Of a stretch of DNA of 64,000 nt, positions 1 through 64,000 are shown piece after piece. Each line of letters starts with the position of its first letter. Position 1 is the first letter of the stretch. The notes under the pieces were generated by a model, which was given only the letters and a program-made list of their open reading frames with translations, searched no databases and was not told the DNA's origin. Source of the DNA: Lama glama (taxonomy: Eukaryota); NCBI GenBank assembly GCA_028534125.1, contig CM052816.1:80354001-80418000 (forward strand), written 5' to 3'. Both the position numbers and the translations under genes were made by a program.

Positions 1-211
1 AAGCCAAAGAATGTGGAAGCTTCTAGAAGCTGCAAAAGGCAAGAAAACAGCCTCTAGAAAGGAAGAAAGGTAGCTGTGCTAACACTTTAATTTTAGCCCA
101 GTGAGACCCATCTCAGACTTCTGACCTCCAGAACCATAAGATACTAAATTTGTGTTGTTTTAAGTCACCAAGCTTTTGGGAACTTGTGACGGCAATAACA
201 GGAATCTTACA
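1..211 (+). mobile_element. MaLR LTR (MLT1-type), 3' portion truncated by the window edge
   Basis: Typical MLT1 3' motifs: 'ctagaagctgcaaaaggcaag', 'ttttagcccagtgagacccatctcagacttctgacctccagaac...aaatttgtgttgttttaag', ending near 'ggaatcttaca'. Confidence 0.75.
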
Positions 212-999
212 CCTACCCCTTGAAATGTAGTGGTGTGTAGGTATCCAGTCTGAAGTCCTTCGAACTACCCACTCCAGGCCTGTGAACACAACCTTGCACT
301 TGGCGTACTGCTTTGACTTGGCTGCCCTGGCTCCAGTGAGGTTGGATGAGTTGGTATCCGCAACCTCTCACTGAACACTTACGGTTGGCTGGAAGCCATG
401 GAGAACCAGTATGGGGCCAAATTCCTCCTGAATGGACTGAGATGGTGGGCTTCAGCCCAGTAGCACAAAATCTTGGCTGGATTATCCCAGGAAATTCTCA
501 GGATGAGCGGCAAGCTCTCTGGTTTGTGGTACTCTCTCAGTGATGTAAAGCTTGAGCCTCAGATTGGTTTCCCCTTCCATGGGCAGCCTGTGCAGGTAAA
601 CTGGAGAAATCCCTTGGCACCTTCTTGGGCTGACTTACTTCCTCTACTCTCCTGGTTTCCTTCTGGGTCAGTGGAGGCGGGCTTAGAACAGTAGAAAAGC
701 ACCAGAGACCTGCTGACTCAGAGTGGCTCACTGTCCCTTGGTCTCAACATCTCATGGTACAGATGAAGGGACTTGTCCAGCGTTGAACCAGCGGATTAGC
801 CCAGACCATTTCCCTTTGTGTGAATTGGCAAAAAGAAAAATTGCTGGTTATTTTTTCAAGTGGAAGCCCTAGTAGGCGCTGGAAAAGAATCACAGACAAG
901 GGCGGCTGAGGAGTCTTGGAAGAGCAGTGTTAGGAAGTTTGGGAACTGGGAGGAGAAAAGCAAGAAAGGGGGCAGCACTGAGCTGAGGAGGGTCTGGGA

Positions 1000-1870
1000 G
1001 CGGGGTCTCCTCTGCCCCATCTCTGCGCCCAACATTTTCCGCCAGTGTGAGGGGCTGGCCTGGGGGCCTCTCACTCGCAGTCCCGCCCAGGGTGACTCTC
1101 CCTAGGCTCCCCTATTTGGCCGGCTCGGCCGGGCTCTGGGCGGGGCCGGCGGAGCGCGGGGGTGGGAGTCCCGGAGGAAGATGCGCGGAGCTGGGGGCGA
1201 GGCCCCGCGCACAAGGCGGAGGGGTGGGGATCTGCGGTGGGCTGCGCCCGCCCGCTCTGACCCTTTCCGCACCCCGCGGAAAGCAGACGCTGTCAGCTGA
1301 ATCACTCCCCTTTCAGGAGGAGGGAGGGAACAGAAAGGTAACTAGCCCCTTTATGCTTAAAAAAGCAAAGGGAGATCGTGGGCAGCCCTGCAGCCTCTCC
1401 TTCCCCACGCCTGGACCATGCACCCCTGCATCTTCCTGCTCGGCCACAGGCGAGGACTTGATTTCTTGAGCTGAGAGCTAAAACTTGTTGACTTTTCTTC
1501 TCCCCAACAACTGAATCATGCCATGTGCCCAGAGGAGCTGGCTTGCAGACCTCTCCGTTGTGGCTCAGCTCCTGAACTTTGGGGCCCTTTGCTATGGGAG
1601 ACAACCCCAGCCGGGCCCGGTGCACTTCCCGGACAGGAGGCAAGGTTAGTGACTTTTTAAAAATTTCCTTGGAAAACCGCAGTGGTAAGGCTTCGTGAAA
1701 AGTTGGTTGCTCCCTTTTCCCTTCCCCCACTCTACTGAACTCCGCAAAGCCGTTTGGCCGAATTGCCGGTTGCGAGGAAATCTGGTCCGGGAGCTCAGTA
1801 ACGCGGGGCTTGTCAGACTTCAGTGTTTAAGGTGCGATTCCTTACTTCTTACTGAAAGGCGAGGATCCCA
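1000..1870 (+). promoter_or_regulatory. ADAMTS12: CpG-island promoter and 5' UTR region of ADAMTS12
   Basis: The densest CpG and GC-rich stretch in the window. It has a GC box GGGCGGGG at 1138-1145 and surrounds the exon 1 ATG. An AP-1 site TGACTCA lies upstream at 714-720. The exact TSS cannot be determined from sequence. Confidence 0.85.
1518..1644 (+). CDS. ADAMTS12: ADAMTS12 coding exon 1 (signal peptide and start of prodomain)
   Basis: ATG at 1518 translates [42 protein letters not shown] plus one G, matching the mammalian ADAMTS12 N-terminus. It is 127 nt with a phase-1 donor AG|GTTAGT at 1645. Not in the ORF track because it is too short. Confidence 0.97.
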
Positions 1871-2949
1871 ATCCCTTTTACACTAAGGATGCTGCAGTGA
1901 GGACTCCAGAGGTAGCTGGCAATCCTCCTCCCCTTTTGTCTCCTCGGAATGCTGCACCGTTTCAATCCCTGTTTTCAGATTCTGAACGCGGAAAATGTTT
2001 TTTTGTTTTTTAAATTCCAACTGGCCATTGGCAGTCATTGCCATGTTTCTAGCTAGTTTTAAACTTATGGTGAGGGAAGGGGAAATGTGATTCCGCCCCC
2101 CTGCTGAGTGAGCTTGGCTGTGTTTTGGTTTCCTGGAAAGATTTAGGGCTGTGTTGTAAAAATAACAGAACTTTTGGAGAAAATTTCCAGCCACGGGGGC
2201 TCACCTCTCCCTGTCCTGTCTTCCTGATCACAGCTGGCTAATTCTCTTTGAGTTTCCCAAAACTCTTGTGATGCTATAGGAAAACTGGAGGAGTTGGGAT
2301 GGACAGTTTGTTTTTATGATCCTCCTTGTTGTTATTATCCATTTTTAAAACCTAACACCCTGAGCAGAATGGTACTGTTGCCTCTGCTTTTTTTATTGGA
2401 CTTGCAGATGTCAGAGATACTTTCCGTTTAGTGGGGAGTTGGTTGGGCTACTGGGAGAAAACAGTCACACGGCAGCAGTGGCCCGCGTGGCTGGAGCGTG
2501 TCTCATGCGCCAGGACTGCTAGGCACTCTGCTATGTCAGCCCCTTGACCACAGACAACAGCCTTCTGGGGTGCAGGGACTGTGGGTGCCATCCGTGCTTT
2601 ACACACAAGGAAGCTGAAGCCTGGGGAGTTTATAGGCTTAGCTATAGTGGAGTGAGGTTTTAAACCCAGGTAGCCTGACTCCAGAGGCTGGCTTCTTACA
2701 ACCAAGCATAATTGTCCGAGAGCAACAATAGAGACAATACACACACACAGAACACGGGGTTAGCATTCGTTAAGTCCTGTGTCTGCTGACTGTGCTCAAG
2801 TCTTGGGAAGCTTCCGTAGCTTCCTGACCCCCTTTAATCCCCAAGACCACTTGGGTGGCAGACATCACCAGCCTGACTTTGTTGGCGGTTTCTGCCTATG
2901 TTGTGAAGTTCAGACACTGGCTGGAGAGCTCCTCTGCTGTTGCCTTCGA

Positions 2950-3027
2950 GAGCCATCAGAAGCAGGTCCCTTTGCTTTCCTTGGAAGCGAGCCATCAGAA
3001 GCAGGTCCCTTTGCTTTCCTTGGAAGC
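2950..3027. repeat. Perfect 2 x 39 bp tandem duplication
   Basis: gagccatcagaagcaggtccctttgctttccttggaagc at 2950-2988 and 2989-3027. Confidence 0.95.
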
Positions 3028-3488
3028 CGGAGCCCACAGACAGCGGGGTGAGATGTCAGTCAGCCAGCACTGGCTTGTGTAAACTGTCCCGATACCATCT
3101 CCCACCCCCAAGTTTAAAATAGCAGTGTTTGTTGTCCTTTGAAAAACAGCCCTTTTGTGAAAAGTCCCTCTTCTGCCCGCAGCACAAACAAAGCCTGCGA
3201 GCACTTCCCAGGGCATTTGGAGATGATTTGGTTCAAAGACACACATTCTCTTGGGTTGGTTTTCAGCTCCGCTTGTTCCACATCTTCTTTGTTAAATGAA
3301 TTCAGCTCAGTGTGGAGCAGACTCCGCTGGGACTTGCTTTCTCTTCTCTGGAAAGTGAGAGATGGTTGTCTTCCTTGGTCACCTTTAGGGTATGTGCTGA
3401 GAGGAGCTGATACTGAAAAATACCTGTACAGTGCTCTGATCTTATTAGTAATGTATAGATACTTAGGCTTTAAAAATAATTTCAGATT

Positions 3489-4277
3489 TTAATTAAAGAC
3501 TTCAGTGTAAGAGCTGAAGCCATAAAACTCCGAGAAGAGAACATAGAACACTCTTTGACATAAATCATGTAAATATATTTTTTTGAATCTGTCTCCTCAG
3601 GCAAAAGAAACAAAAGTAAAGATAAACACATGGGACCTGATTAAACTCAAAAGTGTTTGCACAGCAAAAGAAACCATCAAAAAAATGTTGGTTTTATATG
3701 GGAGAAAATATTTGCAAAAGATATGACTGATAAGGAGTTAATGTCCAAAATATATATAAACAGCTCATATGACTCAATATTAAAAAAAACAACAAAATGA
3801 TTAAAAAATGAGCAGAAGTCCTGAATAGACATTTTTCCAAAGAAGATACATAGATGGCCAACAGGCACATGAAAAAATGCTCAGCATCACTCATCAGGGA
3901 AATTGCTAATCAAACCCACGATGAGATATCACCTCACATCTGTCAGAATGGCTATTATCAAAAAGTCAACAAATAATAAATGTTGGTGAGGGTGTGGGGA
4001 AAAGGGAACCCTTGTGCACTACTGGTTTGAATGTCAGTTGGTGCAGCCACTATGGAAAACAGTATGGACGTTCCTCAAAAAACTAAAATAGAATTACCGT
4101 ATGATCCAGGAATTCCACTCCTGGGAATATAGCCAAAGAAAACGAAAATGCTAATTTGAAAAGATACATGCACCCCAAGGTTCATAGCAGCACTATTTAC
4201 AACAGTCAAGACATGGAAGAAACCTGAGTGTTCATCAATAGGTGAATGAATAAAGAAGATGTGGTACATATATACAC
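3489..4277 (+). mobile_element. LINE-1 fragment (ORF2 C-terminal region), degraded
   Basis: L1 ORF2 3' motifs: 'gacatttttccaaagaagatacatagatggccaacaggcacatgaaaaaatgctcagcatcact', 'gatatcacctcacatctgtcagaatggct', 'ttcatagcagcactatttac'. It has frameshifts and no poly-A tail. Confidence 0.92.
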
Positions 4278-5353
4278 AGCTTTGATATTGTATTTGTTGT
4301 AGTTAACCATAAGCAGTCGCTGCCTGCGGGTTAGATATCACAGGGTTGGTGAGCTAATCCGATCAATCTCCTGTAGTGTATTTAACAACTTTTGAGTCAC
4401 CGTTTTGAAGTGATACGATTCTCCGCAACATTTTGGTGTATGTAGTTTTCTATAATAAAAATACAGTTAAATGGTTACAACAACACATGAAGGATAATTA
4501 TGAATATAAACTTCCTACTGTCACAGGAATTTCATTGCCCTTTGTAGTAACAAGTCTTAGAAGAAATTCAGTTGTTCTCTAAGATAGATGAGATACGAAA
4601 AATAGAGATTTAACCCAGACTTTACAAAGTCTAGAAGGTACATATTCGCTCACCTCTCTCCTTTCTTTCTAAGCAGAGGGTAAAAGATGACTTGGTGATT
4701 TGTGTTTTCAAAAGCAGTTGTCAAAACAGGCTTCCCTCAGTTTCTCATGGAGTGTCACCTAAACTTATGGCCAACGTTTCAAATCTAGTTTTAAACAAGG
4801 CAGATGAAAGTATTTGTGGCTTATGTTTTACATCCGGTGATCCTAGTGCAAATTGTGCTGTGATGAAGGGGTGTCTCAGCCCCACCCACAGCCTTGTAAA
4901 CACCCAACCTTGATGCCTGCTCCTCAGTGGTAGACCTTTGAGAAGAGTGAAGGCAGCGGTTAAAAGAGGGGGACTCTGGGATCAGATTGCCCCAGCATGA
5001 ACCCTCACCCCTCTTTATTGTCTTACAGAGGTGGGAATGAAGGCTAAGATGAGGGACGTGTATGTAACATCCCAGATAATTGTGAGGATTAGGCAAGACC
5101 AAGTTGGTATACTCTTAATGCCATGTTTGACCATAGAAATGGTGAAAATTAGGAGTTACTATTTCCTGACATCTTATTTCTCCATCCCTGTCATAGCCCC
5201 TCTGAGCCCTGCTTTCTATTGGCCGGTATGGTAGCTAGTTCATCTTTCAAACTCAACATCTACTGAGAGGAAGCCAAGATGAGTGTGGGCTTCTCCCCAT
5301 CTCTGCTTGGAGGTTGCATACATTTAAGGCCAGAGGGGTTCCTAGTAGCCTAG

Positions 5354-5719
5354 TTTCTTTTTTTCTTTTTGTTAATATATGTATTTTTATTGAAGTATAG
5401 TCAGTTTACAATGTTGTGTCAATTTCTGGCGTATAACATAATGCTTCAATCATACATGAACATACGTATATTCATTTTCATATTCTTTTTCACCATAAAT
5501 TGCTACAAGATATTGACTGTAGTTCCCTGCACTATACAATATGAACTTGTTGTGCAGTATGATTTTGCGAGAATCTTCCTGTATTTCGAAGCAAGAGACA
5601 CTGCTCGAGTTCTGTAAGTGTTCTGTGCGACTCAGTGGGTTTATAGATGTAATTCTTGGTGTATTTGTGGGAGAGGACGAGCAGTGAGTCTCTCTACTTT
5701 GCCATCTTGGCACCTCCCC
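5354..5719 (-). mobile_element. Bipartite L1 derivative: L1 5'-UTR start fused directly to L1 3' end and A-rich tail
   Basis: The minus strand begins ggggaggtgcCAAGATGGCaaagtag...tcctctcccacaaatacacc (L1 5' terminus, YY1-type motif). It switches near 5553 to the L1 3' terminal ~190 bp seen in other copies here. Confidence 0.75.
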
Positions 5720-7282
5720 TCAAGTTCCTATGTTTAATAGTAAGTTCTAGTGTTTAGATAATGTTATCTGTTAGATGGTGTTTTAAATCTATTACGTGTA
5801 TTGATATATTGAATTCCCATAACCACCCTAAGAGAGAGATACTATTTTTGTTATGCCCATTGTACAGATGAGCTGAGTACAGTTGGGCCGCCCACATAAA
5901 CCACACTCTGTAAGTGGCCTCCTATTTCCACCCACACCCATTGGCTGATGTGGCTCAGCTCCCTCCTTTATACAACCGGAGCAGTGAAACTGGTCTTACC
6001 TCCTATTACTCCTCCCAATAAAGAGATAGCTATTTTCTCCTTCATTGCTGAGCGAATTGAAGCTTCTAAAGAAAAGTCAAGCAGTTCTTTTCTTGTCTCA
6101 GATCACGATCCCCCGGGACAATGCTGTTCCCTCTGCTCTGTTATGCTCTCCGCCAAGGGCAGCTGCTTCTGTACACGAAGTGCGGTGGCTGAGGACACGA
6201 TTTTAAAATAGGAAGCACAAAATTTTAGTCCAAGGAATATTGCATGTTGGCTCTGTGACCTCTCTTAGATTTCGGTTTTTTAGTCTATGAAATGGGGATA
6301 GGAACTGGATCTGTGTCACAGAGTTGTTGTGAGTATTAGATGGGGAATATTAGAGCAAGTGCTCATGAAATGGTTCCTATACTTATTATCAGTGTATTAT
6401 TATACAGCCCGCTTATGCTGACTCTCTTAAAAGTGCATTAGATAAAAACCAGCTGGGTCAAAAGCTGTACATTTGTTTGCTCTTTTATTCTTTGAACAGT
6501 ATGTCCTGGAACTTAGGCAAGTTAGTCTTTCATTTTATATTTTCAGAAATTATGTTTAATGTTTTGAGATGTGTCTTTAGAGACAGGCCTTTCAGGGACA
6601 AAAGAGCTGCTTTTGAGAGGAGTCAGCATCTGGATGGGACCACATACAGGGGGTACCACTCCAAGATGAGTAAGTGGAATAAGGCTTTTTCTGCCCCAAC
6701 TGCTTTTCCTCTGCTCCAGCCCTGGAGGAACCAGAGACGTCACTGTGACTTGTAGAGGAAAAGTGCAGCAGGAGAGAGGTATTAGAGAAGCCGATTATAG
6801 CCGACCCCACCCAGCCTGGCCATTCCATGCCTGAGGTCTGGACTGGGGCGGGCACTGAAGCTCTGATACCAACTAGGTCCAAATATTCCTTGGGGAATGG
6901 GCAGGACAGAGGCCCGAGTCAATTTGACTCCTGGTTCACGCACACTAGTGTTATTAATTCGTGCATAACACGTTTCTTGTTTTGTTTACACATGCATTTT
7001 GGTCCCTATTCCCCACTCCCGTTCCTCCACATAAAAAACCCCTTTTAATGGGTTCCATATGTATTATTGTTCCCCTGTGTATTTCCCATTAATGTAAATG
7101 GCTCTGTATTAACTTGTTTTGTTTCTTATTTTTCACTGAGTGTTGTTTTTAAGGTTTGTTTGTGTTGCTCTGTGGCTCCTAACTGCTGCGGTTAGAAGCA
7201 ATGGGTCTGGACTTTTTACCCATAAAAACAGAAGCTACTTGTTAGTACCTGAGAGTGAAAACCGTGCTCTGTCCCATATTTC

Positions 7283-8238
7283 TCTCTCTCTCTCATTGAG
7301 GTATAATTGACCTACAGCACTATGTTAGTTCCTGGTGCACAACATAATGATTCAATATTTCTATATATTTCAAAGTGATCATCACAGTGCATCTAGTTAC
7401 CATTTGTCACCATACAAAGATATTACGAAAGTATTGACTGTATTCCCCATGCTATACATTTCATCCCTGTGACTCATTTGTTTGGTAACTGGAAGTTTGC
7501 ACCTCTTAGTCTCCCTCACCTATTTCACTCATCCCCCAACCCACTCCCCTCTGGCAACCACCTGTTCTCTGTATCTATGTATCTGTTGTTTTGTTATCTT
7601 TTTTAGATTCCACATGTAAGTGAGATCACATGGTATTTATCTTACTCTATCTGACTAATTTCACTAAGCATAATACCTTCTAGGCCTATCCATGTTGTTG
7701 CAAATGGTAAGATATCATTCTTTTTTAATGGCTGAGAATATTCCATTGTGTACCTATGCCACATCTTCTTTATCCATTCATCTGTTGTTAGACACTTAGG
7801 TTGCTTCCACATCTTGGCTGTTGTAAAAAATGCTGCAGTGAACACAGGGGTGCATATATCTTTTTGAATTAGTGCTTTTGTTTTCTTTGGAAAAATACTC
7901 AGGAGTAAAGAATTCCTCGTAGTTGTTTTTAGTTTTTTGAGGCCCCTCCATTAAGTTTTCCATGGAGTCTGCACTAATTTACATTTCCACCAACAGTGAA
8001 GGAGGGTTCCCTTTCCTTCACATTCTTGCCAACACTTATGTGTTGTCTTTTTGATAATAGCCATTCTGACAGGTGTGAGGTGATAGCTCATTGTGGTTTT
8101 GATTTGCATTTCCCTGATGATCAGTGGTGCTGAGCATCTTTTCATGTGGCTGCTGGCCATCTGTATGTCTTCTTTGGAAAAATTTCTATTCAGGTCCTCT
8201 GCCCATTTTTCAATCGGGTTGTTTGTTTTTTTGTGTTG
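7283..8238 (-). mobile_element. 5'-truncated LINE-1 with perfect 15-bp TSD
   Basis: ORF2 C-terminal remnants ([15 protein letters not shown]...[11 protein letters not shown]) plus 3' UTR. TSD tctgtcccatatttc at 7268-7282 and 8239-8253. Confidence 0.93.
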
Positions 8239-9044
8239 TCTGTCCCATATTTCATCCAAGGCACCGATGAATGACAAGTGTGTTTGAAGGCAGTTGTCTG
8301 GAAAAAAAGCTCTTTTATAATTGTACCCCATCAAGTCCAGTTTTTTTGATTAGCCAGCAAAAAACGTGTCAGTGCTATATCCACACATATGAATTGGGCA
8401 CCTGCGATGTGCAAGATTCTGACCTCCAAAGTATTTGGGAAGAAATAATAAACAAAAGGCATTGTGAAATCAGGCTGTTCTGGGAGCTACAGAAAGTGAG
8501 GACCTGGAAGTTCAGAAGTGGGAGAGAATTTCAACCAGGGACATTGGGAGAAGGAAGAAGGAGGATTTGAGTTGGGACTTTAAAACATAAGCAGGGAAAA
8601 TAGGATGTTGATAGAGAGTAGGAAAGACATTGTAATTGGGGAGGTAACTTGAACAAAGTAACACAGGTTACAAAGTGCAGGGAATACAGCTGGGAGGTGA
8701 TAAGTAGAACTTTCTCCCCTTTCTTTCTCTCCCTTCCTCTCCCTCCCTCCCCCTTCTTTGTTTTTTTTTCTTTCCTCCCTTCTCTCCATCTCTCCCTTCC
8801 TTTCCTTTTTTTGTTTTTTGTTTTTTTTGGGCTGAAGCAAAAAATTTAATCTTACTAAATGGCTAATGGTTTGCTTTAAGTAGTCTATACTCCAGAGCCT
8901 GATTCTTACTCCCCACTAGTTGGATTTCTTATTATTCTCAAACAGGAAAATGAGGAGGCAATGGTGGGGATGTAACTATGAGTAAGTCAAAAGGTGTTTG
9001 TGGTCTTGTGCATGGAAGGAAGGAACCAGTGTGCTTGTCTTATG

Positions 9045-10643
<1,599 letters not shown>

Positions 10644-10805
10644 TTACCATTTTATTTTGTATGTTTTGTGAAAATAAAGAAACACCCAAGTTCCCAGAAC
10701 ACATGCTGTATTTGTGCAAGGTTTGTCAGAGTATACATGATGGGTTCACTGGGTTTTTGCATTTCTCCTCCAGTCTGACTTAACTGGAAATTCTGGAGGC
10801 ATTTA

Positions 10806-11342
10806 TGTTACTGAGTCCAAACTTGTTCTGCTCCCTGCACAACAGGACAATAAATTGGGAGACAAGGTGTTGGGGCAAAGAGTTGCAACTTTATTCGGAA
10901 AGGTGGCAGACCAAGAAGATGGCAGACTAATGTCCTGGAGAACAATTTTCCCCTAGTCAGAATTCAGGCTCCTTTTATACTAAAAAGGGGAGGTGGTGTG
11001 GTTGTTTGTTGCAGACTTCTTGATGTAGGAATTCTTTGTTCTTGGAATCCTTTGTTCTTGCAGCTGTCCAGGTGGATCAGGTCATGGTGCCCCTGTAAAC
11101 CTCCAACAAAACAAACATTAGTTTATATTCTGCATCTTGTTATCTTTATATGAGTGCAAAAGTGTAAATATCCTTGAAGGTCAGAGCCTTGAGAATGGGT
11201 TGTCCTGTATATTTCAGGCTCTAGGCAACATTCTTTTACAAAATGTGCAGAGCTAGCAAGACTAAGCCTAGAAAACAGGGCACGGGGTTAAAGCCAAAGA
11301 AACAGATCTAATAAGGAGTCAGATTTGTTCTTTTCTGTTACA
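10806..11342 (-). mobile_element. ERV1-type solo LTR (MER41-like 5' start), 537 bp
   Basis: TG...CA termini. The minus strand starts tgtaacagaaaagaacaaatctgactcc, followed by TATAAAAG (~10972-10979) and AATAAA (~10890-10895) in LTR order. No clean TSD seen. Confidence 0.8.
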
Positions 11343-11650
11343 CTGTCTTACTGATCTTGCACATTTCCTAACAATATTCCTCACCAATGAATTCTCGTCT
11401 TAATTTGTCTCTGGTAAAACATCTGACAACGAGGGCTCTACCTTAGTGTCAGCTCAGAAGGCCCAGGTCACTCTGAGTTGTTCAGGGATTTAATATTGAT
11501 GGTATTTATATGGTGGGAAGTATCTCTAAACTTCACCTCGACAACAGGATTTTGCAATTAACAAGCTAAGTTCCAAACAGGGGATGTATTTGTCTTGCCG
11601 CAGACTCAGCAGGGATCTCTTAGTCTTATTTTGTGTCTCCTTTTTTTCAG

Positions 11651-12012
11651 AGCATTTTATCAAGGCCCTGCCGGAATACCATGTGGTGGCCCCTGTCCGA
11701 GTAGATGCGAGTGGGCATTTTCTGTCATATGGATTGTACCATCCGGTCTCCAGCAGCAGGAGGAAGAGAGATTTGGATGATCCTGAGGACCGAGTGTATT
11801 ACAGAATTTTACACGAGGAGAAGGACCTGCTTTTTAACTTGACAGTCAATCAGGGATTATGTTCCAAAAACTACATTGTGGAGAGGAGATATGGGAACCT
11901 CTCCCATGTTAAGATGGAGGCTTCCTCCGGTCCTCCCTGCCATCTCAGGGGCACAGTTCTGCAGCAGGGCACCAGAGTTGGGACTGCAGCCCTCAGTGCC
12001 TGCCACGGACTG
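11651..12012 (+). CDS. ADAMTS12: ADAMTS12 coding exon 2 (prodomain, Pep_M12B_propep-type)
   Basis: Encodes (E)[26 protein letters not shown]...SSRRKRDL...[11 protein letters not shown]. It is 362 nt, so 127+362=489 nt gives 163 codons, with donor CTG|GTGAGT at 12013. Furin motif RRKR at 11758-11769; sequons NLT (N105) and NLS (N125). Confidence 0.98.
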
Positions 12013-12540
12013 GTGAGTCACCCTCCTCCTCTGCCCTCAGTCCCCTACCGTCTTGGCCTGCACACCCACTGTCAATGGGTTTGCACATGCATTCAACACA
12101 TATGAAGTGAGCACTTGTGACGTGCTTGGTCCTGGCCTCCAAATGGGCTGAGAGAAAAATGCATAAAATTAAAAGTCAAGCAATCTGGGAGGTACGGAGA
12201 ATAAGGGCATTGAGGGTTCAGGGCAGGGAGAACTTCAACCTGGAACATCAGGGGAAGAAGAAGGAGGACTGGAGTTGGATCTTCAACCTCTAGGCAGCCC
12301 TGAGGGTGTTGGTGACTGGCTGGCTGGCCAGCCCCTTTTGAATTAGGAAAACCTGGGTTTGAACTGGGTGAGAGGCTTACTAGTAATGGTGGTGATGTTC
12401 GCAGCTGCTGTGATCCAGTCGTTGGTTGTGGGTAGTTTGTAATTAGATTTCATGATGGACCTTCGGCTGTCAGTTGATCCCTTATGCCTCTGTTTTCTCA
12501 TTTATAAAATCGAGATAATGACGGTACCCAACTCACAGAG

Positions 12541-12762
12541 CAGAGGTTGGCAGACTATGGCCCACAAACCAAATCTGGATCACCTCTTGTTTTTATGGAT
12601 AAAGTTTTATTGAAATGCAGATGTGCCAATTTGTTTATATTGTGTATGGCTGCTTTTGAACTACAACAGCCAAGCTGAGTGATGAGGATAAGGACTGTTT
12701 GGGGCCACAAGTCCCCAAATATTTGCTCTCTGGCCTTTGCAGGAACAGTTTGATGACCCCTG
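12541..12762. mobile_element. MER58-type hAT-Charlie MITE inserted in a MIR
   Basis: Termini cagaggttggcagactatggccc...tttgatgacccctg; internal 'ataaagttttattgaaa'. MIR sequence on both sides. Confidence 0.8.
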
Positions 12763-14107
12763 TAAAGAGTACTGTGAGAACTAAATTAATTAATATGTAT
12801 ATAATATAAATCTTAGAAGAATATTTAGTAAATTGTAGGCACTTAGTGAATATTGGCTGCTATTATTATTTTTTATGTCTCTAATATGCCAGGCACTGGA
12901 ATGTGCGGTTTATGATGTGGTTCATGTACCTTGTTCTCCCATCCGCTGCTCCCCATTTTTGTTGTTTTAGGGAATGAAGAAGCTTGGAGATGTTGAATTT
13001 CTTGACTGTGCTGTTAATTTGAGCCCAAATCTTTCAGGTGTTATGTGCTGCATCTTGAAATGTGACCAAGCTTATTTCTTAAAATTTAAACCTGTATTTA
13101 AAAAAAAAAAAGATCTCTTTGTTGCCGCTTGCTTCTGGCAGTTAACAGCAGTGACAGCCCCACTGGCAACTGCATGACAAACAATGCTTAGGAATTGCAC
13201 TGAGGTTTTTGTTGTGCTGCAGTCGGAGGCTGGCACCAGCACCGACCAAGTGTGCTTAGGGAGCGACTAGAGGCGGAGAGGGTCCGGAGTCCTGGGGGCA
13301 TTTATGGCAGAGCGTAGGGTGTCACCATGGCACCTGTGCCGGGCTGGTGTGCTGGGCAAACCCGCTGGTGGCATTTGCATTCCTACGGGAGACCCTGGTC
13401 CCAGATCCTCCCACCTTTACTGCCAGTTTGGTGAGAACCCTGCTCTTTGTAATTTAAAATTATATTTATCCAGTACCTGTCTTGGTTGCCTTGGCTAGAA
13501 TACTATGGGAAAATTAATGTAAAACATTGGACCTTAGTTTAAATGTACCAAGAAAGTCCAGTTTTCTGAAGGACCTCTGGGGTTGAATCACTTTGTACAA
13601 TAAGTGGAAAGTCTTGCTTTGCCTTTTTTTTTTGGTAAATCTAAATTTTCATATGTAGACATTTATCATTTTCCCCAATTGGATCATAAATGTCACAAAA
13701 TAAAAAATGATGCCCTATTCTTTTCTTCTTCTCCTGGGCCAAGTACCGTGCTCTGTTGTACTGGGGTATGTCTCCTGGCTCCATGGTCCTCTTTCTCTGG
13801 ACTTTGGGTTCACACCACATTTTCTCTTTGTCAGCCCTGCTCTCATTTCTCTGAGACAATCCTGGGAGCGTCAGTGGCACCTGATCCTCTACGACAAGGG
13901 TAACAGAACAAGGAGCCCTTGTTCTAGAAGGGCAGGCACACAAGAATGAAGTGATCCACAAGACACATATGCAAAGGCCACACTGGTCCAGAGAACACTG
14001 ATGTGGGAGTGCGCATATATTCATTAACCATTAACCATTCATAAACCGTTGCTGTGCTCATAAAATCCTAGGACGTTGGCATGCCATTGCCTTTCCGTGG
14101 CCTAGAG

Positions 14108-14511
14108 CAGTGTGGTCTGTGACCTCATAGAATCAGCATCACCTGGGAGCTCATTGAAAAGACAAATTTCTGGGCTCCACTGAGACCCAGTGCATCAGAA
14201 TTTCTGGCGGCAGGCAGAAACCTAGGTGAGTGTGTTTTCACAGCTTTATTGAGGCATACAGTTTACCCTCTTGAAGTGTCCAACTTTAAATATATTCATA
14301 AAGTTGTGCAGCCATCACCACTGTCAGTTTTAGAACATTCTCATTAGCCCCCAAAGAAACCCCTTAGGAGTCACTCTCCAATCCTCCCATCTCGCCTACT
14401 CCTTGGGAACAATGAATCTACTTTCCGTCTCTGTTATCTGCTTATTTGAAACTTCTGTTTCAATGAGCTCTTCAGGAGATTTTGGTGCTCATTGAAATTT
14501 GAGAAGCCCTG
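14108..14511. mobile_element. MER5A-type hAT MITE interrupted by an old L1 3' fragment (~14230-14450, minus)
   Basis: 'atcagcatcacctgggagctcattgaaaagacaaatttctgggctcc' resumes as '...ggagattttggtgctcattgaaatttgagaagccctg' after an L1M-type 3' end. Confidence 0.7.
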
Positions 14512-15063
14512 GGCTAGGGCAGTCATTCTTTTATAAAATTAAATTTTTTTTTATTGAAGTACATTTGATTTACAATGTTGTGTTAGTTTCTGGTGTATAG
14601 CAAAGTGATTCAGTTATATATATATGTATATGTATTTTCAGATTCTTTTCCATTATAGTTTATTGCAAGATACTGAATAAAGTTCCCTGTGCTTTACAGT
14701 AGGACCTTGTTATTTATCTGTTTTATATACAGTAGTTTGTATCTGCTAATCCCAGTCTCCTAATTTATCACTCCCTTCCCTTAACCCTTTGGTCACCCTA
14801 AGTATGATTTCTATGTCTTTGAATCTATTTCTTTTTTGTAAATAAGTTCATTTGCATTATATTTTAGATTCCACTTATTTAAGTGGATATCACATTATAT
14901 TTGTCTTTCTTTGTCTGACTTACTTCACTTAGTATGATAATCTCTTGGTCCATCCATGTTGCTACAAAGGGCATTATTTAGTTCTTTTTTATGGCTGAGT
15001 AGTATTGCGTTGTGCATGCGTGTGTGCACATGTACACGCATGTGTATAAATATACCACAACTT

Positions 15064-17127
15064 TTTTAAAAACATTTTTTATTGATTTATAATCATTTTA
15101 CAATGTGTCAAATTCCAGTGTAGAGCACAATTTTTCAGTTATACATGAACATATATATATTCATTGTCATTTTTTTTCTCTGTGAGCTACCATAAGATCT
15201 TGAATATATTGTAAATATTTCCCTCTGCTATACAGTATAATCTTGTTTATCTGTTCTACATTTTGAAATCCCAGTGTATCCCTTCCCATCCCCTGCCCTC
15301 TTGGCAACCACAAGTTTGTATTCTATGTCTATGAGTCTGTTTCTGTTTTGTATTTATGTTTTGTTTGTTTGTTTGTTTGTTTGTTTTAGATTCCACATAT
15401 GAGTGATCTCATATGGTATTTTTCTTTCTCTTTCTGGCTTACTTAGAATGACATTCTCCAGGAACATCCATGTTGCTGCAAATGGCGTTGTGTTGTTGGT
15501 TTTTATGGCTGAATAGTATTCCATTGTACAAATATACCACATCTTTATTCAGTCATCTGTTGATGGACATTTAGACTGTTTCCATGTTTTAGCTATTGTA
15601 AATAATGCTGCTATGAATGTTGGGGTGCATGTGTCATTTTGAAGTAGGGTTCCTTCTGGATATATGCCCAGGAGTGGGATTCCTGGGTCATACGGTAAGT
15701 CTATTCCTAGTCTTTTGAGGAATCTCCATACTGTTTTCCACAGTGGCTGCACCAAACTGCATTCCCACCAGCAGTGAAGGAGGGTTCCCTTTTCTCCACA
15801 GCCTCTCCAGCATTTGTCATTTGTGGGTTTTTGAATGGTGGCCATTCTGACTGGTGTGAGGTGATACCTCATTGTAGTTTTGATTTGCATTTCTCTGATA
15901 ATTAGTGATATTGAACATTTTTTCATATGCCTATTGATCATTTGTATGTCTTCCTTGGAGAATTGCTTGTTTAGGTCTTCTGCCCATTTTTGGATTGGGT
16001 TGTTTGTTTTTTCTTATTAAGTCATATGAGCTGCTTATATATTCTGGAGATCAAGCGTTTGTCGGTTTCATTTGCAAAAATTTTNNNNNNNNNNNNNNNN
16101 NNNNNNNNNNNNNNNNNNNNNNNNNNNNNNNNNNNNNNNNNNNNNNNNNNNNNNNNNNNNNNNNNNNNNNNNNNNNNNNNNNNNNNNNNNNNNNNNNNNN
16201 NNNNNNNNNNNNNNNNNNNNNNNNNNNNNNNNNNNNNNNNNNNNNNNNNNNNNNNNNNNNNNNNNNNNNNNNNNNNNNNNNNNNNNNNNNNNNNNNNNNN
16301 NNNNNNNNNNNNNNNNNNNNNNNNNNNNNNNNNNNNNNNNNNNNNNNNNNNNNNNNNNNNNNNNNNNNNNNNNNNNNNNNNNNNNNNNNNNNNNNNNNNN
16401 NNNNNNNNNNNNNNNNNNNNNNNNNNNNNNNNNNNNNNNNNNNNNNNNNNNNNNNNNNNNNNNNNNNNNNNNNNNNNNNNNNNNNNNNNNNNNNNNNNNN
16501 NNNNNNNNNNNNNNNNNNNNNNNNNNNNNNNNNNNNNNNNNNNNNNNNNNNNNNNNNNNNNNNNNNNNNNNNNNNNNNNNNNNNTCTGTAGGTTGTCTTT
16601 TTGTTTTACTTACGGTTTCCTTTGCTGTGCAGAAGCTTGTAAATTTCATTAGGTCCCATTTGTTTATTCTTGCTTTTATTTCTATTGCTTGAGTAGACTG
16701 TTCTAGGATAACATTTTTGAGTTGTATGTGAGATAATGTTTTGCCTATATTTTTTCTAGGAGGTTTATTGTATCTTGTCTTGTATTTAAGTCTTTGATCC
16801 ATTTTGAGTTGATTTTTGTGTATGGTGTTAAGGAGTGTTCTAGCTTCACTGATTTACATGCTGCTGTCCAGTTTTCCCAACACCATTTGCTGAAGAGACT
16901 GTCTTTTTTCCATTGTATATTCTTGCCTCCTTTGTCGAAGACTAGTTGACCAAAAGTTTGTGGGTTCGTTTCTGGACTCTCTATTCTGTTCCATTGGTCT
17001 ATATGGCTGTTTTTGTACCAATACCATGCTGTCTTGATTACTGTAGCTGTATAGTATTGTCCGAAGTCTGGGAGAGTTATTCCTCCAGCCTCTTTCTTTT
17101 TCTTCAGTAATGCTTTGGCAATTCTAG

Positions 17128-17128
<1 letters not shown>
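15064..17128 (-). mobile_element. Younger 5'-truncated LINE-1 nested in the older L1
   Basis: Near-intact ORF2 C-terminal peptides (15549-15941; 16745-17128), its own 3' end, and a flanking direct repeat tgtgtataaatataccacaactt at 15041-15063 and 17163-17185. Confidence 0.93.
16085..16584. other. Assembly gap (500 N)
   Basis: Exactly 500 N inside the young L1. Confidence 1.

Positions 17129-17129
<1 letters not shown>

Positions 17130-17167
<38 letters not shown>
17130..17167. repeat. (GT)n microsatellite
   Basis: Pure GT run of about 19 units. Confidence 0.95.
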
Positions 17168-17170
<3 letters not shown>

Positions 17171-17355
17171 AATATACCACAACTTCTTTATCCATTCATC
17201 TGTTGATGGACATTTAGGTTGCTTCTATGTCTTGGCTATTGTAAATAGTGCTGCTATGAACATGGGGTGCATGTATCTTTTGGAATTAGAGTTTTCTCAG
17301 ATACATGTAGGGCATCGTCTTTAACCCTGGCTAAACATTAGGATCAACTAAGGAG

Positions 17356-17516
17356 GGTTTTTTTTTTTTTAAATCGAAGTGTAGTTGATTTACAATATTG
17401 TGTTAGTTTCAGGTGTATGGCAAAGTGGTTCAGTTATACGTATGTATATTTTTTCAGATTATTTTCCATTATAGGTTATTACAAGATATTGAATACAGTT
17501 CCCTGTGGTATACAGT
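17356..17516 (-). mobile_element. Short L1 3' end with TSD, inserted in a MER5-type element
   Basis: Poly-T followed by the L1 3' terminus; direct repeat aactaaggag at 17346-17355 and 17517-17526. Confidence 0.85.
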
Positions 17517-17648
17517 AACTAAGGAGCTTTTTAAATTATCTATATCCCAACCCCACCTTTGCTTTAACTGGAGGGTGGAGCCCAGACATCAGTATTTTTC
17601 AAAGCTCCCTAGGAGACTGTGATGTGCAGTAGGTGTTGCCAACTGCTG
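17517..17648. mobile_element. Distal part of a MER5B-like hAT MITE (begins ~14520, split by L1s)
   Basis: 'ggagcccagacatcagtatttttcaaagctccctaggagactgtgatgtgcag...aactgctg'. Confidence 0.65.
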
Positions 17649-19319
17649 GGTTAGTGTGAGTGGGTATTAATTAGCAGTATGAGCCAGCGCTGCTCTGAAG
17701 TAGCAGCTCTCCTTGGGTGATTCCAGCATGAACCACTGCTCTCAATTGCTCCCTAATTCATCTTATTTTCTCTAAGGGAAACTGCATACAGTTTAGCATC
17801 ATTCCAGGCTTGGCGCAGACTACTTTGCAATTTCTAACGGCCCCAGGGAACTGTGAGAACCACCATGTGGGCATTTTCAGAGTCAGATTTCAGAGTCACG
17901 CTAAGCGCAGGAGCACAGAGAAGCAAATGTGAGCTGATAGACTTATGTGGTCGCCAAGATGATAGGAAATTTTTCGATCCAAATCATTGAATGCTTTTTC
18001 CAGAAGAGCCAACCCACTGGGAGATTATTTTGGAGCCTTTCACACATAATTGTACAATTAATGGATGGTTATGAAAAAGGCACCAAAAGCCAAACGAGTT
18101 TCTATTCAGCAACTCTCACCTGGAGTGGTTCTAGTTGAAAGGCAGTGGTTGGCCTGGTGTCTGATTTCTTCTGCTGGATATTTACTTTCCTTTTCACCCA
18201 GGGATGACCCTACACTCAGATTCACAGGATGGCAGGCTTATGATGTACCGGCTTTAAGTCTCTCACTGCTCGTGGGGACCAAGGGAGCATTTGGGAAAGC
18301 TTTCTGAGGCAGGAAACCCTCTTATGTGGAGCAGGACATCTGCTTCTCATTCCCATGGCTCAAGGTTGGCTTATTCTTGGCTTTAGATGTGGTCGTCCTA
18401 ATGTTGGAGGCTGTGTTCTCTCGGAGTTGTCTGTAACTTGAGGTTCGTTTAGTTTCCCGTGGAGAAAACTCAGATGGTTGAAAACTGAAGACCTGAGAAA
18501 GGTTACCTGTGCCAGACAAGGGGTGATGTCCTTCCTCCAGGTAACATCCCCTCACCCGACTCTGGTGTCCATCCCCCTGGAGTCCACTTTCAGACACAGT
18601 TAGCCCCTGTCCCCACCTCATCAACATCCTCTCTGTCATCACCACCGTTTTCATCATCTTTTCCCCTCAGCACTTTTATAATTTTGAAGTTACAGAGTAG
18701 TTGCATTTGAAGAGTTGAGTTGATTTGTTTCATTCTATGTTCTTTGTTGGAGAAACTGTATTCTTTAATCCTTTCGACTAGCGGTTCGTCCTCAGCGGGA
18801 GTTACCACCTGTGAGAATGCCAGTGGGGTAGTTTTGGATTTGTTGTTGCCCCGAGCCCTCCGGGATTTGTTGCAGGTTGGTTGGTTGTTAGTGTTTCAGT
18901 TCTGATTTCTGGACTGAGAGGAGAGTACAAAGTGTTAGACTCCACACTTATACATGATACAGGATTGGGGTTCTGCCTCTTCGTGGGGTACCCCACTTCC
19001 ATCAAGGGCTTGGGCTAGGCACCCACTGTCTGGACTGTATACTTGAGTCAGTAAGCAGGTATTTAACATTTTTGTTTGCAGTCAGGCACAGGCTTTCTCA
19101 GCTCAGGCTTTATTAAAGTGAATACAGTTCTTGGCTCTATCCTAAACCCTAGCCTCAATCCCAGCCCCTGCTGGGGAGTGATATTGGACCCCTCATTTGA
19201 ATAGTAGAGTAATTCAGCTTCAGTTCCCACTCAGCTCTCTTTCCCCTTGCCTTTGAGCATATGAAATTTCCTTTCTTGTTTTGAACTCAACTGTGGATTA
19301 AAATTGTGAAAAGGTATTA

Positions 19320-20070
19320 TTTTTAGTTTTTTTTTAAAGTTATCTTTTAGTTTTGAGGTCGTAGATTCATGTGCAGTTGTAAGGACCAATATGGAGAGGT
19401 CCCATGTGCCCTTACCCCACTTTCTCCACAGTGGTAACTTCTTGAAAAATTACTGTACAATATCATAGCCAGGACTCTGACACGGATACAGTCAAGATGC
19501 CCAACATAACCATCACAGCAATTACTCATGTCCTTTCAGCCACACTCATTTCCTCCATCCCCTCCTTACGTTTACATTTTATATTTAAGTTCATGATCCA
19601 TTTTGAGTTGAGTTTTGTATAAAGTGTGAGACTTAGGTTCAAGTTCATTTCCTTCCTTCCTTCCCCCTATGGATGTCTAACTGCTCCAGCACCATTTTAA
19701 AAAACAGCTACCTTCCCTCCACTGAACTGCTTCTTCAGCTGTCAAAAATCAGTTAGCCATGTTTTTGTGAGCCCATTTCTGAGTTTTACGTTTTCTGCCA
19801 CCAACTGAGTCTTCATTACTATAGCTTCATTATTGTCAAGCTTTATACGTAGTATAGAAATCAGGTAGACTGAGTCCTTCCATTTTATTCTCCTTTTCCA
19901 GAATTGTTTTAGTAATTCTAGTTCCTTTTCCTTTCCATATAAATTTTTAGAATAATCTGACTACAAAAAACTTCCTAGGATTTTGGTAGGGCTTATGTTA
20001 AGCCTATATATTGATTTGGGGAAATTGACATTTGCTATGTTTAATCTTTAAATCCACGAACAAGATAGAT
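19320..20070 (-). mobile_element. Ancient L1 (L1M-type) 3' UTR and ORF2 fragments
   Basis: 'atgatccattttgagttgagttttgtataaagtgtgag', 'ctccagcaccatttt', 'tttccatataaattttagaat'-like motifs. Confidence 0.7.
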
Positions 20071-20999
20071 CTCTTCCAGTTCTGCCCATGAGACCTATCT
20101 AGGTTGACTGGTGGGACTCAGAGTTCCATGGTGCGTGGTCCTCTTTCTCAAGGTGAGCATTATATAGTCTTCTTGGGAGGAATTCTAAATCCCACTCTGA
20201 TGGCACTTGTCGCAGGAAATCTTCCAGCCCGTTACACTTACAGTATCACCCACTGGATGAGCCGTCCTCGTGGGCCAGCAGACCCACCCCACCCATAGGT
20301 AGTTAGTGTGAGAAGAGAATGAGGCTCTTAAATAGACCCCAATAATTGCCTTTTTCCCCCTTCTCTGGGTTGGAAAATATATCTGGGGGAAAAAAATAGT
20401 GAAACTGTTCTTCCAAGTTTGTTCCCTTGGTTTGTTTGTTCATATCTACTCTTGAAATTTTCTGTTTTGGAGAGCTTTTAGATTCTAAATTGGTCTGGTT
20501 GAATGATAGCAGTTTCTTCTCTGCTGAGCCACACTGTCTCCCCCATTACGGAAAGATGGGGAGGTTGGTAGAATGACCACGTTTTACTCATAGGTGATAT
20601 TTGTCTTATCAATTCAGGCATGTTTGGAGTTGTGTGCTCTGGTGTAACCTGTTTCTCTGCCTTCGTGGTATGCTCTATGATTTCTTTTCAGTCTGCAGAG
20701 TATAGTGTCCTTTTAATTCAACTCCCTTTTTGTAGGCTTTTAACTGTGCAGCCTGTCTGGAAAGTTGTGACAGTAACCTTTTTAGTTTTAGTGATTGCCC
20801 CTTAACCCTCACATGCCCTTTGCAAACTATTCTTATACAAAAATGTGGATGAATACATTAATTACCCCTGCTTACCTCACACCGTTCTTGTGGATCACAG
20901 CTTCCAAACGCTTTGGAAAAGTTCTCTGGCTCTCTTGTTGGCTTGGTGTGAGTTGCTCGATATCTTTACCCACATTGTTGGGACAGCTCATTAAACTGC

Positions 21000-22610
21000 T
21001 CTTGTACAGCCAGTAATGAACTTCCTGTTGCCAGTGGGTGCCTCTCTGTTTTCGTCATACTTGATGTCTTAGCACCATTTGACACAATTACTGCTCTTTC
21101 TAGGTGTATTTTTCTCTTGGCTTAAGTGACACCACATTATGATGGGTTTTCTCCTACCTATCATGGTGATAGTTCTGTCTCAGTATCCTTTGCCACTTTC
21201 CGTATCTTTAATTAAGAGTGTACTGGGGCTTTGTCTGGGGACCCCTCTTCTCTACACACTCTCATTAGGTGATCTTAACCAGTCCTAGATGCTGTCACTT
21301 ATCTGTCAGTTAGTCTGTCCATCCATCCATCCATCCATCTAGCTATTATTATATCTATCAACCTAACCATCTACCTGTCTATTCGTCATCATCTGTATCA
21401 TCTATCTCTATCTCTGAATATGTATGAGTATGTGAATAACTCCTAAATGTGTATATCTGACTCTGACATTTCCTTGGAACTTCAGCTGTCTGTTTGCCAT
21501 TTCCACATTATGCCTAATAGGAATCTCAAATTTTAAGACGTTCAAAGCAACACTCTCCAGTGCCTCCTCCCACGATCTTCCCCTTTGCTGTCCACGGTAA
21601 CGCCATTCTTCCTGTTGCCCAGATCAAACCCGTGGAATTATCCTGTCCTTGACTCCTCTCTTTCTGTCATACTCTGTACTGTTCTTATCAGCATATCTTG
21701 TCTGCTCTGTCTTCGAAACATGTTCGGAATCTACCAGTCTTGTCACTTCCACAGCTAACACCCTGGTCCAGAAATTCTCAGCAGGGATAGTTGTGTCCTC
21801 CAAGGGACACTTGGCAATGTCTGGAGACGTTTTTGGTTGTCACCACTGGGGGATGGGGGTTGCTTCTGGCATTTAGTGAGGCCAGGGATGCTGCTAAACT
21901 CCCTGTAATGCACAGGACAGCCCCACAACCAAGGATTATATGGTCTGAAATGTCAACACTTATGAGGTTGAGAAACCCTGCCCTAGTCCTAGTCCTAGTC
22001 ACCATCGTCTCTCCTCTGGACCATTGACCTCCCAAGTGATTCCTCTGCTTCCTCTTGTAATGTCCCTCAAACCATTACTCACAGAGTGGCCAGACTAGAC
22101 TTCTAAACACATTTATCAAGCACTGCGCTCTTCTGCTTAAACTCTTCTCCTGGTTTCCCATCACAATAGGAGAAAATCCAAATGCCTTGTCCTGCTTTCC
22201 AAGGCTCCCTCTGCTCTGGTCACTGCCCCCCACCCAGTCCTCCTCTCCCATCACGTTGCCCTCCCGCATAGTACTCCAGCCACACTGACCTCTCTGTTTT
22301 TCAAGCACACTCTGGCCGTATCATCTTTGTGTGGACAGTTTCCTCTGCCTAAAACATCCTTCCCTAAGATTTCTACATAGCTGCTTCTTCTCGTCTTTCA
22401 GATCCCAGCGCAGGCTCTTCCCTGACCACACTGTCTAGACTCCTCAAGTATTCTACCCCATTGCCTAGTTTATTATTTTTTTAAAACCTACGGTACCTGA
22501 CGGTTTCTTTTCTTTTTGGCTTAACTTTTCTTTCCCTCACCCTGGCTTGTTCACGCATGTTAAGCTGTGTTCCATAATAAACACTTAGTAAATACTGGTT
22601 AAATGGATAA
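21000..22610 (+). mobile_element. LINE-2 remnant, interrupted by (TCCA)n/(TCTA)n repeats and MER20
   Basis: Pyrimidine-rich L2 motifs ('ccttgactcctctctttct', 'tctgcttaaactcttctcctggtttccca', 'ctccagccacactgacct') ending in an L2-like tail 'cacttagtaaatactggttaaatggataa'. Confidence 0.7.
21769..21980. mobile_element. MER20 hAT MITE with 8-bp TSD
   Basis: 'gggacacttggcaatgtctggagacgtttttggttgtcac...gaggccagggatgctgctaaac...gcacaggacagcccc...gaggttgagaaaccctg'; TSD ccctggtc/ccctagtc (21761-21768, 21981-21988). Confidence 0.9.
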
Positions 22611-24438
22611 ACGTGTTTATTTCGGTATTTAGCTCCAACTGCTCCAAGTTTCTGTAGACCCTCCCAGCCTGTGGCTTCACAATGAGATCGTATTTCCTCA
22701 ATTACCCAAGCAATGGCTTGAATGCCATCTATTGACTTGCAGAATGCAGTCTGCTTAAGTGGTCCCTGAGCGACTTCCAGTGGGCTCCAGGGCGCTGGCT
22801 CCCCATCATGGCCCTGTGACTTTGCCTCTGCTACAAGGCCCTCCTGGGTCCATCATTCTACAAACCGGGTGACTGCCACCATCATGTTGATTTTGGCAAG
22901 AGGATGCTGCAGTCAGCTTTGCTGTTCTCTTCTGTCTCATCCAGGCCTTTCCTTAGTTCTGCAAAACACATCAGAGGCCAAACTGTAATTTTCAGCAAGA
23001 TTTCTTGGAAGGTTTGCATCTAAAAGGAAGGGAAGTTCGACACAAATAATAGCCTGAAACTTCTACTCCCCTGGGTTGTGCTTCGAGCCTAAGGGGATCT
23101 TCAAGAGAATCTCTAACAAGCACCTGGCCTTTTGCTGTGTAGCAGGAATTACCCTACAGCAATCTCTATGCTAAGAGATGCACTGAAACATATTTCCCTT
23201 TTGGGGCCTGGGCCTAATCCGGAGACCTCTGAGTAAGGAGGAAAATTTCCCCACCCCAGCCTCAGGCCAAGCTTTGCTTCTAGTTCTTCTTTCCAGGAGT
23301 TTCTTTCAAGGAAGTTTCTTTCTTGCTTCAGGAAAATCCCCAACCTTAGGCTGCTGGGTCCCACCAGGCAGTTTGTGCATTACAAACCCTGCACAGGGAC
23401 CCCATCAAGGGGACCAGTGGGGGCTGAAATCCAGCTCCAGCTCTGCCAGCCCAACCAAGTTCCTGGCTCTGGGAGGAAACGGGATCTTTTTATAACCTCT
23501 TTGCCCAAATTGGAGCATCTTTTTGTAACGTGTCTGCTTAGATGGAGTGCCTTCTAAATTCATTTGTTCTGCAGGGGCACCCTTTAAAATTTCATCCGCC
23601 TCCCCTGCAATTGCCCCTCCTTGCAATTTGCACAAACGTGTGCTCCTGAAGTAGCCCCAGAGCCCCCTTCCCACAGGAGGTGGCCTGGCTCTGTGGCCCT
23701 CAGGTGACAATCACATGAGAACACAGTGATCCATCGTCAGTGTGTTTCCGAAAGCCTGAGGTAGTCAGCACCAAATAACAGTGTGGAGAGGTCAGCGGGT
23801 GGAGGGTGGTGCATTCATGACAGATCTTTTCCATTGAGCTGTATGTAGCAAGTCCAGACCTAATCCTTCTCCCAATCTCCCCTTTGATTCAAAGTGGAGA
23901 GCAAGTCTGTTCTATTTCCTGAAACTCTTGGGGTCTTTGCTTCTGATCTACAGTGAACAGCTACTTGAGCTGGAACACAACGGAGAGGGAGTCAAGAAGA
24001 GACAACTGCATGAGGCTCAGTTCCTATAAATGTGTAGAGAAAACACATTTCTCCCATATGAACACCCCAAACTGCCGTGCAATGTTGCTGCTGAAATATA
24101 CACGGAATAGCCATGTTTGAAGACATCCTTTTTCCTTCTTTGTTTAGCCATCTCCACACTCAGGTGAAGACAATTTACTTTTTGTCATCAGAACAAATAG
24201 AAAGGTATAATCTGAAAATAAATTTAATCTTTGGATGCAGGATTGTATAAACTTTGGAATGGTTTCCACCTTGTAAACAGTAAAGTATCAGTTTTTGCTA
24301 GAACATACTGTTACAATCATTTTAACTCTTCAAACTTTGTTAGGTTCTAATTTCCAAACATGCAGGAATTAAGTGTTCTCTGTGTTTTGCTATGTGAATG
24401 CTACAAATGAGATTAGTGACATTTAAAAATCTCTGCTA

Positions 24439-24687
24439 CCCCAATGTTCATAGCAGCACTATTTACAATAGCCAAGACATAGAAACAATCTAAATGACGA
24501 TGCATCGACAGATGACTGGATAAGGAAGTTGTGGTATATTTATACAATGGAATACTACTCAGCCATAAAAAAGAATAAAATAATGCCATTTGCAGCAACA
24601 TGGATGGACCTGGAGATCGTCATTCTAAGTGAAGTAAGCCAGAAAGAGAAAGAAAATACCATATGATATCACTCATATGTGGAATCT

Positions 24688-24732
<45 letters not shown>

Positions 24733-25064
24733 TGAACTCATTTACAAAACTGAAACAGACTCACAGACCTAGAGGACAAACTTGTGGTTACCAGGGGGAA
24801 AGGGGATGAGAAGGGATAAATTGAGAGTTTGAGATTTGCAGATACTAACTACTATATATAAAATAGATTAAACAACAAGCTTATACTGTACAGCACAGAG
24901 AACTATATTCAGTATCTTGTAGTAACCTATAATAAAAAGAATATGCAGATGCATATATGCATATATATGACTGAACTATTATGATGTATACCAGAAATTG
25001 ATACAACCTTGTAAACTGACTATACTTCAATTAAAAAATTTTTTTTCTTTAAAAAAGTTAAAAA
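24439..25064 (+). mobile_element. 5'-truncated LINE-1 (sense orientation) with 14-bp TSD and internal (AC)n
   Basis: TSD aaaaatctctgcta at 24425-24438 and 25065-25078, at a canonical TT/AAAA endonuclease site; (AC)~20 at 24690-24730. Confidence 0.95.
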
Positions 25065-26331
25065 AAAAATCTCTGCTATGCGATGGCGCCTCTATTGAGA
25101 GAGGGTTGTGCTTGTATCCCAAGTTACTCCCTTGAGTGCTGTTGAGTTTCTTGGCCCAAGTGGAAAGCCCTGCTAGTTTCTTTTCCATACACTCAAAGAA
25201 TGTAACTGTTTCTGCCCTCTTGTTCTCGAACTTGGGCTGAGGCCTGGGGTGATGGATCTGAGGAATGAAACCCGCTGGCAGAGCTGTATGGGAAATCTTG
25301 CTCATTGTGACTTCTTGCCTTGTTCCCCGATGCAGAGCTTGAGGGCTCGTGTGCAGAAAACACCCATTTGAGTTGGGAGATGCCCTTGTGTCAGAGTTTG
25401 TTGTTTTCCACCACGGGAGGGAAAGAAATGCTCTGTGTCTCCCCTAACTCCACTCCCAGGCTGAGGAATTCTCTGTGACCCCTGACCTTTGAGGGTTGCC
25501 TGGTAAGACCCGTTCTCACTCAGACATGAGACTTTGGATCTGGGCCTCTGGCTGGCAGGAGATTCCTCTCATCATTAATGCTTTGTGTTATGGGCTCATC
25601 AACATGAGCTTTTTCCCCACCCTCTTTCTCCCTTTTTGTCTTTCTGCTTACTTTTCCATTCATCAGGTTCATCTTGTGAGATCCCAGCTGGATGGACTGC
25701 AAGTGAGAGAGGGAGAATTGAAGAATCAGTACTTCAAAAAGTGCTGATCTTGAATTAGGGACCATCCTCAGGGTCCAGGGATGCTGCAGGAGAAGGAATG
25801 ACCCTCAGCTGTTACGGGAGATGAGAGGCTGGATGTTCTGTTTCTTATCAGGTTAATTATTTGGTTTACGGGTCCACACAAGTGCAGCCTAGAGATGTTA
25901 CTCCTCTCTTCTCTGCAGATTTGACTTTGAACCTCACTCCTGTTTTCACTACAGAGACTGAAGATTAGGTGTCCAGAGTTTCCCACTGGATGTTTACATA
26001 TTAATATTTCTCTTCTTTTGTTGATCCAGCATGAATGGTAGGTCCAGGGAGCTTAAATATCAGCTTTCAGAAAGATCTAGTTCCTTTTAAAAATGTCTCC
26101 ATTGACTGACAGATATTAATAAGGACTTGGAAAAATGAGAAAACAGGAGGCCTGGGTTTTAGGTTTTCTAATTGAAAAACAATGTTTTACTTGGTTGTTG
26201 GAGATGATCCTTCAGCGTGACATGACTGATTTATTTTTAGCTGGACAACCCATGTCAGAGAGACACAGCCAGGTCCGTGGAGACGGCACATTTTTTATAC
26301 GGAGCAATCCCACTGGATTTGGGAGTCTGAG

Positions 26332-26991
26332 TGTTGCCAGTGGATGTAACCCATATTCCAGGTTCTTGTCCCATCCTGGAAAGAATTCAGAGGCAAGAAG
26401 CAGAGGTTAAGAAAGTAAAGTAGGGATTTATTAAGGGATAGATAATACATTCTTCAAGGGGAGAGTGGGTAGGCTCATGTGAGCAGCGGCCCCGAGTTTT
26501 TTTGGCAAGTCTGTTACATAAAGTGTAAAAATGAATGGGCAGAATATTCATTAGGGAGGGAAGGGTCTGGGGTCGTATTTCCTGATTTTCATCCCAGCTC
26601 CACCTTCTCAAAAGGAGGAGGGATTTTCATCCTTATTTACTCTGGATCAGAAGTGTCATGGCATCAGTGCATGATGGGTGCTTCTAATCTGCAAGGCTAA
26701 TTTTATTGAAATAAGGGCATAATTAATGAGCAAAAGGTTACATTCAGATACTGGAGATTCTTGCCTTTTCTCACCTTTCTTTGCTGGCCTCCAGGCTGCT
26801 CATTACCCCAAAAGGTGTGACCACTTAGCCCCAAGGTTCCTGCTTTTCTTTCTCTGCCCAGGGACCCCTGGTGCTTACATGATATATGGTTTCCTTTATT
26901 TGGCCGGTGTCTCTCCTTTTTGCCCAATTCCTGCCATTTGGCCTGCGTCCTCCTTTCTCTGCTTTTATCTAGCTATCTGCCTGCTCTAACA
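26332..26991 (-). mobile_element. ERV1-type solo LTR, 660 bp
   Basis: TGTT...AACA termini; near-TSD tgag/agag; minus-strand AATAAA at ~26427-26432, about 95 nt from the LTR 3' end. Confidence 0.8.
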
Positions 26992-27099
26992 AGAGGAACT
27001 GAGCTCAAATCCTAGCTCAGTATTTACTAACGGTGTGACCTTAGATGGGGTCCTTTGCCTCCTTGGGTCTGTTATTTGTGTAGACTGGGTCCTTGAGGC

Positions 27100-27256
27100 T
27101 AAATGTGTGGCCCATGGACCAGCAGAGTGAGCATCACCTGGGAGTTTGTTAGAAATGCAGATTCTCAGATCCTGCCCCGAGTCTGCTGAGTCAGAACCTA
27201 AGTTTTAACCACATTCGTGTGTGATTTGTAGGTGCATTAAGATTTGACAAGCATTG
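27100..27256. mobile_element. MER5A-type hAT MITE
   Basis: 'ggaccagcagagtgagcatcacctgggagtttgttagaaatgcagattctcag...gagtcagaac'. Confidence 0.85.
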
Positions 27257-28904
27257 GCCCGTCAAACCCAGAGACACGAATTCTATTCGAGTTCAATCTT
27301 TTACATATTACATCCTTTTGGCAAATTGCTCAAATGCCTAATGATGCGTAGAAACAGGGATGAGGAGGGTGCTGCTATTCTAATCAGTGTCGAGTGAGAG
27401 GGCGGAAGAGGAATCTTGGATAATGTGATTCAGAAAAAGACTGAAAAGATGCATGGAACCTTGGGAACCAAATAAGATGGGTTACAGTGGTCAGATGCAC
27501 CCATCGCCATCCTTCGCTGCTCTGCCCTCCGCGGTGCTTTATGTTAGAACCCACGTGCTTGGCTTGGACAGCTCTTACCAGGACAACTTCTGGTGCTTCT
27601 CAGGCTCTTTCATTCTCATCTCTCGGGTGCATGTGCCAAGCAGCAATCTCTGGTTTCCATGCCATCTTCTAAGCTGTTGAGAAGAGGCAAGCTTTCTGGG
27701 CCCCACAAGGTGGGACAGACAATAACAGCTGGTACTGTTCAGACTTCTGTCCCTTTCCCAAAGGGATGGAAACTTGTTGATGCTAAGTTTGGGTTAAGAA
27801 TGAGGAGACCCTGATGTTTATAAATATTCCCTTAAAGAGATTGTGAAAGTTTAGGTAGAAAAGGCAAAGCGAGAATGAGGCTCCCTTCTCAGCTCTGGGA
27901 GGACACTATCCAGGCAGAGAGGGCTACATACATCAGTGTGCTCCACAGACAACAGGGACAGGAGATGTGGCCTCTGTCTTTTGGCCGGGACAACCTTATT
28001 TCTATTAAGGTCTGTATTCTTGACTAAATATGGTGGGGATTTAGAGAAAGTGTGCGTGTGTTTCTCTTTCTACTTGTTAACGCCACAGTTGTTCTATTTG
28101 CCTTCTTCATTGTTTATACCTGGTTATTTGCTTTTAAGGCTTTTCAAATAGTCAGACACTGAAAATCTTCCTCAAACCAACACGTTAAAAAAAACATGAC
28201 CTTCTGCGATTTCCCAGTGGTGTCTGTTGTTGGATTTCCTTATTTCCTTCCTTGAGCTAACCTAGGAGTTCACTTAAGAAGAGTGACTTTCTTACACCAG
28301 TGCTTCCTTCCAGACCCGGCTTCTCTAACTTGCAGACGGCACATTCTCACTACAGTTTCTTCCTGGGTCTGCAGTGAAATTGGCTGGGAGGACAGTAAGC
28401 TAGTCTGAGAAACAGTCATCAGTTACAAAATTTCATACTAAATGATCCCATTTCCTGTCACTGACTCCCCCCGTCCCTTCACCAGTCTGCCCTCCCCTTA
28501 TCACCCACCACCCTGTTTACAGACAGAATTTTCTCTGGAAATTTTCTCCTCACTTGATGTCTGCTTTGACCCTAAGGAATGAGTCACACTGTTTAAAAGT
28601 GTACAGCTTCCAGTCTCTGATGGGTGGTCAGATAGCACCGTCTTCTTTCTAAGCATGCTTCCTTTCTTCGGGCGAGTTTCTCCCCCCCCCCCTTTTTTTT
28701 AAGTTTGCAACCAAATTTCTCTTTTTCCCATCCTCCAACATTCTTAGCTTATCTCCAATGCCCAATTTTTCCCCCCTGGTTGTGGATTTTCTGGGTTTTC
28801 TCTGTGGCTTTCCTTTCTCTTTATTGCTCTTGCTGAGTTTTAGTTATTTTTGCAACTTTTTAAAAGCGCATCTGCAGAAGGAACATGTGAGGTTGAGCTG
28901 TTAG

Positions 28905-29095
28905 TTAAATAAAACATTTAACTTATAAAACCTATATATATATATTTAACTTTGAAAATAATTTATATATTTTATGTGTCTATATTATATATATAATTTT
29001 AAATATAATTTATAATATAATTTATATTTAGCTCATGTAACTGATGAATTTACATAAGTTATAATTATTTAACTTCTGTAATTTACATAAGTTTT
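28905..29095. repeat. AT-rich low-complexity (TA)n-derived tract
   Basis: Degenerate TA/TAAT repeats; aatttacataagtt occurs twice (29048, 29080). Confidence 0.8.
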
Positions 29096-29206
29096 TTACC
29101 TCTTTTCAACCTCTACATAGCTTGATAGGGAAAGAACATTGGAAGTGAGCTGCTCATAGCAGAGCTTCCAGACAGATTGGTGTTTATGGCAGATAGAGGA
29201 GCAGAT

Positions 29207-29215
29207 TGTGTGTGT

Positions 29216-29246
<31 letters not shown>

Positions 29247-29256
29247 AGTGTGTGTA
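29207..29256. repeat. Interrupted (GT)n microsatellite
   Basis: GT run with two GA interruptions. Confidence 0.95.
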
Positions 29257-29924
29257 TCAGGAGTGGGAGAAAGGAGGAAAACAGACAGAATATGTCCACA
29301 GAAAGGGATTTTTATCTATGCTCTAGTTCCAAAGAAATGGATGAATTCACAGCCACAGTTGAAGATGTAAAACATCCTTGACCATCATTTTTTTGAAATT
29401 GCGCTGGAGCAGGGGGCACATCTGAACTTGGAGGATGGAGGGGAGACACCCGTCCGGTTTCCCTCCTGACTGGGTGCTCTTTTCTCTCTGGAAGGTTGTG
29501 ATGGCATTTGCCTTGACAAATGAACAGGAAAGGATTTGAGATCTACTGATAAGTGCTTCACATCCTTCCTCTGGAAAGGATTCACTCTTTTACTAGTTAG
29601 TTCTGTTTCCATTCAACTGTTTAATAAAGAGATGCAAGTTTGATAAGTGGGCTTTTCTTCCCTTTTAATTCAATCTTTAGTCCAGACCACTGTGATTTAG
29701 GTTTCAGAAGAGTATTTTATTAATCAAAAGCATTGGACTTGGCGTTGAGAAACCTGCACTTTATGTCTGACTGCTCCTGGCTCGCGGGAGCTGTAAGGCA
29801 ATTCCCTTAATGCCTCAAGGTCCCAGATTCCGCATCTGCGAAATGAACAGTTTCCAAGATCTCATCGAACTCGGGACCTCTGACCACTGTGACCTGCCTG
29901 TGGCCAACGCACTTACCATCACTA

Positions 29925-30185
29925 TATCCATCGATGAGCATTTGGGTTATTTCCGTGTTTTGGCTTTTGTGAATAATGCTGCAGTGATTGTGGAAGTGCA
30001 GGTATCTCTGTGAGATCCTGACTTCACTTCTGTTGGTTATCTACCCAGAAGTGGGCTCGCTGGATCCTATGGTGGTTCTATGTTTAATTTTTAGAGGAAT
30101 GTACGTGCTATTTTCCAAAGCAGTGGCACGGTTTCATATTCCCACCAACAATGTATAAGGGTTCCAGTGTCTCTACATTCCAATT
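29925..30185 (-). mobile_element. L1 fragment
   Basis: 'ttttgtgaataatgctgcagtga...acccagaagtggg...ggatcctatggtggttctatgtttaatttttagagg...ttcccaccaacaatgtataagggttcc'. Confidence 0.8.
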
Positions 30186-32847
30186 AGTGTGACTGAAATG
30201 TCTAACGAGCATGCAGCAAAATTCTGACCTGAAACATGGTTAGTCTACAACCCTCCCCCCATGTGAATTAGCCAATAAAGGACCCTTGAGGTTTGAGATT
30301 AAAAATCTCTGCTAATCAGTAGCTCACATGTTCTGTGTTAGCAGGCTCCACTCTGACTTACTCTATCCTCACCAGCACCCTGGGAAGTAGGTGTTACCCC
30401 ACCTCCCATTTATAGGCAAGGAAACGGAGGCGGAAATAAGTTGAATGACTTTCTAAAGGGACTCTCACCCTTTGGGAGGAGGTTGAAGAGGCTGACCTCC
30501 TGTTCCTGTGGTCTTCATCTCAACACTGTTCTGCTTTTTAGTTTTTTTTAAACCAGAGAAGGGTCAGGTTTGAAAAGCCCTGTTTTAGGAGCTTCGCTTT
30601 AGAAATGAAGGAACTGCAATCAAGAGAGGCCGGACTCAGCGTTGAGGCAGCACCCCAGGTGAACGTCAGAGCCGGGGCTTGCTTTTCAGTCAGAAGGAGA
30701 GGCAGTTACCGTCAGTGTGCCCTCCTTTCCAAGTGTTTTAGTCAGTCCTCTAGCGTAGGGACGCGTCTTCTCTTAGGAAATGACTTCCTGTTCGCTCCTT
30801 TTTCCTCCCCCACACACTTGGGTCCCTTCATCCCCTCCCCCATCCAACCTTCCCCTGCTGCTTGCTTTCTCCCTCTCCCCTCTCCCAGCTACTTCTGCTC
30901 CTCTCATACCTCTGTTCTCCACAATTCTCTTTGCCTGCATTCTGCTTTCCTTTCTTCTCTCACCTTCTCCTCTAATCCTGTCAGTTTCTACTGAAATGCA
31001 TTTTCTTTTTTGTCCTTTTACTCCATTGAGTCCGGCTGATGGGGTATAAGAAACTATGTAACTGACACGGTTCTTGTGATTGACCATCTTTAGTCCTTTA
31101 GACTCTGGAAAGATGCCCCCATTGCTTCATATTTTCTGAATATGTGTAGTCTTGGCTCATCATGGAAGTCTAGACACCCGTGTGAGTCCACATGAGGCCT
31201 TGGGGGATTTCTGTGCAAGCATTTCTGTGGTGATGCTGCAGAGAGTAATTAAAATGCCATGTGATTCCTTATGACAGTTCTTACTTTTAAAAAATGAGAG
31301 AGATGTTAAGCTGAACCACACATCCTGATCTAATTTAATTGTGACATTTCAGTGTTCTCAGTAAATGATAGTTTTTGTATCATACTCTCTATTGTGTACA
31401 ACTTTTTAAATTTCTTTAAGGTTTCTGAGAGTCAGGTCTTGCTCGGTAGGAAATGTGTTTCTCTGGTAAAAAGTTTTAAGTGGGGTGTCTTTCAATAATG
31501 AATTCTCAGCAGTGGTCCGATTGTAGGAAGAGTGTGCTGACAATGCAGTGATTGAATGCAGTTCGTCGCTGTCATTGCTCTGTCTCCTTTATCAAATTCC
31601 CATATTCACAAACTGATCATACCCTGCAAGGAGCACCAAGCAGGAAGGAGCCACTGCAGGTCCTGGGAAGATAATGGGAAGTGCTCATCCCGGAGCTTAG
31701 GAATTCCGTTCAGCTGGAAACAGACAGTCCCTGCCCTGCAGGGTCAGATTCCTGCAAGAAATGGATGTTTTTCAAGAATTTCTGGTAGGCCCAAGTGGTC
31801 AGTTGTCAAAGGTAAATTTTTTTTTGGTGGGTGCAGCGAGCAGAGCTCTTATGATGACTTGCTTCTAATACATATTTGGCCTAATGCAAGGGAACTCTGA
31901 TCTCCCCTCCCTTGTCCATCACCGCATCTAGTCCATCCTTGTCCCTGTTGATTCTGGCTCTAAAATGTAGTTCAAGTCCTTCTCTTCTCCTCATGTCCAC
32001 TCTCGCTCTAGTCCGCCCCCACCCCCAACCCCACCTGGTCTCAGTACCTCTCTCTGATTCATTCTGCACAGAGCAGCTAGGTTGCTGGGTCCTGCCTTGT
32101 GCACTTCAGCCCCTCTGGTTCTTGGGCTGGGATTCCGGGTGTTGCAGAGGCTGAGCATGACCTCTCTCTGTGGGCTCTGGCCTGTTCATTCCGCATGCTG
32201 CTCCTCAGGGCTCCAGCACCCTGCCTGCCTTCGATGTTTCAGGATGCCTCAAGCGCCTTCCCACCCCAGACCTGTGCGCAGGCTGCTGTCTTTGGCCAGA
32301 ACGTTCTTTACTTGCATCGTGTTCCTTCTGGCCCTTCAGTCCTTCACCTACTTACCTCCTTCTCTGATAGTCAGCCGAGCACTGCTTCAGCTTATTGTTT
32401 GCCACTCTTTCCACGTTGCTTTATTTCCCAGATTACATTCTGTGCTTCTGTCTTGCCTTAAATCCATCATCTGCATCTCCCCCACTACTAGAATGGAAGT
32501 TCGCCCAAGACCAGAGGATTCCTTGTCTTGTTCACTCATGTTCTCCGTTATATCCTTAATATCTAGCGAATGTTAAAGATCTGTTGAATGGATGAATTTG
32601 TTTCTAGTCTCATGGGTTGTCTGGCTTCTATGCTCTCCTCCCAGAAGTTAAAAGTGCCACCCTACTTGGGTTTTCTCATTTTAAAAGAGGATGTTTGCAG
32701 AAGGCTGGCACCAATGCAGGGAGTAAATCGCCCATTGGAGACTGTCAGGGTTTATGGGAGGGCCGTTTTCCGGGCGTGGAGAGGCTGCCTGACTGTTTTT
32801 AAGCCGTTTCAAATTGGTACCACCTGCTCCTCCAGGCTGAGGAGCAG

Positions 32848-33973
32848 ATGCCTCCTTAAAAATACACATTTAGGTCACAAGTAAAAGGCGGAGGCCTTGC
32901 ACAGGAAGACCAGATTATCTCCAACCTACCTACTGTCCTTGGGACAGACAAGTCCTCTTGGGGCTGGTGAACACCCTTCTCCCTCCACCCAGCCAAACCA
33001 CAGCAGGCGTGGTTTCCAGATTCTGCACTCACATTCACTCAGCTTTCTCAGTGAATGGCTTTGTGATAACTTAATGTGCGGAGGATGTAGATTTCAGGAA
33101 GACACAAACAAAACCAGGAATGTTTACATCTGTACTGAGCTTCTGCAGCACGTGTCTGGCATTTGGGTTTCAGCCTAGGCTGCCTAGATAGACGACAGAT
33201 AGATGATAGGTAGATAGGGGAAGGATCTTGTCCTCCTCAGCTTGATCATAAATTCTGTACAGGCAGGGGGACAATCTTATACTGCTCTGTATTCTCCAAT
33301 CCTGAGAATGTTGCACAGATTTAATTTCTCCAAGCCTCAGTTATCTCAGTTCGAAAATGGGGATAACAATACTGATTTTGCAGAATTAATATAAGGACTA
33401 AGGATAAGCCCTTACCTGGCTCTGTAGGTTCTCAGCAAGTGATGCTAACGTGGGGGCAGGCTGCATGGTCTTCTTTCATTATACAACAGATACTCATTGT
33501 GGACCGCACCGGAGACCTGCCTTTGTGGCACTTACGGTCCTGAGTGCATATGAATGGTCGCTCTGGAGATAGACTTGGGTTCTGATCTTGGCTCAGCTGC
33601 TTATTAACTGTGCAGCTTTGGACAAGTAATTTCTCTGAGTCTCATTTTCCTTGTTTGTGAAAAATAGGTTGTCCTGGAAATTAAAAGGATAGTATTTGAA
33701 AAATGTTTTGTACCATTCATGGCTTACCGAGAGTGCTGAAGAGATGGTGATTGATTTATTTTCCACCGATACTCCTGTGGCTGGTGCTGCCACAAGGGTA
33801 GATGCTTAGTCTGCTGCTTCCCTGCTTCCCACTCCACCTCTTGCCCACCACGTGCCACCTGGGACTTGTCTGTCCCAAGAATATTAGGTAGGTTGGAGTT
33901 AATCTGATCTTCCTGTGTAAGTAAGGCCTCCGCCTTTTACTTGTGACCTAAATTTGTATTTTTAAGGAGGCAT
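32848..33973. repeat. Long inverted repeat: arms 32848-32955 and 33862-33973, 906-bp spacer
   Basis: Manual alignment of arm 1 with the reverse complement of arm 2 gives 7 mismatches in 108 positions plus one 4-nt indel. Confidence 0.95.
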
Positions 33974-34097
33974 TTGAAAGCAGATTTCTTGGCCAAGAGC
34001 AGCATGTGCGTATGCACGTTGGAACACAGAGTCCTAATTCCTCCGAGGAACTGGTGACATCTGTCCTAAATTCTTATCTACCCAGGGAACTTGGGTG

Positions 34098-34101
<4 letters not shown>

Positions 34102-34142
<41 letters not shown>
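34102..34142. repeat. (GT)n microsatellite
   Basis: Pure GT run of about 20 units. Confidence 0.95.
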
Positions 34143-34143
<1 letters not shown>

Positions 34144-35560
34144 TTACGAGGGGTTGCTCTGACCTTGGCAGTTGGGCTTTGACCTTGGCGGTTGGGCTGT
34201 GCCCTTCTGACTCCTCCGGTGGACTTTCGTGGAGAAGGGCAGGCCCCTGGCCCTCTGGAATGTGAGCTCGGAGTTCACAGGCAGCCGTAGGTTCCTGAGT
34301 GAGGAGTAAGTCATTCCCTGACACATACCGGGCAGTCAGCTTATTGTTAAGTAGGTGGCTTTGCAGGAAAGCCTTTCTGTTTCTCTAGAATGCTAAGAAC
34401 TTGTTTTAAAAATAACTTCTGTTGTTTTTTTCTAAATATAAAAGTAACACATGTTGTTGTAGAATATTTGAAATATTCATAAAAATACTAAAGAGAAAAA
34501 TGAAATTCACCCCTCCGGCCACCACTTTTGAGTTCAAGTCCAATGAAGCCAGTTTGCATAGCAACCTATGAACTGAGAAGCCAGGCCTGCTCTGTGGCCT
34601 GAGGCATCCTCGGAACTTTTTGAAACAGAGTTATTTTGACCAGAAATTTTATTTCCTCTCTTCCTCCATCACACCCCTACCTTTGTTATTCATGTGTATC
34701 ATTTCAGCGTAATTCCTGTGGCCCTCAAAAAATTATGAGGATGACTCACACATTTTACTTTTATTTGTAGTGACTTATTCATAGCTATTGGACTCCTGGA
34801 AGATCTCCTATTACAGAGAAACAAGTATGTTCTTGGAATCTGTCATAATAAGAGGAGAGCATTGACTGAAGCTAAAAAAAAGAAGAGAAAGTTCTCCAAA
34901 GGATGGGGAAATAAGCAAGTGGCCTTTTTCTCCTTCACTTTTTGATGCAGGCCAATTTTTCAGTCCTGTCGCTGCCTCCCACGGTTGTCTCTAATGCGTG
35001 TGTGAGAGTCAGACAGAGTGAGCCTTCTATTTATATTGATATAAATGGAGACAAAGTATGGGTTATATTTAAAGAAGGGGAAATTCGGCTCTTTTGTAAA
35101 CAGTCATTCCAAATAAGCAGACATGGTGTCATTGTCCCCAAATGAGACTATACCAAGGGGAACCCCCCCCATCTCTCCAGTGCTGAGTGGAATTTCTCTT
35201 TCTGAGCAAGCACCGTACCAAGTGGGAGAAACTATACACATTGTATGTCTTGTGAAGTGTTTAATGCTTAACACATTTGTCTGCGTATCAGCTGAATGGA
35301 ACTCAGTTGAAACAAGAAGAGGAGATTTCACTGTGTGTTTGTGAAAATTTCAACTCACTGATTATTTTTGGTTTTTACATGGGAACTTGGCATATATGTA
35401 CAGTGCTCTCTCCCATAGGTTCCCCCCCCCCCCACAAAGTGTTCATTTACTTCTTAGGTCACTCTCTTTGCAAAAGAGGTAGGCAGGAACCTCATGCAGT
35501 GCAGATGAGGAACCAGAGGTAGGGAAAGCCTCTGGATTTTGATGAAGCTTTCTTTTAGTC

Positions 35561-35599
35561 ATTTCTAAGTTGTACGAGTCAGTGGTACAACTTAGAAAT
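35561..35599. repeat. Perfect 15-bp-stem inverted repeat with 9-nt loop
   Basis: atttctaagttgtac-gagtcagtg-gtacaacttagaaat. Confidence 0.95.
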
Positions 35600-36464
35600 T
35601 AATAAAAATCCCATTTCCTATTTAATTACTCCAAACACCAGTCTACACACCCTCCCACAGACTTCCAGATTTTGCCTTTAGAAAGTAAATGGCTGATACT
35701 GTTTCCCCTTCTTCCATTTGAAGCTTTCCTGGTAATTTTAGCAGCAGGTTCCGAATGGTGGTCTTGGTGATTGCCTGAACTGTGAATCTGAAACCCATGG
35801 AAATCATGGCATTGTGCAGAAGGGGAGGAACTGTGCTTGGTACCCGCTCCCCTGCAGGGATCCTGTGAATCCCGTCTCCTGAGGAAACACTCCTTGTCTT
35901 ATTATTCCTGCCAGGCCTCTCCCTGGGTGTCAGGAGGACCTGTCTACTTCTAGCTCCTGCAGTGGCCTTGGCCGTGGGGCAGGGCTTTTGTGACTGTCTC
36001 TGCCACCTGGAGTTTTCATTGTGGGGAGCTATTCATTTGCCATGGCAATATATTTTGTTCCCTGTGAAGGCAGGCTGGCTTGTAATTGGGAAAGTAGCCA
36101 GATTAGAAAGAAGATAATGAGGGTACCAGCTTAATTTGCACCTGTCATTCTGTTGCTAATTACGCAGTACCGTAATTGCAGATGGAGGCAAGCTCTTGGC
36201 TTGAAAGTGCAGTCTCCTGTGTGGTTTGGGAAGTAAGAAGTCATCTAGGATGAGGACCAACCAAAAGATGGAAATGGCCCTTTGTCTGAAACCAGTGATG
36301 TGCCTCTTGCACTTGGTTACTTAAGATGCAGTAAGTCAAGCAAAATATTTGCCTTTAGCAGCTAGACTGCGATGTGGGCTAATTAGTGAGGGATCTTTCA
36401 CAGGGGCTCTTAACTTAAGGTCACTGTTTATTTTTGTTGGACAGATAAACTACCATTATTGAAG

Positions 36465-36700
36465 AGGCAATGTAACAGAGTGGTTTTGGTGATGGATGGT
36501 GAAGCCAGAGTGCCTGGATTGGAATCCCAGTTCTGTCCCCTTCTCATTGTATGATCTTACACAAGATACTCGCTCTCTATCTGCCTGGATAGATGGGGAT
36601 ATAAGCAGTTGCTATTTTACAGGTTGCAGATTCAATGAGTTAACATTTGACATGTGCTTAGAAGAGTGTCTTGAATGTCACAAATATTATCTATGTTTTC
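36465..36700 (+). mobile_element. MIR SINE
   Basis: 'gaagccagagtgcctggattggaatcccagttctg...gatggggatataagcagttgctattttacagg...aatgagttaaca'. Confidence 0.7.
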
Positions 36701-36759
36701 TTCTATTACTGTTGCAATTATTTATTTTTTTCCATTCAGATTCTGGGTGTGTTCTGAGT

Positions 36760-36812
36760 TGTGTGTGTGTGTGCGTGTGTGTGTGTGTGTGTGCGCGCGC
36801 GCACACATGTAC
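36760..36812. repeat. (GT)n(GC)n(AC)n alternating purine-pyrimidine tract
   Basis: gtgtgtgtgtgtgcgtgt...gtgcgcgcgcgcacacatgtac. Confidence 0.9.
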
Positions 36813-38689
36813 TTCATAAGGCAAGAGTCTGTTTGTAGCATAGATATGTTGGAAATCATTTTGAAAATGGAATTAAACCAGGAACCAGAGGCATCAAATC
36901 AGCAACTGTCAACAGTTACAGTGTGGGATTTGTTTTTGCAGAAGCTGCAATCTTTTGCAGAAGGCAGAAATCTTTAACGAGTTGTCTTAAAGTTGTGAGG
37001 ACGCCTGCCCTTGGATGTTTTTATACTTCATGTCAACCAACTGCTTTCTTGGTGGGCTGATTATTTTCTGATTATCTTCTCTTTCGAAAAGAAATTTAGT
37101 CATGTAATTAGGCCGGCCTGATGTCAAATTGTGATATAGATCAAACTTGCACTCCAGGTGTCCTGGCCCCTTTTTGCCACTCATCTCTTCGTATCACTCC
37201 TTCCCTCTACCCTCCAAGTGGGTCAGAGCTGTGCTGGGGCTCTCAGGAGCCCTGGTGGGCCAGTGTCTGTCTGCCTTCCTCCTAGATCCTTCATCGTTGC
37301 CCCACAGTGGTCCCACCCTTCCTTCTCCTTGAATCCATCAAAGCTACATTCCCATTGGGTGGCCAGAAATGACCACATCCTCTCTCTGATTTTGATTTCT
37401 ACCCAGTGACCCTGGCCTCTTTCTAGTCTGAGAAGTCTTGCCTACCTTCTTCATACACTGGAGTTTAGGATGCTGACATTTTATTGAGCCAGGGGCAGAG
37501 GTTGGCCAAGGAAGTAATGGAGAGGGCTCTCTGAAAGCCACTGAGGAGCCGTGATGCTGTTGGCCCCCTGGGACGGGTCTGGGCTTTCTATCACTGGTGC
37601 CAAATGGGTTCCTCGGTAAAGCGAGGCTGAATTCTTTAAGAACTGAAGAGAGCTAGTTGACATTAGTGGGACTGGCAAGGGCCGTCCAACTGGGAACTTG
37701 TACTTGCTGACATCGTCGGTCAGCTCAGGGGAATCTTCTCACAGCTGTGTAGGGGAATTGTTTCCAGGGCGTGAGTTCAAGGGAACAGAGAGGCCCCAGG
37801 GGGATCTAATTATTAAGGCTCTTGGGGATTAAAGAAGGCAGGGGCAGCTCGAAGGCCAGGGGTCAGATCCTCTTTCCATGCAGTTCCTGGGAAATCACTT
37901 CTGAACTTTCAGGCAGAATTAGAAGTTGAGGGAAGCGGATAGAGCAGAAAGTCAGTTGTGTGCTGCTTTGGAAAGGTGGGATGGGGAGGTCCGGGCTGAG
38001 TGAGAAGAGAAGAAGAATGGGAGACTTTCCTTCAAAGCTTTAAAAAAGAGCAGTGAGTTTGAAGTATAGGACGAAAGATGTATCCGGTGAAGTCCTTTTT
38101 AACTGGGCAGGGCAGGATGCTTGATCTCTGAGGCCAGGTGCTGCAGTCGGCCCAGGAGTCTTCCCGCTTCTGTTCAGGGAGGGCCAGCGTGGCGAGGCAC
38201 AGCTCACAAGCATGGTCCTTTTAATGAGTTCTTCTCCCATCATTGGCCTAAGGAACTATGCCATTTGTTTATCTCATTGGAATCAATTTTGTGATGAAAA
38301 AGACTTGAAGATGAAGTGGGCATGTGTTGGAATGGAACACATCCAAAGCAGAGTGTGTAATGCCAGCTACTGACGTAACCAAGGCTTACGTGGTGTATGT
38401 CAGCACGACCCTTTCTCTGTCACCACTCCCCCCACCCCCAAGTGGAAAGGAACTCCGGTTTTCAATAGAATAGGTAAGTCAGAGATTAGTAATCATAACA
38501 CATGGGCCAAAGAGGATGTTAAGGGCAATATCTAGTGAGACGGACCCTTCCTGTTACCTCTTCCTTGAGTCACTGCATCCTGCCCTCCTCCAGAGGACCG
38601 TGGGATTACTTCGTCTTTCCAGCCCCACCTACATCCATGTTTCTCATCTTACTTCTACCCGGGGAGGGGGGGATTGTTGAGCAGATGGT

Positions 38690-40130
38690 GTTAAGAGAAC
38701 CTGCTTACAATGTGGAGAAAAGTCAAACTAGAGAATCTCATGCAAATCTGGACCCTAGGTGGATTAAGGACTGAAGTGTGAAAAAAAATAAGAAGTCAAG
38801 AGTAGAAAATGCTGAATACTATTTTAGTGACTTAGTGGTGGGACATATTTCTTAGTAAAGATTCTAATAAAGCACAAATTATAAGGCAAAACATTGGTGA
38901 ATTGGTTATGTAAAATTGAAGATTTCTGAGTTAGCAGGAAAATATTACATTGGGAGATACCAGAAGGATCTGGTATTCAAAAGATACAAGAACTTTCTAG
39001 AAATCAATTTCTAGAATCAATAGCAAATAAAATCTAGAAAATTTTGGGAAACATAATAAAAAATCGGCAAAATATATAAGCAGGAAATTCACAAAAGGAG
39101 AAATCCAAATGGTTAATACATACATGCAGTAACACTTGAAATCATTGATTCAGAAAAATGCAAATTAAAAGAACTAGATAACACTTTATACCTGGGAGGT
39201 TGAAAAAGATTAGGAAGTTGGTGATGTCAAATCTTGGAAGAGACAGAAAACAGGAACCCTTGCACTGTCAGGAGACATTTGAGAAAGTGATCTGATTGGG
39301 AAGGGTAATAGCTCAGTGGTAAAGTGCATGCTTAGCATGCATGAGGTCCTGGGTTCAATCCCCAGTTCCTCCATTAAAAAAAGAAGTTGTAGAGAGAGTT
39401 ATCTGACAATGCGCAGGTGAATTGTCATACATCCTATGACCTACCCATTTTATTCCTGGGTGTATGCTCTGCAGGAATTCTAAGACAAGATGATGAGGGA
39501 ACAACTATGAAGGATGCTTTTCATAGTGCTGGTTTTGGTACTGGGGAATTGAAGGCCAACTTACAAGGATGCATTAATAAAAATGTAGTGGATACATACT
39601 ATGGAATACATACTTTGTAGCAGTTGGAAGGAACTCTCTAGATGTAACCACAGTAAAATGGATAGATCTCAATGAGATAGATCTGAGTAAAAAAAATTAT
39701 TAATAGTGTGGCATACATGGCACAATACTATTTTTTTTACATCTTAAAGAATTATTTTATTTTAGAACACGTAAAATGCAGAGACCATTCCAAAAATTTT
39801 CCCTCAACTGCTTTACTTTTCCTGTCTTTGAAAATACTCCCAACGTTGTCACCTATTCCTACAATTTTTAAACATCTCCCCACCCATTAGCTATAAAATA
39901 AAGTCCTAAGTCTTTAGTCTGACAGTGAGACCTTACCCAAGCTTTTCTAGACCTACCTTTCTCAGTTTCTTTTTTATTGTATTCCTAGAAGACCACGTGG
40001 CACAATACTATTGATGTAAGTTAAACTACATACACAGAACAAGAATTTATATATATATTAAAGGATCTATACACATTCAGATATACATGTCAATCACAAA
40101 CAGAGCAGTTTGCCTATGAGTGATGGGGAG
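38690..40130 (+). mobile_element. Ancient L1 (L1ME/L1M-type) remnant
   Basis: Degenerate ORF2 3' and 3' UTR motifs ('gcaaaatatataagcaggaaattcacaaaaggagaaatccaaatgg', 'catcctatgacctacccattttattcctggg'). Confidence 0.65.
39296..39391 (+). mobile_element. tRNA-Ala-derived SINE (camelid Vic-1-like), short form
   Basis: A-box tagctcagtgg, B-box ggttcaatccc, A-tail; degenerate 15-bp TSD gagaaagtgatctga (39281-39295) / gagagagttatctga (39392-39406). Confidence 0.85.
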
Positions 40131-40147
40131 TGGGGCTCAAAAGGAGT

Positions 40148-40735
40148 TTTTTATTGCTAAAACAAATTGTCACACACTTAGCGAGTTTGGAACAATACTC
40201 ACTTATTAACTGAGTTTTGTAGGTGAGAAATCTGGCACAGCAAGGCTAGGTTCTCTGTTGGGAGTAGCGCCTGTCTGACATCAAGGTGTTTGGTTGGCTG
40301 AGTTCTTGTCTAGAAGCTCTGGGGAGAAGTCTGTCTCTAAGCTCAATTCCTTGTGGTTGTAGGACTGAGGTACCTGTTTCCTTACTGGCTGTAAGCCAAG
40401 GACACTGCCGGCTCCTAGAATCCACCTGCCTTTCTTGCCATGTGCCCCTCATCTCCCCCTCTTCAAATTAGCAATGACACGTCAAATCCTCTTATGCTTT
40501 CCATCTTGATTTCTTCCCCCGTGACAAGCCAGAAAAAAGTCTGCTTTCAAAGGCTTGTGTGATTAGATCATTGCCATTCTGATAGTCTCCATATTTTAAG
40601 GTCAACTGATTTGAGATCTTAATTACATCATTAAAATCCCTTTATAGCAGCACCTAGATTAGTGTTCTATTGAACACTGGGAGAAGCTCTGAACTTCTGA
40701 TAAGGAGTGGGACCATTTGCAACGTCTACCTATCA
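40148..40735 (-). mobile_element. MaLR LTR (MLT1D/E-like)
   Basis: 'tctagaagctctggggagaagtctg...ttccttgtggttgtaggactgaggtacctgtttccttactggctg...aaggtcaactgatttgagatcttaattacatc'. Confidence 0.8.
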
Positions 40736-41930
40736 CGCTGACCTTGGGATCAGAAGTTTTTCCTTTCAGAGTCTGATCTCCTGGAATGAGTTTCACATTG
40801 GTTTGGTTTGTTCATTTAACATTTCTAGCCGGCAAAGACCTCATCCTTGACTTGCTCTGGGAGTCAATATGTCATAGAATGTGCCATAAGGAACTCGATC
40901 TTGCCATGAATATAATGAGCTGCATGCAGTTCTGCTATATAGGAAGCCAACTTAGGCTTATCTAGCTGAAGTCCGTGTTCCAAACATGACAAACACACCA
41001 CGTTCTTGTGAGTGACCTGACTTTGTTTGGCTGCCTCATCTGTTCCCGACAGCCTGCCAAGTGCAGCAGGTGCCTTCCCCCAAGAAGCCGTGGCTGTTAC
41101 TCACCACTGGCTTTGAAGAACAGCTTTTGAGTTACGTTTCCCAGGTCCTCCTAGCCTGGGGCTGTTTTCCTGGCCTTCTGGGTACCCAGTCTTCTTCTGC
41201 TAGTGCTTGCTTGCTTGACATCAGAAATGCAGCCTCCTGACTGTGCAGAGGAAAGATCCTGCCTGAGATGTCAAGGTTTCCTCCAGAGTCCACGCTCAAG
41301 AGTTGCCAAGCAAGTCTACCGTCTGCCTGTCTCTTTTTCCTCAAAGCTGTCCCTTTGGAAATGCATAGAGTAGAAAATACGAGGTAAGGAAAAGAATTTC
41401 TGTAGCCAGAGTGACTTAAGAATCCATCTGTTTACCTCCATTTATCCTGGGAAGGCTATCAGGGATTTAGTTACCTTATGCTAATGCTGTTCATTGCTTG
41501 TGTGCCTTCCTAGAGTAACAGATGAGAATGAAAATGCACATGAAAATCAAAGAAAAAGCCCCCTGGCATTTAGACTTTAGACTTCGTGTTTTCAGTTAAT
41601 TTCTATAGGTTTTAAGGTGTCCCCACATAATTGTGCATGAATGATACAGTATTTTTCTGTGCCCCCCCATCATGACTTCAATCAAAGCAGCTCTGTTTTT
41701 AACTAGTTTATATGTTTATATGTCTGGGTGATTTTTCCTTGAAGTCAAGTGTTCTGAGGACCTAGTGCAAGAATCTTGTTTTCACTTTTGAATGTTCACC
41801 TCTGTTTCACATCTGCTGGCAATCCACAAGTTAGTTTTTGTAAGTAACAGAATGCAAAAGCCTAAACATGAAGCAATCGCTAAGTGTTTATGTGCCAGGA
41901 GTTGTGCAAAATGATGGACATGGATTATAT

Positions 41931-42149
41931 CAGAGGAGAGCAAATTTTGGGGGTAAAGGGTTAGAGAGAAACATTTCATTCTTCGGGGGCCATGTAATCT
42001 CTGTCACAGCTCCTCAGTTTTCCTGTCACAGCGTGAAAGTGGCCACAGACAACGTGTAAAGGAATGGGCATGACTGTGTTCCAGTAAAACTTTATTTACA
42101 AAAACAGGTGGCTTGGTTTGGCCCATGGATCAGGGTTTGCCGACCTTTG
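41931..42149. mobile_element. MER58-type hAT MITE
   Basis: 'gggcatgactgtgttccagtaaaactttatttacaaaaacaggtggc...tttggcccatgg...tttgccgacc'. Confidence 0.85.
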
Positions 42150-44623
42150 AATTACATCATTTGATTCTTATAAGAATCCTATATTTAGGGACTACTATTA
42201 TTAGAAAAAACATTTGGATTTTATGTTCTATTATGGTGGATTGACTAAAAAATAGAATCTTTCTGAGCTACAAGTACAGCGTTCTAGCTGTATCTTTTCA
42301 GCCATTTCTTCAGGATAAATAAGACTGACCTTCCCCTGCTCCTGCCTCCCTGTGACACCCGATCCTGGTGGATGGTGGTCATGTTTGGGTTGTCAGGGTT
42401 GATTCTAAAAGCACTGCTCAGGCCCACTGGTCAGCCTTAAGCAGCTTCCTACTGGGCTGAGAAAGAGCCGTGTCTTAATGAGGGAATGATGCTTACAGTT
42501 TCATAGACTTCAGTTTTTGTGGATGCCTGAGAACTGTTTAATAGCAATCCGTCACGTGCATTATTAAGTTTTAGTACTCACTAGCTAAAATTGGTGAGTT
42601 ACTGGAGCTTACTGTGGCCTCTAATTCAGCATCTTACTAAGAAGCCCAGTTGCCTTGTGATGCTTAACGACGTAGCAGAGGGCCCGTTGTCCTCCAGACA
42701 CCTTGGTGACTGTAGTTCTGCAGTTTTGGGACAGAAGCTTCTTACCAGTTTACCATCAAGGTGCTACTCAGCTGTTTGTATTTGCTACTGGCTTTCATTT
42801 TTAATTACAAATTGCACTTATTATTAATTTAGCTGGTTGTTGCATAATTAACCAAATAATGTGTACGGTACACATTTGCAGCAGGAATATTTTTGACATA
42901 GGCTTTCAAACGATTGGAGGGCCAGGCATCTCTCCATAGGTATTTGTATATGTATGTATACACTGAGCTGAAAATTGGACTGTCCATACCCAATTGTTCA
43001 AACCTATGTGTATAAATAATCTCCCCTCAATCTGCTAGTACTGTTATCACAATTTTTCCATTAACAGTTTTTGAAAAATATGTGAGTTAGGTGAGCAGTG
43101 AATCTTTGACTCCACCAAGTGGACTGCCATTCAAAAAAAAAAAAAAGGTTTCAGTTCCATGGCTCAGGAAGGAAAGCTCTCCTTTTCTGAGCACACTATT
43201 GTGGACCTTATTAGGAAGCACAAATTGAATGTCAATTTTTAGTAGGGGAGAAGTAGAAAAACCAATTTATTTCTTGACTTCCCTTGGAAATTTCTCCAAC
43301 TCTTATCACCAACAGAACATCTAGGCATATACGCATGAGAATATCATAGATTTTCATCTTCTTTCTTTTTAAGAAGGAGCTTTTTTTTTTTTAAACACCC
43401 CCTCACCCAGCTGCCGTCAGACACTTGATATGTTCAAACTCTTCAGCCGTGGCAAGGAAGGGATCTGTTCCATTGTGGCATTTTCTAAGTCCAGTTTTCA
43501 GACGTGACTTATTACTTCTTCCTCAATCAGAATTTGCTGAGCAAAAACCATACATGTAGAATTAGCCATTGGAAATCATCTTGATTTTTTTTTTGCCAAA
43601 ATAAAAACAGTTCCAATTGAATAAAAAATGTAAAGCACTACATTTTGATCAAATAGTTTTATGTAACTAGTTAAGAGCCTTGTATGCTTTTTTTTTTTTT
43701 AAACGCTTCTGGTTTTGTGTGGCTTTTGAACCCAAATCCTGTACGTACAAACTTCCCTCTTGGCAGAGGTTTTGCCGCATTCATTGCTCTATCAGTTGTA
43801 AATCCTCACAGTTTGGCCACTGGCTGAAACTGTCCAGTGAAACGATATAACCAGCCCAGTTTCCCTCCCTGAAGAATTTGGGCTTATAGGTATCATTAGA
43901 TTCTTGGCTACCAACTGGTTTCTTTCAGGTGCTCTGTATTCTTGCATGTGGCCAGGAGGGTTTGTCTGGAATTTCAGTGGGTGACTTGACTCTTTACACA
44001 GATGAAGGGCATTTTCAGCAGGTTTTGTGGGGTCATCTCCGAAGACCTCCTGAAGAGTAACTCTTTGATTGTTTGAAGGGCAGGAAAGGTGGTGCAAACA
44101 GGATCCCTGGTTAGGCATAGTTGATATCGCTCTGGTTTTCTTGGGAGCTCTGTTAGGATATGCTTGCCAGTTACTTTAACACATGGCTCCCAAATCTTTG
44201 TGGCCAATCACAGTAAGTTTTCTTATTCCCACGACAGCCTAGTCTGAATCAGCATCTCTTCTCGATGGCTTTTCTCTGAGAAATGGCTCCCCATCTAGTG
44301 ATGACTCTGGAGTCCAGCCTTCATTGTGTGGCTTTGTCATGTTGGAGTCCTTTACTTCTTCCACCCTGAAAAGCTTTCAAGGTGTGAGTTGAGGATCTCA
44401 GGAGATTTTAGGGGCCAGATGGGAAAGTGTCCTCCTAGTCATGACTGTATAACTTTACAGAGCACAGGATGCTGGGAATGAGGCTGCCCTATGTAGTCAG
44501 AAAGAGGAAATGGGACTGGTGAACATCTAGGCAGGCTGAGCCACAGATACCATCACAGGACCTTTCGTTCCACATTTGTGCTCCTGAACTATTGGCCCGT
44601 CCCTAGAAAGCCATTCTTCAGAA

Positions 44624-45405
44624 TGTTAAAAGATAAACTTAGGCGTATTAAAATTTGGAAGAGTTTAAAACAAAACAAAACAAAACAAAGCAAAAACAAA
44701 CTCATAGAAACAGAGAACAAATGGGTGATTGCCAGGAGAGAGAGGGTGTGGGTAGGGGAGATTGAGGGAAATAGGTCAATGGGATTAAGAGGTACAAACC
44801 TCTAGTTACATAATAAATAAATCACAGAGATGTAATATACAGCTTAAGGAATATGGGCAATAATATTGTAATTACTTTGTATGGTGATGGATGGTTACCG
44901 GACTTATCGTGGTGATCATTTCATAATGTATGCAAATGTCAAATCATTATGCAGTATACCTGAAACTAATATACTATTGTCCATCAACTATATTTGAGGA
45001 TAAAAATAAAAAGAAACAATGAATCAAAAGTATTATGGAGACAGAGAAAAGCTGAGTCAAAATAAAACAATGAGTCATGAAGGCCGAAAAAAAAAACTTG
45101 GAAGAGTTTATTTGAGCAAAAATTCGGTGGAATCAGGCAGCACTGAACCAGAAATGGACAGGAGTGCTCCACTGACGGGGACCAGGGGCGGGGCTTAACA
45201 GAGAAGATGTGGAAGCAAAGAGAGGAAGTTATTTGATTGGCTGTAGCTTAAAGCCTCGTTGGCTGATTGTGACTGGTTGTCCTTAGGTTTCGAGGTCATA
45301 CCTTTGGAACATTTACAGGCTTAGTTTGGTTTGCTTACATGGGCCACCACGGCATTGGAATTCCTTCCCTCAGTCTAACGGCTTCCTTGTTTAATTACTT
45401 TAACA
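44624..45405 (-). mobile_element. ERV-type solo LTR interrupted by a retroposed insert
   Basis: Inverted termini TGTTAAA...TTTAACA; near-TSD agaa/agag; minus-strand AATAAA at ~45107-45112. Confidence 0.75.
44668..45092 (+). mobile_element. L1 3' fragment plus ~75-nt non-L1 extension and poly-A, with 18-bp TSD
   Basis: L1 3' UTR to ~45012, then unique sequence, AATAAA at 45061 and A10 at 45087; TSD aaaa(t/c)ttggaagagttta at 44650-44667 and 45093-45110. Confidence 0.85.
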
Positions 45406-47228
45406 AGAGTGAGCTGACTGGCTTCTCTCCTTAGGCAACCAGGCTTCTCTCCTTTCACTTTACTTCTGCTCTGGATGAAGGCTGAGTGACTTAAAATGGG
45501 AGACTCGGGGTTTTTCAGGCATGTTTATGTTGTTATTGTTCATATGTTCATTATTTTTGTATAGACTAAATTGCCTCATTGATACTTATAAAAATGTAAA
45601 CTTGGGGGCTATTTCCTCTGCTGAAATGAACTGACAGATAGTCTAGACTGTAGAAGGGAGGCTGAGACCCATGGCTTCAAAGGCCGGTGAGACCCATGGC
45701 TCTTCAGTGGGGCTGCTCCAAACCCACAAGTTACCCCACGCTGCTCCCTTCCTCTGGCAGGTGGCTTCATGGGGTAGAGCATAGGAGTTGAGAGCATGGT
45801 CTTGGGTTTCAGTCCTGGGTCAGACACTTGAAGCTGTCTGAACTTGAGGTTTAAGTGAAATTAACCATATAAAGACCTAGCACAGTACCTGGAACATAGT
45901 TCTTAGTATATCTTAGTTCTTGTCAGTATCTGTTGTTACTCAGAAGGAAGAGGTTCCCTTCAGTGGGTAAGTTGGCTCATGACCACAATATGCTTTGGAA
46001 TCTTTAATAATTTCAAACTTTGGAGTTTGGTTTTCTTCATACTTCACCCTTTCTGCCCCAATTCACTCTCACTTTTTTGACCTTAAGATGAGACCTTTGT
46101 CTCATCAGATGACAATATCCTTCTAATTTTTTTAATAGGGTAATTCCTAAACTGACTGCCCAAAGATATATAACATTTTATTTGGCTTGCATATTACTGT
46201 AAATCAACCGGAGCCAGCAGGTGCAGTATCGGGGTTTCTATCTGAAAATGTGAAGTTCCTACTGCTTAAAAAACCCAGAAGATCCTACAACAAACAATAG
46301 GCCTGCATGCCAGCGAGGCCAGAGTCGATGGTGGGGGGTGAGTCTTCCTCTTTCCACACCTGGATAAGTGAGTCCTGTCAAGTTCACTGCAGCCCCCACC
46401 ACTTCCGTATTTCATTTGACACTAAGGCTGAGATGGGACAGTCACCATTTATCATTGTTTTTGTACTTCTGTTTTCTAATTGTTGAGCAATATTGTTTTT
46501 TTCGTGGACAAGTGTATAAAATAGAGAGAGAAACAAAAGATAGACCAATGATATTAAATGTATCAGGAAAATGGGAGAAAGCATAATTCTTTGTAAAAGT
46601 GAAGACCATTCCTGTATCTAAGAATAAAGCATATACCAACTTTGAGAGAATTAAAGCCAGCATGCTTCACTCATTTATATCACCTATTTGGCCCCTGAAG
46701 GTAGTTGAGCTTGATACCTGGGGAGAAAAAGCTGTTAACTGAATATCATTAAGTGCCACAATAGATAGTGCAGTAAATACTATGGGCAGACTGAAGGAGG
46801 GCTTTGTACTTTCCTTGACTGAGTTTAATCATTGTGCGGTGACATCTCTTAACTACAGATGTCTAGAAATTCCCTTTTCATTGGGAACTCAGGGACTTTT
46901 GGAGAGACCATAGAGATGATAAGACTATATGGAATATAGCCTAATTCCCTCATATTCAGATGAGGAAAACTGAGGCCCAGAGGAATAGTAAATAACATCA
47001 CACAACCAAAGCTAGGACTCGAAACATTTGTAAAGACAAAACAGAATGTGACTTGAGGACTCCTAAATTTCATCAAACACATTTGGAATAATAAGTGTTA
47101 CTCTCTTAGGTTAAATAGAGAGTAGACAGTTGCAGCAAATCACAAATTCAGCAATTTTAAATGAAGAGCTGGAATTTAGTAATCCGTGACTTGGTTGATG
47201 GGGTTCCGTTACTATACTGAAAACTCTT

Positions 47229-47384
47229 TAAAAAATGTTTTTGTATTTAAAAATTTTAATTTTTTTAGGGGAAGCAATTAGGTTTATTTTTATTTATTTA
47301 TTTATTTGATGGTACTGGGGATTGAACCCAGAATCTCCTGCATCCTAAGTACACACTCTGCCACTGAGCTATACCTTACCCCCC
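47229..47384 (-). mobile_element. tRNA-Ala-derived SINE (camelid Vic-1-like)
   Basis: Minus strand reads ggggtaaggtatagctcagtggcagag...ctgggttcaatccccagtacc, then (taaa)n, 'cctaattgcttcccct' and an A-rich tail; TSD ata(c/t)tgaaaactctt at 47214-47228 and 47385-47399. Confidence 0.88.
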
Positions 47385-49129
47385 ATATTGAAAACTCTTC
47401 AGTAGAGCTTTTGAAGGAGTGAAGTTGGGTAATCAGGATCTGCAGAGCAAGTTCAGAGAAAAGGAAAGAAGCACTTTGATGGATCTGATAAAAACATGCC
47501 TTGGAATAGCTAAGCCACAGAAGTCTTTCTTTTTTTATTTAAAATTTTAAGTAAAATGTATTTACTGCTTATCAGATTTCAATCACTTTAAAGTTAATGA
47601 GTATTGACAGCGGTAAGGGAGAGGGCACACGGTGTACTGCTGCTTGGAATGGGTTATGGTACAGAGGGCAGTGTGTTAATGCAGATCAAAATGAAAGTTT
47701 ATATGACTCATAAATGATCTAGTGATTCCATTTCTAGGATTTTATTTTCAATCTATGCTCTAAAATTCAGCTACCAGGATATTTACAAAAGCATTGATCA
47801 TAATAACAAAAACCATAAATCACAGACAACCCAAATGCCCAACAAAAGGGAAATGCTCATTCAGAGTATCTTCACACAATGGAAAATTATGGAGTCATTC
47901 TCAGTATCTTGGCGGATTATTTGATGATGAAGAAAAGAATTTGTAATATTGTTAAATGTGAAAAACACCATGATATGAGTCAAAATTTTAAATTATGAAG
48001 CTTGTAGATACTAGTAAAGCTTTAAGAATGTCATTGGTGGTCATTACCAGTATCACCTGATACTGTTTTCCTAATCTACACTTTCCAAATTTTCTTTATA
48101 CTTTAGCAATAACAACTTATAGTTCAGAAGTTAAAAAACCCAGCCCCACAATCAAACTGAAATTTCTTCCCTCAGCTGAAACTGGCTTTAGTTCTGTTGG
48201 CTACAGAAGAGTTTATCATCTCCTCTACCCATTAACTACTTTGCAGACGTCTTAAGATACTGTGCAAGCCAAACGTGATCTACTAAACATATTTTTAAAG
48301 CTGCACATAAAGCCATTCTCTAAGAGGTCCCAGATGGGTCACATGTAAAGCATTCTTAGAAGTGAACAATCCATGTGGCTCTTTCAGTCAATCTCAAAAT
48401 AGTAACAGCTAGATTGTTGCTAGTCTATGTTAAATTTAAATCTACTGCTCTTGTTTCCAAAGAATGAAGTTCTCCCTGAGGAGTGAAGCCCTGACTCTCC
48501 GTATTTTATAAATATCATAAAATGATTCTGGTGATTTCCATTTTTTAATTTCATTTTTTGAAAGAAAACATAGAATATTAGTAGTGTTTGAAGGAATGTC
48601 TGAGACTATATAACCTAGTCTCAAAATTTATAGACGACACAGTTGAGACTCAGAGAAATAAAAGGATTTTCCCAAGGTCACAGTTAGTCCATGCTAGAGA
48701 TGCCTAAGTAAATGTCAGCCCACTCTGGCCAACGGCATCTTGAGGGGGCCTGCACGTGTAATCCACTAATAGAAAGAGTGAAATTATTGCTGTATAATCA
48801 CAAATACAAAATGGCAGCCAGAGAATGGTGACTCTTCCTTTTCCCTTCCCAGCTGGTCAACTTTTAGCTCTGAGTACTTCTCTCTCTGAGCAACCTCCTC
48901 TTGTTTTTTCTACCCCTCTGCCCTGCCCATCCAGGTCAAGAGTAGGAAGTGCATCACCAATGACACTGTTGTGGGATGGTCCCTCAACGCTTGGAGTGGG
49001 AAGTACTTGGGCCTCTCAGATTCTTCTGAGTGGAGCATCTATGCTTTATCATATTAAAAGATTTGTTTAAGTGTCTCAATATAGTACTATAGAATGATTT
49101 CCATGATGTAATATTAAATAAAAAAAAGA

Positions 49130-49259
49130 AGGGGGAGAAAAATTACATGTTTAAAAATATATGAAAACAAACATATGTATGTATGTGCATGATTGGGACA
49201 TTGTGCTGTACACAAGAAATTGACACATTATAACTGACGGTACTTCAATTAAAAAAAAT
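49130..49259 (+). mobile_element. Short L1 3' end
   Basis: 'gctgtacacaagaaattgacacattataactgacggtacttcaattaaaaaaaa'. Confidence 0.8.
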
Positions 49260-49964
49260 AGTGAGACAATTAGAAATCTCTGAACACTGACTAATATCTG
49301 ATAAGATTAAAGAATTATAGTTTATTTCTTTAGGCATGATAATACTGTAGTTATATATTTCTTTTAAAAGAATCTGTATTTTTAGAGACACATAATGAAG
49401 TATTTAGTGATGAAATTATCTGATGTCTGAGATTTGCCACAAAATAATCCAGGGCAAAGGGTAGGGGAAGTGGGTAGAATATGGATTAAATGAGATTGTC
49501 CACAAATTGATAATTGTTGAAAGCAGGTGATGAATATGTAGAGTTTTGTTATATTATTCTATTTTTGTAATGTTTGCTATTTTCCATAGTGAAAAATCAA
49601 AGGACTCCTATTAGGATGTTTAATAAAAAAAAAGCAGGAACTCAAACTTCTTGAGTACTCAGGGCTTCGAGGGGGAGGACTGAGGAGGGTGAAGGAAATC
49701 TCATTCTGTGGTATCATAAATATTTCTTGACTGACAAAATGATAAATTGCAGGTATGAATGAATGGATAACCAGACCCAGTTCTTCTGAGTCTAGTGCAG
49801 GGCAGTCAAGTTCATGTTAGCGCCTCCTGTAAAACATGGACTGAATACCACCTGTAGGCTTCTAGCTTGAGATTTCTTACTTGTTTATTCAAAACTGAAC
49901 TTTGTAGTCCAGGCTCCTTCCTGAGTTTCACATGCTTTGAACTTGCAATATGACTCACCTTGCT

Positions 49965-50908
49965 TTTCTTTCTTTCTTCCTTTCTTTTTTTTTTTTAAAG
50001 TTTGTACCTTCTGACCACCTTCACCCATTTTGTCCACTCCTCACCCCCCTACCTTTGGCAACTACCAGTCTGGTCTCTGTATCTATGAGTGTTTAAAAAA
50101 TATTCCACAAATAAGTGAGATTACATGGTATTTGTCTTTTTTCTGTTGGCTTCTTAGCATAATGTCTCAAGTTCTATCCATGTTTTTATGGCCAAATAAT
50201 ATTCCAGTGTATTTATGTACCACAACTTCTTTATACATTCTCCCATTGAATGGCACTCAGGTTGTTTCCATATCTTGGCTGTTGTAAATAATGCTGCAGT
50301 GAACTTGATGTGCACATATCATTTTTTTCCTCATTTCTTTTATTTATTTATTTTTAAGGATTTTTAAACATTTTGAGATATACTTGATTTACAGTACTAG
50401 GCTCAGGTGTGCAATGTAGTAGTTTGTACCTCTTAACCCTCTACCCTGTCTTGCCCCTCCCCCATTCTCTTTCCCCACTAGTCACCACTAGTTTCTTTAT
50501 ATCTGTGAGTCTATTTCTGTTTCATTATATTCATTTGTTTTATTTTTTAGATTCCACATATAAGTGATGAAATAGAGTATTTGTCTTTCTTTGATGTATT
50601 TCACTAAGCATAATGGCCTCCAGGTCCATCCATGTTGTTGCAAATGGCAAAATTTTGTTCTTTTGATGATAGAGTAGTATTCCATTGTGTATACGTACCA
50701 CATTGTCTTTATCCACCTATATGTTCATGGACATTTAGGTTGCTTCCAATCTTGGCAATTGTAAATAATGTTGCTGCACATAGGGTTCTTGTATCTTTTC
50801 AAATTAGTGTTTTCATTTCCTTAGGATATATACAGGAGTGGAATTGCTTAGTTTTTTGAAAAACCTTAGTACTGTTTTCCATAGGGGCTGCACCAATTTA
50901 TATTCCCA
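49965..50908 (-). mobile_element. Two adjacent L1 3' fragments (~49965-50320 and ~50325-50908)
   Basis: Two T-rich tails, each followed by L1 3' UTR motifs ('ttccacaaataagtgaga' / 'agattccacatataagtga'). Confidence 0.8.
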
Positions 50909-51194
50909 TGGTCTGTCTGAAATGGCAGAACTGGATCCTTTTTTTGGTCCTCCAAGCAGCTGTTTTCAGGAGAAGCCTAACTAATATTTTTAAAGAATAC
51001 AGCTTGAGTTGGCTAACACAGCACGTACTGTGATCAGCTCATAACCTTAATGGCTGTTTGTTTCTCATTCTTGACTCTGGAACCCCAGGGAGGGAGCACT
51101 GAAAACCACACAGATGCTTACTGATGGGACCAATAAGTCTATGTTGTTCAGAAACTTTACACCCCATCTGAAAGACTTGGAAATTGGAGAATAT

Positions 51195-51953
51195 TCTATT
51201 TCATTTTAGGCTATTACAAGGTATTGAATGTAGTTCCCTGTGCTATACAGTAGGACTTTGTTGTTTATCTGTTTTATATATAGTAGTGTGTATCTGCAAA
51301 TACTCCCAGTTTATCCGTCCCCACCCTGTTCTCCTTGGTAATCATACGTTTGTTTTCTGTGTCTGTGAGTCTGCTTCTGTTTTGTCAACAGTTCATTTAT
51401 GCACTTTTTTTTAGATTCCACATATGAGTGATAGCATATGGTATTTTTCTTTATCTTTCTGGCTTACTTCACTTAGAATGAATATCTCCAGGCCATCCAT
51501 GTTGCTGCAAATGGCATATTTTATTCTTTTTTATGGCTGAGTAGTACTCCATTGTGTATACATGTATATACACCATAATTGTTTATTCAGGCATCTGTCA
51601 ATGGACATTTAGTTTATTTTCACATCCTGGTTATTGTAAATAGTGCTGCTATGAACAACGGGGTTCATGTATCTTTTTCTGTTAGAGATTCCTCCAGATA
51701 AATGCCCAGGAGTGGGATTGCTGGATCATAGAATGTCTATTTTTAGTTTTTTCAGGAATGTCCATACTGTTTTCCATAACAGCTGCACCAAACTACATTC
51801 CCACCAGCAGTGTAGGAGGCTTCCCTTTCTCCACACCCTCTCCAGAATTTATTGTTTGTGAGCTTTTAAATGATGGCCATTTTGAGTGGTGTGAGGTGAT
51901 ACCTCACTGTAGTTCTGATTTGCATTTCTCTGATAATTAGCGATATAGAGCAT
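51195..51953 (-). mobile_element. L1 fragment (3' UTR and ORF2 end)
   Basis: 'ccaggagtgggattgctggatcata...cattcccaccagcagtgtaggagg...gtgaggtgatacctca'. Confidence 0.9.
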
Positions 51954-52069
51954 CAAGTTTATATCTTTATTGTCCACTTCTTCCTTGAATTTCAGACTCG
52001 TGTATCTATCTGCTTAATTGACCTCTCCACTTGGTGGCTTAATAGAAAACTTAGGTTTAACTTGTCCAT

Positions 52070-54090
52070 ATGGCATAGGAGTGAAGGTCCAGAAGCAGAC
52101 TATGACATATGCAGTCACTTGATTTAGGACACAGGTGATACTGCAGTGTGGGAAAACAACGGCCCTTTCAATAATTGGTGCTGGTGAAGTTGATATCTAT
52201 ATGGAAAAAACATGACTCTCAATCCATATCTCACATGGTAACAAAAGTCAGCTCCAGGTGAATTTTAGATTTTAGATGAAAGGGAAGCCATTTAACTTAT
52301 AGAAGATAACACAAGAGGATATATTCATGGTGTCGGGGGAGGAATGTTTCCTCTAATAGGACACTAAACGCACTCAGGTCAAGGAAAGGATTGACAAATT
52401 GAACTTCATTATAATTAAGAATGTCTGTCCATCAAAGGACATCATTAAGAGAAGGAAAGTACAAGCCATAGACTGGAGGAAGATATTTGCAGACCATACA
52501 CACAATGTAACATTTGTATGCAGTGTGTATAACAAAAAAATTTCCTAAAAATTAATAAGAAGAGACAGGAAGCCATTTTACTTATTGTCTACTACATAAC
52601 AGATCACCTAAAATATTAGTAGCTTAAAAAATAATCCTTTACTCACTCACAATTTTGCAGTTCTGGCAGGGCTCAGTGGGGACAGTATGTCTCTGCTCCA
52701 CGTAGCATCAGGTAAGAAGACTTGACTGGGGCTGGAGGATCCACTTGCAAAATAGGCCTGCAAGTTGGTGCTGGCTGTTACTTGGGAATTCAGCGGACTT
52801 GTTTCCCAGGGACTTTAATTCTCCTCCATACGAGCCTTTCTGCATGACTTCTTGAGCTTCCTCACGGAATGGTGGCTAGGTTCCAAGTGAGAGGACACAG
52901 TAGCTGTCAGTCCTCTTTCAAGCCTGGCCCAGAACTGACTCTGCATCACTTCCATTGTAATCTAGTGATCAAAGTAGTCAATGGCCCAGCCCAGATCCAA
53001 GGCGGCAGAGAAATATATTCCATCTCTCATTGTGTTGGGAGGATGGTTAAAACGAATTTTAACCATCTCTAACCCACTACAAAAATCTAATTAAAAGATT
53101 GACAAATGACTTGAACAAGTACTTTGTGAAAAAGGGATATTTGGATTACCAATAGGCATAAAAATGTATTCAATAACATTCGTTGTCAGAGAAATGTAAG
53201 TTGAAATTGCAAGATAGCACTATACATCAATCAGTAAGGCTAAAGTAAAAAAAAAACAAACACTTGACAGCATAGCCACTGGTGAGCACGTGGAACAATG
53301 CAAGCCCTTAAATACTGCTGGTGGGAACTTAAATTAATACACATTAGGAACTTGTTTTGCATGATCTGTAGACCACTCACATGGCCTGCAAGTTGGTGCT
53401 GGCTGTCCCTTGAGAGTTTGACTGGGGTTGCTGGCTAGTGGCCTCAGTTCTCCTCCACATGACTCTTTCTGTGCATCTTGGCTTCCTCAAAGCATCATGG
53501 CTGGGTTTCAAGTGAGAGGAAGCAGCATGTAAAAGTACATATGGATATGCATTCAACAGAAATGAATGTATATGTGCAACAGGAGATGTGCAGTGCAAGG
53601 ATGCTCACAGCAGCAGTGTCAGTAATAACCCCAAACTGAAAACCTAACACCCATCACAGTGAATGGATATGTAAATTGTAGTGTATTCAAACAATGGGAT
53701 AATATATGATGTATTCAAATAATGGAATAAAATGAAAAAGATGAACCCTTGCTATGCTTAACAATGGATGCTTCTGACACAGTTAATATTGAATGAAAAA
53801 AGCCAAGCACAACAGTTCTTATTCTTTGAATCCATTTATATAGAGCTCAAAACCAGGCGAAACTACTCCATGGTGATGGATGTGAGAATAACAGTTACTT
53901 TTGGGGTGAGTGGTGACTGGGATGAATATGATGAAAACTTCTATCTTGGCAAAAGATATTCTAAAAATATTCTATTTTTCAATCTTAGTGATGATTACCC
54001 TGGTATGTTCTTTGTGTACAAATTCATTGAACTGTCCTCTTAAGATGTGTGTAGTTTTCTGTATGTTCACTTGAGCTAAAGATAGTAACT
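52070..54090 (+). mobile_element. Ancient L1 (L1ME-type) remnant interrupted by MaLR sequence
   Basis: Degenerate ORF2 3' and 3' UTR motifs ('aaggattgacaaattgaacttcatt', 'gactggaggaagatatttgca', 'tccatttatatagagctcaaaaccaggc'). Confidence 0.7.
52580..53082 (-). mobile_element. MaLR LTR (MLT1J/K-like)
   Basis: 'gactggggctggaggatccactt...caagttggtgctggctgtt...ggcccagcccagatccaagg'. Confidence 0.75.
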
Positions 54091-54099
54091 TTAAACCTC

Positions 54100-54860
54100 G
54101 CATCCTGCTACCCAGACCTGCGGTACTCACACTCTTCCCTTCAGAGCTAATGGCTCCCCTCTCCTTTGGGTCACCTCCAGCTTCACTCTTTCTTCCTTTC
54201 ACATCCCAAATTCATCCATCAATCTGGTTGGCTACTTAGCGTAGGTCTAGCTTCCAATCACTTCCTCCTCCTCCACCAGAACCATCTTGGTCCAGGACAA
54301 CTTGTTTGCTCACCTGAATTATTTTGTCACTGTAGCCTCCTAACTGGTCTCTCAGCTTCCACCCTCACCCTGGCTGCACACTGTTCTCAGAACCACAGGC
54401 AGATGATCCGCTCGAAACCCAGATCACTTCTCTGCACTCTCCCAGGGACCCCGTCTCCCTCAGTGTAGAAGCCCAAGTCCATAACGCCATTTATGAGGTC
54501 TGGACAGCATGGCCCGTTTCCTCACTGTTGTTTTGTTTGTTTGTTTGTGTCCTTTCATTTTCAACCCCTCTGGTCTTCTTGCTGTTCCTTGAACACAGCC
54601 TGCCCACCCTCCCCATCGGCTCTTTGCCCTTCCTGTTTCCTCTTCCTGATCACATTTGCCCGCAGAAAGCTGTATGGCTTTCACCAATTTTTCATACATC
54701 ACCTTCTTAGGAGACTTACTCTGATCACCCTAATTTACATACCCTTCCCTTGGACTCCCCTGCTGTGCTCTGAATTTCACCTTTGTACTTCTTACCTCCT
54801 AAGAAACTATGTATTTTCCTTATTTATAATGCATATTATTTGTCTTTCCTGTCTTATACA
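54100..54860 (+). mobile_element. LINE-2 remnant
   Basis: 'cactgtagcctcctaactggtctc', 'tgctgttccttgaacac', 'ttactctgatcacccta'. Confidence 0.6.
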
Positions 54861-56439
54861 GACTCTCTGGGGCATTCTGAAGCAATTTAGATTTTGGAAA
54901 CTCTAGTTTTGATCATCCAGGTTGCAAAGTGCTTTTGCATCCCATTATTGAGTTTGATTTTACCCTGTGAGTTGGCACAACAAATACTATTAACTCCAAG
55001 TTTGTTGTTTTTGTTGTTTAACAGATAAAATAACTGAAGCTTAGAGAATAAAGTCATGGTGCTAGAAAGTGACAGGGCCAAGACTTGGATTGGTCTTGAA
55101 GTTGGTCAAGAACTTGACTCCAAGGCCAGTCTTCTTTCTACCATAACACATTATCCCCTGTGACAAACAGCTATAGCTAAAAGGCAGCTGAGACATTGGA
55201 GAGAGCCCAGCAAAGAGGTGGGCCAAGGAGCAGAGGGAGTGACCGGAGCTTAATTTAGTTACGAAGCAAGAAGGGGTGGTGAGGAGTGTGTGGACATAAA
55301 AATGACAGATCCTGGCTAAGAGATAGCTAGCCTGTTGTCTCCAGGGACTTTTGGGGAGTCAAGTAAGGACAGTCCTGGGTTGACTCCATGTCCAGAGGCT
55401 GGAAAGGGAGCAGGACAAAAGCAGATCCTTTAGTGACCAAATCCTTCCATTTCAGGGCGAAGTTCTGGAATGTGATGTTATCCTTTGTCTTGTTGGAGCT
55501 CACAGACCTCTTATCGGTTTCAGATATTCCATGGGATCCTCATAAGAATCAGGTCTAAATTTCTAAAGATTATCTAACATACATTTTTATACCCTCTCCC
55601 TCCAACTTTTCTTCCAAAGAGGTATGAGATAGCTTACGATTTAAGAGGACCAATAGCATAAACATAAAAGATAAATAGCGTATGTGGGGGTGGAGGTTAT
55701 GTAACGAGCCAAAAAAAATCTTGCTAGTGAATTTACTGTGATTAGAACACTTGGTTTTCATCATTCTGAAAGCTGAAGAGATAATGAAAACTCAGTTAAT
55801 GAAAAGTATTGTGCCCAATATTTGGTCACAGGGACATGGAGATTTTAGGGAGTATGCAATTTAAGAGGAGCCCATCAAGCAAATCTTATTTAAGGGACAT
55901 TGACTTCATTAGTGGGTTTTTATTTTTATAGACCTATTTTAAAGCGTTTTTTATTCTCTAGAGATTAAAATGCAGAATGCTTGTATCGAGGGTTTGGGGG
56001 AGGAGAGATCTGCTTTGTGTTTCCATTCTTGCTGCTGCTCTAGGCGCTCTTAGTCAGTGCTCCTTAACTCAGCATTTTTCTGTACATCACTGTCCCCAGT
56101 GCTTTGAACCTGAGTTTCTGAGTTAAATTTAAACTTCTTGAGGATTGAAATGCCTTCCACTTCTTATGTACTCCTTCAGTTCCGGCCCCAACTATTTTAA
56201 AAGCTGCGAAGTCTTCAGCCATCTCTCAGCTGAGTTTGACTGTGGAGTCGGATCAATGACAAGATTTGATCTTGAATTCTCATCTAGGATGATATTGAGT
56301 GAGAGCGTTAGAGCCAAGAAGCTGTGGTTTGCCTACTGGCTCCAACACCTATAAATCATGAACCTCAGTTTCCTCTTTTGTAGAATGGGACAGTTAATGA
56401 CCCATTTCTCATATGACCTTCACTGGGATAAATCTAGTA

Positions 56440-57620
56440 GTCAGGTCTCAGTCTTAGCGACCCTGTCCGCAGCATTTGGCACAAATGATCCCTTTCTCTT
56501 TTCTGATGCACTGTATTCACATATTTTCCAGGACACCAAACTCTTTCTGTATCATTGGCCACGCCGTCTTGGTTTCATTTGCTGGTTCCTTCTTGACCTC
56601 TTAAAGTAAGTGTGCTCTTAAGTTCACACCTTAGCCAACATGTTTTCCTCTATCTCTACTCATTTCCTTGGTGATCCCACCAATCACAAATAGAGGCTGA
56701 TATATGCTAAAGACTCCCAATTTAATTGGGAGTCCATTAATATCAACGATCCATGTTCCTCTCCCTCAGACATCAGACTCATGTTCACTGAATTGATTAT
56801 TCAACATTTCTACCTGGATGTCTACTAGAAATCTCAAACTCACCTCATCCAAGACTGAGCTCTGGATGTCCCCACTCCTCAGACCCTAAACTTGCTCTAC
56901 CCACAGCTTTCTCCATCTCAGTCAATGGCTACTTCATTCTTTTGGTTGCTCAAGCCAAAAATCTTGGAGTCATCCCTGACTCCTACCTTTCACTCTCCAC
57001 ATGCAGCCATTGGACATTTGTTGGCTCTAGTTGGCTCTACCTTTCAAGAAGGCCACTGACAGTTGGAACATCCCAACTTCAATTTTTTTCTCACCAATTC
57101 CAATGCCAATACCATGCTTACATCCCATGCTAACACCTCTATGTAATCTCTCACATAGATTATTAAAGAAAACCATTTAACTTTCTCTTTGCTTTCAAAA
57201 GAAGCTCCCTACATGGTAGTCATGGTGATCCTTTGAAAATATGCCAACTTTCTGCTTAAAATCCTGCAATAGCTCCTCATCCCATCCTAAGCAGAAGCCA
57301 GCATCCTCCTACAGTGGTCTACAAGGCTGGTGCTTCAGGCCCCCATGCCTGAACCACCTCCACTAGTGGATATGTACTGGTTTTTCCCTCTGCTTGGAAC
57401 ACTCGCCCCGCTACCTGTCCCCCACATCTTCATTAGAATGTCATGTTCCCCGTGGGGCTGACCCTGACCATCATATATGAAATTCCACTCTCTCACACCT
57501 AAATAGCAACTTTTCTTTTTCCCATAGCAGCTTTCATCTCTTAAGTGACCATTTTTCTTATGTTCGGTGCTTATTGTGTGCCTCCTTCTGCTCGAATGTG
57601 AGATTGGTAAGTCCATATTG
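56440..57620 (+). mobile_element. LINE-2 remnant
   Basis: 'atttctacctggatgtctactagaaatctcaaactca', 'ttgctcaagccaaaaatcttggagtcatccctgactcc'. Confidence 0.75.
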
Positions 57621-57739
57621 GAAGAAGCAATGACTGATAAGAGACTCAATCCTCAGATGGGGGAAGCATACCATGTCTCAAAGTAGAATAAATAAACATA
57701 AATCTGGGTGCATTGCACCAACGAAACACATTTTTTTTA

Positions 57740-58075
57740 AAGTAACCAAAGAGAATGATAGGTTTCTTAAAAACAAATACCAGACTGGTATAGAATTTCT
57801 CATTAGCAATAGTAGAGGTCAGAAGATGATACAATATCTTCAGAGCACTGGGAGGAAATAACTGTTAACACTGAATTCTGAATCTGCTAAACCCTTGCTA
57901 CTCAAAGTATGATCTAAGGACCAGCAGCACCAGAATCACCTGGAAGCCACTGAGAAATGCGGAGTCCACCCTGGACCTACTGAATCACAGTAGTTTCACA
58001 AGGTCCCTGGGTGTTTTATATGCCTATTACAGTTTGTGAATCCCTGAGCTAAATTATCGTTCAACGTGAGACCAA
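57740..58075 (+). mobile_element. Old L1/HAL1 ORF1-like fragment split by MER5A (~57892-58046)
   Basis: 'agactggtatagaatttctca...aatatcttcagagcactg...aattctgaatctgctaaa|...|attatcgttcaa' resembles the ORF1 C-terminal RILYPAKLSF region. The MER5A core is 'ggaccagcagcaccagaatcacctgg...gacctactgaatca'. Confidence 0.55.
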
Positions 58076-58752
58076 CACAAAAAGCTGTTCAAACAAAGAA
58101 GAAGGGAACCTTGCTAAAAAAAAAAATTACTCCAGTAAGAAGGAAATTGAAACCATAGGAAAGAAGAAGGATGTGGGAACCCAAATAAATTGGCAAAGTG
58201 GGTAAACCTAAAGAATTGCAGACACAGTCCTTACCCTCAGGGAAGTTACGATACTGCTGAGAAGGGGAAACCAACACACACAGAAAGCAGAGCATCATCA
58301 AGGTGCCCTGACAGCAGTGGTCAGGAGAACTAGATTCTCATGTGGAGTTTGCCATCGGTCGTGTGTGTGTATGTGTGCATGTGTGTTTGACCTAAAAGAA
58401 GTCTTTCAATCTATCTGAACCTCAGTTTTCTCACCTGTGAAAGGAATTTCTTTGAATCACTGGTTTTCAAACTTTCTTGACCCCCTGACCCACAGTAAGA
58501 GATACATTTTTACATCTTGACCCAGTTCATTCATATGAACCTAGACAATTAAACAAATGTTAATCAGAATGACCCTCTCCCTTTCTGTGTGCCATGCGCT
58601 CGGATGCTTTCTGTTCTATTTCCTGTATAAATCCGCTGGTGTGCTTTGATTTGAAAAAGCTAAAACCGATGGCCCTCTAAAGCCCTTTTCAGTTCTAACC
58701 ATATATAATTCATTCTTAGTGGTAAATATTAAATCACATAATATCTCTAGAT

Positions 58753-58940
58753 AACTGGTTGTCAAACTTGACTGCCCCTTAGAATCTCTTGGGTTGTTGT
58801 TGTTCGTGTTGTTTCCTAGTTACTGGTGCTTGCGTTCCACTTCAGAGATGCTGATTTAATTGGTATGGTGTGTATCTTGGGGTCAGGATTTTTAGATGCA
58901 TCTCAGGTAGTCCAAGGTGAACCACGTTTGAGAACGACTG
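58753..58940. mobile_element. MER5-type hAT MITE
   Basis: 'ggttgtcaaacttgactgc...agagatgctgatttaattggtatgg...gtttgagaacgactg'. Confidence 0.7.
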
Positions 58941-60439
58941 CTGACAGACTCCCCTGTGCCTGGAGCATCTGTGCACATGGAAGTAGCTTCTCCCAGGCTC
59001 TGCTTTTTTGTGGCTCCCCATAGTCATTGCAGACGATCACACTGGTGTATGTAAAGATGTACATTTTTCTGATTCCTCTGGTTACACCAGAAGAGGAGTC
59101 CTTCCTTCTCTCTCAAGTTCATGCTCGCCCTCTTCCTATGCTCTGGATTCTGTCACGCCTACTTCCTCTGGTACTTTGTGGAATCAGTTTTCACCTTTCT
59201 GTCGCACTCCACTTTGCTCTCTCTACTACCAGCTCCATCCCGTTGTGCCTGGGCATTTAGGTATGCCCTAATCACCAGAGGGCGAACACTTCCCCATCTC
59301 ACCTTTTTCCTCTCTTGTGTAGTAAAACTTCCAGCGTGAACAGAGGTGTCTGCTACCCACTTCCCAACACCAACCCCTCGTCAACCAACTGCCCTCTACC
59401 TACTACACCTGCCTCCTTTGTCAAGGTCCCTGGTGCCTCCTAGACTGTTGGATTCAATAGACACACTTTAGTGCTTAACTTGCTCGAACTCTGCAGCGTT
59501 TGATGCTGTCCGCTGTGCTGTTCCCCTCAAAGCTCGTCCCTTGGCTTTCTGAGAACGTCACACTTTCTTAATTTGCTCCCTAGTACTCAGATCGCTTCCT
59601 CTCTCTCTCTCTGTCTTTCCTTCTGGCTTTACTCTGTCCCTGAGCTTAGTTCCATATCTTTCATTTCATTTTTTATGCCATGCCCTCTCTCTACCTCCTC
59701 TTCCTCCGTTTCTACCTGTAAAAACAACTTATAATTTCCGTTTTTTGCCCCAGATCTTTGTTTTGAGCGCCAACTGCTTGCATACTGATAATCTCCATGT
59801 GGATGTCAAACAAACTCAGTTTGTCCCTAACTGAATTCATTGTCCTTTCCAACCGTTCCTCTGTCAGTGTCCCTGTCTCAGTAAATGGCATCAGAATCAC
59901 CCAGTGGCCTGCACATCCTCCCACCCCTTCCTCCGTTCTCTCCCGCAGCCGGTGAATCAGCCCAGCTGTTATGCGACCTTATATGTTTCTCTTCATGTCT
60001 CTGCCATCCATCCTGTTACCAGCTTCCTGGTGCCGTCTAACCACACAATGACTGCAGATTTAAGATTGCTTCCTGTCTGGGAATTCATTCTCCATTGCTG
60101 CCTCTGTATATTTTGAAAATGTCCATCTGCTCATGTCAGTCCCTGTTTAAAACCCATTAGAATACAGTCTGAGCCCCCTTGCACAGCCTATGCGCCCCTT
60201 TGCCTCTGGCCCCTTTGTGCCTCCAGTCGTTTTCCTCCTTTCTCTTTCTGCTTCGACGATGTTGGGCTTTTATCGCCCCCAGAGTGCCCCATTCCCTCTG
60301 CCTCCGGCCCCTCTGTCCTTAACTGCTTTTCCTCTCGCTCTGCCTGAAACAGGCATTGGGGAAGGAAGGGATTTACTGGGGGACATTTCGTCTGTTCATG
60401 AGAAGACATCTACAACCTCAAAGTAACCTCAGAGAGAGA

Positions 60440-60680
60440 CAACAGCGTGGCTCTAGGATCAGACACACTTGGCTTCAGCAGTTAGCTCCGTCACCTACTA
60501 GCTGTGTGATCCTCGTCAAATGACTGAAACTCTCCTGTAACCCTCTTGTTTTCCTCATCTATAAAATGGGGATGATGCCAGAACCTTTCTCACTGGGTAC
60601 CTGTGAGGATGAAATGACACGATAGATGTAAAATTCTTATTACAAAGACCAGCACGTAACAAACATTAAATTAAAATCTG
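60440..60680 (+). mobile_element. MIR SINE
   Basis: 'ctccgtcacctactagctgtgtgatcct...ttttcctcatctataaaatggggatgatg...gtgaggatgaaatga'. Confidence 0.8.
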
Positions 60681-61868
60681 GTATTGTGTGGTGAATTTAA
60701 TTATCGTCATCATTGTCCGTGTCAGTTGGCTTGACTCATGATTCTTTGGATTTAAATCGAATGCAGTCGTAAAAATGATGACGTAATTCGCCCAGAGATA
60801 TGGAAACACTTCTGAAATGGGCAGTAAGTTACTTAGATCCAGTGAAAGGCCAGTAAATACGTACCAGGACATGGGCAAGTAGAACACTGTGTGGAATTCA
60901 AAGAGCGCCATCGTCAGCAGTGTTTATCCAGACTGAACAGGCCAAAATGAGCATGTAGCTACTTTTAACCGATTTATTTTTATGTAGTATTTGTGGAGGA
61001 AACACTATTAAGCACAGTCTCCACCAGCGTCTCCCTTTACTGTGTGTTGAGACGTGTGGCTTAGAGCAATTGAGAACTGACCAAAGTCACATCATTTTAA
61101 GCGACGTCATTGAATTTCAGAGGTAGGACTGGGACCAGAGGCCAGGTTGCCAGACTCCAGGCAGCATTCTGTCCACAGTATGGGCCAGTCACAAAGCCTG
61201 TCAGCTCCCATCATAGGAAGGGAAGCGCCAAGTCACACAGAGATTTAACTTGCCCAAGATTCCCCAGCTGGTGCTTCTTTCTGTAGGAGTATGATCCAAA
61301 TAAATAGGATACACTGGAAATCTGTAACACGAAAATACTCATTTTTTTAAAAAAAAGTGTTAACTTTTTTCGTTCCTTAAATTCTACAGCTGATAGCACA
61401 TTTAGAGGATTTAGAATCTAAATTCGATGCTAAAAACTATTGTTTCTTTAAAAATGGTCACAAGGTGAAAAGTTTCTCTGGGGTTTTTTTGCCTCAATGT
61501 GTGCTTGCACATCAAAAGAGCTCAAACAGAGCCTGAAATATACTCTTGGCAAGAATCCTGGTGAAGGGGAGTTTCAGGGGAGTTTCAGCGCCAGCTCCAT
61601 CACTCCACTGGATCTGGGAGTCCTTGACTCGGGTTTCAGTGAACATTTTTGAAAAAGTAAAAGGTTGGCATGACGCGGCTGATGTTTTTACTTTCCCTTG
61701 TAAAGATATTAAAAAGTTTCAACCACTTGCAGCTGTGGCTGGCCGGCATCACTTCCTTCCACAGACTGGCACTGAGAAAGCACTTACATAGCCTGCCATC
61801 ATGAATGGTCCTTACATCCTTAGGAGGCTGTGCTTCCATTAATTACTTCTTTGTTTATACACTGAACA

Positions 61869-62051
61869 CAGTCACCCCTCAGTATCTGTGGGGAATACCG
61901 AACTCCCTGGATGCTCAAGTCCCTTATGTAGGATGTCATCATATAGTAGGTCCTCCACATCCATGGGTTCCGCATCTGAGAACTCAGCGAATTTTGATCC
62001 GCGGTTGGTTGAATCTGTGATGCGGAACCTGCTGATACGGAGGGTTGACTG
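61869..62051. mobile_element. Tigger-derived MITE (MER2-like, TcMar)
   Basis: 18-bp TIRs cagtcacccctcagtatc / gatacggagggttgactg (2 mismatches); internal 'ggatgctcaagtcccttat', 'ttgatccgcggttggttgaatc'. Confidence 0.85.
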
Positions 62052-64000
62052 GACGTTTCTAGGTTCTTCAGTGACTTCCATGCATGGGGGCAAGGGACGA
62101 GAGGAAGCTAATACTTTCTGCAAACGCACATGCTTCTTCCCGTGTTCGTGATCTTCTAGTCTAAGCACTTGTAGTCAGTACTCTGCAGTCACTTTAAGGC
62201 ATTAGCCCCCTTAACATAGCATTCTTTTAAGAAGCATATGACCTGTGTGATACAAATGAGAAAGCTGACTCTCACAGCAGATCTACAGCTAGTAGATGGA
62301 AGAACCAGAATGTATATGACTCTAAAGCACAAATCCTCTTAGTGTTTAATAATCTTATTTAGAAATGTAAAAAAAAATCTGATTTTAGACATTTGTGCTT
62401 ATTTATCTGCTTAGACTGCAGTAGACTCTACTTAAACATATTTAATTTATTTTTAAGTGTTCTGTAATTCACATTCTTTACAAAATCATTTTTCCAAATT
62501 AGACAAGGCTGTTTTTCTTTTCTAGCACAGACATCATAACTTCTTTTTTCCTGTCACACATGCCGACATTTATTAGACAAACATTCATTAACAAGGCAGG
62601 CACAGAACAGTGCGCAGATCTGTTCTGTAAGCTCTCTCTCCTCCTAGGTGCTCTGCCCCTTCTCTGTATGAAACCGCTCATGCCCAGCAGATGTGGCCAC
62701 ATTCCAAGGCAGGATGTTGTGCAATCAGTGATCCTCCTAATCCCATCACTGGGTGTGGATCTGATGGAGGATTAAGCCCCACATGCCTTGTACATGTTTC
62801 TGATCTTGCTGGAGTCTCATACTTTGCTCATGTAAGAGCAGAGAGGGTTGCTCAATTATCTTAGCAGTTTATACATTTTCAATATCTTTCATTTCTTCAG
62901 TGAGATGACATTTCTAATAATACTCATTGTGCTAATTAACAAGACCCTAAGTTCACAATAATTTTTTTTTTATATATACACTGTGCTAATTAGCAAGGTA
63001 TAGACTGTTGATGGTGACCCAAAGGGTAGGATTAGTGAGAGCCACTCAGGGAATGTGGCTCTTTTTATTTTAATGCAAGCTGACCACCCTTGGGCTGCAC
63101 ATCAAGCATATTGTTAGCTTGGCCAGTCTTGGAATTTAAACTTGAACTCATTGGTGCATACACAATATCACACTAACTAGACTGAAATAGTTTACAGTAA
63201 GTTACAGACTTCATAACACTTGCTCTGGTAAGTACACTGGCCCTAGTTTTGTTTGGATGGGGTGGGAGATGAAGTGCCCTGTGATGATATGAATCTTAAC
63301 TTTGCTGAGCCGAATCCCATTGACTTACACATATTTCTCAATTACGTGTTCTTAATATGACTTTTCAGAATGCAGGGTCCTATCTCCTCCCCTCGTTATT
63401 CACAGGAGTGAGGTAAAGCTCACAGGATTCGGAGGAGTGGGGATGTCGAGCCAGTCAGGTATGTGTAATTTGAAATTTCCAAGCCATCCGGATACCACCC
63501 TCCTCCCCAACCCCACTGCCTCAGTTTCTCCTTCTGGCCAAAACATTCTTTGCACTTATGAATTGCATTGCAAATATTTTCTCAAAATGGTTTCCAGAGT
63601 GATTTCCCAGGACCTCTCAGTCTGAGGAGGAAAGTAAAAACTTTGGCATAACACAACAGTTAATTGTTGTTGCCTTCACATCTGCAAGTTGGCTGGGAGT
63701 GTGTGGGGTGTGACTCTCCTGCGGGCTGAGCTCTCCTGCTCCGTGTATAAGCCTTCCGGGGCTGAGCCGGGGAGGGGCAGCAGCTTTGGGGAAAAACTCT
63801 TTCCAGGGCAACGGCAGAGGTGCCGAAGTGGCATGAGCACCACTGTGCAAGCTTAGTTCTCATGTTCGGTTGCACTGGGTCTGTTTCCATCCCTTTTACC
63901 AAAATAAGTCACGTGGACGAGCCCAAAGTCCAAGAGCAGAGAGGTGTCTCCTCGCTTGGAAATGGAGGGAGAGGGGGAGAATATATTCGAATAACCTAAT

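What the first reader, a model, noticed from the sequence alone, without database searches (positions are those of the whole stretch)
32848..33973. ~110-bp, ~93%-identical inverted repeat of non-TE sequence around a 906-bp spacer in ADAMTS12 intron 2
Seen: arm 1 (32848-32955) matches the reverse complement of arm 2 (33862-33973) with 7 mismatches and one 4-nt indel. The arms resemble no repeat I recognise and have no TSD, while the spacer holds very old MIR remnants. As + strand RNA, two mismatches become G-U pairs and two become A:C mismatches, the configuration ADAR is known to favour. Inference: it may be (a) a long pre-mRNA duplex that is edited or affects processing of this huge intron, (b) the breakpoints of a recurrently flippable ~0.9 kb inversion with arms homogenised by gene conversion, or (c) the scar of a replication template switch.
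Basis: partly seen in the sequence, partly recalled or inferred. Interest (0 to 1): 0.7.

Follow-up and report, generated by a model that had tools for sequence, protein, structure and literature searches.

The report
Inverted duplication in camelid ADAMTS12 intron
A 110-base piece of ordinary intron DNA was once copied backwards about 900 bases away in a camel-family gene, so the RNA can fold back on itself and is probably chemically edited there, but nothing shows that it has a function.

Summary
The repeat is real: arms 32848-32955 and 33862-33973, 7 substitutions plus a 4-nt indel, 906-nt spacer, in intron 2 of camelid ADAMTS12. It is not a misassembly: 14 runs in 7 studies hold all sampled words. 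No third copy and no TSD were found. RNA contigs of a relative 3-4% diverged (probably an Old World camel; inferred) carry both arms with the spacer in the same orientation. At least 3 arm-arm mismatches and the indel are shared with that relative. No later change is shown mirrored in the other arm, and the arms are not detectably more conserved than their flanks. So flipping and gene conversion are unsupported. Best reading: a one-off local inverted duplication by template switching, older than that species split and now decaying. A perfect 9-bp hairpin abuts arm 1's outer end (P about 0.005, post hoc). A-to-I editing is probable but unproven: A>G changes and contig forks concentrate in the arms in one RNA run, with no matched DNA and 11 of 51 rows hidden. 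Such duplications and edited intronic duplexes are common known classes. No outgroup or Dfam test was possible.

The parts
32848..32955 (+). Arm 1 (108 nt); could extend 3 nt outward to 32845 with one G/T mismatch
   Evidence: orthologue in single contigs of X17 and X18
33862..33973 (-). Arm 2 (112 nt), reverse complement of arm 1; carries a 4-nt tandem duplication near 33918-33925
   Evidence: orthologue in one X17 contig, broken into 4 short overlapping variants in X15
32956..33861 (.). 906-nt spacer holding old dispersed-repeat remnants (about 33317-33366, 33574-33612, 33627-33708); same orientation in the relative
   Evidence: tables 7 and 8; MIR/L2 names recalled, not tested
32824..32847 (.). 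Perfect 9-bp hairpin (6-nt loop) ending exactly at arm 1's outer edge; possible junction scar
   Evidence: 8 such stems in the window; P about 0.005 that one lies within 2 nt of any of the 4 arm ends (post hoc)
32868..32898 (+). Longest exact arm-arm match, 31 nt
1518..1644 (+). ADAMTS12 exon 1, coding part (host gene)
   Evidence: tblastn
11651..12012 (+). ADAMTS12 exon 2 (Pep_M12B_propep); the repeat lies about 20.8 kb into intron 2

Best explanation
A single local inverted duplication of about 110 nt of unique intronic DNA. A replication or repair polymerase switched to the opposite strand about 1 kb away, copied 108-112 nt and returned (mechanism inferred). The event predates the split between the window's species and a relative 3-4% diverged (shown) and probably lies in the camelid stem lineage (inferred). 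Since then the arms have mutated independently at about the flank rate (shown, low power). Because the repeat sits in the ADAMTS12 pre-mRNA, the arms can pair (predicted), and ADAR probably edits the duplex as a bystander (about 65-70% likely; indirect evidence). Whether the spacer was inverted in the same event, and which arm is the copy, needs an outgroup; the junction hairpin weakly favours arm 1 as the copy.
For: Single-copy: no third copy in the window. In about 2.2 Gb of contigs laid at 80% likeness, foreign pieces hit only the spacer and left flank, none the arms (22 of 26 pieces shown, the other 4 placed outside the arms by my hand arithmetic on table 2). No TSD. Shared across species: the indel and 3 mismatches (32867/33954, 32918/33899, 32933/33884; a 4th, 32937/33880, unresolved). 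Independent later changes: 33931 C>T in the relative with no change at mirror 32890; 32899 and 32935 differ only in the window lineage. Arm divergence 5/220 shown vs 24-34/842 outside (Fisher p 0.82 and 0.31). Junction hairpin P about 0.005. Precedent: 54% of 229 validated human inversion sites were inverted duplications, nearly all <1 kb inserted within 5 kb and not retrotransposition-linked (PMC4617611 passages). Editing: A>G is 3 of 6 shown arm rows vs 1 of 34 non-arm rows (p=0.008), and at least 6 of 11 hidden rows. X15's arm-2 contigs differ by 7/61, 5/48 and 6/79 vs about 2.7% background, and fork at A33883 in a U-A-U context.
Against: No outgroup was seen, so the single-copy ancestral state is assumed. 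The arms were not tested against Dfam. The outer flanks show marginal extra similarity (18 of 600 nulls reach it; inner 227 of 600), which would fit an older, longer repeat with a converted core. For editing: there is no matched DNA. The places of the 11 hidden rows are unknown. The X15 short contigs have depth 2-5, where the tool warns of errors. A>G vs T>C is p=0.046 in X15 but p=0.27 in X17, and X18 shows just 1 A>G. Against a 4.6% background the X15 excess is weak (p 0.025, 0.07, 0.16). The fork-at-A reasoning is my inference from contig ends.
Confidence: 0.66

Rival explanations
1. An old inverted repeat kept alike by gene conversion, with the 0.9-kb spacer flipping recurrently.
For: Marginal outer-flank similarity (18 of 600). 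A crossover inside the 31-nt exact block would leave all 31-mers intact, so share 1.00 in 14 runs cannot exclude it. X15 record 1 ends at 32933, the mirror of where record 8 starts (33884), which is unexplained.
Against: Same orientation and no joints in X15 (right junction only), X17 (both junctions) and X18 (left only). The indel and 3 mismatches are shared across species. None of the 5 shown post-split changes is shown mirrored; a T>C at 33949 among hidden rows cannot be fully excluded, though X15 record 7 aligns through that base. Human NAHR inversions used repeats of 654 bp to 24.2 kb (10.1101/501981 passages).
Confidence: 0.12
2. A selected RNA duplex that affects processing of the long intron 2 (strong form of first reader's a).
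For: Stable duplex (-179 kcal/mol); probable editing; 4 of 5 post-split changes leave G-U pairs.
Against: 4 of 5 is p=0.19. No compensatory double change is shown. Arm divergence matches the flanks. The opposite strand pairs equally well (-180.6). The site is 21 kb from the nearest known exon. Intronic inverted duplications are abundant and far less depleted than those in mRNA (PMC7006430 passages).
Confidence: 0.07
3. Two copies of an unrecognised low-copy transposon fragment, or one non-autonomous DNA transposon with 110-nt terminal repeats.
For: No Dfam or whole-genome search was possible (no genome held).
Against: No TSD. No foreign contig matched the arms while the spacer repeats were hit repeatedly. 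The spacer holds much older repeats and the arms are 93% alike. Camelid SINEs are nearly all MIRs (PMC8605555 passages).
Confidence: 0.07
4. The duplication story holds, but the A>G signal is genomic polymorphism, species difference or low-depth contig error, not editing.
For: No matched DNA; X18 is clean apart from 32872; depths of 2-5; X17's strand bias is not significant. The libraries may contain DNA (tool warning).
Against: A>G is rare outside the arms (1 of 34). X15 has alternative paths inside arm 2, where X17 assembles one contig. Fully converting arm 2 to arm 1 would give only about 4 differences in record 5's span, not 7 (my count).
Confidence: 0.3
5. Arm 2 is an assembly artefact.
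For: The window has a 500-N gap elsewhere.
Against: 14 of 24 listed runs, in 7 studies, hold 1.00 of the sampled words; 2 of them are not flagged as possible sources. A different species has arm 2 with both flanks in one contig (X17 record 14).
Confidence: 0.01

Closest known systems
Inverted duplications ('inv-dup') of the 1000 Genomes SV map (PMC4617611; passages read)
   Same: Copy under 1 kb, inverted, within 5 kb of the other copy, no sign of retrotransposition.
   Different: Those are human polymorphisms seen against a reference allele; this one is old, shared by two camelid species, and its pre-duplication allele was not seen.
Four-point template switch events 3-2-1-4 and 3-1-2-4 (PMC5453318; passages read)
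   Same: Creates an inverted repeat, with or without inverting the spacer.
   Different: That work concerns short-range events; here the copy is 108 nt at about 1 kb, nearer the FoSTeS/MMBIR scale.
Recurrent NAHR inversions between inverted repeats (10.1101/501981 passages; PMC3961182 search listing only)
   Same: Arms over 90% identical around a unique segment.
   Different: Arms 6-fold shorter than the shortest there (654 bp); no second orientation and no homogenisation seen.
ADAR-edited intronic duplexes, including non-repetitive ones (PMC7006430, PMC11838218; passages read)
   Same: Long imperfect intron-intron duplex; probable A>G in the arms.
   Different: Most known cases pair mobile elements; this pairs apparently unique DNA in a lineage whose SINEs are almost all old MIRs (PMC8605555). 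Editing here is not proven.

Membership tests
Inverted duplication (inv-dup) | Duplicated stretch under 1 kb, inverted, within 5 kb | tested here: met
   108/112 nt, 906 nt apart
Inverted duplication (inv-dup) | Not derived from retrotransposition or a repeat family | tested here: inconclusive
   No TSD, no third copy, no foreign contigs on the arms; Dfam and whole genome unavailable
Inverted duplication (inv-dup) | Ancestral allele has one copy | not testable with these tools
   No outgroup DNA reached; metagenome scan gave 0 hits
Four-point template switch | Ancestral sequence plus one reverse-complement fragment reproduces the derived allele | not testable with these tools
   Needs an outgroup; the junction hairpin is only suggestive
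Recurrent NAHR inversion | Repeats over 90% identical and of several hundred bp or more | tested here: not met
   108 nt, longest exact run 31 nt vs 654 bp minimum
Recurrent NAHR inversion | Both orientations occur | tested here: inconclusive
   One orientation in 3 of 3 informative runs, no joints; contigs drop rare forms and few individuals were seen
Recurrent NAHR inversion | Arms homogenised within species | tested here: not met
   Indel and 3 mismatches shared across species; 33931 change unmirrored
MITE / non-autonomous DNA transposon | Target-site duplication | tested here: not met
   None of 3 nt or more; 2-nt TSDs were not reported by the test
MITE / non-autonomous DNA transposon | Dispersed copies | tested here: not met
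   None in the window or among laid contigs; not a whole-genome test
ADAR-edited intronic duplex | Sense-strand duplex over about 50 bp | tested here: met
   In silico: 99 of 108 bases pair with P>0.9 in a 1.2-kb context
ADAR-edited intronic duplex | A>G excess confined to the arms in RNA | tested here: inconclusive
   3 of 6 vs 1 of 34 shown rows; at least 6 of 11 hidden rows, places unknown
ADAR-edited intronic duplex | Changes absent from DNA of the same individual | not testable with these tools
   No matched DNA among the 24 runs

The most novel reading that the evidence does not exclude
Camelids lack abundant young SINE pairs, so unique-sequence inverted duplications like this one could be a main source of their intronic ADAR substrates. 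This copy would be a heavily edited duplex, kept pairable by selection (G-U-compatible drift) since before the Old/New World camelid split, that affects processing of ADAMTS12 intron 2: a lineage-specific regulatory RNA structure born from one replication slip.
Probability: 0.06. Interest if true: 0.55.

Novelty: new member of a known kind. Interest (0 to 1): 0.22.

Why it matters
Modestly. It is a clean, datable example of a local inverted duplication that became fixed and probably turned into an ADAR substrate without any transposon. That makes it a possible probe for editing in a SINE-poor mammal. As a neutral scar it changes nothing about ADAMTS12 biology. It would matter more only if constraint or an effect on intron processing were shown.

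Tried and rejected
Own-genome copy-number search: no genome is held. Rfam: no family at the locus, only two tRNA-like hits elsewhere. Exact 21-nt arm pattern in metagenome contigs: 0 hits, a low-power test. Protein atlas named the exon-2 peptide only to family level, with an ADAMTS3-labelled top cluster; one search settled ADAMTS12. Run X19 held only a 36-nt repeat piece and was uninformative. X15 has no cover at 32934-33316, which is no finding. Extension of homology beyond the arms: outer marginal, inner none. G-U enrichment was not significant, and the arms were not more conserved than the flanks. A 7-nt direct repeat at the two outer ends (32843, 33979) has P about 0.05 per pair with 6 pairs tested, so I dismissed it. 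An inversion junction in X15 (record 1 ending at the mirror of 33884) was considered and not accepted, because the record aligns to its last base as arm-1 type. The protein difference lists printed empty through a script fault and were redone. Searches for a paper on this element listed none; most subscription journals are not covered. No supplements were read; inversion or editing-site tables there could list an orthologous human site.

Full report
Observation. The inverted repeat is exactly as described: arms 32848-32955 and 33862-33973, 7 substitutions, one 4-nt indel and a 906-nt spacer. It scores 153 bits against at most 39.2 in 100 resampled controls. The longest exact match is 31 nt. 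The host gene is camelid ADAMTS12: two exons match the dromedary protein at 160 of 163 residues and no third exon lies in the window. The window is therefore a camelid that differs from the dromedary record; a South American camelid is my inference.

It is not an artefact, and no sign of a repeat family was found. 14 of 24 listed runs, from 7 studies and 4 coded organisms, hold all sampled words of 32400-34090 (12 of them may be the assembly's source). nhmmer finds no third arm in the window. No TSD of 3 nt or more was found. When 4 runs (about 2.2 Gb of contigs) were laid at 80% likeness, contigs from other loci matched short pieces of the spacer and left flank but not the arms (22 of 26 pieces shown, the other 4 placed outside the arms by hand arithmetic on the depth table). 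Dfam and a whole genome were not available.

Comparison with a relative. Three of the four laid runs (X15, X17, X18) come from a species 2.9-4.0% diverged outside the arms, probably an Old World camel (inferred, not shown). X17 and X18 each have one contig across left flank, arm 1 and spacer. X17 has one across spacer, arm 2 and right flank. The orientation equals the window's and no joint was listed. The tool showed 40 of 51 difference rows; subtracting them from the per-run totals leaves only A>G, C>T and T>C among the hidden ones. That fixes the following. The indel and the mismatches 32867/33954, 32918/33899 and 32933/33884 are shared by both species; 32937/33880 is unresolved. At 32899, 32935 and 33907 the relative's arms pair and the window's do not. 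At 33931 (a CpG) the relative changed and its mirror 32890 did not. At 32872 the relative reads G; a mirrored change at 33949 cannot be fully excluded, but X15 record 7 aligns through that base. With A at 32899 the indel is a plain 4-nt tandem duplication in arm 2, so the window's G is derived. No mirrored change is shown, and arm divergence (5/220 shown, up to 14) does not differ from the flanks (24-34/842; p 0.82 and 0.31). With a clock and no conversion, the repeat is 1.7-2.3 times as old as the species split (range 1.1-4.3). The Old/New World split is put at 11-25 My (PMC4884201 passages), which is compatible with the camelid stem lineage.

Origin. The anatomy matches the commonest inversion-type variant in humans: an inverted copy under 1 kb placed within 5 kb (54% of 229 sites; PMC4617611 passages). 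Template switching is described as making inverted repeats with or without an inverted spacer (PMC5453318 passages), and human-chimp microinversions are flanked by 3-75-nt inverted repeats (PMC8755829 passages). A perfect 9-bp hairpin (32824-32847) ends exactly at arm 1's outer edge. Only 8 such stems exist in the window, so P is about 0.005, noticed post hoc. The shared mismatches are mostly transversions (3 of 4) and the later ones all transitions (5 of 5; p=0.048), which may mean error-prone copying and a younger age; this is weak. Against a one-off event, the outer flanks show marginal extra similarity (18 of 600 nulls). The mechanism is inferred, since no outgroup was reached (0 hits).

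Editing. The sense-strand arms pair in silico (99 of 108 bases at P>0.9; -179 kcal/mol), but the antisense strand pairs equally well, so folding is no evidence of function. Signs of A-to-I editing: A>G is 3 of 6 shown arm rows against 1 of 34 elsewhere (p=0.008), and at least 6 of 11 hidden rows. X15 alone has A>G at 32861, and G at 32899 where X17 and X18 have A. X15's arm 2 breaks into overlapping 48-79-nt contigs with 7.6-11.5% differences that fork at A33883, while X17 assembles it whole. The inferred variant sites (33883, 33886, 33901, and 33919 or 33950) are A with a 5' U, ADAR's preferred neighbour (PMC3113232 passages), but all except the first rest on my reading of contig ends. Against: no matched DNA, depth 2-5, unknown places of hidden rows, no significant strand bias in X17 (p=0.27), a nearly clean X18, and the libraries may contain DNA. 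I put editing at 65-70%.

Comparison and verdict. Intronic inverted duplications number in the hundreds of thousands across species even when nearly perfect, and most ADAR activity is intron-intron (PMC7006430 passages). Edited non-repetitive duplexes are catalogued in human (PMC11838218 passages). NAHR-driven recurrent inversions use far longer repeats (10.1101/501981 passages). Camelid SINEs are under 2% of the genome and nearly all MIRs (PMC8605555 passages), which is the one reason such a duplex might stand out in this lineage. Searches listed no paper on this element; no supplements were read. It is filed as a new member of a known kind: a decaying local inverted duplication, probably edited as a bystander. 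Interest 0.22.

Noticed in passing
window 35553-35607: A second AT-rich hairpin: 23-nt arms, 91% complementary, 9-nt loop; 59.9 bits vs a control maximum of 39.2. Possibly a short template-switch scar or a tiny MITE.
   Followed up: no
window 2950-3027: Perfect 39-nt tandem duplication in intron 1, probably recent.
   Followed up: no
window 39302-39373 (+) and 47307-47378 (-): Two tRNA-like hits, 80% alike and inverted to each other; likely heads of a tRNA-derived SINE (recalled resemblance).
   Followed up: no
window 3783-4278 and 7747-8232: Two repeat fragments (L1-like, recalled resemblance) in opposite orientation 3.5 kb apart, 78% alike over 500 nt: another possible pre-mRNA duplex, in intron 1.
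   Followed up: no
window 32400-34090: Outside the arms, differences to the relative are skewed: 14 G>A vs 1 A>G among 34 shown rows, 7 of the G>A at CpG. Unexplained; it also lowers the background used in the editing test.
   Followed up: partly
window 32933 / 33884, run X15: One contig ends at 32933, the exact mirror of where another starts (33884). Could be chance, an editing fork at A32903, or a chimeric molecule.
   Followed up: partly
window 16085-16584: 500-N assembly gap within repeat (L1-like) sequence.
   Followed up: no
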